Assembly: GCA_038227875.1 (NCBI GenBank) | Contig: JBBRPR010000006.1 | Coordinates: 161,272-225,271 of the forward strand | DNA length: 64,000 nucleotides | Reading direction: 5' to 3' | Source of the DNA: Planctomycetota bacterium | GTDB lineage: Bacteria; Planctomycetota; SZUA-567; H5-PLA8 | Part shown: positions 1-64,000 of the stretch, one piece after another | How the letters are laid out: each line of letters begins with the position of its first letter | Position numbering within the stretch: position 1 is the stretch's first letter | Program-made: the position numbers and the translations under genes | The notes under the pieces: generated by a model | Database searches by the model: none | Told to the model about the DNA's origin: nothing | What the model saw: the letters and a program-made list of their open reading frames with translations, nothing else

Positions 1-800
1 AGCGCCGCCGTGAGCTGTGGATCGAAAATGCTCGAGCGGTCGCCGACGCGCACGATCACTCCCCCACCCTGCGGCGCATGATCGAAGGCCTTCGAACATT
101 CCAGCGAGAGCACGCACGCATCTTTGGGGATACTACTGTGCCGGATCGCTTCCAGCGTGCCGAGAAAACCAATCTCTTCCGCGCGCGTGAACAGCCCCCA
201 AACCGGCGCCGCGTCGGCATTCAATTTCACCACCGCATCCAACGCGCTCAACGCTGCCGACGCGCCAAGCAGATCGTCGCAGCAGCGCGTCACGATCTTG
301 CCGTCGACGATCGAAAACCCCGGGAAATCCCACATCGCGATCGCGCCTTCCGGCGCGCGGCCGTCGATCACGCGCGCCGTGGCCGCAACCAGCCGTCCCT
401 TCTCATACGCCACGTCACTCAGTTCGCCGCTGCCGATCGGATCCGCGGAATCCGTGCTAAAAAAGCGCACACGCAATCCCGCGTGCGCATGCGGTTCGCC
501 CACGTAGCCTTTGAACGCCAGCTTCGCGACGCCGTCGGCACAGGACTCCACCCAGAAGCCCGGGTGATCGAGATGCGCGACCAGCACCAGCGGCGCTCTG
601 CGCCTGGCAGCGTCGCTTTTCGGTTCGTACCGAACGATCAAATTGCCAGCCGCGTCCTGCGAGAGCGTCAGCCCCGGCCGCGCCGCAACAAATTTCTGAA
701 TCATCCGCCGCGGCAACTGCTCCCGCATCGCCGCCGTCGGCTGCTCGAGGAGATCCTTGGCGATATGCAAGGCGGTTGCAGCGTCGGGGGTGAAAGTCAT
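1..800 (-). CDS. M42/M20-family metallopeptidase (3' end runs off the left edge)
   Basis: Not in the ORF track; translated by hand from ATG 800 with AGGA SD upstream: MTFTPDAATALHIAKDLLEQPTA...LVLVAHLDHPGF...CDDLLG...FTRAEEIGFLG...SLECS. The HxD, DD and EE metal-ligand pattern fits clan MH. Confidence 0.8.
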   Translation of the reverse strand, partial: MTFTPDAATALHIAKDLLEQPTAAMREQLPRRMIQKFVAARPGLTLSQDAAGNLIVRYEPKSDAARRRAPLVLVAHLDHPGFWVESCADGVAKLAFKGYVGEPHAHAGLRVRFFSTDSADPIGSGELSDVAYEKGRLVAATARVIDGRAPEGAIAMWDFPGFSIVDGKIVTRCCDDLLGASAALSALDAVVKLNADAAPVWGLFTRAEEIGFLGTLEAIRHSSIPKDACVLSLECSKAFDHAPQGGGVIVRVGDRSSIFDPQLTAA

Positions 801-820
801 GCTCGGTCCTCTTAACGAAA

Positions 821-899
821 GCGGGATTCGGGAATCGGGATTCGCCGTGGTCCGTACTCGGCGAATCCCGATTGCCGAATCCCGAATCCCGAATCCCGC
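821..899. repeat. Inverted heptamer tandem-repeat hairpin (GGATTCG / CGAATCC)
   Basis: Three GGA(T/A)TCG units, a short spacer, then five CGAATCC-like units, in an intergenic region between divergent genes. Confidence 0.9.
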
Positions 900-969
900 C
901 GTTTCGATGTCGAAGAAGTCTGCATCCACGAATATCATTTTTCAAATCGTTCGCGTACAATTAACGCTT

Positions 970-2139
970 ATGCACCTGCTGTTCTCTAATCTTCGCCGCA
1001 AACCACTCCGTTCGCTGTTGACGATCTTCGGCATGTCCGTCGCGCTGTTTTTGTTCTGCTTCATCGAAGGCGTGATTGAAGCGTTCAACGCGGGCGTCAA
1101 CATGGCTGATGCGTCGCGGCTGGTCGTCAGTCATCGCGAATCGCTGGGCTTTCAACTGCCCATTTCTTACGAGCAGGAAATCCGCCAGATCGAGGGCGTC
1201 AAGGCGGTCGCGGGGTTGGTCTGGTTTGGCGGCTTAAGTCACGAGCAGCTGCCGAACGGCGAGATCCGCGAGGAATTCTTCGCGCAGTTTGGCGGCGATC
1301 TCCAGAGTTATCTCTCGATGTATCCGGAAATTCATATTCCGCCCGATGAGGCCCGCGCGCTGATGATGGACCGCGGCGGCTGCGTGATGGGCGACAAAAT
1401 CGCCGCGCGCTTGAACAAGAAAGTCGGCGACCGCATCACGCTGAAGAGCACCATCTGGACCAACGACAAGGGTGAATTGTGGGACTTCAATGTCCGCGCG
1501 ATTTACACAACCGACAATTCGTCCTTCGACCGCACCATGATGCTCTTCCACTACAAGTACCTCGACGAAGGCCGCAGCCTTTCGAAAGGTACCGCCGGCG
1601 TCTTCGCCGTGTCGATGGCCGATCCCAACCGGTATCAGCAGATCAGTCGCGCCATCGACGCGCGTTTTGAGAACAGCCCCTTCGAGACGCGCACACAGAC
1701 CGAACGCGCGTTCAACATGCAATTCGTCTCAATGATGGGAAATTTCAAACTGCTCTTCCGTTCGATTGGTTCGGCGGTGGTGCTGACGATGCTGCTGGTC
1801 TCCGCCAACACAATGATGATGAGCGCCCGCGAGCGCACGCGCGAGATGGGCATTTTAAAATCGATCGGCTTTTCCGACGCGCACGTTTTCTTTCTGCTGA
1901 TCGGGGAAAGTCTGACGCTGGCCGCCATCGGCGCGTTCTTCGGCGCCTGCGGCTCGCTGCTGATTTTCAACGTCTTCGGCTTCAACCCCAAGCCCGATTT
2001 CTTCCCGATCTTTTATCTGCCGATGTCGTCTTTCTGGAACGCGCTCCTGATCGCCGCCGCCACCGGCCTGATCAGCGGCCTGGTGCCGGGGATCGCTGGC
2101 ATGAGATTGAAGGCGACGGAAGCGCTGCGAAGCGTGTAG
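970..2139 (+). CDS. ABC transporter permease, MacB/FtsX family
   Basis: NLRRKPLRSLLT plus N-terminal TM, periplasmic domain, and the ERTREMGILKSIGF FtsX motif with C-terminal TMs. ATG 970 is preferred because the upstream ORF extension is just the translated repeat. Confidence 0.9.
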   Translation: MHLLFSNLRRKPLRSLLTIFGMSVALFLFCFIEGVIEAFNAGVNMADASRLVVSHRESLGFQLPISYEQEIRQIEGVKAVAGLVWFGGLSHEQLPNGEIREEFFAQFGGDLQSYLSMYPEIHIPPDEARALMMDRGGCVMGDKIAARLNKKVGDRITLKSTIWTNDKGELWDFNVRAIYTTDNSSFDRTMMLFHYKYLDEGRSLSKGTAGVFAVSMADPNRYQQISRAIDARFENSPFETRTQTERAFNMQFVSMMGNFKLLFRSIGSAVVLTMLLVSANTMMMSARERTREMGILKSIGFSDAHVFFLLIGESLTLAAIGAFFGACGSLLIFNVFGFNPKPDFFPIFYLPMSSFWNALLIAAATGLISGLVPGIAGMRLKATEALRSV

Positions 2140-2218
2140 GGCGGCTCTTCTGGCCTTCCGCGTGCTTTACGTCCTCCCGCGTATCAGGATCGTCTTCATC
2201 CTGTGGGAGTACCCGACA

Positions 2219-2998
2219 ATGAGCGGAAAATCTATGCACGCGATGTTGAAGGTCGCCACAGTCGCGCTGCTGGCTGCAACGACTTTATGCCACGCCGGCG
2301 ACGAGACACGGCAGTCGTTCGATTCCAATGGCGTGAAGATCAGTTACCTCGTCGAGGGCAAGGGCGAGCCGGTGGTGTTGATTCACGGCCTCTATTCCAG
2401 CGCGGTGATGAATTGGCAGCTTCCCGGGATCGTGGGCCTGCTCGCCAAGGATTATCAGGTCATCGCGCTCGACGTTCCCGGCCATGGCCAATCGGACAAA
2501 CCCGAGACCGACGCGGCGTACGGACTCGAGATGGTCGAAGACGTGGTGCGCCTGCTGGACCATTTGAAGCTCAAGAAAGCTCACATCGTCGGCTATTCAA
2601 TGGGCGGCATGATCGCCGCGAAACTCGTCGCGACGCATCCCGATCGGGTCAGTTCCGTGCTGCTCGGCGGCTGGGGCTGGATGCAGGACGGCTCGTTCCT
2701 GCAGAAGTTCTGGGGTGGCTGGAGCAGAAACGGGGTGCTCAGCACACCGGGACAGTGCCCGCACAGTCTCGGCAAGCTTGCGCTGACCGAGTCGGAGCTC
2801 AAATCGATCACCGTTCCGCTGACCGTGGTGGTCGGCGAAAAAGATCCGTGCAGGCTGCTTTATGTCGCACCGCTGGAAAGAGCGCGCCCGGACTGCCCGG
2901 TCGTGGTCATCCCCGGCGCCGATCATTTTTCATGCGTGACCAAGCCGCAGTTTAAGGATGAGATTAGGAATTGGCTGAAGCTGCAAAATAAAAAGTAA
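2219..2998 (+). CDS. Secreted alpha/beta-fold hydrolase
   Basis: Signal peptide, VVLIHG, GYSMGG nucleophile elbow, GEKD and DH catalytic triad motifs. Confidence 0.9.
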   Translation: MSGKSMHAMLKVATVALLAATTLCHAGDETRQSFDSNGVKISYLVEGKGEPVVLIHGLYSSAVMNWQLPGIVGLLAKDYQVIALDVPGHGQSDKPETDAAYGLEMVEDVVRLLDHLKLKKAHIVGYSMGGMIAAKLVATHPDRVSSVLLGGWGWMQDGSFLQKFWGGWSRNGVLSTPGQCPHSLGKLALTESELKSITVPLTVVVGEKDPCRLLYVAPLERARPDCPVVVIPGADHFSCVTKPQFKDEIRNWLKLQNKK

Positions 2999-3010
2999 GA
3001 ATCGCGGCGA

Positions 3011-3149
3011 TGGTGCCACGGATGCGTGAATTTCAGAGCGCAGCGAAGAAATTCATTCATCCGTGCGTTACGTGTACCCATCAAGACGCGCCAGCACGGA
3101 TGAACGGACACTTTCGCTACGCTCAAGTATCCGCGCATCCGTAGCACCA
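3011..3149. repeat. Inverted doublet of 56-nt hairpin units (MITE/REPIN-like)
   Basis: Unit 3011-3066 and the reverse complement of 3094-3149 align: TGGTGCYACGGATG...GAGCGYAGCGAA...TTCATCCGTGC. It lies between convergent genes. Confidence 0.85.
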
Positions 3150-3168
3150 AATTGTCCGCACGCCTCGT

Positions 3169-5337
3169 TCAATTATCTTTTCCTTCAATATCGCACACGT
3201 CGTCGTCCGCGGTCCGCAAGTGCACGCCACACTGCCACCAGCCCGTCGTCTGATCGCAATGCATCACCATCAGATGCTCGCCGGCAGTGAGGTGCTGCTG
3301 TGAGGTCCCGGGATAGCGGATCGGCGGGCCTTTGCGTTGGCTGCTGTAAATATGTTTACCGTCGATCCACACCATCACCACGTCGTCGCCCATGATCTTA
3401 AATAAGTAGTCGCCGTCTTTCGGCACATCCAGTTTCACCGCGACGTACGCGCGGGAAAAGAAAATGCCTTCGTACGCGCCGCCGCCGAAGGCGCGGTTTA
3501 GATCGTAGAGCCCATAATACGAAATCGCGTCCGACGGGAATGGCTTCCAGGCCAGGCCCTGCGGCGTCGTGCCGCTTTTGGGCGAAAGGTATTCGGCATC
3601 GGTAATCGACAGGTCCTTGTCGTGTGGCCGCTCGATGGGACCCAGGAATTCCGCGGGGAACGGTTTGACCACGGTGCTCTCGCGCACGACTTTCTGCTCT
3701 CCGCCGCGCGTCGTCAGCGTCACAGTCACGCGCATCTCCCGCGCCGGCAGATTCGCGGGCACCGTCAGCGCGATGGGGAATTCCTGGATCGCCGCGTTCG
3801 GATCGAGCTGGATGTCGCGATGTACTTTCACCAGCGCCCGGCCGCGGCCGGGATCGAGTTCCGCATCGAGGCTCGCCGGACTGTTCAGCTTGCCAAAGTT
3901 CTGCACCCACGCGCCGAAGTCGGCCGTCTCGTCTTTTAGAATTCCCATCGACCGTCGTGTCAGCAGCAGATTCAACGGCGGCCGTTCCGGAACGACGGCC
4001 GGCCCGCGATCGCCGCCGCTTCCACCCTCGTGTGATAGCCAGAACTGCGCGAGCGTCAAACCGTCCTGCATGAAATGGAGATGCAGCTGGTGCCAGCCTT
4101 TTCCCAACGCAACCGCACCGCCGCGCCAATCGGCAGAGTACCACTCGAACGGCTCGCAGCCGTTGTGCCCCAGGTCGGCGTAGACACCGTCGTCGAGCGC
4201 CGCCTGCGGATAGTTGGAACACTTCGTCGCCTCGGGGAGAATCATCGCGTGCAGCGAGTAGTATCCGGGCCGCTCGACTTTGAAATCGTAGACGACTTCG
4301 CTTCGCTCATCGTTGCGGTGAAGTCCATGAAAATCGCCGACGCCCTCTTGCTGCCCTTCCAGATCGCCGGCGCCCTCGCGCGTATGCAGACCGATGCGCG
4401 GATGATTTTTCGACATCCACACCCACTCCCAGCCGTAGCTCATGCTGCGCAACGTGGCCGGATCGATCACGATCGCGCCGGGGTGTTGCAGCGCGCCGTC
4501 ATCCAGTTCCGGCACCTCATGAGCGGGATACGAGAGCACCGAATTCGAACGCTCGGGAATCTCCAACGGCCCGGCGACGTTGTCCGGCGCAACGCGTTCG
4601 ACTACGCGCGGAGGAGTCAGCAGCTCTTCAGTCGGCTGAATCGGTTCCAGCGTCGGACGCGGAGCGACTCTCGCTACTTGAGTGGCCGACGATGCTAGCT
4701 TCATGCTTTCCCGCACCACGGCTTCCAGAAATGGCTGCGGAGAGAGCCCCAGGCTCGCGATCGCGCTGGAAAATTTCTGCGCGCGATCCGTTTCGTTGGA
4801 TGCTTTGAGCGTCAAGTACGCGCGCGCAATTCCAAATCCGCGCGGCACGCCGGACATCGGCGCATAGGCCTGCGTGAGCAGCCAGCGCGGCCGGGTCTCG
4901 GTTGGACTGGCGGGAAGAATGCCGAGTTCCAATTCGTGAAATTCGTCGCTGCCGCCCTCGAAACAAAGTGAAAAGCGTGCGCGAAGTTCGTCGGCCGTGA
5001 TCGCCTGAACGCCCGGCGGAATTGCCCCGGTCGCCATCGCCTGGCGCCGCGCCGATCGCGCGAAATGCTGCGCACCGCCGAAAATCAAGACGCTGATCAG
5101 CGCCACACCCGCCAGACCCGCGCCGCGAATCCGCAGGCGGAACGCGAGACAACCGGCCGCGACCACGAGCATCCATGCGATTTCCAGCAGCATCGTCCCC
5201 CGCCAGATTCGCCCGAAGACCGCGCCGTCGACTTGACTCCCAAACCACAGATCGACCGCGCTCAATACCAGCAGCACCCCCGCCACTGATCGAGCCACGC
5301 TGGTTGGGGATGTTTTCGGCACAAGAACCTCGGGCAA
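3169..5337 (-). CDS. Membrane-anchored protein with carbohydrate-binding-like and PA14-like beta-sandwich domains
   Basis: Three N-terminal hydrophobic segments, a Pro-rich linker, a CBM-like segment (YDFKVERPGYY...LGKGWHQLHL) and a PA14-like C-terminus (GDYLFKIMGDD..VWIDG..LTAGEH). Start codon uncertain. Confidence 0.6.
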   Translation of the reverse strand: MPEVLVPKTSPTSVARSVAGVLLVLSAVDLWFGSQVDGAVFGRIWRGTMLLEIAWMLVVAAGCLAFRLRIRGAGLAGVALISVLIFGGAQHFARSARRQAMATGAIPPGVQAITADELRARFSLCFEGGSDEFHELELGILPASPTETRPRWLLTQAYAPMSGVPRGFGIARAYLTLKASNETDRAQKFSSAIASLGLSPQPFLEAVVRESMKLASSATQVARVAPRPTLEPIQPTEELLTPPRVVERVAPDNVAGPLEIPERSNSVLSYPAHEVPELDDGALQHPGAIVIDPATLRSMSYGWEWVWMSKNHPRIGLHTREGAGDLEGQQEGVGDFHGLHRNDERSEVVYDFKVERPGYYSLHAMILPEATKCSNYPQAALDDGVYADLGHNGCEPFEWYSADWRGGAVALGKGWHQLHLHFMQDGLTLAQFWLSHEGGSGGDRGPAVVPERPPLNLLLTRRSMGILKDETADFGAWVQNFGKLNSPASLDAELDPGRGRALVKVHRDIQLDPNAAIQEFPIALTVPANLPAREMRVTVTLTTRGGEQKVVRESTVVKPFPAEFLGPIERPHDKDLSITDAEYLSPKSGTTPQGLAWKPFPSDAISYYGLYDLNRAFGGGAYEGIFFSRAYVAVKLDVPKDGDYLFKIMGDDVVMVWIDGKHIYSSQRKGPPIRYPGTSQQHLTAGEHLMVMHCDQTTGWWQCGVHLRTADDDVCDIEGKDN

Positions 5338-5485
5338 CGCACGGTGGCGAATTCGAGCGCGATCAACTCTACCGCTTCCCTTTACAAATAAGTAATACGC
5401 CCCGTCACCGAATTTACGACATCCTAATGAGACAAAAGGTAGTGTTCAGTCAGGGCCTGGCTGTAGCGCCTGACTGGAGGAAATC

Positions 5486-5797
5486 ATGCAACTACTCGAG
5501 GGAGTCCTGAAGCGTTCTCTGGAGAATTTTCTGCGCGGCTTCGGCGCGCGTGATCCGAATCTTAACACCACGCCCCACATCAAACCTCATCCGGAAAAAA
5601 CCAAGCGCATCAATCCCATCGGTTACTGGCGCGGCGTGCCTTTTGAGATCGTCGTCCGTGAACCCGACTCCGCTGCCGAACGCGAAGTCCATGTCGGCGT
5701 CTGGCGCGGCGTGCGCTGCGTCTTCACCACCGCCAAACGCGCCACGGTGCTCGGCGACACGGGTTTTACGGAGATCCGGCCGACGGAGAACATTTAA
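5486..5797 (+). CDS. Hypothetical protein (103 aa)
   Basis: Strong GGAGG SD just upstream of the ATG, and it fills the gap between genes. Confidence 0.65.
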   Translation: MQLLEGVLKRSLENFLRGFGARDPNLNTTPHIKPHPEKTKRINPIGYWRGVPFEIVVREPDSAAEREVHVGVWRGVRCVFTTAKRATVLGDTGFTEIRPTENI

Positions 5798-5799
5798 CG

Positions 5800-5941
5800 G
5801 AGTCATGGGTCATTGGGCATTGGTCATTGGTCATTGGTCATTTTTCATTTACGAGGAGCGTCCTGTTAAACGGTTTGTCCTGTCTGCCGCTCTCCGTAAA
5901 TGACAAATGGAAAATGACCACTGACCGATGACCGATGACTC
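5800..5941. repeat. Inverted heptamer tandem-repeat hairpin (TGGTCAT / ATGACCR)
   Basis: Seven NNNTCAT-like units on the left and six ATGACNN-like units on the right, around a unique spacer, between convergent genes. Confidence 0.9.
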
Positions 5942-5943
5942 TG

Positions 5944-8139
5944 TTAAACGCGTTGGGGTTGGGGCGCAGGGTCCGGCAACGGCGCGGGTTTCGTGGGCAT
6001 CGGTACATCGCGTTCGAACCCGCGCATGATCAGCAGCGACGTCGTCGCTTTTTGAATCAGGTCTTCCGACTTCAATCCAAATTGCCGCTGCTCCAGTCCC
6101 CACTCCGGGCCGGAGCCGATCACGATCAGGTCGTAGTTGTTTGCGGCTTCCGCCAGTGCGGCCTGGGCCGGCTCGAGATGCTCGACGACTTTCATCTTCA
6201 CCGATTCGCCCTGAGTGGGGTCGTTGAAGACCGAATTGAACTGCGCCTGCGCGCCGCGCTGCGGGCCGTCCTTATCGCGGTCGGGCGGTACGACGTGAAG
6301 GATCGTGATCTGCGCGCCCAACTGAGCGTTTAGACGCCGCGCCAGCTTGAACGCGCACTGGTCGTGAAACGTACCATTATAAGGGAGCAGCACGCGCTTG
6401 ATGCTCGTCAGCCCGCGGTCGATCAGCACGCCGACGTCGGCCTGCGCCTCGGCCATCACGTCGTAAACCACGCCGCCCAGCCGCGACTGGTTGATCAGCG
6501 GCTTGTGCCAACCCAGTAGAATCAGGTCGCTCTGCTTGGTCGCCGCGACCTGGCAGATGTCCGCGGCCGGCGCGTTCGAGACGAACGTCAGCGGGCTGAC
6601 TTTCAGGCCCAGTTCCTCACTGCGCTCCAGCAGCGGAATCAGCGCGTTGCCTTCCTTGGTGTCGGCTTTCGGCATCCGCCCGGATTCTTTGGCCTCTTCG
6701 GCCAGGTAGGTCGACGTTCGTTCCGGCGGCGGGATCAGCCGCAGCGCCGTCACGCGGCTCTTGGTCGAATCCTTTCCCGTCAGCGCCGACGCCAGCACCG
6801 CCATCGCCGGTCCGGTGCGGTCGTGCGCCACGCACAGCAGCAGGCGGAAGACTTTCCCCGGCAACTGCGTGCTGCTCTCGGACAATTCCATCGCCAGGCG
6901 CTGATCGGGGTAGAAGAAATGAAGCAGCGGCGTCGTCATGAAGGTGGTGATCAGCGCCATCAACACCATCATGGTAAAGAGCGCCGGAGAGAGTACGCCC
7001 AGATCCAGCCCGATGTTCAGCACGATCAATTCCATCAATCCGCGCGTGTTCATCAGGATGCCGATGGCCGTTGAATCACGCCACGACAAGCCCGTCCACT
7101 TTGCAGCGAGGGAACTGCCGCCGAATTTTCCCAGGCAGGCGGCAAGCGTGATCAGCCCGCAGTAGATCCACGTGTCGGCCGAATTGAGCAGGTTGATCTG
7201 CGTGCGCAATCCGCTGAACGCAAAGAACAGCGGCAGCATGAAGACGACGACGAAATCTTCGAGTTTCTCGGCCAGCGCCGGAGCGTACCCGCCTTCGCGC
7301 GGCATAATCGCACCGAAAAGAAACGCGCCAAACAAGGCGTGAATGCCGATCAGTTCCGTCGCCATGCTGGAGAGCAACAGCAGCACGAACGTGACGGCGA
7401 CGAGATTCTGATTGAGCACTTCCTTGCTGCTGGTTCGCGCGCCCAACTGCGCCAGGAACGGCCGCACCAGGAAAACCATGAAGCCGATGTAGCACAGCGC
7501 ATAGCCGGTCGTCAGCGCCGCCGCCGCGAAGCCCGACGCGCGGACGATTGAGACGACAAACGCAAGCACACACCACGCCGTAACGTCGTCGACCGCCGCG
7601 CAGGCGATGGTGATCGCGCCAATGCGGGTGCGCATCAGCCGGCGTTCGGAGAGGATGCGCGCGAGCACCGGAAACGCCGTGATGCTCATCGCCACGCCCA
7701 TGAACAGCGCAAACGAACTGAAACGCACGTATCCAGGAGCGTCGGGGTCCGGCTGCGAGAGCCGCGGATACAAAAAAGTCGCCAGCAACCCACCCAACGC
7801 AAACGGCACGATGATGCTGGAATGACTGATGATCACCGACGTCCGGCCGCGCCCGTGCAGCAGCTTCGGGTCGAGTTCCAGGCCGATCAAGAACATGAAA
7901 AAGATCAGGCCGACTTCGCTCATCACCTTTAAGAGCGGCTGCGACGCCGCCGAAAAGAGGTGTGATTGAAATGTCGGAAAGAGAATGCCCAGCACCGAGG
8001 GTCCGAGCAGAATTCCCGCGAGGATTTCCGCGATGACCATCGGCTGCCCGAGCCGTCGCGCAAGCAATCCGATCAAACGCGCCAGCACGACGATGACAAT
8101 CGCCTGCACGACAAACTGGGTAAGTGGATGCTCTAGCAC
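5944..8139 (-). CDS. Cation:proton antiporter (CPA2/CHX-like) with C-terminal universal-stress-protein domains
   Basis: QPMVIAEILAGILLGPS, SITAFPVLARIL, AAVDD and MNTRGLMEL motifs, followed by two USP-like domains. GTG 8139 is the probable start (the ORF is open to 8202). Confidence 0.92.
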   Translation of the reverse strand: MLEHPLTQFVVQAIVIVVLARLIGLLARRLGQPMVIAEILAGILLGPSVLGILFPTFQSHLFSAASQPLLKVMSEVGLIFFMFLIGLELDPKLLHGRGRTSVIISHSSIIVPFALGGLLATFLYPRLSQPDPDAPGYVRFSSFALFMGVAMSITAFPVLARILSERRLMRTRIGAITIACAAVDDVTAWCVLAFVVSIVRASGFAAAALTTGYALCYIGFMVFLVRPFLAQLGARTSSKEVLNQNLVAVTFVLLLLSSMATELIGIHALFGAFLFGAIMPREGGYAPALAEKLEDFVVVFMLPLFFAFSGLRTQINLLNSADTWIYCGLITLAACLGKFGGSSLAAKWTGLSWRDSTAIGILMNTRGLMELIVLNIGLDLGVLSPALFTMMVLMALITTFMTTPLLHFFYPDQRLAMELSESSTQLPGKVFRLLLCVAHDRTGPAMAVLASALTGKDSTKSRVTALRLIPPPERTSTYLAEEAKESGRMPKADTKEGNALIPLLERSEELGLKVSPLTFVSNAPAADICQVAATKQSDLILLGWHKPLINQSRLGGVVYDVMAEAQADVGVLIDRGLTSIKRVLLPYNGTFHDQCAFKLARRLNAQLGAQITILHVVPPDRDKDGPQRGAQAQFNSVFNDPTQGESVKMKVVEHLEPAQAALAEAANNYDLIVIGSGPEWGLEQRQFGLKSEDLIQKATTSLLIMRGFERDVPMPTKPAPLPDPAPQPQRV

Positions 8140-8324
8140 GCGGAAGCTTCCTGAATGGAACCGCCAGACGTCCTCGATAACCCAGAGACGCCCGCCGCGC
8201 AACGGCTACTCGCATAAAAAGGCGGAAATATGCTGATCGAAACAAATGTAGTGCGAATGCCTTCTCCGTCCCAGTGGAGGAGTGAGCGACGAGCGACTTT
8301 GGTTCGGGATATATCGTTTTGCGT

Positions 8325-8906
8325 TTACTGTCCGGCTTCGTCGAATTCCGAAAATCGCACGGGCAGGTCGCTGCGGTTAATGGCAATGCCGTCGGCGAAA
8401 ACGCCGAGCACTGCTGGCCCCGCTGTATGGATCGTGTGCTTTACATAGACCACAATCTCGCTGCTGTTGCGGACCACAGAGTCAATTGTGTACCAGGGCG
8501 CAGCATCTCCCGTAGTGACCATCACCACCGCCATCTGCCTCTTGAAATCCACGTTGCTCCAGCGTGCGAAGCATTGGTTCTTTGATCCCAAATACGAGTT
8601 GAAGGCTTCGGCGTTGCGGAAGACGAACGTGCCGCGGGTCAGGTCGCTGCCGTTGGGCAGTTTCAGATTCCAGTGGATCTTCATGGGCACGGCGTTCGGA
8701 ACGACTTCGCGCGGACGCAATGTTTTCTCGGCGGATGGTTGAGCAATTTGCGGCGGCGGCAAGGGCTGAGCCTGCTCGTGCGGCGCCACGGTGGCACTGT
8801 CGACTTCCGGATGCAGATCCGAGTAGGGCACCGGCTCCTGATGCGCATACCAATACAGCGCCGCCGCGATGGCAAGCGTAACGATGACAACGTTGCGAAT
8901 TTTCAT
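8325..8906 (-). CDS. Membrane-anchored hypothetical protein, PrcB C-terminal-like domain
   Basis: N-terminal TM, Pro-rich linker, and a VDFKRQMAVV...YTIDSVV segment reminiscent of PrcB_C. Confidence 0.55.
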   Translation of the reverse strand: MKIRNVVIVTLAIAAALYWYAHQEPVPYSDLHPEVDSATVAPHEQAQPLPPPQIAQPSAEKTLRPREVVPNAVPMKIHWNLKLPNGSDLTRGTFVFRNAEAFNSYLGSKNQCFARWSNVDFKRQMAVVMVTTGDAAPWYTIDSVVRNSSEIVVYVKHTIHTAGPAVLGVFADGIAINRSDLPVRFSEFDEAGQ

Positions 8907-8921
8907 GTGCTGACCGCCAAT

Positions 8922-8961
8922 AAAAAGAGTGCCGTAAAAGGGTCTTCTGATATCGGCACTC
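8922..8961 (-). terminator. Possible intrinsic terminator
   Basis: GAGTGCCG...CGGCACTC stem with a T-run on the minus strand, downstream of 9042..10757. The loop is large. Confidence 0.35.
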
Positions 8962-9041
8962 AGGCGGGGCGCGGCGGACTGCTTAGTTCAAATTTCATAG
9001 GAGTTTCAGCAGATATTTTTATCGGACAGTCGCGCGCTATT

Positions 9042-10757
9042 TTATTCGTAGCGGATCTTGAACACCACGCCCAATCCGCGGCAGTGGGGACAGCGGTAGG
9101 TGGTGTGCGTATCATCCTGCTCAACGCCGTACGTGCCTTTGCTGTCGCAATGTTCGCAGGGCACTTCCACCACGCTCTTCACGCGGAAAATGTGCTCTGC
9201 GGCAATCGCGCGCAGAATTCCAATCTGCGTCTCGGCACTCTGATGTTCCCACCACACGTTCGGATCGTCGCTGGTTTCCGCGAGCCAATCCTTATCCGGC
9301 TTGGACGGCTCCTGCGGTCGCGCACCGTCAATGAACAGCGGCTTGGATTTTGCGCCCGGACGCAGCCAGCTGCCTTTGCCGTAATTGGCTTCCTGAATGC
9401 TGCCGTAATTGGCTTCGACATTCAATTTTCCGTCTTCGTAATGGCCCCTGGCCCCGGTGATGCGGCTGTCGAAAATCTCGAGCGCCTTCTCGTCGCTGAT
9501 GTTCATTTTCGTGGCCAGTGCCGAGATCAGTTCCGCCTTCAGTCCTGTCCGCTTTTTCGTGTTGGTGGCGTAGTCGAGTATCTGATCGTACGTCGGCCGG
9601 CGCACGTCGGACGTGTCGCCGGTTTCGAGCTGGATGTCGACCATCGCCAGAATGTCCTTCTGGGAAATGCTCAATTCCATGTCGCCGCACTTCAGGCCGA
9701 CGTAGCCGGAGAATTCCGCCTTCGTCTGCGTGCCGCGGAAGATGTCGCCGTGCGTGGTCGTGATCTGCTTGCCGGGTATGGCGGGGACGAGATTGCCCTT
9801 GGCGTCGAGCTTGTAACTGCGCATCACTTCCTTGTCGCAGAGATTAAGGAAGATCTGATACGAGAGCGGAATGAGGTTGCGCTTGAGCTCCTGCCGCGCG
9901 CCGGCTTCAATTTTGGCGCGCATCGCATCCCAGCGGCTCTTGTACTCCGAGTTGGGAAAATTGCGGTCGAGCTTCGCGAGGATGTCGCTGGCCTCCAGCC
10001 AGTTTTCAGTCAGCTTCGCGTGCTCCAGTTCCTGAAACACACGCATGGCCGAGCGGCGCGCGTCCTCGTTGAGCACCATCATGCGGAATTCAGACTGTGT
10101 CTCGCGGGTGCGCGGATCGATGATCTCCGCGCACTTCAGGTTATCGAGCGCTTCGTGGTAGAGCTCAATCTCCGCGCAGCGCTTAGCCAGCGCCAGGTAC
10201 GCGGCGGCGTCATTGGCGGCGGGTGGCTTCTGCGTCAGCCAGCGCTGGTAGACTTCCTGCGGCGTGTAGAAATCGCATTCGTACGCGTCGAGGGGTTCTT
10301 CGGTCTGAACGTCCTTCTCGGAAATCAGCAGCAGCGGTGCGCCGCAGGTTTTGAAGGCGCGATGACCGTAGGCATTGCGCTCGGGCATCGGCAGTGCGAC
10401 CAGTTCTTTGCCGCTGGCCAGATGCACCCGCGCGCCGCGGACCTTCTCGCCCCAGACCGTCCGTCCGTCGTGCTCGTCGAGGCCGAAGTACTTCTTGACG
10501 CGGCGACGCTCGTTGGACTCCAGGTCCTTCCAGAACAGTTCCACCGTCTGCCCGGTGTCGCTGAGTTTCATGCGAAAACTCTTCTCGGTCGCCGGCAGCA
10601 CCCGCGTCCCGGAAATCGGCAGCCCGCCGATGACCACTGTCATCTCTTCGGCTTGAGGTGTGGACGTGGAATTCTGCGGGCTCGTCAGCGTTTCAGCCGA
10701 CAACGCGCGTAAAGCCATTAAGGCCAGCACGATAAGAATGGGACAGCGGTGATACAT
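9042..10757 (-). CDS. Secreted hypothetical protein with TPR-like helices and a C-terminal DnaJ-type zinc ribbon
   Basis: Signal peptide, helical repeats, and CEHCDSKG...CPHCRGLG at the C-terminus. Confidence 0.75.
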   Translation of the reverse strand: MYHRCPILIVLALMALRALSAETLTSPQNSTSTPQAEEMTVVIGGLPISGTRVLPATEKSFRMKLSDTGQTVELFWKDLESNERRRVKKYFGLDEHDGRTVWGEKVRGARVHLASGKELVALPMPERNAYGHRAFKTCGAPLLLISEKDVQTEEPLDAYECDFYTPQEVYQRWLTQKPPAANDAAAYLALAKRCAEIELYHEALDNLKCAEIIDPRTRETQSEFRMMVLNEDARRSAMRVFQELEHAKLTENWLEASDILAKLDRNFPNSEYKSRWDAMRAKIEAGARQELKRNLIPLSYQIFLNLCDKEVMRSYKLDAKGNLVPAIPGKQITTTHGDIFRGTQTKAEFSGYVGLKCGDMELSISQKDILAMVDIQLETGDTSDVRRPTYDQILDYATNTKKRTGLKAELISALATKMNISDEKALEIFDSRITGARGHYEDGKLNVEANYGSIQEANYGKGSWLRPGAKSKPLFIDGARPQEPSKPDKDWLAETSDDPNVWWEHQSAETQIGILRAIAAEHIFRVKSVVEVPCEHCDSKGTYGVEQDDTHTTYRCPHCRGLGVVFKIRYE

Positions 10758-11134
10758 GCCGGATCAAATCCCTTTGGATAGTCTGACTGAACCGGACATT
10801 TGACGACACAATTCAATAATTGTTACGAAAGAACTACGGTGAATCAGCAATGGGACAATTCGCTTAATCGCGGAAATAATGACCGGCGAAGTCTCCCCTA
10901 AAATTCATGGCCATGGCGGGTCGTTGCCAGAGAAAAAGGTACTGCCCGCCGCCAAAAGATTCGATCACATACCGGGGGCTTTCTGTGCGGGCGACTGTGT
11001 CGTCGCGCATAAATGCGCATTTGCCTGTCGTCCCATGACCCCACGAAACTTGAATCGCATCCACGCTTTCCGTGAAGCGTCGGGCGCCAGCGTCGTCCTG
11101 CACTGTACACGGCACGCAGCGAGGATCCGGCATC

Positions 11135-12472
11135 ATGATCGTCCGAAAGTTCACCGCTTTGTTGGCACTGACAACACTGACGTTCTGTCTCCAAATCCGG
11201 GGTTCCGAACCGTACGAACCACCGCCGCAGTACAAAGTCACCGACGTGATCCCGCCCGACGTCACGCCGGGTGAGTTGTTCCAGATCGACGACACCGTAG
11301 TCGCGTCGAATTTCTACTATTATTTCCACGTCGCCTCAAAATTTGGCAACTACGAGGTCGCATCCGTGAATTTGCTCCGCACGCGCGCGCATGAAATCGA
11401 AGTGCTCACGCAGAATCCCGACGACCCGGGCACCGGCGAGTTCGCCGATTCGGTCAAGACGGAACTGACTGCCAACGCCAAAGGCGTGGTCAAAGCCGTG
11501 GCCGCGCCGGTGAAGACCGTCAAGGCGGTGGCGACGGGCATCAAGCGCGACAGCCAGAACGCCATCGATATGCTCTTCCGCAAAAATCGCAATCAGCCCA
11601 AGGAAGCTTTTTTCATCGGCGAAGAACGCCGGAAGCTCGCCTGCGCGGTGGGGCTCGATCTGTACTCCACCAACCCGGCCGTGCAGGACTTCCTGACCGC
11701 TCACGCCAAGGCGCGTACGGCGGGGACCACGTTCGTAAGCGTCAGCTTCAGCATCACGACCACGGTGGTGCCGGTGCTCTCCCCCGTCGGTTGGGCGATC
11801 TCTGCGGGGAAGTACCGCGACCAGGCCTACGCCAAAGTCGACACGCTCTCCGCGATCGATCTCTACCGCTACAATGACGACCTGCTGAAGAGCATGGACG
11901 TCGATAAGGAACTGCGCGTCCGCTTCCTGGAATACCCCGACTTCACGCCGCGCCAGAAGACAGAGATCGTCGCGGCTTTGAAGTCGCTGGAGAAGCTCAG
12001 TGACAAGAACGATTTCATCGCCGCCGTGCAGGAATTTCATCCGGTCGAAGGCATCTGGCCGGTCGAATGCGCCGCAATGCTGGCCAAGTTCGACAACGTC
12101 GGTGATGCCGTCACCAGTGTGAGCGCCAGCGGCCCGGCGCTTTCGGCCCGGAGCGTCAGCGGCAAGGACGTGGTCGTCTTCCCCGCCGATGTGCTGTATT
12201 GGAACTACGACGCCGCGAAGGTCTTCGAGTCCTTCGCGCCCGGCAAGCCCGACGGCCAGCGCGTCTGCGTGGTCTCCGGTCAGATCACCTCCCGCGCACG
12301 CGCGGAACTCGAAAAGCGCGGCTTCGTGGTTCATGAGCGGTACTTGTTCGACGCCGCTCCGGCTGCTCCTATCACCCCGACTGCCTCCGTTGCCCCGGCC
12401 GCTGAGGCCACGAGCAACAAGATCCCCGAATCCCGCGCTGAATTCCACGTTGCACATCAAGGAGTGGACTAA
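11135..12472 (+). CDS. Secreted hypothetical protein
   Basis: Signal peptide from MIVRKFTALL; long ORF with host-like codon usage. Confidence 0.75.
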   Translation: MIVRKFTALLALTTLTFCLQIRGSEPYEPPPQYKVTDVIPPDVTPGELFQIDDTVVASNFYYYFHVASKFGNYEVASVNLLRTRAHEIEVLTQNPDDPGTGEFADSVKTELTANAKGVVKAVAAPVKTVKAVATGIKRDSQNAIDMLFRKNRNQPKEAFFIGEERRKLACAVGLDLYSTNPAVQDFLTAHAKARTAGTTFVSVSFSITTTVVPVLSPVGWAISAGKYRDQAYAKVDTLSAIDLYRYNDDLLKSMDVDKELRVRFLEYPDFTPRQKTEIVAALKSLEKLSDKNDFIAAVQEFHPVEGIWPVECAAMLAKFDNVGDAVTSVSASGPALSARSVSGKDVVVFPADVLYWNYDAAKVFESFAPGKPDGQRVCVVSGQITSRARAELEKRGFVVHERYLFDAAPAAPITPTASVAPAAEATSNKIPESRAEFHVAHQGVD

Positions 12473-12573
12473 GCCGCCCCGAACTCGCTAAAGCACACCC
12501 CTCCTCCGGACGATGATAAGGAACCGCATTCGATAGGTTCATCAGCGGCCAACAAAGTCCGGGGGGACTGACC

Positions 12574-12795
12574 TTGTTCTGCTACGCCTGCAACCAATCC
12601 ACCATCGGCCATGCCGCTGACCAGACGCGCTGCGAACACTGCAGGCGGGTCCTGTGGGAAGCTCTCGCGCAGCCGTGTTCGACCAAGCCGATGCGCGACA
12701 TTCCGTATAAAGCGCTGTGTAAGTTTGGAGCGGGAACGGTGAAGGGCGGACAGAAGCTGCTAGAGCTGGAATCCATACAGAATGATGGGAAGTAG
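12574..12795 (+). CDS. Small putative zinc-ribbon protein
   Basis: CYAC...CEHC pairs, a G-rich SD-like sequence upstream and a TTG start. Confidence 0.4.
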   Translation: MFCYACNQSTIGHAADQTRCEHCRRVLWEALAQPCSTKPMRDIPYKALCKFGAGTVKGGQKLLELESIQNDGK

Positions 12796-12801
12796 AAGTA
12801 C

Positions 12802-12858
12802 GGCAATTTTGAATTCTTAGTTGCTGCCGCGGCGAAGTGAGTTCAAAATTCAATTGCC
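12802..12858. repeat. Short heptamer-type hairpin (TTTTGAA / TTCAAAA)
   Basis: GGCAATTTTGAATT...TTCAAAATTCAATTGCC between convergent genes; same unit as 18054-18142. Confidence 0.6.
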
Positions 12859-12879
12859 ATAGAAGGTCCAACTCGCGGC

Positions 12880-14892
12880 TTACTGTTTCTGCAGTGCATC
12901 CACTTCGCTTTCCAGCTTGAGCCGTTCGTTGAGCTTGTCGATGGCGATTGCGTTCGCCGCGTTGTATTTATTGAACGCCTCCATGTACTTCTTTTCAAGC
13001 TGCTGCACTTCCTCCTGACCGCGTAGCTCGGCCTCTTCCATTTTGTGCATCTGAGCTTCCAGGGCGTCCTTGCCGTCGTCCCGCGGCGGGGGCTTTCCGT
13101 TCGGGCGGCGTTGACCCGGCGGCGGAGGAGGCGGCGGCGGGCCAAGGGCGTCGCGGAATTCCTGAACTTTGATGTGCAGCTTGTTGAGATTGTTCACGGC
13201 TTCGTTGCGGGTCACCGTCAGCGCGTTGACCTGGTCAGCCCATTTCTGCTGGTCGTCGATCGCTTTGTGGGCCGCGTCCACGGCTGCTTTCAAAGCGCGT
13301 TGCACCCTCTGGATTTTCTCGGCGCGCGCGTCGGACGTCCCGGGCCTCGCAGTGGGATCGATGTCTGCCGGCGTGATCACCACCACATGATTGTCAGCCT
13401 GCGGCTGAACCCGTTGGAACTTTGCAGCTTCGGCAGCCTGCTGAACTTTGAGGCGCGCGGCTTCAGCCTCCGCGGCTTTTGCGCGCTGCAACTGTTCTCC
13501 AGTGGCGAGGCGGAGTTTCTCTTCGTCGGCCTTGGCCTGAAGCGCGGCGCGGGCTTCCTCAGCGGCGCGGGCGTCTTCCACGAGTTGATGCTGGTGCGCA
13601 AGCCACAACCCGCCGCCGACCAGCAGCAGCGCGCCAAAAAGTAGCGCGATCACCGGGCTGCCTGAACTTCGCGTCGGTCGCGGCCGATAGGCCGGGTCGG
13701 GCGCCTCGAGAGCGGCGGCCGCGGCATATGGATTGAGCTTCGTATTGGGATTGGCGTTGCCGGCTCCGACTCCGATGGCACCCATGGCCAGCGTTTCGTC
13801 GTCGGCCGGACGGACCAGGGTTGCGTTGGCTCCGGAGGCGCGTGCGCGAATCGGCTTGGTCAACCGATTTGTCAGCATCCCGCGGCAGGCCTGGAGCCCC
13901 TGCAGCAGAGCGACCGCGTCTTCAAAGCGGCGCTGTGGGCGCTTCGACAGGCAACGGTCGATCAGCGTCGAGACTTCCAGCGAGACATCGGGGCGATGAA
14001 TGGTGATCGGGCGGTGCGACTTCTGGATCGTGTTGAGTACCGTTTCCAGCGTCGTGCTGCCAGTGAACGGCGCATGACCACAGAGCAGCGCGTAAAGCGT
14101 CGCGCCCATGCTGAAAACATCGGCGGGCTTGCCGGCGTTTTTGGCGTCGTTGGCCTGCTCCGGCGACATGAAGCCCGGCGTGCCCATCACGTTCTGCGCC
14201 GCCGTCAACGACTGCACGGTCTGATCGTTGCGCGCCAATCCCAGATCCGAAAGCTTGGCCTGCTTGAATTGGAAGGTACCGCTGACCCGGTCGCGTGGAA
14301 TGAGAATGTTCTCCGGCTTGATGTCGCGGTGAATCACGCCCGCCGCATGCGCCGCGATCAGGCCTTCGGTGGCGGCGATGCAGATGTCGAGCGCGATGTC
14401 TTCGCTGAGGCCGGCCAGGTTTTCCTTGGCCATCGTTTCGCGGCAGTACTCACCGCCGGTGCGGCCGTCGACGAACTCCATGACCAGATAGAACAGCCCG
14501 GCCTCTTCGTTGACGTCCATCACGCTGACCAGGTGTGGCGATTTCACTTTCGCGGCGATCTGCGCTTCGCGGAAGAAGCGTTGAACGAGTGTTGGATCCT
14601 GGTTGGCCATCTGGAACGGCAGGACCTTTACGGCGACTTCGAGCATCAGGCGGGTGTGCACGCCGAAGTAGACGGCTCCCATGCCGCCCTGCCCCAGTTT
14701 GGCCAGCAGGGGGATGCCACCGAGCGACGGGACGGTTAGTTGATTGAACGAAACGCGCGGTGCCGGCTTGAGCAGGCCTTCGTCGCTGAGGTCCACTGCC
14801 GGTACGGAATAGCGGGTCGTGGCAACGGTCGGTGGCAGGCCTCCGGCCGTCATGGCGAGCGTCTTATCCTGGGCATCGGAGGTCGGTGTCAT
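12880..14892 (-). CDS. Hanks-type Ser/Thr protein kinase with TM and extracytoplasmic coiled coil
   Basis: LGQGGMGAVY, VAVK, HRDIKPEN, DLG, GTPGFMSPE and DVFSMG motifs, one TM, then a coiled coil with a poly-Pro tract. Confidence 0.95.
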   Translation of the reverse strand: MTPTSDAQDKTLAMTAGGLPPTVATTRYSVPAVDLSDEGLLKPAPRVSFNQLTVPSLGGIPLLAKLGQGGMGAVYFGVHTRLMLEVAVKVLPFQMANQDPTLVQRFFREAQIAAKVKSPHLVSVMDVNEEAGLFYLVMEFVDGRTGGEYCRETMAKENLAGLSEDIALDICIAATEGLIAAHAAGVIHRDIKPENILIPRDRVSGTFQFKQAKLSDLGLARNDQTVQSLTAAQNVMGTPGFMSPEQANDAKNAGKPADVFSMGATLYALLCGHAPFTGSTTLETVLNTIQKSHRPITIHRPDVSLEVSTLIDRCLSKRPQRRFEDAVALLQGLQACRGMLTNRLTKPIRARASGANATLVRPADDETLAMGAIGVGAGNANPNTKLNPYAAAAALEAPDPAYRPRPTRSSGSPVIALLFGALLLVGGGLWLAHQHQLVEDARAAEEARAALQAKADEEKLRLATGEQLQRAKAAEAEAARLKVQQAAEAAKFQRVQPQADNHVVVITPADIDPTARPGTSDARAEKIQRVQRALKAAVDAAHKAIDDQQKWADQVNALTVTRNEAVNNLNKLHIKVQEFRDALGPPPPPPPPGQRRPNGKPPPRDDGKDALEAQMHKMEEAELRGQEEVQQLEKKYMEAFNKYNAANAIAIDKLNERLKLESEVDALQKQ

Positions 14893-15002
14893 AAGAGTTG
14901 TTTGCTTGCACCTCACTAGTGACCTGTTAACTTTTGCACTCGTTCAACACCGCCAAAGTCGCTCCAGTCAGGCCTGAGCGCAAACGAGAGGGGACAGGCC
15001 TA

Positions 15003-16958
15003 ATGTCGCCGCACATCCAGGTTTTACACGTCCGTAAATTCGCAACAGTCATGCTCCTGTGCGTCACCGCGCTTTTTGCATCGCCAAGTGTAGCAGAAGA
15101 GAAACAACCTCCCGTCCAAACGTCACCTAATCCGACACCAAAGGCGGAATTGGTAACACAACCCGCCGATGGATCGAAAACCGAGCAACCCCGGAGCCAA
15201 GGCGGACAGAATCCGACGGAAACTAAAACCGACGCTCAAAAGAAAATCGAAGCGTCGATGGACCACCTGTCACCTGTGCGCCCGAACGCCGTTTTTCTCG
15301 CGGTTGATGAATGTATTGAAATTGCCGTACAGAACAATCTGGGGCTGCGCATCAACCGGCTCAGCGACCGTGAAGTGGACATCACTGTCCGCACGGCCTG
15401 GGCGCAATATTTTCCGGAATTCAGCACCGGAATTCTGCACTCCAACAATGCGCCGAAACCAAGCAACGTCCCCGGCCCGGAAGTCGCCGGCGTCTCGACG
15501 ACAGACAACGCCGGAACCAACGAAATCAGCGGCGGATTGACGCAGAGATCGCCCTACGGCACGACGCTCGACTTCAGCATCAACGAAGCGCGCACCAGCT
15601 TCGACCGCCACGAATCGAACGGCAGCTACGGCGTCAACATCACGCAGCCGCTGTGGAAAGGCGCGAGCCTCGACGTGGGCCTGAAGAACATCCGCCAGAG
15701 CCGCATCCGCCGCTTGATCTCCCGCGGCTCGCTGGAACTGGATACACAATCGCTGATCTTCCAAGTCCGGCAAGGCTACGCGAACATCATCCGCCAGAAG
15801 CAGAATCTCGATGTCGACAACCAAGCCGTCGTCACCGCCAAGACGTTTCTCGATCTCACCGCCGCGCGCGAAGCCGCCGGACAGGTGACGAAGCTCGACG
15901 TCTCCAACGCTGAAGTGCAGCTGCAAAACCGCCGCTTGAGCGCCCTGCAGGACCGCCAGGCGCTGGAACTGGCGCTCGACCAGTTGAAGATCCTGATGGA
16001 CGTCGACCTGGAAGAAAACATCGGCATCGACGCGCCGGCGGTGGACTTTGGTGACAAGATCGAAGAAGGCGTCACCAAGGAACTGATCATGAACCGCGAA
16101 GAGGGCACCGTCGCGCTGGAAATTAAAAAGAACAACCAGGCGGTCGGCGCGCCTCGCGAACTGTTCCGCGCTCAGCGCTACGACGAAAGCGTAATCCTGG
16201 ATGAAGCGCTGAAGAACCGCGTCGACCTGCTCAACTCCCGCCGCGCCGTGGCCGTCCAGAAGCTGGAGACCGCCGCCGCCAAGAACGGACTGGGCCACGA
16301 AATCGACCTGGTGGGCAGCTACGGCCGCTCGATGGCCGGGCATTCGGTCATCGAAAGCGACAACGGTTCGGAGGCGCATCACTGGTCCTATGGCGTGAAC
16401 GCCAAGATCCCGTGGGGCAAGATTTCCGACCGCGGCATCTACGAGAACGCGCTGCTGGAAGTCGAGAAGTCCGAGATCGCGCTGAAGGGTGCGCGTACGA
16501 GCGTTCAATCCGACGTCCGCAACATCCTGCGCAATATCCGCGTCGCCGAAGAAAGTTTGCTGATCCAGGGCCAGCAGGTGGAACAGGCCAAGCGCTCGGC
16601 GGAAGCCGCGCAGATCAGTTTCGAACGCGGACTGCAGAGCAGCTTCGACGTAATCAATGCTGAAAACGCGCTGCTCTCGGCCAAGCGCGGATTCATCAAC
16701 AGCCGCCTCGACTACTTGATTTTCATCGCGCAACTGGAGCTGGTCGTCGGCAAGCCGACCGGCCGCGTGAATCTGGAAGGCCAGTCCGTCGGCGGCCTGA
16801 TCGATTCGCACATCCCCGAAGAGCTGCGCGAGAAGGGCATGCCCAAGCGCGCCCCCGAGGCCGATGCAACCGATAACGAAAACCCGTGGAACAAGAGTCG
16901 GCAATACCGAAACGACTACAAGCCGGACCGGCGCAATCCGGTGTCGCCGGAGAAGTGA
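15003..16958 (+). CDS. TolC-family outer-membrane efflux protein
   Basis: Signal peptide, 'CIEIAVQNNLGL', 'QPLWKG', and two OEP repeats (AGQVTKLDVSNAEVQL; GLQSSFDVINAE). Confidence 0.9.
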   Translation: MSPHIQVLHVRKFATVMLLCVTALFASPSVAEEKQPPVQTSPNPTPKAELVTQPADGSKTEQPRSQGGQNPTETKTDAQKKIEASMDHLSPVRPNAVFLAVDECIEIAVQNNLGLRINRLSDREVDITVRTAWAQYFPEFSTGILHSNNAPKPSNVPGPEVAGVSTTDNAGTNEISGGLTQRSPYGTTLDFSINEARTSFDRHESNGSYGVNITQPLWKGASLDVGLKNIRQSRIRRLISRGSLELDTQSLIFQVRQGYANIIRQKQNLDVDNQAVVTAKTFLDLTAAREAAGQVTKLDVSNAEVQLQNRRLSALQDRQALELALDQLKILMDVDLEENIGIDAPAVDFGDKIEEGVTKELIMNREEGTVALEIKKNNQAVGAPRELFRAQRYDESVILDEALKNRVDLLNSRRAVAVQKLETAAAKNGLGHEIDLVGSYGRSMAGHSVIESDNGSEAHHWSYGVNAKIPWGKISDRGIYENALLEVEKSEIALKGARTSVQSDVRNILRNIRVAEESLLIQGQQVEQAKRSAEAAQISFERGLQSSFDVINAENALLSAKRGFINSRLDYLIFIAQLELVVGKPTGRVNLEGQSVGGLIDSHIPEELREKGMPKRAPEADATDNENPWNKSRQYRNDYKPDRRNPVSPEK

Positions 16959-17074
16959 CGCGGAATTCAAAATTCAAAAACGCACGCGGAAGTGAGCGTG
17001 CGATGGGTGCGCAGGCGCTAGAGTAGTAGACGTCCGCTCATCCGTGTTTTGCGCACCCCCTCGGGGAACCCCAC

Positions 17075-17102
17075 AACCCTGTCGTAAATTTACGACAGGG
17101 TT
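17075..17102. promoter_or_regulatory. Perfect 28-bp palindrome, putative protein-binding site
   Basis: AACCCTGTCGTAAATTTACGACAGGGTT is its own reverse complement, with no loop. Confidence 0.6.
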
Positions 17103-17291
17103 AGCATCTGGTTTGCCGGGTTTTATCTTTTGACCACCGGTCCAAATTTGACACGTGTAACATTTGAAGCGTTTGCACGGGGTGAAGTACCACACTTACT
17201 TCATAGGTAAATGTGACCGAATGTTACAAAATGTTACATGAAACGCGGGGTTTTCAATTTCCCGTACAACAGCGTTGTTGTACCTCGGATC

Positions 17292-17337
17292 GTATCGCGG
17301 GCGTTCCGGGTTGCTTTGGGCGGGACGCCCGCGATAC
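17292..17337. repeat. Short inverted REP pair
   Basis: GTATCGCGGGCGTTCCG ... CGGGACGCCCGCGATAC; same family as 19856-19991. Confidence 0.75.
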
Positions 17338-17531
17338 ACTCTCTGGGCACGACCGGGCTATTCAGTTTTCAGAGAACAGTGGTAGTTCAACTAATAACTA
17401 TAGACCGTGAAATGGGTGAAGTCAAGACATATGTTAAATAAATATTAGGTATTCTCTCGGTCGATTTCCAAAATCACCTTGACCACGCACAATGCGATGC
17501 TACATTGTGCATGCGGTTTGAGGGCTGTCAC

Positions 17532-18053
17532 ATGAAACGACTACCTTTCTTCATCGAGGTCTGGGAGAGCGGCAACAATGCCGAGCTCCGGCTCTGCCAG
17601 AAAGTGATGACGCGGCTGTTCAAGCAGGGTATCGCCCCCCTCCCCTTTGCCACGACCCCGCGCGAAGTCGGCGATGTCGTTCAGGCGCTCCGCAAGCAGC
17701 GGATGGAGCCGGCGCTGTTCATCGTCAACACGTTCTGGGCCGAGACGACGCTGCCGGATCTCGACCCTTATATGGGCGAAACGCCGGTGCTGTTCTTCCG
17801 CCGCGAGCTTTTCACGCCGAAGGAAATTCTCGGCCAGGATCCCAACCGCGGCAACACCACCGCGACCATCCGCAACATGACCCCGCGCGAATGCTCCGTC
17901 TGGTGCTTCGGCGCGAAGAACACGGACACCATCGCCGACCGCGCCGCCGGTGCCGTCGCCAAGTATTTGCAGGACGGCGTGTTCGCCAACATCGAACGCA
18001 TGAATCCGACGCAGTCGGTCGGGATCGGTGCGAGTCGACGCGCGTTTGAGTGA
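17532..18053 (+). CDS. Hypothetical protein, possible pseudo-receiver domain
   Basis: GAGG SD-like sequence and host-like codon usage; PALFIVN and TPVLFF resemble beta3 and beta4 of the REC fold. Confidence 0.65.
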   Translation: MKRLPFFIEVWESGNNAELRLCQKVMTRLFKQGIAPLPFATTPREVGDVVQALRKQRMEPALFIVNTFWAETTLPDLDPYMGETPVLFFRRELFTPKEILGQDPNRGNTTATIRNMTPRECSVWCFGAKNTDTIADRAAGAVAKYLQDGVFANIERMNPTQSVGIGASRRAFE

Positions 18054-18142
18054 AATTTTGAATTTTGAGTTTTGAATTGAGAGCAACGGCAGGCGCTCTC
18101 GCGTCAGCACAACTCAAAACTACCAACTCAAAACTCAAAACT
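18054..18142. repeat. Inverted heptamer tandem-repeat hairpin (TTTTGAR / CTCAAAA)
   Basis: TTTTGAA TTTTGAG TTTTGAA ... CTCAAAA CTACCAA CTCAAAA CTCAAAA between convergent genes. Confidence 0.9.
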
Positions 18143-18176
18143 ATCCCTGCTCCAAGCAACTCAAGGAGCGCATCGC

Positions 18177-19784
18177 TCAATAGCTTTGCGACATGATCAC
18201 GCGCCTTGCACTTGGCTTTCCCGTGAGGATGCACACGCCTGCGCCTTCTGCGCCCGGAGGAGCCTGGCCGTCGAGCGGGCAGTTGCGGATTGAGGTCTGG
18301 TACTTCTTCGCCATCGCTTCCTCTTCTTCCGTCGTGCCAGCCCAGTGGACCCACGCGAAACCGCCGCCTTCTTTCTCGAAGAACGCTTCGAATTCCGCGA
18401 TTGTGTTGATCACGCGGGTGCGGCTGGCGCGGAAGGCCAGGGCGCGGTCGTAGAGTTCCTGCTGCATTTCGTCGAGGATCGGCTTGATGCGCGCGAGCGC
18501 TTCGGCACGCGGCAGGAACGACTTCTTCCGGGAACGTGCGGCCTTTTCGTCTTCGCCGGGAATCTCCTTCACGAACCGGCGGGCAATGCAGAGGCTGCCG
18601 TTGTCGAGATCCTTCGGACCGATTTCCATGCGCAGCGGCACGCCCTTCATTTCCCATTCGTAGTACTTCGCGCCGGCGTGGAGTACTTCGCGCCGGTCGA
18701 CGTGGACGCCCAACCCCATTGCCTTGATTTCGGCTTCGACCTTATCGGCCTCGGCGAAGACGCGTGCTTTTTCTTCATCGTTCTTGAAGATCGGCACCAC
18801 CACCACATGCAGGCTGGCGAGCTTCGGCGGAATGATCAGGCCGGTGTCGTCGGAGTGCGTCATGATCAGCGCGCCGATCAAGCGCGTCGAGACACCCCAG
18901 CTCGTGGCATAGACGAGTTCGAGTTTGCCTTCCTTGTTCTGGAAGGTGACGTCGAACGCGCGCGCGAAATTCTGGCCGAGGTAATGGCTGGTTCCGGCCT
19001 GGAGCGCCTTGCCGTCCTGCATCATCGCTTCGATCGAATACGTTTCCAGCGCGCCGGCGAAGCGCTCGGCTTCCGACTTCGCGCCGCAGATCACCGGCAT
19101 CGCCATCACGTTCTCGGCGAAGTCGCGGTAGACGTGGAGCATCTTTTTCGTCTCTTCCAGCGCTTCGGCTTCGCTGGCATGAGCGGTGTGGCCTTCCTGC
19201 CAGAGGAATTCAGCCGTGCGCAGGAACAACCGCGTGCGCATTTCCCAGCGAACGACGTTGGCCCACTGGTTGATCAGCAGGGGCAGATCGCGGTAGCTCT
19301 GGATCCACTCCTTGTAGGTGCTCCAGATGATCGTCTCGCTGGTTGGCCGGACGATCAGCGGCTCTTCGAGCTTGCTGGTCGGATCGATTTCAACGCCGGT
19401 CTTGTCGGCCGTCGCGCGGAGGCGGTGGTGCGTGATCACCGCGCATTCCTTGGCGAAGCCTTCGACATGCTTGGCTTCCTTGCTCAGGAAACTGACCGGA
19501 ATGAAGAGCGGGAAATACGCGTTGACGTGACCGGTGGCTTTGAAGCGGTCGTCGAGCTCGCGCTGCATCCGTTCCCAGATGGCGTAGCCGTTGGGGCGAA
19601 TGACCATGCAGCCGCGCACGGCGCTGTGGTCGGCGAGCTGCGCTTCGCGGACGATGTCCAGGTACCAGCGCGAATAGTCTTCGGCTCGCGGCGTAATCTT
19701 GCTGGCGTCTTTGCCGCCGCCACCACCACCGCCGCCCTTGCCGCCCTGCTGCTGCTGTTGCTTCTTCTGATTGCCGTCAGCCAT
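18177..19784 (-). CDS. proS: Proline--tRNA ligase (archaeal/eukaryote-like type)
   Basis: [66 protein letters not shown] and TSWGVSTR motifs, and a C-terminal SY. Confidence 0.98.
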
Positions 19785-19855
19785 TTCCGATTCCGTCTCC
19801 TTGTCGATTAAAGCCGTTTCCGGATTTTAGAGAGCCTGTCGCATTTGGATAGTTT

Positions 19856-19991
19856 TTTTGTAGTCCGGGCGTCTCGCCCGGAGTTCTCAAACCATCGGAT
19901 CTTTGCTGTCGCGGTAGAGTTCTCGCTGTGACGATCGATATAAAATTGAGTTCGGTTGAGTTCCTCCGGGCGAGACGCCCGGACTACAAAA
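19856..19991. repeat. REPIN-like element: two inverted GTAG-type REPs
   Basis: Perfect 28-bp inverted arms TTTTGTAGTCCGGGCGTCTCGCCCGGAG (19856-19883 and 19964-19991). Each arm is GTAG plus a palindrome. Confidence 0.9.
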
Positions 19992-20111
19992 TACCGCCTC
20001 CGTGCAACGCAACTCAAAACTGTCCGCGTGTTCATCTCATTGTCGCGCGGCTGCGATTCTGGTATTCAATAAACCTCACATCCTGCACTTCCGCAACTCG
20101 GAGAACTCCCC

Positions 20112-21038
20112 ATGACGCCCGTTTTTGTTGCCACCTGGCGCTTCGGTGAAGAAGCCTGCACTGTCGGCCTTAAGTTGCTGACCAGCGGCAGCTCGGCGCT
20201 CGACGCCATCGAAGCGGCGGGAAACGCGGTGGAGCTCAATCCCGCGGTCGATTCCGTCGGGTATGGCTCGCTGCCCAACGCGGACGGCATCGTGGAACTC
20301 GACGCCGCGATCATGGACGGACCGGAGCACCGCGCGGGAGCCGTCGCGGCACTGACGGACATCCGCACGCCGATTTCCGTGGCGCGGCGAATCATGGAAC
20401 GCACGCCGCACGTGATGCTCGCCGGGGACAACGCGCGGCGATTCGCCGTCGCGCAGGGATTCAAAATCGAAGAGCTGCTGACCGATGCCGTTAAAGCGCG
20501 CTTTGAAGCGTGGAAGCAGAAGCCCGTCGCGCCGACCGTCGCGCATTTTGGACCGCCAACGACTCCTCCAAAAGATCCGTCGCACGACACGATCGGATTG
20601 CTGGCACTCGACGCGCAAGGCAATCTCGCCGCGGGATGCACGACGTCGGGACTCGCCTACAAAATTCCCGGCCGCGTCGGCGACTCACCGATCATCGGTT
20701 CGGGACTGTACGTGGACAATGCCGCCGGCGCCGCTTCCGCGACTGGTAACGGTGATGAGATGATGAAAGCGTGCTTGAGTTTCCAAGCCGTCGCTGCCAT
20801 GGCGCGTGGCGTTGACCCGCAGGAAGCCTGCGAGCAGGCGCTGGCGTACCTGCTGCGCAAGCGGCCGAACCATCAAGGCCAGGGCGCGGCGATGATCGCG
20901 TTGCGCAAAGACGGCCGCATTGGATCGGCCGCGACGCGCGCCGGTTTCACGGCTCCGGGTCGCGCCTGGATCTACGCGCGCACCGACGGCGGAAAAGTGA
21001 TCGTCGGCGAAGGCGCGTACGTCGAAACGAAAGCGTGA
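20112..21038 (+). CDS. N(4)-(beta-N-acetylglucosaminyl)-L-asparaginase (Ntn hydrolase)
   Basis: SVGYGSLPN, ELDAAIMDG, HD|TIG autocleavage site, TTSG and GRVGDSPIIGSG motifs. Confidence 0.93.
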   Translation: MTPVFVATWRFGEEACTVGLKLLTSGSSALDAIEAAGNAVELNPAVDSVGYGSLPNADGIVELDAAIMDGPEHRAGAVAALTDIRTPISVARRIMERTPHVMLAGDNARRFAVAQGFKIEELLTDAVKARFEAWKQKPVAPTVAHFGPPTTPPKDPSHDTIGLLALDAQGNLAAGCTTSGLAYKIPGRVGDSPIIGSGLYVDNAAGAASATGNGDEMMKACLSFQAVAAMARGVDPQEACEQALAYLLRKRPNHQGQGAAMIALRKDGRIGSAATRAGFTAPGRAWIYARTDGGKVIVGEGAYVETKA

Positions 21039-21039
21039 A

Positions 21040-23064
21040 TCAGCCGAACAGTTCGACGTTGATCGTGCGCGAATCCGCCGCGCCAGATTTCTCGCCTTTG
21101 CGCAGCAGATTCACGCGGAGTTCTCCGAGTTGCACCGCATAGCCGCCTGCGTGAGCGACCAGCTTCGGAGCGGGAACCGCAATCTCTGCGGCGCGCGCGT
21201 CGGATGGAATCCACACGGTCAGGAACTCCGTGTCGAGTCCCGGCGTTTTCGGCGAGACTTCGACGCGCCATTCGCCCGGCGCGTGCCACTGGGCGCGCGT
21301 GCTTAAGTTCTCGTCGGCGTGCATGTCGACGGGAAAATTCGTGCCGTCGACCCAGCACTCCTTGCCTTTGCCGCCTACTTTCTCGAGCTTGAACGCGGCA
21401 GGCTGGAGCACATGCATGTCGAGCTTCCCGCCGCCGTTGGCCGTGGAAACATGCGCGCCGTCGATGGCCGGTTCGTTGACCGTGTGCAACAGGATGCGCG
21501 GCGTCAGTCCGGCTTTCGCCAGCGTGACCTCATCGAGGACCACCAGCGTGACGGCCTTCGGATGCGGCCAATCGAGCACGAAGACCGTGTGCCGGACGAA
21601 GCGCTTCAGCTTGTCTTTGTTGTAGCAATTCGACGCGTCGCCGCAGACGTAACTGAAGCGCGCGTCTTCGCGGTAGCCGAGGATCGTGCCGTCGCGGAAG
21701 CACTCTTTCGAGACGTCTTCGATACGGCGCGGCGTCCAGTCCGGGATGTTGACCTGCCGCTGCCCGCCGTCGTTGGCGAGCTTCCAGCCGCGCATCAGCA
21801 GAAATTCGTCGGGGTCGTGAACCACGAGCGTGTTGTGCGCGATGGTGCGCGTGTAGTAATTTTTCCAATGCGGCGATTCGTAGCCGTCGTAAGCGCCGCT
21901 GTCGATGGCCAGTTCGCCCTTGTGATAGATCGTGATCTGGTTCTGGTCGCGATGGCAGTGGTTGTGCAGATACACCGGGCTGCATTTGAAGGCCGCGACA
22001 GTCCCCTGCTTAAAATCGCCGCGCGCGATGGCCGTGCCCATCGTCGGGAAGAAATGCGTGCGCGGCAGCGTATCCGGCTCGACGGGCGCGACGCCGTCGC
22101 GATCGTGGAAGATAAACGTGTCAGGCTCGGCGCCGCTCACGTTAAACTTCTCAGTCCACCAGCGCGCAACGCCATTCTTGTAGCGTGCGGCGACGGCGGC
22201 CATGGCGCGATAGGGATAGCCGCTGCCAAAAATGCTGCCGCTGCAGAAGTAGTCGCCGAAGCGGATGAACGTCTCGTCCTGGCGTAGCGCGTACGTGTAC
22301 CATTCGACGATGTGTTCGAACCATGAATTCTGCCGGAACGCATCCTGACCGAGCCCCGCTTCAAGCAGTTGCAGCAGATACGGAATCTCGCCGATGTACG
22401 CCAGAGAATACGCGTAGCTCTGCGAAAACGAGTGGCCGTCCATGAAATGCTTGTAGCAGGCAAACTTGTTTTCCAGCCGGTAGAGGATCGCGTTGATGTA
22501 CTCCGGCGCCAGATGCGTGTGCGTGCCGACGGTCAGCGGGCGAGGCTCGTGCGCGACGCCGCCGCCCATCTCTTCGCCGATCGCAAGGCCGGCCATCAAG
22601 ACGTACGGCACCTGGTTGATGCCATGCCCGGCCAGGAACGTCGCGTAGTGAATTTCTTCGGAATTGAAGAGCGCCTGCGACTGATCGAGCGCGCGCTGGC
22701 CGACTCGAACGCGCAGGTCGTCGGAGAGCGCGCCATGCAGCCAGTCGTAGCAGCAAGCCACCGTCTTCAGGCGGAACGATCCCGCGCCGTAATTGGGATC
22801 AACGCCGAGCTTCAGCGCTTCCTCAAGGCAACGTGTGGCTTGCGCGGAATGATTTTTATCATTCGTGATCTGATACAAAAAGGCGAGCCTAAAGGCGAGG
22901 GTGTTGCACGCCGCCGGATCGGGAAGCCGATCGAGTTCCCGGGCGGACTTGAGCAGTTCCTTCAGCTCGCGCTGATGCGTGGTCTCCGCCCGTTTGCGGA
23001 TGACGCGAAGATCGTCCGTGTTGATCAGCACGCGGGGATGTTGGTCGGCAAGTTTCCAAGGCAT
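21040..23064 (-). CDS. Heparinase II/III-like (polysaccharide lyase-like) protein
   Basis: HPRVL N-terminus, alpha/alpha toroid region, and HCHRDQN..LAIDSG..YYTRTIAHNTL motif. ATG 23064 is the probable start. Confidence 0.8.
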   Translation of the reverse strand: MPWKLADQHPRVLINTDDLRVIRKRAETTHQRELKELLKSARELDRLPDPAACNTLAFRLAFLYQITNDKNHSAQATRCLEEALKLGVDPNYGAGSFRLKTVACCYDWLHGALSDDLRVRVGQRALDQSQALFNSEEIHYATFLAGHGINQVPYVLMAGLAIGEEMGGGVAHEPRPLTVGTHTHLAPEYINAILYRLENKFACYKHFMDGHSFSQSYAYSLAYIGEIPYLLQLLEAGLGQDAFRQNSWFEHIVEWYTYALRQDETFIRFGDYFCSGSIFGSGYPYRAMAAVAARYKNGVARWWTEKFNVSGAEPDTFIFHDRDGVAPVEPDTLPRTHFFPTMGTAIARGDFKQGTVAAFKCSPVYLHNHCHRDQNQITIYHKGELAIDSGAYDGYESPHWKNYYTRTIAHNTLVVHDPDEFLLMRGWKLANDGGQRQVNIPDWTPRRIEDVSKECFRDGTILGYREDARFSYVCGDASNCYNKDKLKRFVRHTVFVLDWPHPKAVTLVVLDEVTLAKAGLTPRILLHTVNEPAIDGAHVSTANGGGKLDMHVLQPAAFKLEKVGGKGKECWVDGTNFPVDMHADENLSTRAQWHAPGEWRVEVSPKTPGLDTEFLTVWIPSDARAAEIAVPAPKLVAHAGGYAVQLGELRVNLLRKGEKSGAADSRTINVELFG

Positions 23065-23231
23065 GGTGGGATCCTCAAGGGCGCCATCAGTTGTATAGAT
23101 GACCTTCATATAATATGGGCGAATTAGACGTCCTAATTGCGCTTTACATCCGCGAACACCAAGGCAACATAAGCCTCGTACTACCTTTGGAGATCGCGCG
23201 GTGTTATGGCGACAATTGCATAGCAGCCCAG

Positions 23232-23331
23232 GCACTAGGGGTGGCCCAGTCAACGAATTGGCGCGAAAGCGCCGGGCCTGAGATTCAAACCCTTTGAACC
23301 TGCTTCAGATAGCACTGGCGAAGGTAAGTGC
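23232..23331 (+). ncRNA. TPP riboswitch
   Basis: GCACTAGGGGTG...CTGAGA...ACCCTTTGAACCTG...GCGAAGGTAAGTGC core with P1 GCACT/AGTGC, located upstream of thiC. Confidence 0.95.
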
Positions 23332-23494
23332 GGGCACCCACGACTCTCCGGCGCGAAGCGCTTTCGGGTGGATCGTGTGTGATCTCCGTATCGGTCTCTT
23401 CTCCTTTATAATTTGTGCTCTTCTGATTCGCTGCGAGCAGTCGCGCCGTAAGACCGTGTCGCAAGCCCGGACCCCATTCAGGACAGGAGAGTGA

Positions 23495-25453
<1,959 letters not shown>

Positions 25454-25535
25454 CGGACGGTTGGGATCGGGGATCAGGCATCGGGCGGTAAGTGGACGCC
25501 CGAGGCTCGGCCCGGTCGAGTCGTCATTGGTCGTC

Positions 25536-26087
25536 CTATTTCCATATTTCAGTAAAGACTAAGCCGCGAAGCGCGGCCACCTTTGCGAACTCTACAAAAT
25601 CCGCTGAAACAATTATTTTTGTCTGTAAGAGTTGCGGCACGATAAAAATCGAGTGTGCTTCAATTCGCTGATCCAAAAAAGTGAACTTCTTAACGGTTAT
25701 TAGTCGACCATCATCGAACCGCGGCCCCACGCAACTGTCTACATCCAAACAATCCACAACACGCGTACAGTTGAAGACGAAATAGGAACCGTCGGAGCAC
25801 TGTACTGGGAGAATTTCACCGTTTGAAGTGAGATGGTTTCCTAGCGCTGTTGTTGCTCGTTCCGAGAAAATGGGAAACCCGATAAAGGACGTTGGATAGT
25901 CAAGCGAGTGCTTGCTCTTCTTGGTGCCACGCGCGTTTTTAACGACGCGCTTGATCTCTAGTCCATTCCACCCTTCCGCAATCGGCTTTCCATTGAGCAA
26001 TTCCAATACCCACGAAGCATCCTCCTCTTTTGCAAATACGATGCTTGTCGAGTTTGAGTGGTCTGGCTCAAGCAGGAATAGTTTCAT
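25536..26087 (-). CDS. Imm11/DUF1629-like immunity protein (orphan)
   Basis: PIFSERA...GEILPV...YFVFN..RVVDCLD...IF.VP...IIVS..F.E......L.GL.F..IW pattern; DNA is visibly AT-richer than its neighbours. Confidence 0.75.
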   Translation of the reverse strand: MKLFLLEPDHSNSTSIVFAKEEDASWVLELLNGKPIAEGWNGLEIKRVVKNARGTKKSKHSLDYPTSFIGFPIFSERATTALGNHLTSNGEILPVQCSDGSYFVFNCTRVVDCLDVDSCVGPRFDDGRLITVKKFTFLDQRIEAHSIFIVPQLLQTKIIVSADFVEFAKVAALRGLVFTEIWK

Positions 26088-26113
26088 GATGAGCAGGCCT
26101 TGCTTTCAAACGT

Positions 26114-26929
26114 TCAAGTCGCCGCCTCAAATAGCAGCACACTCGCCGCTACCGCCGCATTCAAACTCTCCGCATTCCCCTTGAGCGGAATCGTCACACG
26201 TTCCGTACAGGTTTTCTCCACGTCTTCAGGAAGCCCATCTCCTTCGCTGCCAATGCACAGCGCCAGTGGGCGCGTTTTGAAATCAAACTTCTTGTACGGC
26301 GTACCATCGCGCGCGACTGTCGCCACAAGGCGGATTTTGCGGATGTCGGCCTGGTTGAGAAGTTCGTCGGTCTTCAGGCGCAGAATCGGCAGCGAGAGCA
26401 GCCCCGACGCCGTGGCGCGGACGACTTTCTGATTGAACGCGTCGACCGTGCCTTCCAGCGAAACTAGCGCCGTCGCGCCGGCCGCTTCGCAGGAGCGGAT
26501 CAGCGCGCCGATGTTTCCTGGGTCCTGCAAGCCGCAGGCGACAACGATCAGCGCGTCCTTCGCCGCAAAAACGTCAGCGGCTTTCCATTCCGGAATGCGC
26601 ACAATCGCGGCGATGCCCTGCGGCGTAACGACGTCGGTGATCTTCTTGAAGACGTCTTTGCTCACGCGGACCAGCGGGATGTTCTTCGCCTGCGCCTGCT
26701 CGACCAGGCTCAAATCGCTGCCCAGAATATGATCGGAGAAAATGATTTCGTGCACGACGATGTGCGGCAGCGCCAGCGCGGCTTCCACCGAACGCGTGCC
26801 TTCCAGCATGAACCGCTTGCGTTCGCGGCGGACGTTGCCGTCGGTGCGGAGGTCGACGTAGTCCTTCACGCGTTGATTCTGAGCGGACGAGAGCATGGTG
26901 AGTTCGGTGAGCGGCTGGGATTGGGCCAT
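26114..26929 (-). CDS. TrmH/SpoU-family RNA methyltransferase
   Basis: QDPGNIGALIRS, GSEGDGL and ESLNAAVAASVLLFE motifs. Confidence 0.95.
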   Translation of the reverse strand: MAQSQPLTELTMLSSAQNQRVKDYVDLRTDGNVRRERKRFMLEGTRSVEAALALPHIVVHEIIFSDHILGSDLSLVEQAQAKNIPLVRVSKDVFKKITDVVTPQGIAAIVRIPEWKAADVFAAKDALIVVACGLQDPGNIGALIRSCEAAGATALVSLEGTVDAFNQKVVRATASGLLSLPILRLKTDELLNQADIRKIRLVATVARDGTPYKKFDFKTRPLALCIGSEGDGLPEDVEKTCTERVTIPLKGNAESLNAAVAASVLLFEAAT

Positions 26930-27161
26930 GGGTGGCGGTGCTGCTTTCTTAGAAAAGAGGTTGGCGGTTGAATCGTGCTCTATAAGGTAGCGCAAATGCG
27001 CAAGTGCGCCACGCACTGGCGCACTATTTCGCAGGTCAGAGTCCGGAATATTCCGCCGAGGTAGCCTGTTGAGCATAATGCCAACGGTCGCCGCGCGGCT
27101 ATTAAACCGCGCCGGCGTTTTCGGAGGGGTCGGGCCAGATCAGGAGAGTTCAGGAGAAATC

Positions 27162-29549
27162 ATGAAACAGCTCGCTCTGTTGTGCGTGCTTGCGCTATTA
27201 AGCGCCGCCGCGTGGGCAGAAACAATCAATGTGGACGCCGGAGCCAACCGCCGGCCGATCGATCCCCGCATCTACGGCGTCAACAACGCCGCGCAGTCGC
27301 AAGTCAGTGATTTAAATGTCACAATCAACCGCCAGGGCGGCAACAACACCAGCCGTTACAACTGGCTGCTCAACGCCGACAACCGCGCCAAGGATTACTT
27401 TTTCGAAAGCATCGGTTATCCCAGCACCGTGGCCGGCGAACACGGCGACACACACATTTCCGGAACAAAGGCCGCCGGCGCGGAACCGATGGTCACGATC
27501 CCGATGCTCGACTGGGTCGCCAAGCTGACTCCCGCGCGCGATATTCTGCCGAGCTTCTCCGTCGCCAAGTACGGCGCGCAGCAGTACACCGATCCGTTCA
27601 ACGCGGACTACGGCAACGGCGTGAAACCCAATGGCTCGTTCATTGCCGGCAACGATCCCAACGACGCGAACGTGGCGTCTGACGTGAATTTTCAAGCCAA
27701 TTGGATCAACCACATCATCGGAAAATTCAACCCCGCGGCCAACGGCGGCCTGCGCTACTACATGCTCGACAATGAACCGGGCCTCTGGCACTCCGACCAC
27801 CGCGATGTCCATCCCATCGGCGCGACGATGGTGGAAGTGCGCGACCGCATGATCAACTTCGCCACGAAGATCAAAGCACTCGACGCCAACGCGACGGTGA
27901 TCGGTCCGGAAGAGTGGAATTACGAAGGCTACTTCTTCAGCGGATACGACGAACAGTACCGCGCTGCCAACGGCTTCAACAACGCGCCGGACAAGATGTC
28001 GCACGGCAACATGGATTGGCTGCCGTGGCTGCTCGATCAGCTTCATCAGAAGGACATGATGAGCGGCCAGCGGCTGCTGGACATCTTCAGCGTGCATTAC
28101 TATCCACAGGACCGCGGCGACAACGGCGTGCTCTTCAGCGACGATGTCACGCCCGCAGTCCAGGCGCGCCGCAACCGCGCCACGCGTTCGCTCTGGGATC
28201 CCACTTACCTCGACGAATCGTACCTCGGCGACAATGGCGAAAAGATCAATCTGATTCCGCGGCTGAAGGGCTGGGTCAACCAGTACTATCCCGGCACGCT
28301 GGTCGCCGTGAACGAGTACAGCTTCGGCGCGGAGGGCGACATCAACGGCGCCACCGCGCAGGCCGATGCCATGGGCATCTTTGGTCGCGAAGGCCTCGAC
28401 ATGGCCTGCCGCTGGGAAGTACCCGGCACCGGCACGCCGGCCTACAACGCAATCAAAATGTACCGCAACTACGACGGCGCGAAGTCCACGTTCGGCGAGA
28501 TCAGCATCAAAGCCGACGTGACGCAGCCCGACAACCTCGCCGCATTTGCCGCGGTACGTACCAGCACCGGCGAGCTGACGGTAATGGTGATCAATAAGAT
28601 CGCCGCGGATACCCCGGTCGCAATCAATCTGGCCAATTTCACGCCCGGCATCTCGGCGCAGGCCTGGCAATTGACGGCTGCGAACACGATTTCCCGATTG
28701 GCCGACGTCAACATGGCCGGCACGACGCTGAGCACCACGGTGCCCATGCAGAGCATCACGCTCTTCATCATTCCGACGTCGTCGGGAACGCCGGGAAACA
28801 ATCCGCCGGTGATTCAGTCGACCGCAACCGCGCAGCCCAACCCCGCGATCACCGGTCAGTCGATCAGCTTCAACGTGGCCGCCACCGACGCGGACGGCGA
28901 TGCGCTGACTTACGCTTGGAATTTCGGCGACGGCACTCACGCTGCGACGGCGCAGGCCACTCACAGTTACAGCGCCGCCGGCAATTACGCAGCGACCGTG
29001 ACGGTGATGGATACGCACAGCGGCGTGGTCATCAGTTCCGTGAATGTCACGGTCACTGCGATGGGATCGGGGGGAAACGGCGGCGGCACGTCCGACCCCA
29101 CTATCCTCCAGGTGAACAAGCTGAACATTGGGCTCGCGTTCACATCTCAGAGCAAGGATACGCTGCAACTTTCCGCGTCGCTGCCGAGCCTGCCGGCGGG
29201 ATTCACGGCCACTGGAAAAATGTTGATCTTGAATCTTAACGGAATGCCGTTCCCCTACGTTCTCGACGCGAAGGGAAAAGGAAGCGCCAACGGCGGTTCG
29301 GCCATGCTGCAGTTGAAAGGCAAACGCGATCCGAAAACGAAACTGACGCTCTTCCCCGGCGGGAGCGCGCCGCTGAGCATCCGGCTGAAAGGCGCGAACC
29401 TGGCGGACACGCTGGATGTCGACGCCACAACGGAAAGCGGCCCAATCACCGAGCATCTCGAGATCATCCTCGATGGCGTGACGTACGCGGCGGACGTTCA
29501 GGCTGGCTACATCGCCAAGAGCGGCAAGAGCGGAAAGCTAACCAAATGA
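27162..29549 (+). CDS. Secreted glycoside hydrolase family 44 (endoglucanase/xyloglucanase) with PKD domain and conserved C-terminal domain
   Basis: Signal peptide, RQGGNNTSRYNW, LDNEPGLWH, VHYYPQ, NEY and PKD (YAWNFGDG) motifs; AGGAG SD. Confidence 0.92.
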   Translation: MKQLALLCVLALLSAAAWAETINVDAGANRRPIDPRIYGVNNAAQSQVSDLNVTINRQGGNNTSRYNWLLNADNRAKDYFFESIGYPSTVAGEHGDTHISGTKAAGAEPMVTIPMLDWVAKLTPARDILPSFSVAKYGAQQYTDPFNADYGNGVKPNGSFIAGNDPNDANVASDVNFQANWINHIIGKFNPAANGGLRYYMLDNEPGLWHSDHRDVHPIGATMVEVRDRMINFATKIKALDANATVIGPEEWNYEGYFFSGYDEQYRAANGFNNAPDKMSHGNMDWLPWLLDQLHQKDMMSGQRLLDIFSVHYYPQDRGDNGVLFSDDVTPAVQARRNRATRSLWDPTYLDESYLGDNGEKINLIPRLKGWVNQYYPGTLVAVNEYSFGAEGDINGATAQADAMGIFGREGLDMACRWEVPGTGTPAYNAIKMYRNYDGAKSTFGEISIKADVTQPDNLAAFAAVRTSTGELTVMVINKIAADTPVAINLANFTPGISAQAWQLTAANTISRLADVNMAGTTLSTTVPMQSITLFIIPTSSGTPGNNPPVIQSTATAQPNPAITGQSISFNVAATDADGDALTYAWNFGDGTHAATAQATHSYSAAGNYAATVTVMDTHSGVVISSVNVTVTAMGSGGNGGGTSDPTILQVNKLNIGLAFTSQSKDTLQLSASLPSLPAGFTATGKMLILNLNGMPFPYVLDAKGKGSANGGSAMLQLKGKRDPKTKLTLFPGGSAPLSIRLKGANLADTLDVDATTESGPITEHLEIILDGVTYAADVQAGYIAKSGKSGKLTK

Positions 29550-29608
29550 GCGGAATCGCTGCGCGGCTGCGCCGTTAGGCGCCGCCGCGACGCGCCAAGC
29601 CGCTTAAG

Positions 29609-29638
29609 AACCGCCGCGACTGCGGCGGTTTTCATTTT
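29609..29638 (+). terminator. Intrinsic terminator after GH44
   Basis: AACCGCCGC-GACT-GCGGCGGTT followed by TTCATTTT. Confidence 0.75.
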
Positions 29639-29660
29639 ACGATTTTTCAAAACTTAAGAA

Positions 29661-29707
29661 TTGACAGCTTCATGAGCTGGCGGTATGAACACCGGTGGCT
29701 TAGCCAC
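29661..29707 (+). promoter_or_regulatory. Sigma70-type promoter with downstream palindromic operator
   Basis: TTGACA-N17-TATGAA, then GTGGCTTAGCCAC (29695-29707) just before the GntR gene. Confidence 0.65.
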
Positions 29708-29710
29708 AGG

Positions 29711-30529
29711 ATGACCATGAACCAGCAGCTCGTCAAAGACCCGATCTACTTCCAGCTCAACGGGCTGCTCCGCGACCTCATCCGCACGGGGCAGTTCCGC
29801 AAGGGCGACCAGTTTCTGACCGAACGCGAAATCGCGACGCGCTTTGGCATCAGCCGCGCCACCGCCAACAAGGCGCTCTCGTCGCTCGTCGCCGAGGGCA
29901 TCGTCAGCTTCAAAAAAGGCGTCGGCACATTTGTCCAGAGCGACCTGCTAGACTACGACCTGCGCACGCTCCAGAGCTTCACCGAGAAGGCCCGTGCGGC
30001 CGGACGCGTGCCCAGCACCCGGGTGCTGGCTTTTTCGACCGCCATCGCCGGCAATATGCCTGCTGAAATCGTCGAAGCGCTGAAGCTGCTCTCCAACGAG
30101 CAGGCGTACTATCTCGAACGCCTGCGCCTGGCGGACAAAGCCCCGGTGATCCTCGAGCGGCGCTACATCGCGGCGCGCCATTGCCCGAACCTATCGCGTG
30201 CGGCGATTGAAGGCTCGCTCTACGAAGTACTGACGGAGCAATTCCATCTCGACATCACGGGCGCCGACGAGACCATCCGCGCGGTGCTGATCACCGGCGC
30301 GCACGCCGATGCGCTGAAAGTGCCGCAGAATTCCGCGGGCCTGCTCGTCGAAGCGGTCGGGTTCGCCAATGGTTCCGATCCGGTCTGGCACGAACAGACG
30401 TTGTACCGCGGCGACGCTTACGAATTCCGCAATCACCTCGGACCGATCCGCACCGGCCGCCCCGCGTCTGGAGCATTGATTTCGATGAAGAGCACGACCA
30501 AAAATAAGTCCACGAAGGAGAAACTATGA
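29711..30529 (+). CDS. GntR-family regulator (HutC/UTRA type)
   Basis: PIYFQL...[20 protein letters not shown]...GVGTFV wHTH followed by a UTRA domain. Confidence 0.93.
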
Positions 30530-31452
30530 AACTCGGTTTTGTCAGCGCGATTCTGCCCGAATTGAATCTGACCGAAGTCCTGCAGTTCGCGTCCACGGAA
30601 AAGTTTGATTGCGTCGAGTTGATGTGCTGGCCGACGGGCAAGGCGGAGCGCCGCTACGCCGGCGTCACCCACATCGATGCCGCCACGCTGGATGCCGGTG
30701 AAGCACGCAAGATTAACGAACTCTGTGCCGCGCGCGGCGTGAGCATCAGTGCGCTCGGCTACTACCCGAACGTGCTCTCGCCGAATGCCGAGGAAGCGAC
30801 GCGCTGCCTGGCGCATCTGAAGCAGGTCATCGCGGCGTCGGCGTTGCTTGGAATCAATACGGTGAATACGTTCATCGGCCGCGACTGGACGAAGTCGGTC
30901 GACGACAACTGGCCGGCATTCCGCGAAGTCTGGCGGCCGCTGGTGAAATTCGCGGATGACAAGGGCGTCCGCATCGGCATCGAGAACTGCCCGATGTTCT
31001 TCTCGAAAGACGAATGGCCGGGCGGCAAAAATCTGGCGATCTGCCCGGCAATATGGCGGAAGATGTTCGAAGACATTCCCAGCGCCAACTTCGGATTGAA
31101 CTTCGATCCCTCGCACCTCGTCTGGCAGCAGATGGATTACCTCGCGCCGCTGCAGGAATTCAAACACCGGCTGGTTCACATTCATGCCAAAGACGCGCAC
31201 GTCGATCGGCAGCGCTTGAACAGCGTCGGCATTCTAGCCACGCCGCTGGAATACCACGCGCCGAAGCTGCCGGGCCTCGGCGACGTGAATTGGGGAGCGT
31301 TCTTCTCGGCGCTCAACGACGCCGGCTACACCGGGCCGGTCTGCATCGAAGTCGAAGACCGCGCGTACGAGAAGAATCTCGACACGCGTAAAGCCGCGCT
31401 GCGGCAGTCGCGGCAGTACCTCGCGCAGTTTGTTTCGCACGTCGCGGTTTGA
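30526..31452 (+). CDS. Sugar phosphate isomerase/epimerase (xylose-isomerase-like TIM barrel)
   Basis: [29 protein letters not shown] and IEVED motifs; ATGA overlap with the upstream gene. Confidence 0.92.
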
Positions 31453-31491
31453 ATTCCGAAGACTGACGTTCCTGGCACGGAGAAATTGAAC

Positions 31492-32637
31492 ATGTCCCAA
31501 ATCGGAGTAGCGATGGTCGGAACCGGCTTCATGGGGCCGGTCCACGTCGAAGCGTTGCAGCGCCTCTCGATTCCCGTGCGCGGAATCCTCGGCTCATCGC
31601 CGGAAAAATCGCGGCGCGCGGCGCAGGCGCTGGCCTTGCCGAAGGCGTACGAAAGTTTCTCCCAAGTACTGGAAGACAAGAGCGTTGAATCCGTTCACAT
31701 CGCCACGCCCAACCGGCTGCATTTCGCAATGGCCAAGGCCGCGCTCCAGGCCGGCAAGCACGTGCTCTGCGAAAAACCGCTCGCGATGAATTCGGCGGAG
31801 TCGGCGGAACTCGTCGACGTCGCCAGGCGCTGCGGCAAAGCGGCCGGCGTGAACTACAACATCCGCTATTACCCGCTCGCGTTGCAGGCGCGCGAAATGG
31901 TCCGCGGCGGCACGCTCGGCAACGTCTACGCCATCGATGGCAGCTACGTCCAGGATTGGCTGCTCCACGCCAACGACTATAACTGGCGCGTGCTGTCCGA
32001 AGAAGGCGGAGCACTTCGCGCCATCGCGGATATCGGCACACACTGGCTGGATCTTATTCACGCGATCACCGGTCTGGAAGCGGAGAGCCTTTGCGCCGAT
32101 CTGCGCACGGTACATCCGGTGCGGCAACGCCCGCGCGGAGAAGTCGAAACGTTCTCCGGCAAAATGCGCGCGAACACGGCGACGGAATCCGTGGAAATCA
32201 AGACCGAAGATTTCGGCAGCGTCTTGATTCGATTTAAGGGCGGCGCGCGCGGCAACCTCTTCGTCTCGCAAGTCACCGCCGGCCGCAAGAATTGTCTGCG
32301 TTACGAACTGTCCGGCGCCAAAGGTGCGCTCTCCTGGAACAGCGAAACGCCGAATGAAATCTGGCTCGGCCACCGCGAAAAGCCGAACGAAGTGCTGCTG
32401 CGCGATCCGGCGCTGCTGACCGGCGTGGCGCGCAAACACGCAAACTACCCCGGCGGCCACAACGAAGGCTTTCCGGACACCTTCAAGCAGTGTTTCCGCT
32501 CGTTCTACGAATCGATTGCCGCAGGCGATTTCGCCAGCGCCCCGCCCTTCCCCACTTTCGCGGATGGACATCGCGAAATCGTGCTCTGCGAAGCGATTTT
32601 GAAAAGTCATGCCGAAAACCGTTGGGTGAATGTTTAA
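31492..32637 (+). CDS. Gfo/Idh/MocA oxidoreductase
   Basis: [17 protein letters not shown] and DIGTHW motifs. Confidence 0.95.
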
Positions 32638-32678
32638 CTTCCGTCTTTGAATCGAACTCAAACAGGAGAAACGAAATC

Positions 32679-33392
32679 ATGTCGACCGCCCCCGCTGCCC
32701 CGGATTACACCTACGATCAGATCGCGAAGATGATCGACCATTCGCTGCTCAACCCGATCATGACGGACACCGAACTGGAGGAAGGCTGCAAGATCGCCGC
32801 GACGTACAAGGCCGCGAGCGTCTGCATCAAACCCTACTACCTCAAGCGCTGTTCCGAAATTCTGAAGGGCAGCGGCGTGCTGCCGAGCACCACCATCGGG
32901 TTCCCGCACGGCGGCCACACCACGAAGATCAAGGTCGCCGAAGCGCGCCAGGCGCTCGAAGACGGCGGCATCGAACTCGATATGGTCGTGAACATCGGCA
33001 AGGTGCTCTCCGGCGACTGGAAATACGTGCGCGAGGACATCGCGGCGATCACCGACGTCACGCACAGCGGCGGCGGCATCGTGAAGGTGATCTTCGAAAA
33101 TTGCTACCTCAAGGACGAGCCGAAAATCCGCCTGTGCGAAATTTGCGCGGAATTGAAATGCGATTTCGTAAAGACCTCCACCGGCTACGGCACCAGCGGC
33201 GCGACGCACGAAGACCTGATCCTGATGCGCAAACATTCGCCCGCCACAGTTCAGGTCAAGGCCGCCGGCGGAATCCGCACGCTCGACGCGCTGTTGGCCG
33301 TCCGCGCGCTCGGCGTCACGCGCTGCGGAGCGACCAAGACCGTTGAAATGCTGACGGAAGTGCAGTCGCGCCTCGGACAGTCACACCGGTGA
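32679..33392 (+). CDS. deoC: Deoxyribose-phosphate aldolase
   Basis: IDHSLL, IGFPHG, ELDMVVNIG, KVIFE, FVKTSTG and VKAAGGIR motifs; AGGAG SD. Confidence 0.92.
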   Translation: MSTAPAAPDYTYDQIAKMIDHSLLNPIMTDTELEEGCKIAATYKAASVCIKPYYLKRCSEILKGSGVLPSTTIGFPHGGHTTKIKVAEARQALEDGGIELDMVVNIGKVLSGDWKYVREDIAAITDVTHSGGGIVKVIFENCYLKDEPKIRLCEICAELKCDFVKTSTGYGTSGATHEDLILMRKHSPATVQVKAAGGIRTLDALLAVRALGVTRCGATKTVEMLTEVQSRLGQSHR

Positions 33393-34504
33393 GCGAACTC
33401 AACGAAGTGGAACTCCGCCGCTCGGCCGCGCGCAAGTTGCGCGCGTTCGACGGCGCCAATGTGCGGGCGCTGCTCGGGCTCGACGGCTTCGTCGACAACA
33501 TCATCGACGTCGTCGACCGGCGCAGCGATGCCGAGAACTACGCGCGCGTCGAGAAACTCGGCGCGCTGGGCCAACGCATCGAGCGTGCGTCGGGTCTGTC
33601 GACCAACATTGAACTGGTCGTGCGCCAGGAGAAACTCGGCGGCAACGGGCCGATCATGGCCAACGCGCTGATCGAGGCAGGCCTGAGCGTCAGTTACATC
33701 GGCAGTCTCGGTCGCACCGAAATTCATTCCGTTTTCCACGCGATGGCCGCGCGCTGCCGCGAGTGCATCACGCTCTGTGATCCCGGCATGACCGACGCGC
33801 TGGAATTTCAAGACGGCAAACTGATGCTCTGCAAAGTCGAGACGCTCAAGCAGGTGACGTACGCGCGCATGCTGGAAGTCGTCGGCCTGGCGAAGCTGCG
33901 AGAGATGTGGTCGAACTGCAATCTCATCGCGCTGACCAACTGGACGATGCTCGTTCATCAGACCGAGATCTGGCGTCGGCTGGCCGAAGACATGGAAGGC
34001 ATCAAAGCTCCTTCCGGCGCAGTGTTGTTCATCGATCTCGCCGATCCCGAAAAGCGCGTTCCGCAGGATCTGGTCGACGCCTGCCACCTCCTGCGCCGCT
34101 TTAAATCGAACCACTTCGTGGTGCTCGGACTGAATCAGAAGGAAAGCGCTGAACTCGGCCGCGCGCTCAATCTGGAACTCAGCGCCGAGGACATCGCCGC
34201 AAACGCCGCGCGTCTGCGCGCAGCCCTGGACCTCGACGCGATCGTGATTCATCCCACAAAAAGCGCCGCGTGTGCCACATCGGATCGGCAAGCGCGCGTG
34301 AGCGGACCGTACTGCGCCAATCCTGTACTGACCACCGGCGCGGGCGACAACTTCAACGCGGGATTTTGCCTCGGCGTGCTGGCCAAACTCGAATTTCCCG
34401 AAGCCCTCGCGGCCGCAACGGCGACGTCCGGATTTTACGTGCGCCACGGCCACTCGCCCAATCGTCAACAGCTTGTCGCGTTCCTCGAAGAATGGAACAC
34501 CTGA
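33389..34504 (+). CDS. PfkB/ribokinase-family carbohydrate kinase
   Basis: GGNGPIMANAL and TTGAGDNFNAGF motifs; GTGA overlap with deoC. Confidence 0.88.
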   Translation: MSELNEVELRRSAARKLRAFDGANVRALLGLDGFVDNIIDVVDRRSDAENYARVEKLGALGQRIERASGLSTNIELVVRQEKLGGNGPIMANALIEAGLSVSYIGSLGRTEIHSVFHAMAARCRECITLCDPGMTDALEFQDGKLMLCKVETLKQVTYARMLEVVGLAKLREMWSNCNLIALTNWTMLVHQTEIWRRLAEDMEGIKAPSGAVLFIDLADPEKRVPQDLVDACHLLRRFKSNHFVVLGLNQKESAELGRALNLELSAEDIAANAARLRAALDLDAIVIHPTKSAACATSDRQARVSGPYCANPVLTTGAGDNFNAGFCLGVLAKLEFPEALAAATATSGFYVRHGHSPNRQQLVAFLEEWNT

Positions 34505-34627
34505 GCGGACCGCTCTAAATCATCACTCCACATTCATAGTTCATCGTTTCCACACCCACTCTTGACCTTTTTCGCTCCATAGGCGATAACGATTGCTCTC
34601 CAGGATGAGGGCGAAGCCGACACGACG

Positions 34628-35572
34628 ATGAGTGCGAAGATTATTGAAGGCGTCGCTCTGTCCCAACACATCCGACAGGAAGTTGCTGCGACCGTTCAGG
34701 CGCTCAAAGATCACGGCCGCGCCGTTCGTCTGGCGTGCATCGTTGTCGGCGAAACGCCGCAGGCGATGATGTATGCCAAGAGCCAGAAAAAAGTCTGCGC
34801 GTCGGTCGGCATCGATTTTCAGATCGTGCAGCTTCCCGATTCGATCAGCCAGGTCGCGCTCCTCCACCAGATTCAGGAACTCAACCACGCGCCGGACGTG
34901 ACAGGCATCATCCTCGAACTGCCGCTGCCCTCGCGCATCAACACGTTCGTCTGCCAGCGCGCGATCGAGCCGCAGAAAGACGCGGAGGGCGTGCACCCGA
35001 TCAACCTGGGGCTGCTGGTCTACGGCATCGCCCATCACGCGCCCTGCACCGCGATGGCGGCCTATCAGCTGATCAAGTCGACGGGCGTCGACCTGCGCGG
35101 AAAGGAATGCACCGTCGTCGGCCATAGCCAGATCGTGGGCAAACCGATTTCACTGATGCTGCTGCATGACTTCTGCACCGTAACGACCTGCCACATTGCG
35201 ACGCGGGACTTGAAAGAGCACACCCTCCGCGCGGACGTGATCGTCGTCGCCGTGGGCAAGCCGGGCCTGATTCGCGCGGAGATGATCAAGCCCGGCGCGA
35301 TGATCATCGACGTCGGCGAAAACCGCATCCCCGTGCTCGATGCCGCCGGCGCGCCGGTGCTCAACGACAAAGGCAAACCCGCGCACCGGACGGTGGGCGA
35401 TGTGGATTTCGAGCCCGTAAAAGAGAAAGCCGGTTGGATCACGCCGGTTCCCGGCGGCGTCGGACCGGTGACGGTGACGATGCTGCTGCGTAACGTTGCC
35501 GAAGCCGCACGCCGTTCGGCGGAGGCGGCGGGCTTGAAGATCAACTCGGAAGGCCAAGCCGGCGACGCGTAG
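34628..35572 (+). CDS. folD: Bifunctional methylenetetrahydrofolate dehydrogenase/cyclohydrolase
   Basis: KDAEGVHP, PCT, GHSQIVGKP, IDVG, GDVDF and ITPVPGGVGPVT motifs. Confidence 0.96.
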   Translation: MSAKIIEGVALSQHIRQEVAATVQALKDHGRAVRLACIVVGETPQAMMYAKSQKKVCASVGIDFQIVQLPDSISQVALLHQIQELNHAPDVTGIILELPLPSRINTFVCQRAIEPQKDAEGVHPINLGLLVYGIAHHAPCTAMAAYQLIKSTGVDLRGKECTVVGHSQIVGKPISLMLLHDFCTVTTCHIATRDLKEHTLRADVIVVAVGKPGLIRAEMIKPGAMIIDVGENRIPVLDAAGAPVLNDKGKPAHRTVGDVDFEPVKEKAGWITPVPGGVGPVTVTMLLRNVAEAARRSAEAAGLKINSEGQAGDA

Positions 35573-35603
35573 ACTGTCGTTCGCGGATTGGAGGCCCGGC
35601 GCA

Positions 35604-36275
35604 ATGAACGAACCACCGCGTCGGCGCTGGTTTCAATGGCGCTTGTCAACATTGCTCGTGTTGATGTTCGTCGCTTCGATATTCGTAGCGCTGAACTTCA
35701 CTAGCCGACTTGAACGCACGCATCATCGCAACCGACATGGTTACGATCAGGGACGGGGTTGGCCGGAGATGGCCTACTGGTCGTCGGAACGTACGTGGAA
35801 TTGGCCGGGCTTGCTTACGGACATCGCCCTGTTCTGCGGCAGTATCGCGGGCGTGGGTCTCTTCATCGAATTCGTCTGGTTCTCGGCGTCGCTGGCGGGC
35901 ATGCGGGCGTTGCTCTGGCCGCTGCATTTTTCCACGGCACTGCTCGCTGTATCACTAACGCTCGTACTGGGCTGGTTCAATGTCATGCCGCGGTATGACC
36001 ACGTCGGCTATTATCCCAAGTTACATTCATGTTGGTGCGCGACGTTCGACGGACCGGGTTGGCCGTGGCCAATCAAGATTGAAGGCTATGCGGAAGCAAC
36101 ACTCGAAGCCGCCGAGCAGGACTACTATAGTGATGTTTCGTGGCGTCGAATTCTTTACGAACGAGCCCAGCAGGTACCCCTGTTTGGAGACGTGTTGTTC
36201 GCTGGAGTAACAGTTGGTTCCGTATGCTTAGGAATGCAGTTTTTATGGCGGCGACGTCAAGTGATCTGCGCTTAA
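35604..36275 (+). CDS. Membrane protein with internal duplication
   Basis: GGAGG SD; two similar halves (xxSTxL-TM-N...GWP...D-TM) and an N-terminal RRRWFQWRLSTLL motif. Confidence 0.7.
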   Translation: MNEPPRRRWFQWRLSTLLVLMFVASIFVALNFTSRLERTHHRNRHGYDQGRGWPEMAYWSSERTWNWPGLLTDIALFCGSIAGVGLFIEFVWFSASLAGMRALLWPLHFSTALLAVSLTLVLGWFNVMPRYDHVGYYPKLHSCWCATFDGPGWPWPIKIEGYAEATLEAAEQDYYSDVSWRRILYERAQQVPLFGDVLFAGVTVGSVCLGMQFLWRRRQVICA

Positions 36276-36451
36276 GTCAAAGTCATTACCCAATTATTTA
36301 TATATGTTTACGACAATACTATCAGTGCACGACTAAAGGCTTTTGGATTTCTATCTACTTCATTCTCACCTCGGTGTATTAGTTCAACAGGAGGCCAGAT
36401 AATACACCATAGTTATGTCAGATACGACCTCTTAAATTTTGGAGACTCTGC

Positions 36452-39307
36452 ATGAATCCACGACGCGCCGGCACCCTCCTCCTCACCTTTATAGTGTGGC
36501 AGTCCATCTGCGCGGCGGAGATCGACGAGTTCGCGGTCAAGCGCGAGGCAGTCTTCGAATTCGACGAGAAGCCCCGCGTCACGGCCAAAGAGCAGAAAGC
36601 ATTTGAAATCACCTTCGCGTCAAAGGGTTGGTGCGATGCCACCGTCGCAATTGAAACGGCCGATGGAAAGATTCTGCGGCACCTCGCCAGCGGCGTGCTC
36701 GGGCCCAAAGCGCCGGAACCATTTCAGAAGGACTCCAAGAAGCAGTCACTGCTCTGGGACGGCAAGGACGATCGCGGCAACTACCCGACAGATGAGGTCG
36801 TCGTTCGCGTTTCGCTGGGCTTGAAAGCGAGCCTGGAAAAAACACTGCTGTGGGATCCGCGCAAGCGCGCCTCGAACGGCTGGGGCGGCGCCAACGCGCC
36901 GATCATGAAGTCCGCGCCGGAAGGCGTGTACGTTTACGATGCCGGCGGAGAAGACCATCTGCGGCTCTTCGATCACGACGGCAATTACGTTCGCACCATC
37001 TATCCGTTTCCCTCGAACAAGCTCGATGCGGTCGTCGGCTTGCAGACGCACACGTTTCCGCACGACGGCAAAACGCTGCCGTGGAAGGCCGGCTTTCTGC
37101 AGTCGACGCTGCTCTTTGGCAAAAACGCGAAGCCAATGCCGACGCGCGGCGAGAACGGATTCGACGCGACGTCGATGGCCATCGCCGGAAACCACATCGC
37201 TCTGGCCGGCACCTACATCAGCCGCCTGGCGACCGACGGCTCAACCGGCGGCATGAATCTGGCCGGACCCAAAGTTGTCGTCCACGCCGAGATGCACGGC
37301 GCCAACCAGAGCACCGGACACGATTCGACGGTGCGGCCGTGCTCGGCGGCGCTCAGTCCGGACGGTAAATCGCTCTATCTGTCCGGCTACCTGTGGCGCT
37401 ACACCTGGCACAACGATTCGTTTCACGGCGTGACGCGCGTAGCGATGGACCAAGATGGCGAACCGCAGCTCTTTGCCGGCAGCATGAAGCAGGACGATGC
37501 GGGCACGGAGAACGGAAAATTCCGCTGTGCCGTCAGCGTCGCCTGCGACAGCCAGGGGCGCGTGTACGTGGCCGACCACATGAACGACCGCATTCAAGTT
37601 TTCTCGCCGGACGGAAAATTCCTGAAAGCGATTCCTGTCTTCCGGCCGGCGGTGGTCTGCGTTCACCCCAAGAGCGGCGAGATCTATGCGTTCTCGTGGG
37701 TCGTCAACAATCGCTTTACATTGAAACTTGCTGAAGAGCGGCAGAAGGCATCGCAGCCGCCGATCACCATCGAACCCAAACTCGTGAACCTAGGGACCTT
37801 CGACGCGCCCAAAGAATCCGGGAGCTTTCCCCTGCCCTTGCCAAAATTCGGCGGGGCGTACAGCGAGTGGTACAACAATCCGCCGATCCAGACCGTGGGC
37901 GACGTGGATTTCAACACCGAGCCGCCGACGATCTGGATCTCTCAATCGACCAGCGAGAATTTTAAAGGCGAATGGGACAAGCTGGGCATTCAAGTCCTGC
38001 GGGAAAAAGGCGGCAAGCTGGAAGTCCTGCGCGATTTTGGAGCGGACGCCGCGCAATCCGTTGCGCGCGCAACGCCCGCGATGCTCGACCGCCAGCGCCT
38101 GTACGTGAATCCGAAGACTGAAAAGCTCTACGTGGCGGAAGCCGATTCCGGCGTCGGCAAGTCGTTCAAGGAACTGCTCGAAATCGATCCGGTTTCCGGA
38201 CAGGTCAAGCGCGTGCCGCTGCCCTATGCAGCCGAAGACATGGCCTTCGACAACGAAGGCGCCATCTATCTGCGCTCCGACAATTGCGTCGTGCGCTACG
38301 ATCCCAGCACCTGGCGCGAAATTCCGTGGGACTACGGCGAGGAGTCCGATCACGTCTCATTCGACGGCGGGTCCCCCACCGCGATGTCCGCGCTGGTGAC
38401 GCCGGGGCACCGCTCGCCGTCCTTCTGGCACATGGGCGGAATGTACGTCAACGCGCAGGGCTACCTGGCGATTGCCTGCCCCAATGTCACCGAGAATTTT
38501 TCGGCGGTGGCCGGTGAAGAAAACAAGAAGGATGTGGCGGCGCGAAAAGTCTACGCGCCGCGAATTTATCCCGGCCGTCTGCAATGGGGCGAGATCCACA
38601 TCTTCGACAAGCACGGAAAGCTCATCGCTGACGATGCGTTTCCGGGCATGGGGCACATGAATGGCATCGGCATCGACACGGCCAACAATGTTTACGTCAT
38701 GGCCAACGGCAAGCGCTTGATCGACGGCAAGTCGTACGATCCGAACGCCGCCGACGATCTTTCCGAGACCGTGACGAAAGTGAAATGCCGCGCCGCGAAG
38801 GTGCTGAGCAGCAACTCTACCCTCCTCGCGCCGCTGGCCGAAGCCGCAAGGCCCAAGCGCGCGCCGGATTTCGAAGGATTCCCGAATGGCGCCTCGTGGA
38901 TCGAAGGCGCGGAGTGGTTTTACGGCGGCGTCGGCTATACGGGCAACGCGGCGTGGGATGGCGGCGGCTGCCGCTGCTGGAACGCGCGCTTCTGCCTCGA
39001 TTACTTCGCCCGCTCGTTTGCGCCGGAAACACGCCACTTCAGCGTGGCGGTGCTGGACGCCAATGGGAATCTGATTCTGCGTATCGGAAAATACGGCAAC
39101 GTGGACGATGGCACGCCCATCGACGCGAAAGGCGGACCGCCAACCACGCGGTCGATCGGCGGCGACGAAGTCAGCCTCTTTCACGCCGCATACCTGGGCA
39201 CGCTCTCGGATCGCCGGCTGTACATCGCGGATGCCGGCAACGCGCGAATCGTCAGCGTAAAACTGGGATACGTTTGCGAAGAGAGATTGACGGTGAAGGC
39301 GAAGTAA
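36452..39307 (+). CDS. Large secreted NHL-repeat beta-propeller protein with FlgD-Ig-like N-terminal domain
   Basis: Signal peptide, WDGKDDRG, and NHL repeats (VACDSQGRVYVADHMNDRIQVF; LYIADAGNARIV). Confidence 0.85.
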   Translation: MNPRRAGTLLLTFIVWQSICAAEIDEFAVKREAVFEFDEKPRVTAKEQKAFEITFASKGWCDATVAIETADGKILRHLASGVLGPKAPEPFQKDSKKQSLLWDGKDDRGNYPTDEVVVRVSLGLKASLEKTLLWDPRKRASNGWGGANAPIMKSAPEGVYVYDAGGEDHLRLFDHDGNYVRTIYPFPSNKLDAVVGLQTHTFPHDGKTLPWKAGFLQSTLLFGKNAKPMPTRGENGFDATSMAIAGNHIALAGTYISRLATDGSTGGMNLAGPKVVVHAEMHGANQSTGHDSTVRPCSAALSPDGKSLYLSGYLWRYTWHNDSFHGVTRVAMDQDGEPQLFAGSMKQDDAGTENGKFRCAVSVACDSQGRVYVADHMNDRIQVFSPDGKFLKAIPVFRPAVVCVHPKSGEIYAFSWVVNNRFTLKLAEERQKASQPPITIEPKLVNLGTFDAPKESGSFPLPLPKFGGAYSEWYNNPPIQTVGDVDFNTEPPTIWISQSTSENFKGEWDKLGIQVLREKGGKLEVLRDFGADAAQSVARATPAMLDRQRLYVNPKTEKLYVAEADSGVGKSFKELLEIDPVSGQVKRVPLPYAAEDMAFDNEGAIYLRSDNCVVRYDPSTWREIPWDYGEESDHVSFDGGSPTAMSALVTPGHRSPSFWHMGGMYVNAQGYLAIACPNVTENFSAVAGEENKKDVAARKVYAPRIYPGRLQWGEIHIFDKHGKLIADDAFPGMGHMNGIGIDTANNVYVMANGKRLIDGKSYDPNAADDLSETVTKVKCRAAKVLSSNSTLLAPLAEAARPKRAPDFEGFPNGASWIEGAEWFYGGVGYTGNAAWDGGGCRCWNARFCLDYFARSFAPETRHFSVAVLDANGNLILRIGKYGNVDDGTPIDAKGGPPTTRSIGGDEVSLFHAAYLGTLSDRRLYIADAGNARIVSVKLGYVCEERLTVKAK

Positions 39308-39876
39308 ATGGAACTCGGCCATCGCGTTGAACTTTTATTTTGCTGCAAGCGCGGGTTGTGAATTTGACCTGCTTGTCGCGAGTGCTTGAAAAATAGCAGT
39401 GGCTGAAATGAATGGTCCGTTTCGATCTCCGGGTTGTTAATCGATTCCTTGCCAACGTAACGAAGGGTAAATCCGCGCGATCTCCTTCGCTTTTAAAGCC
39501 GCCCGAAATATCTGCGCGAAACAAGGCACTGTTGAACGCATACAGTTTTGGTCAATAATCTGCATGCTCAAAGTCCTGAACGGTTTGTGCGATAGGGACC
39601 AGACTGGTTGAGCGCTTTTTGAAATTCACGGTTAGTATCAAACAGCACCAAAAATTAAGGACGTATAACAGTTTTTCTAACTAAAGCCGCGTTATGCGTT
39701 TGCGAATTTAACACCGAAATTCTCCGTTTCGGTATCAACGTTGCGTTACTTCGGTCTCATTAGTGAACCACGACAGTGCTCAGATCAGGGTTCACCTGCT
39801 TTTGGCAAGCAGTACGTACGGGGGCCATCGGAGCCCACTGAACTGATTTCAGCGGGCTCACAGAGGAGACGTCAAC

Positions 39877-40737
39877 ATGAAGGATTACTTATTAGCCAGT
39901 GATTTCGACCAGACCCTGAGCATCGACGACTCGGGCTGCGTGCTGAGCAAGCTCATGGGAGCCCACAACTTCGAGGAGAAAGTGAAGGGCCTCTCGCGCC
40001 TCAATCTAGTCCAGCAAGGTGGCGAACTGGCTTACCTGCTCCTGCATGATCCGGAATACCGGCGCGCGCGCCGCGACGACCTGATCGAAGCCGGCCGCCG
40101 CGTGCGCTTGAAGCCGGACGTCAGGAAGCTCTTTGAGTTCATCAACAATGGCGTCGACGGTTGCCGCTTCCATCTCAATGTCATTTCCTCGGCGCCGGAA
40201 GAGATCGTGCAGACCGCCCTGGAAGGACTGCTCCCCAAGTCGCGGATTTACGGCACGCGCTTTCAATACCATCCGGAGACTGGCGAAATTCAATCTATTC
40301 TTCGCGCACCCGCCGGCTACGGCAAGGTCGCGGTGCTCGACGAACTGCAGCACAAACTCAACATCGCGCCGGAACGCATCATTTACATGGGCGACGGCAG
40401 CTCGGACATCCACGTGATGCTGCACGTGCAGCGCCGCGACGGTTACACGATCGCGGTCTCGGAAGCCAAGAACGTCACGCAGATCGCACGACGAAATATC
40501 CTGAGCGAAAATGCGTTCAGCGTGGCCCTGCCGATCCTGCAGGACATCGCCGGCTGGAGCGACGCGGCGCGCATCCGCGGATTTTTCGAGAACTACGGAT
40601 TGCAAATCCAGGAATGGGGCCGCGTCCGCACCGATTTTCTGACCGTCCAGGATTCCGGCACGCAGTTGCTGCCGGCGATTTCAGAGACAACTTCAACCAC
40701 AACCACAACGGCACCCAAGGAGATGGTCAATGCTTAG
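39877..40737 (+). CDS. HAD-superfamily phosphatase (IB / SerB-MtnX-like)
   Basis: DFDQT (motif I), ISS (II), GYGK (III) and GDGSSD (IV); GAGGAG SD. Confidence 0.9.
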
Positions 40738-40984
40738 TTATGTCGGCTGGTTTGCCACGGCGCTTTTCGCGGGCTCGTACCTGTTCCGCGAGCCGCGGAG
40801 TTTGAGCATCATGCAGGCGGTTGCGGCGCTGGTCTGGATTCTCTACGGCGCGATCATCGGCGCCGGTCCGGTCATTGTCTGCAATGTGGCGGTGGCACTG
40901 ATGGCGACGTTCGCGGCGTACCGGTATTCCAAGCGACCAATGACAGTGCCGTCGAAGGACCCTGTTTCTGCAGTTTCGGCTTAG
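40730..40984 (+). CDS. Small three-TM membrane protein (YgjV/SemiSWEET-like)
   Basis: [10 protein letters not shown]...WILYG..I...PVIVCN; overlaps the HAD gene end. Confidence 0.7.
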
Positions 40985-41254
40985 TTCCTCTGAAGAATAC
41001 GAAAGGCGGTTGAGGTGCGACGCGTACGATCGAAGTCCATGATCGGAAAACAGAGCTGCGTGGTTCTGGCGCTCTTGATGGAGACGTACGCACCGCGAAA
41101 AAGTACGGATGTCCAGCCGTCAAGCCGCCGAGCGCCCCGCCCTGCCAATCGCTGAGCACGTACTTCTCTCTCGAAACATCCGCGGATTGCGCGGCTGTGC
41201 TTTTTCTGCTAAATAATAGCGGAGAAGCAACAGCATGAGGGAGAAGTGCACAGC

Positions 41255-42349
41255 ATGGTCGATCAGAAGCGACGTGGACGGCCGCCAGGTTCCATAGCGC
41301 GCTACAGCGTCATCTCCGAGGACATCGCCCGCCGCCTGGCCGCTGGCGAATGGCCCGTGGGCACGACCTTGCCGTCGTGCCGCCAGTTCGGGCGGCAGTA
41401 CGCCGTCGGCGCGCATGTCATCAATCGGGCGCTGCGCGCGCTGGAGTCTGACGGCCGGGTCGTCATCAGTCCGCGTAAACTCCCCGTTGCGGCGTTGGGC
41501 GCCCGGCTGGAGTCGGTCGTTCAGCATGCCGTCGCAGTAGTCTTGCGGGACGCCGTTCACACGTCGTTCACCGGACACGCATCGTCAGACATTCGTGCGG
41601 GTTTCGAACGCGCGCTCGCGTCGCTCGGCTGCCCGCCGATCCTCTACCTGCATCACCCCACGCGCTGGCGCTCGGAATTTCCGATTGGACTGCGCGACCT
41701 GCCCTTGCGCGGAATTTTCCTCTACGGCCCCTTCAGCGCGGAGTTACTCAAGCGCTACGAAGGCTTGAACGTTCCCGTCGTGCTGATCGATCAGCCGGCA
41801 GAACTCAGTGCGCTGCATACCGTCACCGCCGACAACGTCAACGCGGCCTACGACGCCACGAAGCGCCTGATTGCGCTGGGTCATCGCCGACTGGCCTTCG
41901 TCCGGTCGATTGTGAATTCACTGCGCGTGATCGATCCCGACGCACGCGAACGGCAGGACGGCTTCGAGCGGGCGTGCCGGGAGTCCGGGCTGCCCGAGGA
42001 CGACTACAAAATTTTCACCGCGACGTTTTCGCCGAGCAGTCTCGCGACGCAAAGCCTGGTGCGCGCCCTGCCGCGCTACACGGGCGTCGTGCTGGCCAAC
42101 GAGAGCCACGCCGAACAAGCCGCCGCCGCCGCGGAAGCCATCGGGCTGAAAATTCCGCGCGACTTGAGCCTCGTCGTCTTCCGCGCCGCGCGCACCGAGC
42201 GGCGGAACTGGAGTGGCCCGCGAATCGACTTCGAAGCCATCGGCCGCGCGGCGGTCCATCTGCTCACCCGCAAACACGCCGACCCGCAACGCATCCGAAT
42301 TCCATGCGCATGGACCGACGGAGATTCCCTGGCGCGCTGCCGAAAGTAA
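41255..42349 (+). CDS. GntR-wHTH / LacI sugar-binding-domain regulator (AraR-like)
   Basis: GEWPVGTTLPS..INRALRALE wHTH followed by VPVVLID..DN..ALGHRRLAF..IPRDLSLV. Confidence 0.88.
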   Translation: MVDQKRRGRPPGSIARYSVISEDIARRLAAGEWPVGTTLPSCRQFGRQYAVGAHVINRALRALESDGRVVISPRKLPVAALGARLESVVQHAVAVVLRDAVHTSFTGHASSDIRAGFERALASLGCPPILYLHHPTRWRSEFPIGLRDLPLRGIFLYGPFSAELLKRYEGLNVPVVLIDQPAELSALHTVTADNVNAAYDATKRLIALGHRRLAFVRSIVNSLRVIDPDARERQDGFERACRESGLPEDDYKIFTATFSPSSLATQSLVRALPRYTGVVLANESHAEQAAAAAEAIGLKIPRDLSLVVFRAARTERRNWSGPRIDFEAIGRAAVHLLTRKHADPQRIRIPCAWTDGDSLARCRK

Positions 42350-42356
42350 ATTGAGA

Positions 42357-42387
42357 CAAGGAGCAAGCGTCAATCGCTTGCTCCTTG
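42357..42387. terminator. Hairpin between convergent genes (probable bidirectional terminator)
   Basis: CAAGGAGCAAGCG-TCAAT-CGCTTGCTCCTTG, a 13-bp perfect stem. Confidence 0.7.
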
Positions 42388-42413
42388 CTGTTACGCTATC
42401 GAATTCGGACAAA

Positions 42414-45400
42414 CTACTTCGCGCTGCCCGAAAGGCCTTTCTTGGCCGTGTACGAAACGGTCTTCGTCGCGGCGTAAAAACCGTTGTTGAAGAGCACGAT
42501 CGCGTTCACCGTTTTGCTCACGGCCGTCTTGATGTCCGCGTCGCCCGTCAGCCCTTCGTCGGACAGGCTCGCGGCGAGCGTTGCCTTGGTCAGCTTCAGG
42601 ATCAGCTTCGTCGAACCGTTCTTGGGCTTGCCCATCGTCAGACCCTTGGTGGTGCTCTTGCCCTTGGCGTCCAACGTGAACGATTTGACTATGCCGCCGA
42701 CGTCGACGACCACCGTCTGGCCGGCCAGCGTCGCGGTACCAATGTCCAGCGTCGCCGAGAACGTCAGGCTGTCGTTAAGCGTGGTCTTGGCGAAGTTGAG
42801 CTTCGCCGCCAGAGTCACGCCGCTGAGCGACTTCGACGTTCCCGCCGCGGCGTTTCCGGTGAAGGGCGTCGAGCTGGCGCTATTGGGATCGGTACCCAGC
42901 GCTGTTTCGAGTTCATCGGGGAAGCCATCGCCATCGGAATCCGTAACCGTTCCGCCGGATGTGCCGCTGGCGGAGTAGAGCGCGAACGAAGAAGTGTTGC
43001 CGCTGTCGTCGGTGAGCGTCGCGGTGATGTTCTGCGTCGTATCCGCCGCGACATCCGTGGTGAAGGTCAGGTCCGATCCCACGCTGGAACGGCCGAGCAG
43101 CAGCGAACCCTGATCGGACGAATCGTTGAAGACTTCGATCGTTCCCGTCGTGGTCGCGGTGCCGATGACCCGCACCGTGGACGTCGCGCGCGACGCGGTG
43201 TCGGCGCTGGTCGTGAGCGTCATCACTTGCGAAATCGTCGGCGCCTTGATGCCATTGTTGCTGCCGTCGAAGAGCGTGATGCCGCCGCGCTTGTTCTTGC
43301 CGATGGCGTTGCCGCGCACGGTGTTCTTCTTGGAATTGGAGGTACGGACTTCAACGCCGTTGCCGCCGTTGTTGGCGATCGTGTTGCCTTCGCCGGACGT
43401 CGATCCGCCCGCCTGGGTGCTGGTCGTGCCGCGGGAGATAAACATGCCGGCGCTGCCGTTGGCGACGGCGCTGCGGCTGCCGATCGAATCGTCTGCGCGC
43501 GAGCCAACGCCGCGCGACGCAGTCGTCGTCGTTACGGCCGACGCACCGACGATGTTGCCAACGATGATATTGCTGTCGGAGCCGGACCCGGAGACGGTAA
43601 CGCCTTCGAAGAAGTTTCCGCTGATAACATTCCCTTCACCCGACGTGCTGCCGCCGATGGTATTCTGCGCCGCTCCAGCCTGCAGAATGATGCCAGCGAG
43701 ATTCGGCTGCGACTGCAGACCGCCGGCGTCGAGGCCGATCCAGCAGCCCTTGACCACGTTGCCGGTGGCGTTAGGGCCGGTGATGTTGATACCGAACGCG
43801 CCGTTGCCGGCCAGCCGCAGACCCTGGCCATTGACGCCCGTGCCGGTGTTGCGATTGCCGCCGATGATATTGTTGCTGGCGTTTGGTCCGACACTGATAC
43901 CAGCAGAGTTGAAATTGATGATTGAGAGATTGAAGACCTGGTTTCCGTCGGATTCGAACGACAGGCCGCTGGCCGAACCCGCAGCGGCACCGTTGACGGT
44001 GACACGGAGGCTGCTGGCGTCGATGGTGACGGCCCCGTGATTGAGATGCGGCAGGTCGGCCTTCACGTTAATCACCGTGGCCGCGTCGGAATTGTCGAGT
44101 GCGAAGACGACGGGGTCGAAGGTGATCGTGTCGCCGTGGCGGGCGCGGGCCATGCAGTCTCGCAGCGAATCCTGAACCGGCATCGATGGCGGAGCGATGT
44201 CCTGGGTATTTTTCACAATCAGCGTATCGGACACGGTCGTGAGAGTAATATGGAACGTTTGCACAGCGCTTAGATCATGGCCGCCATTGGCGGTTCCACC
44301 GTCGTCCTGGAGTTGTACCGAAACGAGGATCGGCGTCGCGGAATCGGAGCGGTTGGACGGCGTGAACGTCAGCGTTCCCGACGTGCTGATCGCAGGCTGC
44401 ACAAGGAACTGGTCTGTAATTGCTGCGGTGACGATGAAGGTTTTCACCTTCTGCGTGCTTTCATTGGCCGGCCCGAAGACGATGCCGGAAGCAAAGTTGG
44501 CAATCGTCTGTGCAACCGGCGCTTCGCTGCAAGTCACGTCCGGTCCGAGGACGAACGTCGGCGCGTGATTGACGGGATTGACTGTGACGTTGAGCGTCAC
44601 TGAGGTTGTATTCAAGGAGAGTGGCGATGACCCGCTGTTGTCCTTCACCGAGATGATGATCTGTACGAATCCATTGGCGTTGGTGACCGGTGCGAAACTG
44701 AAACTACCGGTGCCCGCCGCGAGATTGGTGCTGACGACAATCGGGTTGGCAATGAGATTGGCGTTCGTCGAAACGGCCGTCACAAGCAGCACCGGCGCGC
44801 CACTGAGCGGACCGGCGCTGATGCCGGTTAGATTCACGGTGGTGGTGCCCGAATCTTCATTGATCGTGATCGGCGGCAGCGGATCGATGGTCGGCACATT
44901 ACCGGTGTGAACGGTGAAGCGGAACGACGCGATGCTCCCGACGGCAATGCTCGACGCTCGACCAAACGAGCCCGCGTTGTTAGCGGTGGCCAGCGTGGCT
45001 GAACTGCCGGTCGCGGCAAAAGCAAAGAGCGTGTGAGGGCCGGGCGTCAGCGAGGTCAACGGCGCGGTGAACGGACCGGAACCGCTGGCAGCCGTCCATG
45101 ATTTTTCCGTGGAGTCCACCTGGTAGTAATACTTGAGCGCACCGCCGCCACTGAGCGTAAACGTCGGCGCGTTGTCGAACGACAAGGCACCAAGAAATGC
45201 GACTGGCGCGGTAATAGTCGTGGTTGGCGGCGCAAAATCGGTCTTCTCCACGTCGATCACGCGGATGGGCGCGCCACCGACGTAAACGCGGCCGGTGGCG
45301 GGATTCACCGCGATTGCATTCCCTGTCGCTCCACCCGGAATTGTCACAGTGGCCACCGAGCCGGAGATGCCGTCGATCACTGCGACTTGGTTGGTATTCA

Positions 45401-47444
45401 GCGAAACGTACGCTCGTTCAGTAACGGTGTTGACGCACAGATCCGTCGCGTAATTCGACGAACTGGCGCTGAGTGTGCCGGAATTGACCGCCGTGTTCGC
45501 TGAGTTGGAATTGACCACGCGGTACGCATTGGAGCTGGGGCTGACCAAGTAGACGCGGCCGCTGTTGCCATCGGCGGCGACGATGTTGTTCGACACGGAA
45601 TTGCCGGTGACCGATTGCGTGAAGTTGGTCGTGCCATCGATCGAATCCAACACTGCCGAGTCAGTGAACGTGACGAAAATGCGGTTGGCGACGCCATCCA
45701 CGGCAATGCTCGCGGGATTTCCCGACAGCTGAATCGGATTGGCCACTCGGAAATTGTTGGCGTCGTAGACGAAAAGCTCACCCCCGTTGTTGCCCACGCC
45801 GCGGCAGGCCACGTAGTAATTATTGTTGACCGGGTTGACCGCGACCAGCGCCGGGTTGCCCTCGGGCACCGAAAAGGTGCTCAGCACTGCGTTGGTTGCG
45901 CAGTTGATGACCGAAACCGTGCCGGCACTGCCAGGCGGCCCGCCCATCGTGGCATTCGCCACGTACAGACGGCCCAGCGTCTGATTGACAGCCAGCGCCG
46001 TGGGCTGCGATCCGACTGCAATGGTCGTGGCGACTGGTGAAGCAGGTGTGGCGAAGTTGATGGCTGTCACCGCGTTGCTGTTGAAATCGGCGGTGTAGGC
46101 GGTCTTGTTCAGTTCATTGACGACCAGTACCTGTGAATTCACGCCTACCGCGGCCGTACCGAGAACCGTCAGCGGATTGGACGACGCGCCATCGATAATC
46201 GAAACGCTTCCCGCAGCCGAGGGTTGGCCATTCAAAGCGAAAATGAGATTCTGCGCGGAGCTCACGGCAATCTTGGTCATGGCATTGACGTTGGGCGTCG
46301 TCGGCAAAGCCAACAGCGAGGCCCCGTCGAACTGCAGTAGTTTATTGCCGACGTTATCCAGCACATAGAAGCGGTTGGTGACGTTATTGACGCTGATAGC
46401 CGTCACCGCCGAGCCTTGTACGGCGGCCGACGTCGTCGTTTCGTTGCCGCCATCAATAATCCCGATGGCGGGAATGGAGGTGGCTGAGTAGCTGAAATAA
46501 ATCTTGTTCGCGGCCGTGTTCACAGCCAGGTCGACGCCGACTCCGGCAAACGTATTGATGTTCATGAGAATCGAATCATCGGGTTTAAGAATCTCGATGC
46601 TGCCGGTTGCAGTCGCAATATACACCTTGCCTGTATTGGGATTGACGGCGATCGACTGGACGCTATTCGTTCCGCTCAAAGTCTGGTTTGGAGAGGCCAG
46701 CGTTGTTCCACCGATGATCGAAATATTGTTTCCCGGGCTGGCGGCAGTCCCGCCGACGTAAACCTTGCTGCCGGGATTCACGGCCAGTAAGAATGGACCC
46801 GAGACGGTTGCCGGCGTCGCAATCACAGTGTTCGCCGAACCGATAACCGAAACGGTATTGGAACCAGAATTCGCGACGTACACATTGCCGCTGACCGGTT
46901 CCAGTGCGATGGCCAGTGGGCTGGTGCCCACAGTTACAGTTGTAATCGTGGAATTGACGTCGTTGGTCGTATCAAAAATCGAAACATTGTTGTTACCCAA
47001 ATTCGTAACATACAGTTTGTTGTTCGCGATGTTTATCGTGGCTGCTGTCGAATTGGATCCGCTGCCGCAGGACATCGTACCCACTACGGTGTTGGTTGCA
47101 CCATTGATGGCCACCACGCCACCGCCGCTGGTTCCGCCACGGCACACCACGTAAATGCGGTTGGTGAGCGGATTGATCACAATCGATTCGGGCCCCGTGA
47201 ATGGCGCCATCGAAAGGCCGCCGCCTTGAATCAGCGGCGTGAATGTCGAACCATCGAAAACTTGAATCAGGTCAGGTGAGCCTGGCAGCGAAATGTAGAT
47301 GCGGTTCGTTACCGGATTGACGCCTATACATTTAGGTCCACCGGGGAGAGGAAAACTGCCCGTTTGGGTTTCGGCCTGAGCCCAGACGGCGGTGCCCGCG
47401 AGCACGATTAATCCCAACGTATGCAGAACACGACTATGCCACAT
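42414..47444 (-). CDS. Very large secreted surface protein: YVTN/YncE beta-propellers, Ig/cadherin-like repeats, right-handed beta-helix, DxDxDG motif, conserved C-terminal domain
   Basis: GGAGG SD before ATG 47444, signal peptide, repeated VNPxTNRIYV, 'VNPVNHAPTF', SLRDCM, IGGxxxGEGNVISGN and DSDGDGFPDELE motifs. Confidence 0.9.
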   Translation of the reverse strand: MWHSRVLHTLGLIVLAGTAVWAQAETQTGSFPLPGGPKCIGVNPVTNRIYISLPGSPDLIQVFDGSTFTPLIQGGGLSMAPFTGPESIVINPLTNRIYVVCRGGTSGGGVVAINGATNTVVGTMSCGSGSNSTAATINIANNKLYVTNLGNNNVSIFDTTNDVNSTITTVTVGTSPLAIALEPVSGNVYVANSGSNTVSVIGSANTVIATPATVSGPFLLAVNPGSKVYVGGTAASPGNNISIIGGTTLASPNQTLSGTNSVQSIAVNPNTGKVYIATATGSIEILKPDDSILMNINTFAGVGVDLAVNTAANKIYFSYSATSIPAIGIIDGGNETTTSAAVQGSAVTAISVNNVTNRFYVLDNVGNKLLQFDGASLLALPTTPNVNAMTKIAVSSAQNLIFALNGQPSAAGSVSIIDGASSNPLTVLGTAAVGVNSQVLVVNELNKTAYTADFNSNAVTAINFATPASPVATTIAVGSQPTALAVNQTLGRLYVANATMGGPPGSAGTVSVINCATNAVLSTFSVPEGNPALVAVNPVNNNYYVACRGVGNNGGELFVYDANNFRVANPIQLSGNPASIAVDGVANRIFVTFTDSAVLDSIDGTTNFTQSVTGNSVSNNIVAADGNSGRVYLVSPSSNAYRVVNSNSANTAVNSGTLSASSSNYATDLCVNTVTERAYVSLNTNQVAVIDGISGSVATVTIPGGATGNAIAVNPATGRVYVGGAPIRVIDVEKTDFAPPTTTITAPVAFLGALSFDNAPTFTLSGGGALKYYYQVDSTEKSWTAASGSGPFTAPLTSLTPGPHTLFAFAATGSSATLATANNAGSFGRASSIAVGSIASFRFTVHTGNVPTIDPLPPITINEDSGTTTVNLTGISAGPLSGAPVLLVTAVSTNANLIANPIVVSTNLAAGTGSFSFAPVTNANGFVQIIISVKDNSGSSPLSLNTTSVTLNVTVNPVNHAPTFVLGPDVTCSEAPVAQTIANFASGIVFGPANESTQKVKTFIVTAAITDQFLVQPAISTSGTLTFTPSNRSDSATPILVSVQLQDDGGTANGGHDLSAVQTFHITLTTVSDTLIVKNTQDIAPPSMPVQDSLRDCMARARHGDTITFDPVVFALDNSDAATVINVKADLPHLNHGAVTIDASSLRVTVNGAAAGSASGLSFESDGNQVFNLSIINFNSAGISVGPNASNNIIGGNRNTGTGVNGQGLRLAGNGAFGINITGPNATGNVVKGCWIGLDAGGLQSQPNLAGIILQAGAAQNTIGGSTSGEGNVISGNFFEGVTVSGSGSDSNIIVGNIVGASAVTTTTASRGVGSRADDSIGSRSAVANGSAGMFISRGTTSTQAGGSTSGEGNTIANNGGNGVEVRTSNSKKNTVRGNAIGKNKRGGITLFDGSNNGIKAPTISQVMTLTTSADTASRATSTVRVIGTATTTGTIEVFNDSSDQGSLLLGRSSVGSDLTFTTDVAADTTQNITATLTDDSGNTSSFALYSASGTSGGTVTDSDGDGFPDELETALGTDPNSASSTPFTGNAAAGTSKSLSGVTLAAKLNFAKTTLNDSLTFSATLDIGTATLAGQTVVVDVGGIVKSFTLDAKGKSTTKGLTMGKPKNGSTKLILKLTKATLAASLSDEGLTGDADIKTAVSKTVNAIVLFNNGFYAATKTVSYTAKKGLSGSAK

Positions 47445-47711
47445 ATTTATATTCCTCCATCCAATCGTGGTGCCACAAGGTGCGGACATCCTTCTTAATG
47501 AAAACGTGGGCGATTTTGATCGTACACAGCAGTCGCTTGCTTTCCCTGCTATCCGTGACACAGGGATGTTGCAACTCCAACAAGCAGCCGGTGTTCAGAA
47601 TCAAACACGAATCTTGAGGAGCATCGGCGGGAATGCAAGTTTTTTGAGCGCACATCTACAAATAAATACTGCACATGTTCTTATGATTCGTGATACGCAT
47701 CCGATAACACT

Positions 47712-49064
47712 CTATTGCACATCAATCCCGCCCAGCGAGAGCCAGCGGTCGCTGAAGTTTTCCCGGTTCGCGAAACGGACGCGCGCCTGCTTTGACTTCG
47801 GGTCAATCAAGCCCGCGGCGAGGTGCGCGAAGCCGGGCTTGAAACCCGCTGGAAGTGGTACATCCGTCTCGATGATCGCATCGCCGGGCAGCCACGTTCG
47901 AGAGTCCACGCCTGGCAGCACGATGATCTCTTCGCGATCGCCCTGGCGCAGCCGCAGCGCAAAGTCGTACTTTCGGTAGAGCGGTGCGCAGCCGACGTTT
48001 TCGATCCAGCTTTTGAAATGAAACGCGCCACCGGTTTTCACCGGCGTGTCGTAACACGCCTGCCGGAAAATAAATCGATACCCAATCGCGCGGCAGAACG
48101 CGCTGAGCTTTTCCATCCACGGGCCCGGGAGCCGGCACGATTTGGGCATGAAGTATGTCGTGTGGTATTTCAATCCCTGTTGCAGAATCAGATCGATGTC
48201 CCAATTCTGCAGATACCACGCCATGGGCACCCACCCCGTTTCGCAATGAACAGGGAACTTTTTCCAATTATCTCCCGCATTTTGAATCAGTGTTTCAGGA
48301 TAGACATCAAAGGTATGATTCCACGATGACGCTGCCAGCACCTCCGGTGAACCCGTATCACCGAGATCGCCATAACAATTCCAGCGCCACCCAGCGGCGT
48401 ATTCCATCCCGACTTTGCCCTGCACGCCGCAGATCTCGATCAATCGGATCGTGGTCGGAAATGCCTCCCGATGAACCTTATTAAATCCATGCATCTGCGC
48501 GACGCTCATCTCGCCGGCGCCTTCGCCCCACGGTCCGATATAGCCGACATCCATCGTTTCAATATCCGGATGCCCATCGTAGCGTCGCCCACATTCCCGG
48601 ATCACGTTACCAAATTTTTCGAGGTACTCCGGGGAGTCGTGGACCGGAACAGTCAGCTTCGCGCCGAACAATTCGTGCGTCTCCATCGGGTATTTGGCGC
48701 TGTACCACTTTGGAACCATGGGCTGCGTGTCTGCACCGAAAGGCATGATCCGGATGGCCAGGGTCTGTCCACGGGCGCGCGCCGTTTCGATCGATTGGTC
48801 GATCACCGAAAAATCGAATTTCCCCTCTTCCGGTTCGACCAGGTCCCAGAACCAGCGGCAGTACGCGACGGTGCTGGGGAGATAGCCGTCGGTATAAAAT
48901 TCATGCTTCGCCTTGGGAAATGTCACCGGACCTTCTTCCGACCATCGAACTCCCTCAAACAGATCATCCCCATTAAAATGCTGAAATGTACAGCACCCTT
49001 TATGAGGATTGGCCAGATATGCATCTGTGGGAACCGGTCGGACGCGGCGGACGATTTCGGCCAT
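47712..49064 (-). CDS. DUF4832 / GH42-like TIM-barrel glycoside hydrolase-like protein
   Basis: NPHKG, YCRWFW..EPEEGKFDFS, RYDGHP, G.WGEG and IGYRF...NVGCAPLY...WLPG motifs. Confidence 0.75.
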   Translation of the reverse strand: MAEIVRRVRPVPTDAYLANPHKGCCTFQHFNGDDLFEGVRWSEEGPVTFPKAKHEFYTDGYLPSTVAYCRWFWDLVEPEEGKFDFSVIDQSIETARARGQTLAIRIMPFGADTQPMVPKWYSAKYPMETHELFGAKLTVPVHDSPEYLEKFGNVIRECGRRYDGHPDIETMDVGYIGPWGEGAGEMSVAQMHGFNKVHREAFPTTIRLIEICGVQGKVGMEYAAGWRWNCYGDLGDTGSPEVLAASSWNHTFDVYPETLIQNAGDNWKKFPVHCETGWVPMAWYLQNWDIDLILQQGLKYHTTYFMPKSCRLPGPWMEKLSAFCRAIGYRFIFRQACYDTPVKTGGAFHFKSWIENVGCAPLYRKYDFALRLRQGDREEIIVLPGVDSRTWLPGDAIIETDVPLPAGFKPGFAHLAAGLIDPKSKQARVRFANRENFSDRWLSLGGIDVQ

Positions 49065-49195
49065 GGGCGAATCTTCCTTAAGCTGCGGGAATTGAGTCAG
49101 AAGTATACACTACCGCCGCACAAGAATCGTTATTTTCGAAAATTTCAATAATGGATTTCGAATTGAAAATGCGAATCAATTTAAACAATAGCAAT

Positions 49196-49226
49196 AAAAA
49201 ACTCCCCGCCTAAGCAGGGAGTTTTT
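49196..49226 (-). terminator. Intrinsic terminator after the AT-hook protein gene
   Basis: AAAAACTCCC..GC-CTAA-GC..GGGAGTTTTT, with T-runs on both strands. Confidence 0.75.
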
Positions 49227-49246
49227 GTCCTCAGTCCTCAGTTCTT

Positions 49247-49714
49247 TTAGAGCTTGCGCAATTCAGCAGCGGTCCGTTCCAGAGCGGCAACGGCGCGGTG
49301 AATCGCGGCGCTGACGCGGGTTTCGACCATATTGGCGACGATTTTATCAATGTCACCCAACGAGGCCGAACCACTGACGCGCACCTTGGTCTTCGCCGGG
49401 CGGCCCGGTCCGCGCTTGGCGGCGGCCTTACCGGCCGGACGACCGCGCTTGTTGCGGCGGATTTTGACTGCGCCGGAATCCCGACCCATCTTCATCAAAT
49501 ACGGCAACGTACCTTTAAACCCGCTGGCCTTGGCCGCGACAAGTGCGTCTTCCCAGCTCATGCCGGCTTTGCGAGCATCGGCAGTAGCCTTGAGAATCGC
49601 TGCTTTGGTTTCCGCATCGTACTGCGATTTGCGTCCGCGCTGTTTAGGTTCCGCTGACTCCGCCTTCGGTGCGGATTCGGCTGCCGACTTTTTCTTACTA
49701 CCCCGTTTTGCCAT
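49247..49714 (-). CDS. Small basic Lys/Arg/Ala-rich protein with AT-hook-like motifs
   Basis: QRGRK, KRGRP and KRGPGRP motifs; GAGGGG SD; own terminator. Confidence 0.8.
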   Translation of the reverse strand: MAKRGSKKKSAAESAPKAESAEPKQRGRKSQYDAETKAAILKATADARKAGMSWEDALVAAKASGFKGTLPYLMKMGRDSGAVKIRRNKRGRPAGKAAAKRGPGRPAKTKVRVSGSASLGDIDKIVANMVETRVSAAIHRAVAALERTAAELRKL

Positions 49715-49891
49715 GTCGTCGTTTCCCCTCTCGTGAGAATGGTTTTAAGGAAATATAGCCGAATTCAAAGAGTCTGCAACGCAACAATTCAAAGGTCTGC
49801 TGCAATTCAGAAATACTCCATTTTCAATTGTGAATTCTCTATAGCATCACGTTATTATGATAAACTATATCGAAACTATTCAGGAATCATC

Positions 49892-50302
49892 ATGCCCAAT
49901 TCGAACACATCGCCCGATGCCAAGCGCTTTGAACAGACAAGCCAGGAAGGCCGCTCCCGAATTCTATGGGGCGATTCTCCTGAAAAGGTAAGCGCATGGC
50001 TGCGCGAACAGGGCTTTACCTCCGCGCAGATTGAAGATGTCCTGAAAACGGCCCAATTGGAACGTGCTCAAGCCGTCCGCGCGGCAGGTATTGACGATAT
50101 GATCATGGGATTTCTATTTATACTGATATTCGGCGGCATGTTTCTGGTGATGTTCTTTACCCGCCTGCGTTTCGCGCTCGTGGATTTCACGGGACTCAGC
50201 GGTGCTGCGTACGGTCTATACCGCCTGCTCCGCGGCGTTTACCACCTTATGGAAGGCGGAAGTTACCAGGGCTCGGTGACGGAATTGAGTCGTGAGGATT
50301 GA
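49892..50302 (+). CDS. Hypothetical membrane protein (two C-terminal TMs)
   Basis: AGGA SD before ATG 49892; soluble helical N-terminus followed by two hydrophobic segments. Confidence 0.7.
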   Translation: MPNSNTSPDAKRFEQTSQEGRSRILWGDSPEKVSAWLREQGFTSAQIEDVLKTAQLERAQAVRAAGIDDMIMGFLFILIFGGMFLVMFFTRLRFALVDFTGLSGAAYGLYRLLRGVYHLMEGGSYQGSVTELSRED

Positions 50303-50330
50303 AACTCCGCAGGATGGTGGTTGAGAATAT

Positions 50331-51164
50331 TTACGCGCCGGGTTCGCGCCGATAATCGCGCGGACTTCTGCCATGAATCTGTTTGAATTGGCGGCTGAAC
50401 AAGAAGATATCTGAAAATCCAAATGCGTACGCGATTTCCGAAATCGAGCGCGCCGAATGAGCCAATTCCTCCGCTGCGTGCTTCATCCGTTCGCGCACCA
50501 GCCACGCCCGCGGCGACAGGCCATACGTCTTACGGAACAGGCGCGAGAAATAATCTGTACTTAACCGCACTAATTTTGCGAGTTCGGCGGTCCCCGGCCG
50601 TTCGCGGATGCGCTTTTCGGCATAATCGTTCAGCATCCGCTGCTGAGCAACCGTGAACGTCAGTCGTTCATCCGCGCGGCTCTGTGAAAGTGTCAGCGCC
50701 CGCGCGCACAGCAGGAGCAGTGCGGATCGGAACGGCAAATCACCATACGCGCCCTTGCCGTAAGTCTCGCACACCAGCTGCGCACACAGTGACTGCAACT
50801 CCTGCGCACGCGGGATAAAGACACATTCACGCGCGCCGCGCACCGCATCGCTCTGCCGTTTTCCATAAATGCCCACCTTGAAATGGTAAAATTCAAAAGG
50901 TGCATGTCCCTTTGGTATTTTGAATTCGTGTAGCACGCCGGGACTCACCCAAATAAAGCTACCCGGTTCGAGCCGGTAGTTACGTCCCGCGACGCGCGCG
51001 TCGCAGAAGTTCGACGTGATCAGGTAAATCAGGTGTTCGGGAATCGTCCGCTTCTGCACGATCCAATTCGCATGCGCCGTCGACAGCCCGCATTGGACAA
51101 TGTCGAAGTGCGTCTGCGGCGCAAGCAACTGCCGCAGGAAATGTTCATCTGTCCGGGCACGCAT
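50331..51164 (-). CDS. AraC-family regulator
   Basis: Cupin domain plus LSTDYFSRLFRKTYGLSP...ISEIAYAFGFSD..FSRQFK..G.SP; start approximate. Confidence 0.93.
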   Translation of the reverse strand: MRARTDEHFLRQLLAPQTHFDIVQCGLSTAHANWIVQKRTIPEHLIYLITSNFCDARVAGRNYRLEPGSFIWVSPGVLHEFKIPKGHAPFEFYHFKVGIYGKRQSDAVRGARECVFIPRAQELQSLCAQLVCETYGKGAYGDLPFRSALLLLCARALTLSQSRADERLTFTVAQQRMLNDYAEKRIRERPGTAELAKLVRLSTDYFSRLFRKTYGLSPRAWLVRERMKHAAEELAHSARSISEIAYAFGFSDIFLFSRQFKQIHGRSPRDYRREPGA

Positions 51165-51305
51165 CAATTCACTCCGGATCACGACAAGCAATCACCGCTT
51201 AGACACAAGTATTATACTATGTAATCCATGGCAGGACGACTCCCATTCGAGCTAAATTAGTCTCAGTGGTTCGCAGCCTTTTGAAACTCTTCCGGAGGAG
51301 TAACG

Positions 51306-52601
51306 ATGAAAGTCGATGTCCTGGTCTGTGGCGGCGGTTGTGCGGGACTGGGCGCGGCGATCGCCAGCGCGCGGGCGGGCGCAATGGTCATGCTGGTGGA
51401 GCGCGCACCCTTCGCCGGCGGCATCATCACCACCGTCGGTCTGCCGTTCCTCGATGGCATTGCCTGCTGGGAGACCGGGCGGCTCGTGGTGAAGGGACTG
51501 GCGCTGGAGCTGCTCACGCGACTGGGCGTCGCGCAGAAGAATGCCACGATCATCGAAGATATTCAGTGCGCCGTCGGCAACGCCTTTAAGCGGCACGGCA
51601 GCGTGGGACTAATGAGCATCGAGCGCTTCAAAATTCTCGCCGATGAACTGCTTCAGGAGGCTGGCGTCAAAATTCTCTACCACGCGATGGCCTGCGGCAC
51701 GGAAGTCCGCAATGGGCGCATCGAAGCGGTCTTCGTCGCGTGCAAAGACGGAATTGTGCGCATCGAACCCGGCGTCGTGATCGACTGCACCGGCGACGCC
51801 GACATCGCCAATTACGCCGGTTGCCCCATGGACATCCCCGCCGATCGCATGCCGATGACGATGCATTTTCGCATCGGCAATGTGAAGCGATCGAAGGAAA
51901 TGTACGCGCAAGCCGCCGCGGCCTGCAAACTCGCTCACACGGAAGGCATGCTGCCGCATTACTACGGCCCCGGCATCAGTTTTGTCTTCGCCGAAGACGA
52001 AGCCTACATCCACGCGGTGCGTGTTCCGGGCAACGCCGTCGACGCCTTCGATCTCACGCGCGCGGAAATGCAGGGGCGCAAGGATGCGTTCACCCTGTTC
52101 ACGTACTGGCGCAAGCACGTGCAGGGCTTCGAGAACAGTTACCTGATCGGCAGCGGCCCGTTCATCGGTGTGCGCGAAACCCGGCGCATCGTCGGGCAGC
52201 ACGTGCTGTGTGAGGACGATCTGATCCAGCGCCGCAGTTTCGACGACGCGATCGCGACAGGCAGTTGGTACATCGACCTTCATCCCAACAAGGTCACTGA
52301 AGGTTCAGCGCACCACAAGGACAGTCCACTGATCAAGCTCAAGCCCTACGACATTCCCTTCCGCAGTCTGGTGGCGCGCGGCGTGGACAATCTGCTCGTC
52401 GCCGGCCGCTGTCATTCCGCCACGCGCAATGCTGCCGGGTCAACACGCGTCACGGTCACAGCCATGGCCATGGGCGAAGCCGCCGGCGTCGGCGCGGCTC
52501 TGGCCTTGCGTCAACGCACGTCACCGGCGGAACTCAACGGCGCTGACGTACGGCGGGAATTGATCGCTGCCGGCGGCGGGCCATTTACGTATGAAGCGTA
52601 A
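51306..52601 (+). CDS. FAD-dependent oxidoreductase
   Basis: DVLVCGGGCAG, IDCTGDAD, GVRETRRIVG, YDIPFRSLV..NLLVAGRCHS and MAMGEAAG motifs; GGAGGAG SD. Confidence 0.92.
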   Translation: MKVDVLVCGGGCAGLGAAIASARAGAMVMLVERAPFAGGIITTVGLPFLDGIACWETGRLVVKGLALELLTRLGVAQKNATIIEDIQCAVGNAFKRHGSVGLMSIERFKILADELLQEAGVKILYHAMACGTEVRNGRIEAVFVACKDGIVRIEPGVVIDCTGDADIANYAGCPMDIPADRMPMTMHFRIGNVKRSKEMYAQAAAACKLAHTEGMLPHYYGPGISFVFAEDEAYIHAVRVPGNAVDAFDLTRAEMQGRKDAFTLFTYWRKHVQGFENSYLIGSGPFIGVRETRRIVGQHVLCEDDLIQRRSFDDAIATGSWYIDLHPNKVTEGSAHHKDSPLIKLKPYDIPFRSLVARGVDNLLVAGRCHSATRNAAGSTRVTVTAMAMGEAAGVGAALALRQRTSPAELNGADVRRELIAAGGGPFTYEA

Positions 52602-52622
52602 GCCTGGGGAAGATCATTGGGC

Positions 52623-53519
52623 TCAGTTGCCTTCCGATACCGCCTGCCGGCGCCGGTACGCTTTCGGCGAACATCCATAATGTCGCATGAAGCAGTGATG
52701 GAGGTGGCTGGCATCGGTGAAGCCCCACTCGGCGGCAATACTTTTCACTGGTCGTTCACTCAGCAGCAGCGCCGAGGCCGCCTGAGTCAGGCGATAACGC
52801 AACGCGAAGCGAGCGAAACTCAGTCCCATCAGTTGCTCAAACAGTCCATTGAAATAGTTGCGCGTCATTCCGCATTCTTTTGCCGCGTCTTGCGCCGATA
52901 CGTGCCGACGCGACGCAAAAACGAGCTCCACCGAACGGTTGATCCGAGTGTATCCGGACTGCAACGAATCGCTGGGCCCCGGCCGCCACTCGCGCTGCAA
53001 CAGCAGCAGGATTTCCATGAGCAGCAGCCGCTTCCACAGTTCCTGTTGCGCCGGCGCCCACGCACCCAGTCCTTCAAAGCGGCGCGCCAACTCCATTACG
53101 TTCGCACGCACGCCGGGCGGCGTCCGCGGACGCGCTCCCGGCGGCACGGTGAACGCGCGCAGCCAATTAAAATCCGGCGCCTCTTCGCAACGCATGTTGA
53201 CCAGCATCTGCGGGAGAATGACCAGCACCAGCACTTCACACGGAGCGCGCACCACTTTCCAGCCGTGCGGCTCCCACATTCCGCAGAACCAGACGTCGCC
53301 AGGATGCAGGTTGTCCTTCCACTGTTCATATTCCCGCTGCATCGTTCCGGAGAGCACCACACCAAATTCCAGTTCCCAATGCATGTCGAATTTGGAAACA
53401 CTGCGCGCAGTATGGACGTGTATTCCAGAGCGGATCGGCCGTTCGTTCGAGACGGCGTGGCGCGAATACCGGATCGCGCTGGGATTCCAAGTGTGTTCGC
53501 CTCGTTTTGTTCGGGCCAT
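52623..53519 (-). CDS. AraC-family regulator
   Basis: HWELEFG cupin plus IAAEWGFTDASHLHHCF..YGCSP; start approximate. Confidence 0.9.
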   Translation of the reverse strand: MARTKRGEHTWNPSAIRYSRHAVSNERPIRSGIHVHTARSVSKFDMHWELEFGVVLSGTMQREYEQWKDNLHPGDVWFCGMWEPHGWKVVRAPCEVLVLVILPQMLVNMRCEEAPDFNWLRAFTVPPGARPRTPPGVRANVMELARRFEGLGAWAPAQQELWKRLLLMEILLLLQREWRPGPSDSLQSGYTRINRSVELVFASRRHVSAQDAAKECGMTRNYFNGLFEQLMGLSFARFALRYRLTQAASALLLSERPVKSIAAEWGFTDASHLHHCFMRHYGCSPKAYRRRQAVSEGN

Positions 53520-53644
53520 GCGGGCAAATATACAAGTTTTAGCGCCGGACATACAAGCCTTAAATATTGAGCCTGAGCGCACTCGAGCTACAAAAAAGGC
53601 GTGAAGTTTTCGTTCAAATTTACAACGTCGTCGTGGAGGCGCTT

Positions 53645-54961
53645 ATGAAAGAGAACGTGGTGCTCTTCGGTGCTGGCAGCGCGGTGTTTACGCGTGGACT
53701 GGTCGCGGACCTGATCCGCCGAAAGTGGGACTTGGAACTGACGCTGGTCGACAACGATCCCCAGGCGCTGGCCGTCGCGGCGGGCCTCGCCGGGAAGATG
53801 CTCGATGCAGCCCAGTCCGCGATCCGGCTGCGCGCCACGACCGATCGCCGCGAAGCGCTGCCCGGCGCAACCGCGGTGATCTGCACCATCGGCGTGGGCG
53901 GCCGGCGTGCCTGGGAGCAGGACGTCTTCGTGCCGCGCAAGTACGGGATCTTTCAACCCGTCGGGGACACCTGCATGCCCGGCGGTTCCTCGCGTGCACT
54001 GCGCATGATCCCGGCCATGTGTGCCATCGCGCGCGACGTTCAGGCACTCGCGCCGACAGCGCTGTTTTTTAATTATGGAAACCCGATGGCCGCCACCTGC
54101 CAGGGCGTCTGGCGCGGCACCGGCGCCAATGTCGTGGGCCTTTGCCACGGCATTCCGCACATCGGCCAGTACCTCGCTCGGGCGCTGGACGTTCCCGCCG
54201 AAGCGGTGAAGTACACGGCGCTCGGCATCAACCACCTCACCTGGTTCACCGATTTCCGCGTGCGTGGCGTCGACGCCATGCCGCAGTTGCGCGAGGTCGC
54301 CCGGCGCCGCATCGCCAGCGGCAAGGAAACTCCATCGGAGAGTCTCTTCGCGTGGAAATTGTTCGATCTCTTCGGCGCGTTTCCTGCGGTGCTCGACCGG
54401 CACATCTGCGAATTCTTTCCGCAGTTCTATGCGGATGGCGGCTACTACGGCGGGAAGAAATTGGGCGTCGACGCGTACAGCTTTGAAGACACGATTGCCG
54501 GTGGCGACAAAACATTCGCGGCGATGCGCGAGTTGGCGCTCTCCAAAGCACCGCTTCCGGACGGCTACCTCGCTCAATTCGAAGGCGAGCACGAGCAGGT
54601 GACGGATATTCTTGAAAGCATCCGCACCAACGACGGCAAGGTGTACTCCGCCAACATCGTCAATGCCGGACAGGTGCCCAATCTGCCGCGCGACGTCTAC
54701 ATCGAATGTCCGGTGATCGCCGACGGCGGAACGCTCAAGCCGCTGCAGCAGAGCCCGCTTCCCGCGGCCATCGCCGGAACGCTCGCGACCCGCTTTGCAT
54801 GGGTGGAAACGATCGCCCAAGCGGCGCTCGAAGGCAGTCGCGAAAAATTCATTCAGGCTCTGATTCTGGATAACGCGGCGGGCTCACTGGAGATCGCCAC
54901 CGCGCTGGCCGATGAACTGCTGGCCGTTCAAGCACCGTACCTGCCGCAATTCCAACGCTGA
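53645..54961 (+). CDS. Glycoside hydrolase family 4 (NAD+/Mn2+-dependent alpha-glycosidase)
   Basis: [30 protein letters not shown] and GINHLTW motifs; GGAGG SD. Confidence 0.95.
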
Positions 54962-54965
54962 TGCT

Positions 54966-55907
54966 TCAGCGCCGGAAGGACGGCGGAGCGACGTTATTGT
55001 TCGCCGGCGGCACGTAGTAGTTCGGCGTCGATGCCGGGCGCGGAGCGGACGTCACGGGCGCTGGTGCTGGCGTCGGCGACTGCGTGACATACTTCGCACC
55101 CGTGCTCGTTTCGTGTGTGACGATGCCCGGCGGCGGTGTGCGGACGGTGGTTGGCTGCGACGCAAAATCGTACCGCGGATGATGCGTCGGCCGCGACGGC
55201 GTTAGCGCTGGCGTCAACACCTCGTTGTGATTGTAATTCGGCTGCCAGTGCGGACGATTCGCGATCGTCGTTTCCGGATTCCGCGGCGGCAGGTTGGGCG
55301 GGATCTGATTCTGCCAGCGGAAGCCATCGTTATCGCGGTAGGCAGAGCCGTAACTGTATCCGTAATCGCGCACCGGATAGTATGGATAGATGTTGTGCAC
55401 GAACGGCCAGCCGTAGACCACCGTGTGAAACGGATCGTAGTTGTAAACGTTCCAACCATCGATCACGACTGTCGACGGCGGATACGCGCTGACGAAGTCT
55501 TCCGGAGGCGCCGGCGGAACTGGCGGATTCGGCGGCAACGGCGCGGGCGGTGGCGGAATGGGATTCCCGTTTCCGCGAAGCCCGATCACGGTGTCGTCGG
55601 CCATCGGCACGCCTTCCTTCTTCGGCGCAACCGCGACTTTCGGCTTGGTGTTCCCAACCAATAATGCATCGACGACCGGCTTGGCAATCTTGGCCTCGTC
55701 GAGCTTCTTGTGATTCTCCGCCGTGTCGGCGATCGGCGGTTGCTGCGTCGCCCACGCGATCAGCACGTCATCGGAAACGCCCTTCTGATGGAGCGAAATC
55801 GCGTCGGCGAGCGTATCGACGGCGTGCGCGGGTGGCGTGAAACAGAAAAACGCCGCCGCGGAGAAGATCATTGCGGCGAGTAGTTTATGTGGTGTCACGA
55901 TGCTCAT
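54966..55907 (-). CDS. Secreted Pro-rich hypothetical protein
   Basis: Signal peptide ending AHA, 'LHQKGVSDDVLIA' short helical domain, and a Pro/Tyr-rich tail. Confidence 0.75.
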   Translation of the reverse strand: MSIVTPHKLLAAMIFSAAAFFCFTPPAHAVDTLADAISLHQKGVSDDVLIAWATQQPPIADTAENHKKLDEAKIAKPVVDALLVGNTKPKVAVAPKKEGVPMADDTVIGLRGNGNPIPPPPAPLPPNPPVPPAPPEDFVSAYPPSTVVIDGWNVYNYDPFHTVVYGWPFVHNIYPYYPVRDYGYSYGSAYRDNDGFRWQNQIPPNLPPRNPETTIANRPHWQPNYNHNEVLTPALTPSRPTHHPRYDFASQPTTVRTPPPGIVTHETSTGAKYVTQSPTPAPAPVTSAPRPASTPNYYVPPANNNVAPPSFRR

Positions 55908-55929
55908 GATAAGTGTCCTCGTCTCTCGA

Positions 55930-55953
55930 CATAATTATGGATTATCGATAATC
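55930..55953. promoter_or_regulatory. Palindromic operator candidate in divergent promoter
   Basis: CATAATTATG followed by the perfect 14-bp palindrome GATTATCGATAATC, upstream of a GntR gene. Confidence 0.6.
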
Positions 55954-55997
55954 ATTTATCAAGTGGATTCCGTTTTAAAAGAGTGGATAATCACGCC

Positions 55998-56669
55998 ATG
56001 AAACTGCAGAAAAATACCCTCTCCGCGCAGGTCAAGGACATCCTCCTCGACCGCATCGTCAAAGGCCGCTACAAGCCCGGCGACCCGCTGGTCGAACTGA
56101 CCATCGCCAAGGAACTCGGCGTCAGCCAGGCGCCCGTGCGCGAAGCGTTGCAGGCTTTGGAGTCGATGCGCTTCGTCGAGACCGGATCCAACCGGCGCAC
56201 GCGCGTGCGCGAGATCAGCAGCCGTGAAAGTTGCGACGGGACGCGCGTCCGCGGCCTGCTCGAAGAAGCCGCCGCGCTCCACGCCGCGCCGTACTTGAAA
56301 GAACACACCGCCGAATTACAGGCCGAGTTCGACGGCATGACGCGGGCGTATGAAGCCAAGGACGTCGACGTGCTGATCGCGCATCTCGTCAGCTTCCACC
56401 GCGTGATCATCACCAACGGCGGCAACAGCGTACTGGCGGAAGTCTGGGAGTCACTGTCGTACGAAGCGAAGTCGCGCATCTACGCGCGCAAAGTCGCGCA
56501 TAGCATGCTGGCGAAGGGCATCGAATTTCACAAGGAAATCCTGGACGCGTTTACCGCCGGCGACGGCCCGAAGGCCGCGCGGCTGCTGCGCGAACAGGCC
56601 GATCGCGCAGCCGAGTTTCAATTGCAGACACCGGCAACAACCGGAGACGAAGGCAAGGCGGAGAAATGA
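55998..56669 (+). CDS. GntR-family regulator (FCD/FadR type)
   Basis: IAKELGVSQAPVREAL wHTH plus FCD domain (R..LE, FH..I...GN..L, H..I). Confidence 0.93.
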   Translation: MKLQKNTLSAQVKDILLDRIVKGRYKPGDPLVELTIAKELGVSQAPVREALQALESMRFVETGSNRRTRVREISSRESCDGTRVRGLLEEAAALHAAPYLKEHTAELQAEFDGMTRAYEAKDVDVLIAHLVSFHRVIITNGGNSVLAEVWESLSYEAKSRIYARKVAHSMLAKGIEFHKEILDAFTAGDGPKAARLLREQADRAAEFQLQTPATTGDEGKAEK

Positions 56670-56679
56670 CTTCCGCCTG

Positions 56680-57081
56680 CTACTCGACGGACATCTCGCC
56701 GATTTCGTAGTACGACTTGGTTTCGCCACCCAGCGCGGCGGCTGCCTTCTCGTCGAGGGCCTTGCCTTTGATCACGACATGCTTGGGCGGTTCTTTCATT
56801 TCGGCGAGAGAGGCCACGAGCTTTTTGGTCGCTTCGCTGGCCTTCTCATCCACTTTCACCACGAACACTGTCTCGCCGAGCTTGATGGCCGGCATGCACT
56901 GCTTGGTCGCATTGAACGTGCAGTGCGAGCACCCCGCGAGCGCCTTCTGAATCTCGGACTTGGTCGCGTCATCGCTCTTCGCCGGAGCCGGATTTGGAGC
57001 AGGCTTGACGTCTTCCGCGCGGAGTCCCGTCACGGCCAGGCAGAGGCTGAAAAGTGAGGCGGCAATAAGAATTCGGTTCAC
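56680..57081 (-). CDS. Small secreted protein with CxxC...C motif
   Basis: GGGAG SD, GTG start, signal peptide and GCSHC...C motif. Confidence 0.75.
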   Translation of the reverse strand: MNRILIAASLFSLCLAVTGLRAEDVKPAPNPAPAKSDDATKSEIQKALAGCSHCTFNATKQCMPAIKLGETVFVVKVDEKASEATKKLVASLAEMKEPPKHVVIKGKALDEKAAAALGGETKSYYEIGEMSVE

Positions 57082-57234
57082 GTGAACACTCCCTTTCTTG
57101 GAGAAATGGAATCAGGCGGAGACAATCTATGCCCGGCACTTGGAATCGCCAGTGCGTTGCACGTGTTTTTGCACTACATAATTGCCCGCTGCAAATTGAA
57201 CGCTCAGCGGGGCGCTATTATTCGCAGAAACCGC

Positions 57235-58347
57235 TCAGAAATTGAGCTCCGGCGGCAACGGATCGTCGTCGGGATCGACGATGTCGTGGCAGGCGCGCAG
57301 GATCTGGATGGCGCGGAATTTCACTTCCGAATCGCTGCTTTCCGCGACCGTTTTCTTGAGCAGGTCCTGCACTGCCAGCGCCATCGGGCGCTTGTGGTCA
57401 ATCAGCGCGAGGATGCGGCGCGACGCGCCTTCGCGCGTGGCGAAGTCGTCGCTGGTGAATTCCACCGTCGCGTCGGTGACGCGGGTCAGCGTCTCCGAAC
57501 TGGGCGCGGCCGCGCCGGTGAGACCTTTTCCGCGCTCCACGGTCGACGCGATGAGTTCCGGCGACGCGTACTGCTCCGGAATGATGTAGCCCCAGCGCCA
57601 CGGAAGATGATTCTGCCGCGTCTTGTCCGTCGGCATCCACGCGTACGCCTGTTCGGGCATGTCGCCGCGATTGGGGCGGTTGCGGACCAGGTGCAAACGC
57701 CAGAGCGACTTCTTCGCTTTCGCGTCGTCGGTCAGATCCAGGTCTGAAAATTTGACTTTGAATTCCATCGTCCAGCTTTTGTCGTCCTTGGCCTTGGTCA
57801 CTTCACAATCGATCGACGGATTCCACGGCACTTCCAGGCGGCGCCAATTGTGGAGCGGGTACATGTGGGCGTGAATGAAGCGCGTCTTCTTGTCGACGTC
57901 GATGGCGATCTGGTAGTAGAGCTTCCCGCCGGAGCTGCTTTCTCCGGCGTAAAGGAAGCATTCGATCGAATCGTTCTGCCACGGTTCGTTGTTGGACGTG
58001 ACGCACTTGCTGGAGTCCGAATCTTCCGCGTGAATGCCGAAGAGCAGCGCGTCGTCGCTGCAGAAGATGCGCGCGGTCGTTGGCAGCTTGGCCGGAACGA
58101 TCGCCTCGCCGTCGATGGCGACCATGTTCAAGCTGGCCGCCTTCGCCCAGACGGGATCTTTCATGTCTCCGGTGAGATCCTTCGGCGCGACCAATTTGGG
58201 AATGAAGAGCAGCGGGCGTTCGCTCTCCAGGCGCGCCGGCAGCGCCTTGGCTGCTTCCGCCAGCTTGCCATCCGCGGGTTCAGGCTCCGCAGCCACAAGA
58301 GTTAGCGTCGCCAATACGAGAAGACAACTGCCCAGACGTCCGTACAT
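57235..58347 (-). CDS. Secreted CBM9/DOMON-like sugar-binding protein with HEAT-like C-terminus
   Basis: LTGDMKDPVWAKA, WQNDSIECFL, YYQIAID and WTMEFKVKFSDL motifs; C-terminal DDFATREGAS...DSEVKFRA. Confidence 0.75.
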   Translation of the reverse strand: MYGRLGSCLLVLATLTLVAAEPEPADGKLAEAAKALPARLESERPLLFIPKLVAPKDLTGDMKDPVWAKAASLNMVAIDGEAIVPAKLPTTARIFCSDDALLFGIHAEDSDSSKCVTSNNEPWQNDSIECFLYAGESSSGGKLYYQIAIDVDKKTRFIHAHMYPLHNWRRLEVPWNPSIDCEVTKAKDDKSWTMEFKVKFSDLDLTDDAKAKKSLWRLHLVRNRPNRGDMPEQAYAWMPTDKTRQNHLPWRWGYIIPEQYASPELIASTVERGKGLTGAAAPSSETLTRVTDATVEFTSDDFATREGASRRILALIDHKRPMALAVQDLLKKTVAESSDSEVKFRAIQILRACHDIVDPDDDPLPPELNF

Positions 58348-58487
58348 GATCCACCTCGCCCAACTCGCCCCAATTGTAAACCCGTGACGCTAACGTCAGT
58401 CACAGGTGAGGGGAATAGCCGATCTGGCATTTTCGATGCGGTATTTGGACACTGCTCAAAAATGCAGCACATGCTTCTGCACGAAAA

Positions 58488-58736
58488 TTATGCGGCCTCC
58501 CCTTTCAATTTTTTGCAAGCGAGATCAAGAGCAATCTTCAAACCCAATAGATCAACTTTACGTATAATTTGATCTTCCTTTAGATTTGGTCCCGGAGTCT
58601 CCAAAACAAATTGCTCGGATGTTCCTTCATTACTCAGCAATGCAAAAAACTTTCCATCATAATAAACCTCAGCGACCAATTTTTCGTATTCAGGAAGACT
58701 AGCGATTAGGATCTCAAAACCTCTATCCGTAAGCAC
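58488..58736 (-). CDS. Small AT-rich hypothetical protein (82 aa)
   Basis: AGGAAG SD-like sequence, GTG start; markedly AT-rich compared with flanks. Confidence 0.65.
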   Translation of the reverse strand: MLTDRGFEILIASLPEYEKLVAEVYYDGKFFALLSNEGTSEQFVLETPGPNLKEDQIIRKVDLLGLKIALDLACKKLKGEAA

Positions 58737-58772
58737 CGTTTCTCTTCCTTCCTAGTCTAGGAATTCAGATCC

Positions 58773-58806
58773 AAAAAAGAAGGGGGAGCGCAAGCGCTCC
58801 CCCTTC
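58773..58806 (-). terminator. Intrinsic terminator of tkt
   Basis: 12-bp perfect stem GAAGGGGGAGCG/CGCTCCCCCTTC with a 4-nt loop and T6 on the minus strand. Confidence 0.9.
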
Positions 58807-58835
58807 CCCTTTCCCTTTTCCGATACTTCGTACGA

Positions 58836-60911
58836 CTAGATGTGCTTGTCGCGCAGCAGTTCGTGCGCGGAGGCGATGACGCCGTCCGTGTGGAAGCCGA
58901 ACTTCTTCGCCAGTTCCTTCAGCGGAGCCGACGCGCCGAAGGTCTTCATGCCGATGATCACGCCTTCATCGCCCACGTAGCGGTGCCAGCCCATCGTCGA
59001 CGACATTTCGATCGAGATGCGCGCCTTGATGTTGTGCGGCAGCACCGAATTGCGGTACGCGGCGTCCTGGTGATCGAACAGTTCCCACGAGGGCATCGAG
59101 ACGACGCGGGCGTTGACGCCTTCGGCGGTGAGCTTCTCGTACGCTTCGACGGCCAGACCGACTTCCGTGCCCGTCGCCATGAGGATGATGTCCGGGCGGT
59201 GGCCGTTCGGCGGATCGATCAGGACGTACGCGCCCTTCGCCACGCCGGAGGCCGGCGCGAAGCGGGTGCGGTCGAGCGTCGGCATGTTCTGGCGGCTTAA
59301 GACCAGCACCACCGGTTCATGCTTCTTATGCATGATCACCTTCCACGCTTCAGCGACTTCGTTGCCGTCGCCGGGGCGCAGCACGATCAGACCCGGAATC
59401 GCGCGCATCGAGATCAGGTGCTCGATGGGCTGATGGGTCGGGCCGTCTTCGCCGACGCCGATCGAATCGTGCGTGAAGATGTAGGTTGCCGGAACTTCCA
59501 TGATCGCGCTCAAGCGGATCGTCGGCTTGCAGAAGTCCGAGAACACCATGAAGCCCGAGCCGTAGGGACGGAGCTTGCTGACGGCCATGCCGTTCAAGCA
59601 CGCGCCCATGCCCAGTTCGCGGACGCCGAAGTGGAGATTGCGGCCGCCGTACGTGGCGGTCGTGAAATCGCCGGCGCCTTCAAACGTCAGGCGGGTCTTG
59701 GTGGACGGCGCAAGGTCGGCCGAACCGCCGATGAGCCACGGCACGTTCTTGGCGATGGCGTTGAGCACCTTGCCCGACGCGTCGCGGCCGGCGACACCCT
59801 TGGGATCGGCCGGGAACACTGGAATGTCCTTGTCCCAGTTCTTGGGCAGATCGCGGTGCTGCATCAAGGTCAGATGCTCGGCCAGTTCCGGGAACTTGCT
59901 CTTGTACTCGGTGAAGAGCTTGTCCCACGCGACCTGCGCATCCGCGCCGCGCTTGCCGATGTTCTTCTTGAAGTGATCGTAGACGCCGTCCGGCACCAGG
60001 AACTTTTCGTTTTCCGGCCAGCCGTAGTTGCGCTTGGTTCCCTTGATTTCTTCTTCGCCCAGCGGTTCGCCGTGCGCGGCATGCGTGTCCTGCTTGCTTG
60101 GCGCGCCCCACGCGATGTGGCTGTCGACGATGATCAGCGTCGGACGGTCGTGGCTGTTCTCCGCGACCTTCAACGCGTTTTCGAGGCGTTCGAGATCGTT
60201 GGCATCGCCCACGCGCGTGACGTTCCAGCCGTACGCGACAAAGCGCGTCGCGACGTCTTCACTGAACGCCCACGAGGTGTTGCCTTCGATCGTGATGTGA
60301 TTGTTATCGTAGATCCAGCACAGGTTGCCGAGCTTCAAGTGGCCGGCGAGCGAGGCTGCTTCGCTGGCGCCGCCTTCCATCATACAACCGTCGCCGCCGA
60401 GCGCGTAGATGCGGTAGTTGATCAGGTCGAAGCCGGGCTTGTTGAAGTAGGCGGACATCCACTTCTGTGCGATCGCCATGCCGACGGAGGTCGCGAATCC
60501 CTGGCCGAGCGGACCGGTGGTGGTTTCAACGCCCGACGTCCAGTGGTATTCCGGATGGCCCGGACACTTGCTGTCCAGCTGGCGGAAGCGCTTGATGTCT
60601 TCGATCGTCACGGTCGGCGAGCCGACCTTTTCGTACTTCGCGTCCACCGACTTCACGCCGGTCAGATGCAGCATCGAATACAGCAGCATCGAGGCATGGC
60701 CCATGGACAACACGAAGCGATCACGATTGAACCAGATCGGATCTTCCGGATTGAATCGCATCTTGCGATTCCAAACCGTGTACGCGACCGGCGCCATCGC
60801 CATCGGCGTTCCAGGATGGCCGGAGTTCGCAGCTTGAACTGCATCCATGGAAAGTGTGCGGATTGTGTTGACGCACAGTGTATCGATATCGATTTTTGCC
60901 GGTGTGGCCAT
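58836..60911 (-). CDS. tkt: Transketolase
   Basis: SGHPG, RDRFVLSMGH, TTGPLGQG, GDGCMMEG, HFGVRE and THDSIGVGEDGPTHQPIEH motifs. Confidence 0.99.
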   Translation of the reverse strand: MATPAKIDIDTLCVNTIRTLSMDAVQAANSGHPGTPMAMAPVAYTVWNRKMRFNPEDPIWFNRDRFVLSMGHASMLLYSMLHLTGVKSVDAKYEKVGSPTVTIEDIKRFRQLDSKCPGHPEYHWTSGVETTTGPLGQGFATSVGMAIAQKWMSAYFNKPGFDLINYRIYALGGDGCMMEGGASEAASLAGHLKLGNLCWIYDNNHITIEGNTSWAFSEDVATRFVAYGWNVTRVGDANDLERLENALKVAENSHDRPTLIIVDSHIAWGAPSKQDTHAAHGEPLGEEEIKGTKRNYGWPENEKFLVPDGVYDHFKKNIGKRGADAQVAWDKLFTEYKSKFPELAEHLTLMQHRDLPKNWDKDIPVFPADPKGVAGRDASGKVLNAIAKNVPWLIGGSADLAPSTKTRLTFEGAGDFTTATYGGRNLHFGVRELGMGACLNGMAVSKLRPYGSGFMVFSDFCKPTIRLSAIMEVPATYIFTHDSIGVGEDGPTHQPIEHLISMRAIPGLIVLRPGDGNEVAEAWKVIMHKKHEPVVLVLSRQNMPTLDRTRFAPASGVAKGAYVLIDPPNGHRPDIILMATGTEVGLAVEAYEKLTAEGVNARVVSMPSWELFDHQDAAYRNSVLPHNIKARISIEMSSTMGWHRYVGDEGVIIGMKTFGASAPLKELAKKFGFHTDGVIASAHELLRDKHI

Positions 60912-61157
60912 GAGCTAACACTCCTCTTAGGGTTAGGGTTGTTGAACGCTCTTGCGCAAGTTTGAGAAAGATTAGCCATCTCCCCACAGATTTCAAGAGC
61001 GCTAATACAAACTTTATGCATTAAACGACTTCACACGAAAACTCGCAAAGTGCTGCGCTATGAGCGTTTGCGGTAAGAGCTCAAAAAATGTCGTTTCGTG
61101 TTATATATTTTATCGACCGCAATTCGGTTTCCCACTTCCAACTCTGACTCTCAACTT

Positions 61158-62138
61158 CTACATTCCTGCGCGCCATTCGGTCGGTGTGCAGCCCTTCTGC
61201 TTCTTAAAGACCAGGCTGAAATACTGCGGCGTCACGAAGCCCAGATCCAACGCGATGTCGGTGATGCTCGCCGTACTTTCGCGCAGGCGTCGCGCACCTT
61301 CTTGTACGCGCGCGTCGGTGAGATACTCCAGAGGCGTCTTGCCGGTGTGCTGCTTGAACAACACGGCCAGATACGCCGGCGATAATCCAGTGCGCTCGGC
61401 CATCTGCTGCAGCGACGGCGGATCGGCCAGCCGTGAGCTCACAAAGCGCAGCAACTCCGCCATGCGCGGATCGTCCTGCGGCGGAAGTTCCGGAGTCATG
61501 CAGGTCGCACCGTGCTTGGCGTACGCGCGCGCGACGACGACGAGCAGTTCGATCAGCAGCGCCTGCAGCATCAGCAGCTTCAGCAGCTTCAGCGCGCGAT
61601 CGCGCGGATCGCCGCTGACGCCGTCCAGCTCCCCGAGAATCTTGCGGAACGTGGTCTCGAGTCCCGCGCCGCCAGGCACGACGCGGCGGTTGAGCGTCAA
61701 AAATTCGTCGTGGAGCGATTGCGCGTCCTGCAGCGCGAGGTTCACGTCGGAATTCGCCGCGGAGATGTGCGGCTGCGGGAGTTGCTTCGCCGCGGTCGCG
61801 CCGACGACGCCAGGCAGCGCGCGCAGGTCCATCGCCAGCGCGAAGATGTGGTAGGGATTTTTGGGATCGGCGTGTCCGCCGTGAACTTCGCCCGGGCGCG
61901 TGATGTAGAGGTCGCCGGCGTTCAGCGCATAGTTCTGCCCCTCCGCAAACCACTCCCCCTTCCCCGCGTGGATGTAGCAGATTTCAAACGTCTCGTGCGT
62001 GTGTGGATCGAGATTGTGGTTGGGGAGACAGATGCCTTCAGACACATACATCAGCGCCGGAAACTCCGGCAGCGGACAGTAGTGCGAATGAATATGCGCG
62101 ATCCCCTCATGGGGCCGCGAACCAAAATCGCGAGGCAT
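61158..62138 (-). CDS. AraC-family regulator
   Basis: PHTHETFEI cupin plus ITDIALDLGFVTPQYFSLVFKK..G.TP. Confidence 0.93.
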   Translation of the reverse strand: MPRDFGSRPHEGIAHIHSHYCPLPEFPALMYVSEGICLPNHNLDPHTHETFEICYIHAGKGEWFAEGQNYALNAGDLYITRPGEVHGGHADPKNPYHIFALAMDLRALPGVVGATAAKQLPQPHISAANSDVNLALQDAQSLHDEFLTLNRRVVPGGAGLETTFRKILGELDGVSGDPRDRALKLLKLLMLQALLIELLVVVARAYAKHGATCMTPELPPQDDPRMAELLRFVSSRLADPPSLQQMAERTGLSPAYLAVLFKQHTGKTPLEYLTDARVQEGARRLRESTASITDIALDLGFVTPQYFSLVFKKQKGCTPTEWRAGM

Positions 62139-62286
62139 CGAGAACCCTTGGAATGTCGAGGGATGAATGTCGAAACCCGACGTTCATCGTTTCCTGTACG
62201 TAAATCAATCGATCTTTAACGCGCCGCACACCACCGATGAGCCATAATCCTACACGAACTTTACGACGGCGGCGAGAGCGCCGTTC

Positions 62287-62400
62287 GTGGTCCGGGCGGT
62301 CCGGTCCGCGACGGACAGACCCGACTCCTGCAAGAGTCGCGTCGTCGGGAAGAACCCGTTGAATTTGCAAGATGACCGGGCGGGACGCCCGGACCACAAA
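62287..62400. repeat. Degenerate REPIN-like element
   Basis: The right arm (62376-62400, reverse complement TTTGTGGTCCGGGCGTCCCGCCCGG) differs at 2 of 25 positions from the arm at 19857-19881. The left arm GTGGTCCGGGCG is partly decayed. Confidence 0.8.
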
Positions 62401-62417
62401 CTACAGGAGCCATCTCC

Positions 62418-63287
62418 ATGTCCCCCACCCCAGTCCTCGAAGCCCAGCCCCGCGAAGCAGTCGAGCAACTGTTCCGCGACGGATTTTGCGTCTTCAAAAA
62501 CATTCTGTCGCCAGAGATGCTCAGAGAACTCCGCACCGTTACTGCGGACCTGCTGGCCGAAGCCGGCTCGAAGCATCATGAACAGTACCGCTACCAGGGC
62601 AGCAACATTTCCGTCGCGTACCAACACGAAGTCTTCGCGCGGCTGTTCGCGTGGCCTCAGGCCCTGGCCGGGTTGAGGCAACTGGGATTCGCGCATCCGA
62701 AATGGATGAGCGCCTATCTGCTCAGCAAACCGCCGAAAGCTCCGCCGCTGTATTGGCATCAGGATTGGTGGGCGTGGGACGAACCGTGCAGCGCCGGCGC
62801 CACTCCGCCGCAATTGTTTCTGATGTACTACCTGACCGACACGACGCGCGAGAACGGTTGCCTGCGCGTGATCCCCGGCACGCACCGCAGGCGCATCGCG
62901 CTTCACGATCTGCTTCCGCCCGCGCACGCCAAGGAAGCCTACGAAGCGCCGCTGGATTCGCCGCTCTTCCAGGATCACCCGGATGCGCGCGACATCACGG
63001 TCAAGGCTGGTGATCTGGTGATCGGCGACGCGCGGGTGCTTCACGCCGCGCACGCCAACCAGACCGATCAACCGCGGTCGTGTTTGACGCTGTGGTACTT
63101 CGCCGACTTCGAAGCGCTGAGCGAACCGATTCAAGCCTACATGGGCCGCAAGGAACCACTCGATCTTCCCAACTGGTGGCCCGGCGAAGCTGGCCGCGCG
63201 ATGGAGCCGCTGATCCCGTACTACAAAGGTACCGCACAGCCCGCGAAGTGGTGCCGCGTGCCGGGGCGGCATTTGGGGGAGTCGTGA
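62418..63287 (+). CDS. Phytanoyl-CoA dioxygenase (PhyH) family 2OG/Fe(II) oxygenase
   Basis: DGF, WHQD, YLTDT.RENGCLRVIPGTH, AGD and H...N....R motifs; AGGAG SD. Confidence 0.92.
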   Translation: MSPTPVLEAQPREAVEQLFRDGFCVFKNILSPEMLRELRTVTADLLAEAGSKHHEQYRYQGSNISVAYQHEVFARLFAWPQALAGLRQLGFAHPKWMSAYLLSKPPKAPPLYWHQDWWAWDEPCSAGATPPQLFLMYYLTDTTRENGCLRVIPGTHRRRIALHDLLPPAHAKEAYEAPLDSPLFQDHPDARDITVKAGDLVIGDARVLHAAHANQTDQPRSCLTLWYFADFEALSEPIQAYMGRKEPLDLPNWWPGEAGRAMEPLIPYYKGTAQPAKWCRVPGRHLGES

Positions 63288-63360
63288 GGGTGAGGACTGA
63301 GGAAAAATCCGCCGCTTTCAGTGGGTGAGCGCTAGCGAACAAGAACCTCGTCCACTTCAT

Positions 63361-64000
63361 CTATCTTCGGCCGGCGACTCCGGCGTAGAAGGGTGCTTTG
63401 TTGGGCATGGGGACATGGGGTTTCTTCGGCGCGGTGGTGAACTTGGCTTCTTTGACCACGATGGGCGGTTCGGTTGTGTCCGGAGTTGTCCGGTTTTGGC
63501 CGCTTTCTGATGCGGGCTCGACGGTTGTAGTGGCGGGTTGGCCGGTTGTGTCCGCTTTTGGCCGGTCTTGGCCGCTTTCAGCGGCTTCAAGTTCGGACTG
63601 GGCTTTCATCGCGGCTTCTTTGCGTTTGAGTTTGTCGAAGTAGACGAACTCGCGCCACTTTTCGGCGCTCGCCTGGCGTTCTTGTTGAGCGATCAGTTTC
63701 ATGCCTAAAACGATCGCTCGTTCGTGCGTTTTTTCGTCGTGGGAGTTGAGCATGTCGAAGGCTAAATTCATCGCATTCTGAGCGAAGTTGGCTTGTTCGA
63801 CAGCGGCGATGGCCATCGCGGTCTGGGCCATCGTGCGGGCGCCGTCGCGCTGGGTTTCGAGTTCTTCGCGGAAGACTTCGTCTTTGATCCAGCGGCGGAG
63901 CGTGCGGTCGCAGATCTTGAGTTCGGCGGCGATTTCGTGCTGGCGGTAGCCTTGGACGAGCAGGTCGATGGCACGGTCGTGAATGGGGTCGAGCGTTTTC
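63361..64000 (-). CDS. HTH-domain protein with repetitive C-terminal tail (5' end beyond the window)
   Basis: The frame is open from the window edge: KTLDPIHDRAIDLLVQGYRQHEIAAELKICDRTLRRWIKDEVFREEL.. (HTH), continuing into ORF 63361..63831. Confidence 0.8.
   Translation of the reverse strand, partial: KTLDPIHDRAIDLLVQGYRQHEIAAELKICDRTLRRWIKDEVFREELETQRDGARTMAQTAMAIAAVEQANFAQNAMNLAFDMLNSHDEKTHERAIVLGMKLIAQQERQASAEKWREFVYFDKLKRKEAAMKAQSELEAAESGQDRPKADTTGQPATTTVEPASESGQNRTTPDTTEPPIVVKEAKFTTAPKKPHVPMPNKAPFYAGVAGRR

Follow-up and report, generated by a model that had tools for sequence, protein, structure and literature searches.

An unnamed cationic Ig-like domain at the C-terminus of diverse exported proteins in Planctomycetota: a candidate localisation module

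Two exported proteins of a planctomycete, one a glycoside hydrolase of family GH44 and the other built on beta-propellers, end in a shared tail which, judged by sequence comparison, is a real and so far unnamed domain family of ~140 aa. This one domain marks ~100 exported proteins per genome, and it provides a computable definition of much of the surface or secreted proteome in the lineage as well as an experimental handle on what binds or reads it. How planctomycetes place large exoenzymes and adhesin-like proteins on their unusual diderm envelope is poorly understood. Our most likely working model, to which we give a little less than an even chance, is that of a self-sufficient localisation module that would act by electrostatic retention at the cell surface. 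The two proteins lie in the window, i.e., the whole stretch of 64,000 nucleotides of contig JBBRPR010000006.1 that was analysed, and their features are collected in Table 1.

Table 1. Features of the two window proteins that carry the shared C-terminal domain (CTD); positions are those of the window.
Feature	Position	Strand	Basis
Gene: signal peptide, GH44, PKD, linker and cationic CTD	27162..29549	+	translation; Pfam
Sec signal peptide MKQLALLCVLALLSAAAWA	27162..27218	+	read from translation; cleavage expected before ETINV (MKQLALLCVLALLSAAAWA/ETI)
GH44 catalytic domain	27378..28109	+	ORF residues 104-347; Pfam
PKD domain, adjoining the CTD on its upstream side	28800..29030	+	residues 578-654; Pfam
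Gly/Ser/Thr-rich linker (…TAMGSGGNGGGTSDPTILQ)	29031..29111	+	translation; family-wide linker composition
Copy 1, cationic Ig-like CTD, 145 aa	29112..29546	+	tail BLASTP, family profile, AlphaFold
Gene: signal peptide, YVTN/NHL beta-propellers, Ig-like and beta-helix-like regions, TSP3, cationic CTD	42414..47444	-	translation; Pfam, NCBIfam
Sec signal peptide MWHSRVLHTLGLIVLAGTAVWAQA	47373..47444	-	read from translation (MWHSRVLHTLGLIVLAGTAVWAQA/ETQ)
TSP3 repeat (bacterial thrombospondin type 3), shortly before the CTD	42876..42941	-	Pfam TSP3_bac 4.3e-06, residues 1541-1562
Copy 2, cationic Ig-like CTD	42417..42830	-	translation, tail BLASTP, family profile

The ORF of the GH44 protein begins, in its longest version, at a TTG at 27069, and the likely start is the ATG at 27162. 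Pfam assigns its domains firmly (Glyco_hydro_44 1.8e-62; PKD_4 8.6e-17), and NCBIfam returns a partial EpsB-like GH44 match only. Window positions 29103-29549 (+) encode the final 148 residues of this protein, with copy 1 ending in …YIAKSGKSGKLTK ahead of the stop codon at 29547-29549 and copy 2 in …YTAKKGLSGSAK ahead of that at 42414-42416. Sec signal peptides are built of a basic residue, then a hydrophobic core and an AxA motif, and those which the first-pass annotation had assigned to both proteins are typical on reading the translations. The same annotation had quoted aligned segments from the two tails, and each of these strings is present in the translation from which it was quoted; the homologous segments are colinear. 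Because 39/129 aligned positions are identical (30%) when the two tails are compared by BLASTP, with E 4e-7 for this one comparison, and because both tails match the profile built from the genome's own family members over nearly their full length (116.9 and 85.0 bits), the similarity between the two is, as far as sequence comparison can tell, real and far beyond chance.

That the domain lies outside the described families and resembles no known sorting signal had also been claimed, and the database searches agree. Pfam-A and NCBIfam, searched at E<=1 with both window copies and 29 family members, returned only noise, and no dockerin, SLH, LPXTG or autotransporter-barrel model from these collections matched the same sequences at this threshold. 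The ESM Atlas yielded unnamed clusters only, with Planctomycetota as their commonest phylum, and literature searches, over listings and abstracts, gave no account of such a domain.

The many copies, extreme C-terminal location, signal-peptide carriers and diverse cargo predicted from the two window proteins are all borne out on a larger scale. A family profile search identified 102 ORFs with the domain, spread over 61 contigs, in the 9.3-Mb genome under study (G000; 88% complete), corresponding to 3.7% of coding capacity, and in 96/102 of them the domain ends <=15 residues from the stop codon. In public data, 2398 cluster representatives were found at E<=1e-3, and the domain is terminal in 147/149 of the best matches, the window's own protein excluded. 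A Sec-type signal peptide was recognized by a crude rule in 83/96 domain proteins of the genome. The domain is abundant in one family of the Planctomycetota and patchy in the rest of the phylum; a search for orthologues of the GH44-PKD protein in five domain-free relatives gave no match at E<=1e-20. A family model would improve the annotation of ~2,400 clusters which are now termed "hypothetical" or "PKD repeat protein".

The cargo, in this genome and among public homologues, includes GH44 enzymes, subtilases, beta-propellers, beta-helices, CBM6/35 proteins, adhesin repeats and PATR-repeat passengers, together with beta-lactamase-fold proteins, papain-like as well as subtilisin peptidases, GSDH and a GDSL lipase. 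PATR passengers, subtilases, GH44 and CBM6/35 proteins are surface-displayed in other bacteria. Exceptions to strict terminal placement are few: in 6/102 copies of the genome another domain of ~170 aa follows, which is not a second copy (hhalign probability 0.19%), and double or tandem copies are rare, one protein (L196) carrying two and another (P0152) one N-terminal and one C-terminal copy.

What sets the domain apart from its cargo is charge. Among the copies of the genome its median pI is 10.16, with values >9 in 92/94 and a median net charge of +11, and the 400 aa upstream are acidic, with a median pI of 4.66; by comparison, only 25% of the last 145 aa of other proteins have a pI >9. Public homologues follow the same pattern (domain pI >9 in 140/149; upstream median 4.31), as do 11/15 copies from other families with regard to high charge. 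The bias is primarily towards lysine, which makes up 9.0% of the domain vs 1.7% of the cargo, at a K/R ratio of 4.4 vs 0.63 proteome-wide. In the alignment, K or R occupies at least half of the sequences at only 3 columns and 30-50% of them at 14, so that the charge is kept in aggregate and not at fixed contact sites. The terminal residue is Lys in only 58/94 copies, but in every copy a few residues separate the tail from the stop codon.

These properties suggest how retention could operate. After Sec export, the positive domain would tether the acidic cargo, i.e., enzymes and adhesin-like repeats, to an anionic envelope layer, for which lipopolysaccharide, acidic exopolysaccharide or a peptidoglycan-associated polymer are candidates, and the association would be non-covalent and chiefly electrostatic. 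The logic would resemble that of the GW modules and SLH domains on surface proteins of Gram-positive bacteria, which are basic, non-catalytic and terminal, and which bind exported proteins of many kinds to anionic polymers of the envelope with no dedicated sorting enzyme. Like these modules, the present domain is basic, terminal, carried by varied exported proteins and sometimes found in tandem, and by analogy it may need no sorting enzyme; unlike the GW and SLH modules, it has no Pfam match, an all-beta Ig-like fold, a diderm planctomycete host and a copy that is nearly always single. The tandem and double copies fit modules that bind by avidity and, taken together with the aggregate charge and the lack of a partner among our searches, favour self-sufficient binding over a translocation signal. 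The analysis shows the family itself, its position in the protein, cargo, charge and fold class, and that T9SS and exosortase parts were not found. The binding, its target and the final place of the cargo on the cell surface we infer, and domain proteins may also stay in the periplasm. Counting against retention, the domain keeps to its position more strictly than binding modules usually do and in this is like true sorting signals. If no machinery exists, the domain would represent a diderm case of a charge-based surface-retention module, with possible use as a display tag in biotechnology.

The strict position is also what speaks for a different account, which we consider unlikely, namely that the domain is an export or attachment tag read by an outer-membrane translocon or an attachment enzyme, a T9SS-CTD analogue made of unrelated parts that is possibly removed or covalently linked afterwards. 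In its most far-reaching form, which is equally unlikely, this account makes the domain the address tag of a hitherto undescribed Planctomycetota pathway for outer-membrane export or covalent attachment, whose machinery would read the free C-terminal lysine tail or link it to the envelope; if such machinery exists, it would constitute a new sorting system. In favour of a tag are the almost obligatory terminal location, the signal peptides, the very diverse cargo and a conserved basic tail that keeps a constant spacing to the stop codon. The type A CTD of the T9SS (TIGR04183 / Por_Secre_tail, Bacteroidota) likewise forms the very end of proteins that have signal peptides and highly diverse cargo. 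Copy number, too, is of the same order (145 tails in a Bacteroidota control genome vs 102 here), and T9SS CTDs have an Ig-like fold, which the predicted sandwich of the present domain may share; PKD, Ig or fn3 spacers often stand ahead of either. The T9SS tail differs, however, in its length (~70-90 aa vs ~140 aa and ten strands here) and in its charge, as the sampled T9SS tails have a median pI of 6.4 vs ~10 for the present domain, an extreme which the sampled tails do not show and which counts against the tag account.

Membership in the T9SS itself was rejected. A genome-wide search with TIGR04183 gave 1 weak internal match, compared with the 145 of the control; the alignment of the family with 24 T9SS tails had an hhalign probability of 0.15%; and SprA and PorV (TIGR04189, NF033710) had 0 matches in three domain-rich genomes (G000, G001 and G008), whereas both models matched strongly in two Bacteroidota genomes that served as control. 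The 50 structural matches listed include no T9SS tail, although one may rank below them. Exosortase (PF09721) was likewise without a match in G000. As neither C-terminal type A tails nor exosortase were detected in the genome, it gave no sign of another known system of C-terminal tags, a point in favour of an export tag. The tags of PEP-CTERM/exosortase and GlyGly-CTERM/rhombosortase, too, are confined to certain lineages and mark the C-termini of many secreted proteins. They are short, however, combining a motif with a transmembrane helix and basic tail, and are processed by a dedicated membrane enzyme, in contrast to the folded, soluble domain of 140 aa considered here, which has no hydrophobic helix. 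Dockerins are comparable insofar as they are C-terminal tags common to dozens of otherwise unrelated secreted enzymes, but they are small calcium-binding helical modules, whereas the present domain is modelled as all-beta, has no Pfam dockerin match and came with no cohesin-like partner.

No recurrent neighbour was found, which counts against an export tag. Around 97 domain genes of G000 (±4 genes) no family is enriched; the best neighbour families are small (3/3 and 3/5 members, uncorrected p >=7e-4) and were rejected as machinery, being FecR anti-sigma factors, FAD_binding_4 oxidases and a protein with a weak GH127-like match. At 16 loci of low-copy genomes no neighbour family is common to >2 loci; with one full genome and few independent lineages, these neighbour and co-occurrence tests are of low power. 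A single candidate follows copy number. G000 encodes 9 secretin genes, one of which closes a canonical gspE-F-G…K…M…D operon, and close orthologues of this secretin (55-64% identity) occur in 8/8 other relatives with at least 32 domain matches, in 0/8 relatives with 1-19 matches and in 0/24 with none. Across the phylum sample, at a secretin match of E<=1e-40, it is present in only 3/31 domain-positive genomes, and 58/61 secretin-positive genomes are without the domain. The Gsp-type T2SS, absent from 28/31 domain-positive genomes, was thus rejected as dedicated machinery, as the secretin follows one clade and not the domain. The six copies that precede another domain and the rare two-copy proteins are further points against an export tag. 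The first-pass annotation had proposed a lineage-specific outer-membrane secretion or surface-anchoring system with its machinery elsewhere in the genome. Of these two halves, surface anchoring is favoured by the diffuse lysine charge and the rare tandem or internal copies; a secretion system with remote machinery finds no T9SS or exosortase parts, no enriched neighbour and, in the T2SS, a candidate that failed phylum-wide.

The fold allows the domain to be placed in a class and bears on a further account. The AlphaFold model of copy 1 (pLDDT 95.5) contains ten beta strands, and the domain is, in this confident prediction, an all-beta Ig-like sandwich, without a specific structural relative. 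Its sequence includes a conserved D16 / FTLDAKG loop. Foldseek found nothing in the PDB at E<=1e-3, and VIA-align gave generic Ig-like matches only, with a best Z of 6.7 and no binding site indicated. For both models the top match is 1xo8, of LEA_2/WHy type (Z 6.7, rmsd 3.0-3.1, 108-109 residues aligned), and the Pfam LEA_2 family does not match the domain; the luminal domain of TMEM106B matches at Z 5.8. For either match, a Z <8 may reflect a common arrangement only. In a PDB-chain profile search, profile positions 14-56 match the Ig-like repeats of MpAFP region II at E 2.4e-05, and the family profile also makes weak partial matches to Ig-type repeats within the cargo. On such profile matches the domain belongs to the bacterial Ig-like repeat superfamily, a membership that places its fold and not its function.

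A beta-sandwich of this size is also what a carbohydrate-binding module would look like, and its strong positive charge could direct enzymes to anionic polymers or particles of the environment, such as acidic polysaccharides and humic or mineral surfaces, and not to the cell's own surface. We regard such a new carbohydrate-binding or adhesion module as rather improbable. A W...W motif is present in 18/96 copies, and the profile matches the CBM35 of esterase D in PDB chains at a non-significant E of 0.42-0.55. No Pfam CBM family matches the domain, whose generic beta-sandwich would still be compatible with a new CBM. The motif is, however, missing from 78/96 copies, both window copies included, and a location at the extreme C-terminus in 94-99% is unexpected for a CBM. 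Furthermore, peptidases, GSDH, GDSL lipase and propellers share no common substrate, and because true CBM6/35 domains co-occur on the same proteins, the domain is not simply the substrate-binding module of an enzyme.

The modules that precede the domain recall yet another arrangement. PKD-PPC tails occur on secreted proteases, and PPC (PF04151) is, like the present domain, a beta-rich C-terminal domain after PKD in secreted enzymes. The domain could by this likeness in order be a transient C-terminal pro-domain that aids periplasmic folding, solubility or latency and is clipped after export, for which the flexible Gly/Thr or TSP3 linker ahead of it would be suited. We hold this to be very improbable, as the best PPC match (E 0.58, in 1/29 members) is not significant, the present domain is larger, cationic and extends beyond peptidases to cargo that is mostly non-proteolytic, and a helper role leaves the strong selection for lysine charge unexplained. 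The CTD usually follows either a PKD domain or TSP3, or else a Gly/Thr linker; the PKD-then-CTD order is found in 23/27 sampled proteins of the genome and in 46/57 public ones, and a TSP3-like motif stands upstream of 20/96 domains in the genome.

The two window proteins for which the first-pass annotation had described a shared tail do share it: the tails align in colinear segments (30% identity over 129 columns, BLASTP E 4e-7), and all of the strings quoted there are found in their translations. In the first protein, a signal peptide is followed by a GH44 catalytic domain (Pfam 1.8e-62), a PKD domain, a Gly/Ser/Thr linker and the terminal domain. A single-sequence search places the domain at 72 sites (E<=10) in the source assembly G000 (9.34 Mb, 176 contigs, 59.6% G+C, 88% completeness, 4% contamination), in which the window occupies C6:161272-225271, and profile searching, iterated across all six-frame ORFs of at least 80 aa, converged on 102 ORFs, 34 of them already present in its first, single-sequence pass; the many copies expected in this genome thus exist. 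They have a median length of 998 aa, amount to 105,071 residues or 3.7% of the coding capacity, and are spread over 61 contigs, with only 9 of the 97 called genes adjacent to another domain gene. As had been anticipated, placement is at the extreme C-terminus of proteins with signal peptides: no more than 15 residues separate its end from the stop codon in 96 of the 102 ORFs, and a crude rule finds a signal peptide in 83 of the 96 ORFs complete at the 5' end versus 31% of other long genes, a comparison that is only indicative, the search windows being unequal between the two groups.

Features carrying the terminal domain or examined alongside it
Feature	Location	Strand	Description
Copy 1 segment	window 29103-29549	+	last 148 residues of 826-codon ORF
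Copy 2 protein	window 42414-47444	-	signal peptide, YVTN/NHL propeller repeats, TSP3 repeat, colinear terminal segment
Domain plus extension	G000:C20:110099-113404		extension of ~170-180 aa
Domain plus extension	G000:C51:7485-10841		same
Domain plus extension	G000:C124:5940-9245		same
Domain plus extension	G000:C28:41170-43755		same
Domain plus extension	G000:C10:82272-84065		same
Domain plus extension	G000:C3:241958-243742		same
T2SS operon (L205)	G000:C60:33342-44678		canonical; GspE, F, G, minor pseudopilins, K, M, D; closed by one secretin

In the remaining six ORFs the domain is followed by a beta-rich extension with a basic tail at its end (…KVWKIR). In four of these proteins PKD comes before the terminal domain, and the N-terminus of several looks like a membrane anchor that is not cleaved. 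One further G000 ORF (on contig C43) is matched by the extension, which has no Pfam family and was rejected as a second domain copy (hhalign probability 0.19%). At G000:C100:8796-10449, one domain gene is broken into two overlapping ORFs (451 and 124 aa) that each encode a portion of the domain; this is a frameshift or an assembly error.

The diversity of cargo was borne out in 27 terminal-domain proteins from the top of the G000 score ranking (longest proteins, fragments and the window's own excluded) and in 57 public proteins picked mainly by length among the 150 best. PKD lies upstream of the domain in 23/27 and TSP3 repeats in 7/27 of the former; the public sample has PKD in 46/57 and TSP3 in 12/57. 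Enzymatic cargo includes GH44, subtilisin-like and papain-like peptidases, beta-lactamase-fold proteins, GDSL and alpha/beta hydrolases, and glucose/sorbosone dehydrogenase; structural or binding cargo includes right-handed beta-helices, NHL, Kelch and SBBP propellers, LamG, CBM6/35 and PA14; repeats among the cargo are Calx-beta, cadherin-like, He_PIG, fn3 and PATR. The domain has sub-types: a W...W motif (18/96 copies) and an upstream TSP3-like motif (20/96) never occur together. A long linker of low complexity, (Gly-Thr)n or Gly-rich and at most ~40 residues, precedes 11/96 domains (e.g., G000 C5:231840-234509 and C120:3-614); such linkers are coded by short DNA repeats and could vary in length through slippage.

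The most telling feature of the domain is its composition. Its median pI is 10.16 (>9 in 92 of 94 copies) and its median net charge +11, next to a median pI of 4.66 for the 400 residues upstream; only 25% of other proteins have a pI >9 in their last 145 residues, and sampled T9SS tails (n=24) differ in having a median pI of 6.4. Lysine content is 9.0% in the domain, 1.7% in the cargo and 4.5% proteome-wide, glutamate content in the domain is 1.0%, and K/R is 4.4 in the domain versus 0.63; the final residue is lysine in 58/94 copies. Because only 3 profile columns hold K/R in at least 50% of sequences, with 14 more at 30-50%, the charge is conserved in aggregate and not at fixed sites. The domain is clearly selected for lysine charge in bulk, while the cargo that bears it is acidic.

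As the first-pass annotation had supposed, the domain falls outside described families: neither window copy nor any of 29 members has a meaningful Pfam-A or NCBIfam match. Domain proteins bear public names such as 'hypothetical protein', 'PKD repeat protein' or 'MBG domain-containing protein', the ESM Atlas neighbours are unnamed clusters, and a full-text literature search, judged on abstracts, found no description of such a domain. The one significant PDB-sequence match, to the Ig-like repeats of MpAFP region II (E 2.4e-05), covers profile positions 14-56 only. AlphaFold2 models of two divergent members are confident (pLDDT 95.5 and 95.4) and all beta, with ten to twelve predicted strands. 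Foldseek against PDB gave no match at E<=1e-3 and VIA-align only generic Ig-like sandwiches, the best for both models being the LEA14 protein 1xo8 (Z 6.7, rmsd ~3.0, 108-109 residues), a score too low to indicate anything beyond a shared arrangement.

From 1.84 billion cluster representatives, a profile of 29 copies (alignment A1) retrieved 2398 proteins at E<=1e-3, of which 1700 reach E<=1e-10; one homologue is labelled Planctomycetota by NCBI. Among 149 of the 150 best listed proteins (the window's own left out), the domain stops no more than 15 residues short of the protein end in 147 and has a pI >9 in 140, with an upstream median pI of 4.31. In the exceptions to terminal placement, P0012 and P0050, a normal end (…GGKFKK or …SAKKGKG) is followed by a junk-like tail, as if a stop codon had been lost. 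Another public protein, P0152, has one copy right behind the signal peptide and one at the C-terminal end, and a 498-aa protein of a distant planctomycete family (gene 8924-10420 of locus L196, G415:C2:4641500-4661400) has tandem copies at residues 208-342 and 356-492.

Across G000 and 40 relatives, 17/41 genomes have matches: 14/16 in the same family (1 to 84 places each), 2/2 in another family of the order, not the sole genome of a third, and 0/21 in four other families of the class. In an even phylum sample, 31/401 genomes, in seven further families, have matches at low copy number, the counts being lower bounds (9 candidates scored per genome). Copies from other families show the same charge behaviour in 11/15.

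The position of the domain resembles that of a sorting signal, and the earlier sorting or anchoring proposal is partly supported; no dedicated machinery was found in the searches run. SprA and PorV models are unmatched in three domain-rich genomes and strong in two Bacteroidota controls, the T9SS tail model finds one internal site in G000 versus 145 tails in a control genome, and the family aligns with 24 T9SS tails at an hhalign probability of 0.15%. G000 has no exosortase match. The four genes on either side of its 97 domain genes show no convincing enrichment of any gene family, and no neighbour family is common to more than two of 16 loci in low-copy genomes, where a dedicated partner might adjoin the domain gene.

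Profiling yielded a single lead, among nine G000 secretin genes, in the secretin of the T2SS operon. Close orthologues (55-64% identity) occur in 8/8 other relatives with at least 32 domain matches, 0/8 with 1-19 and 0/24 without. In the phylum sample, a match at E<=1e-40 is present in only 3/31 domain-positive genomes, and of the 61 genomes that have one, 58 are without the domain; this secretin was rejected as domain machinery, following one clade and not the domain. Its relatives of 50-54% identity lie in other planctomycete families and none in closer kin, a distribution suggestive of horizontal transfer into a single clade.

An export or attachment tag read by machinery other than those searched is an unlikely reading: no dedicated partner was detected and some copies are duplicated or internal, although the power of the co-occurrence tests was low and binding modules are not usually confined so strictly to the terminus. 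A new substrate-binding module seems somewhat more doubtful still, and a transient helper domain improbable. We tentatively favour a self-sufficient, mainly electrostatic module that would retain exported proteins on an anionic envelope layer, given the lack of a detectable dedicated partner, the occasional duplicated or internal copies and the selection for bulk lysine charge. Points of comparison are GW and SLH modules, dockerins, GlyGly-CTERM and lysine linkage of the Braun-lipoprotein type. C-terminal localisation domains are a known kind; what is new is the family, which is real, large and unannotated, follows a clear rule in its architecture and is physically unusual.

Small recurrent neighbour families of the G000 domain genes are FAD-binding oxidases and FecR anti-sigma factors. 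At C4:82884-84131, C32:47597-49159 and C36:70337-72556, FecR-type genes, three of the five members of that sub-family in G000, adjoin three domain genes, which hints at ECF sigma control of some domain exoproteins. In the window, three large ORFs of 722, 679 and 951 aa, at 3169-5337 (-), 8673-10712 (+) and 36452-39307 (+), match no Pfam family at E<=1e-5, and a small ORF at 25536-26087 (-), directly upstream of the GH44 gene region, matches the Imm11 immunity family (2.8e-07).
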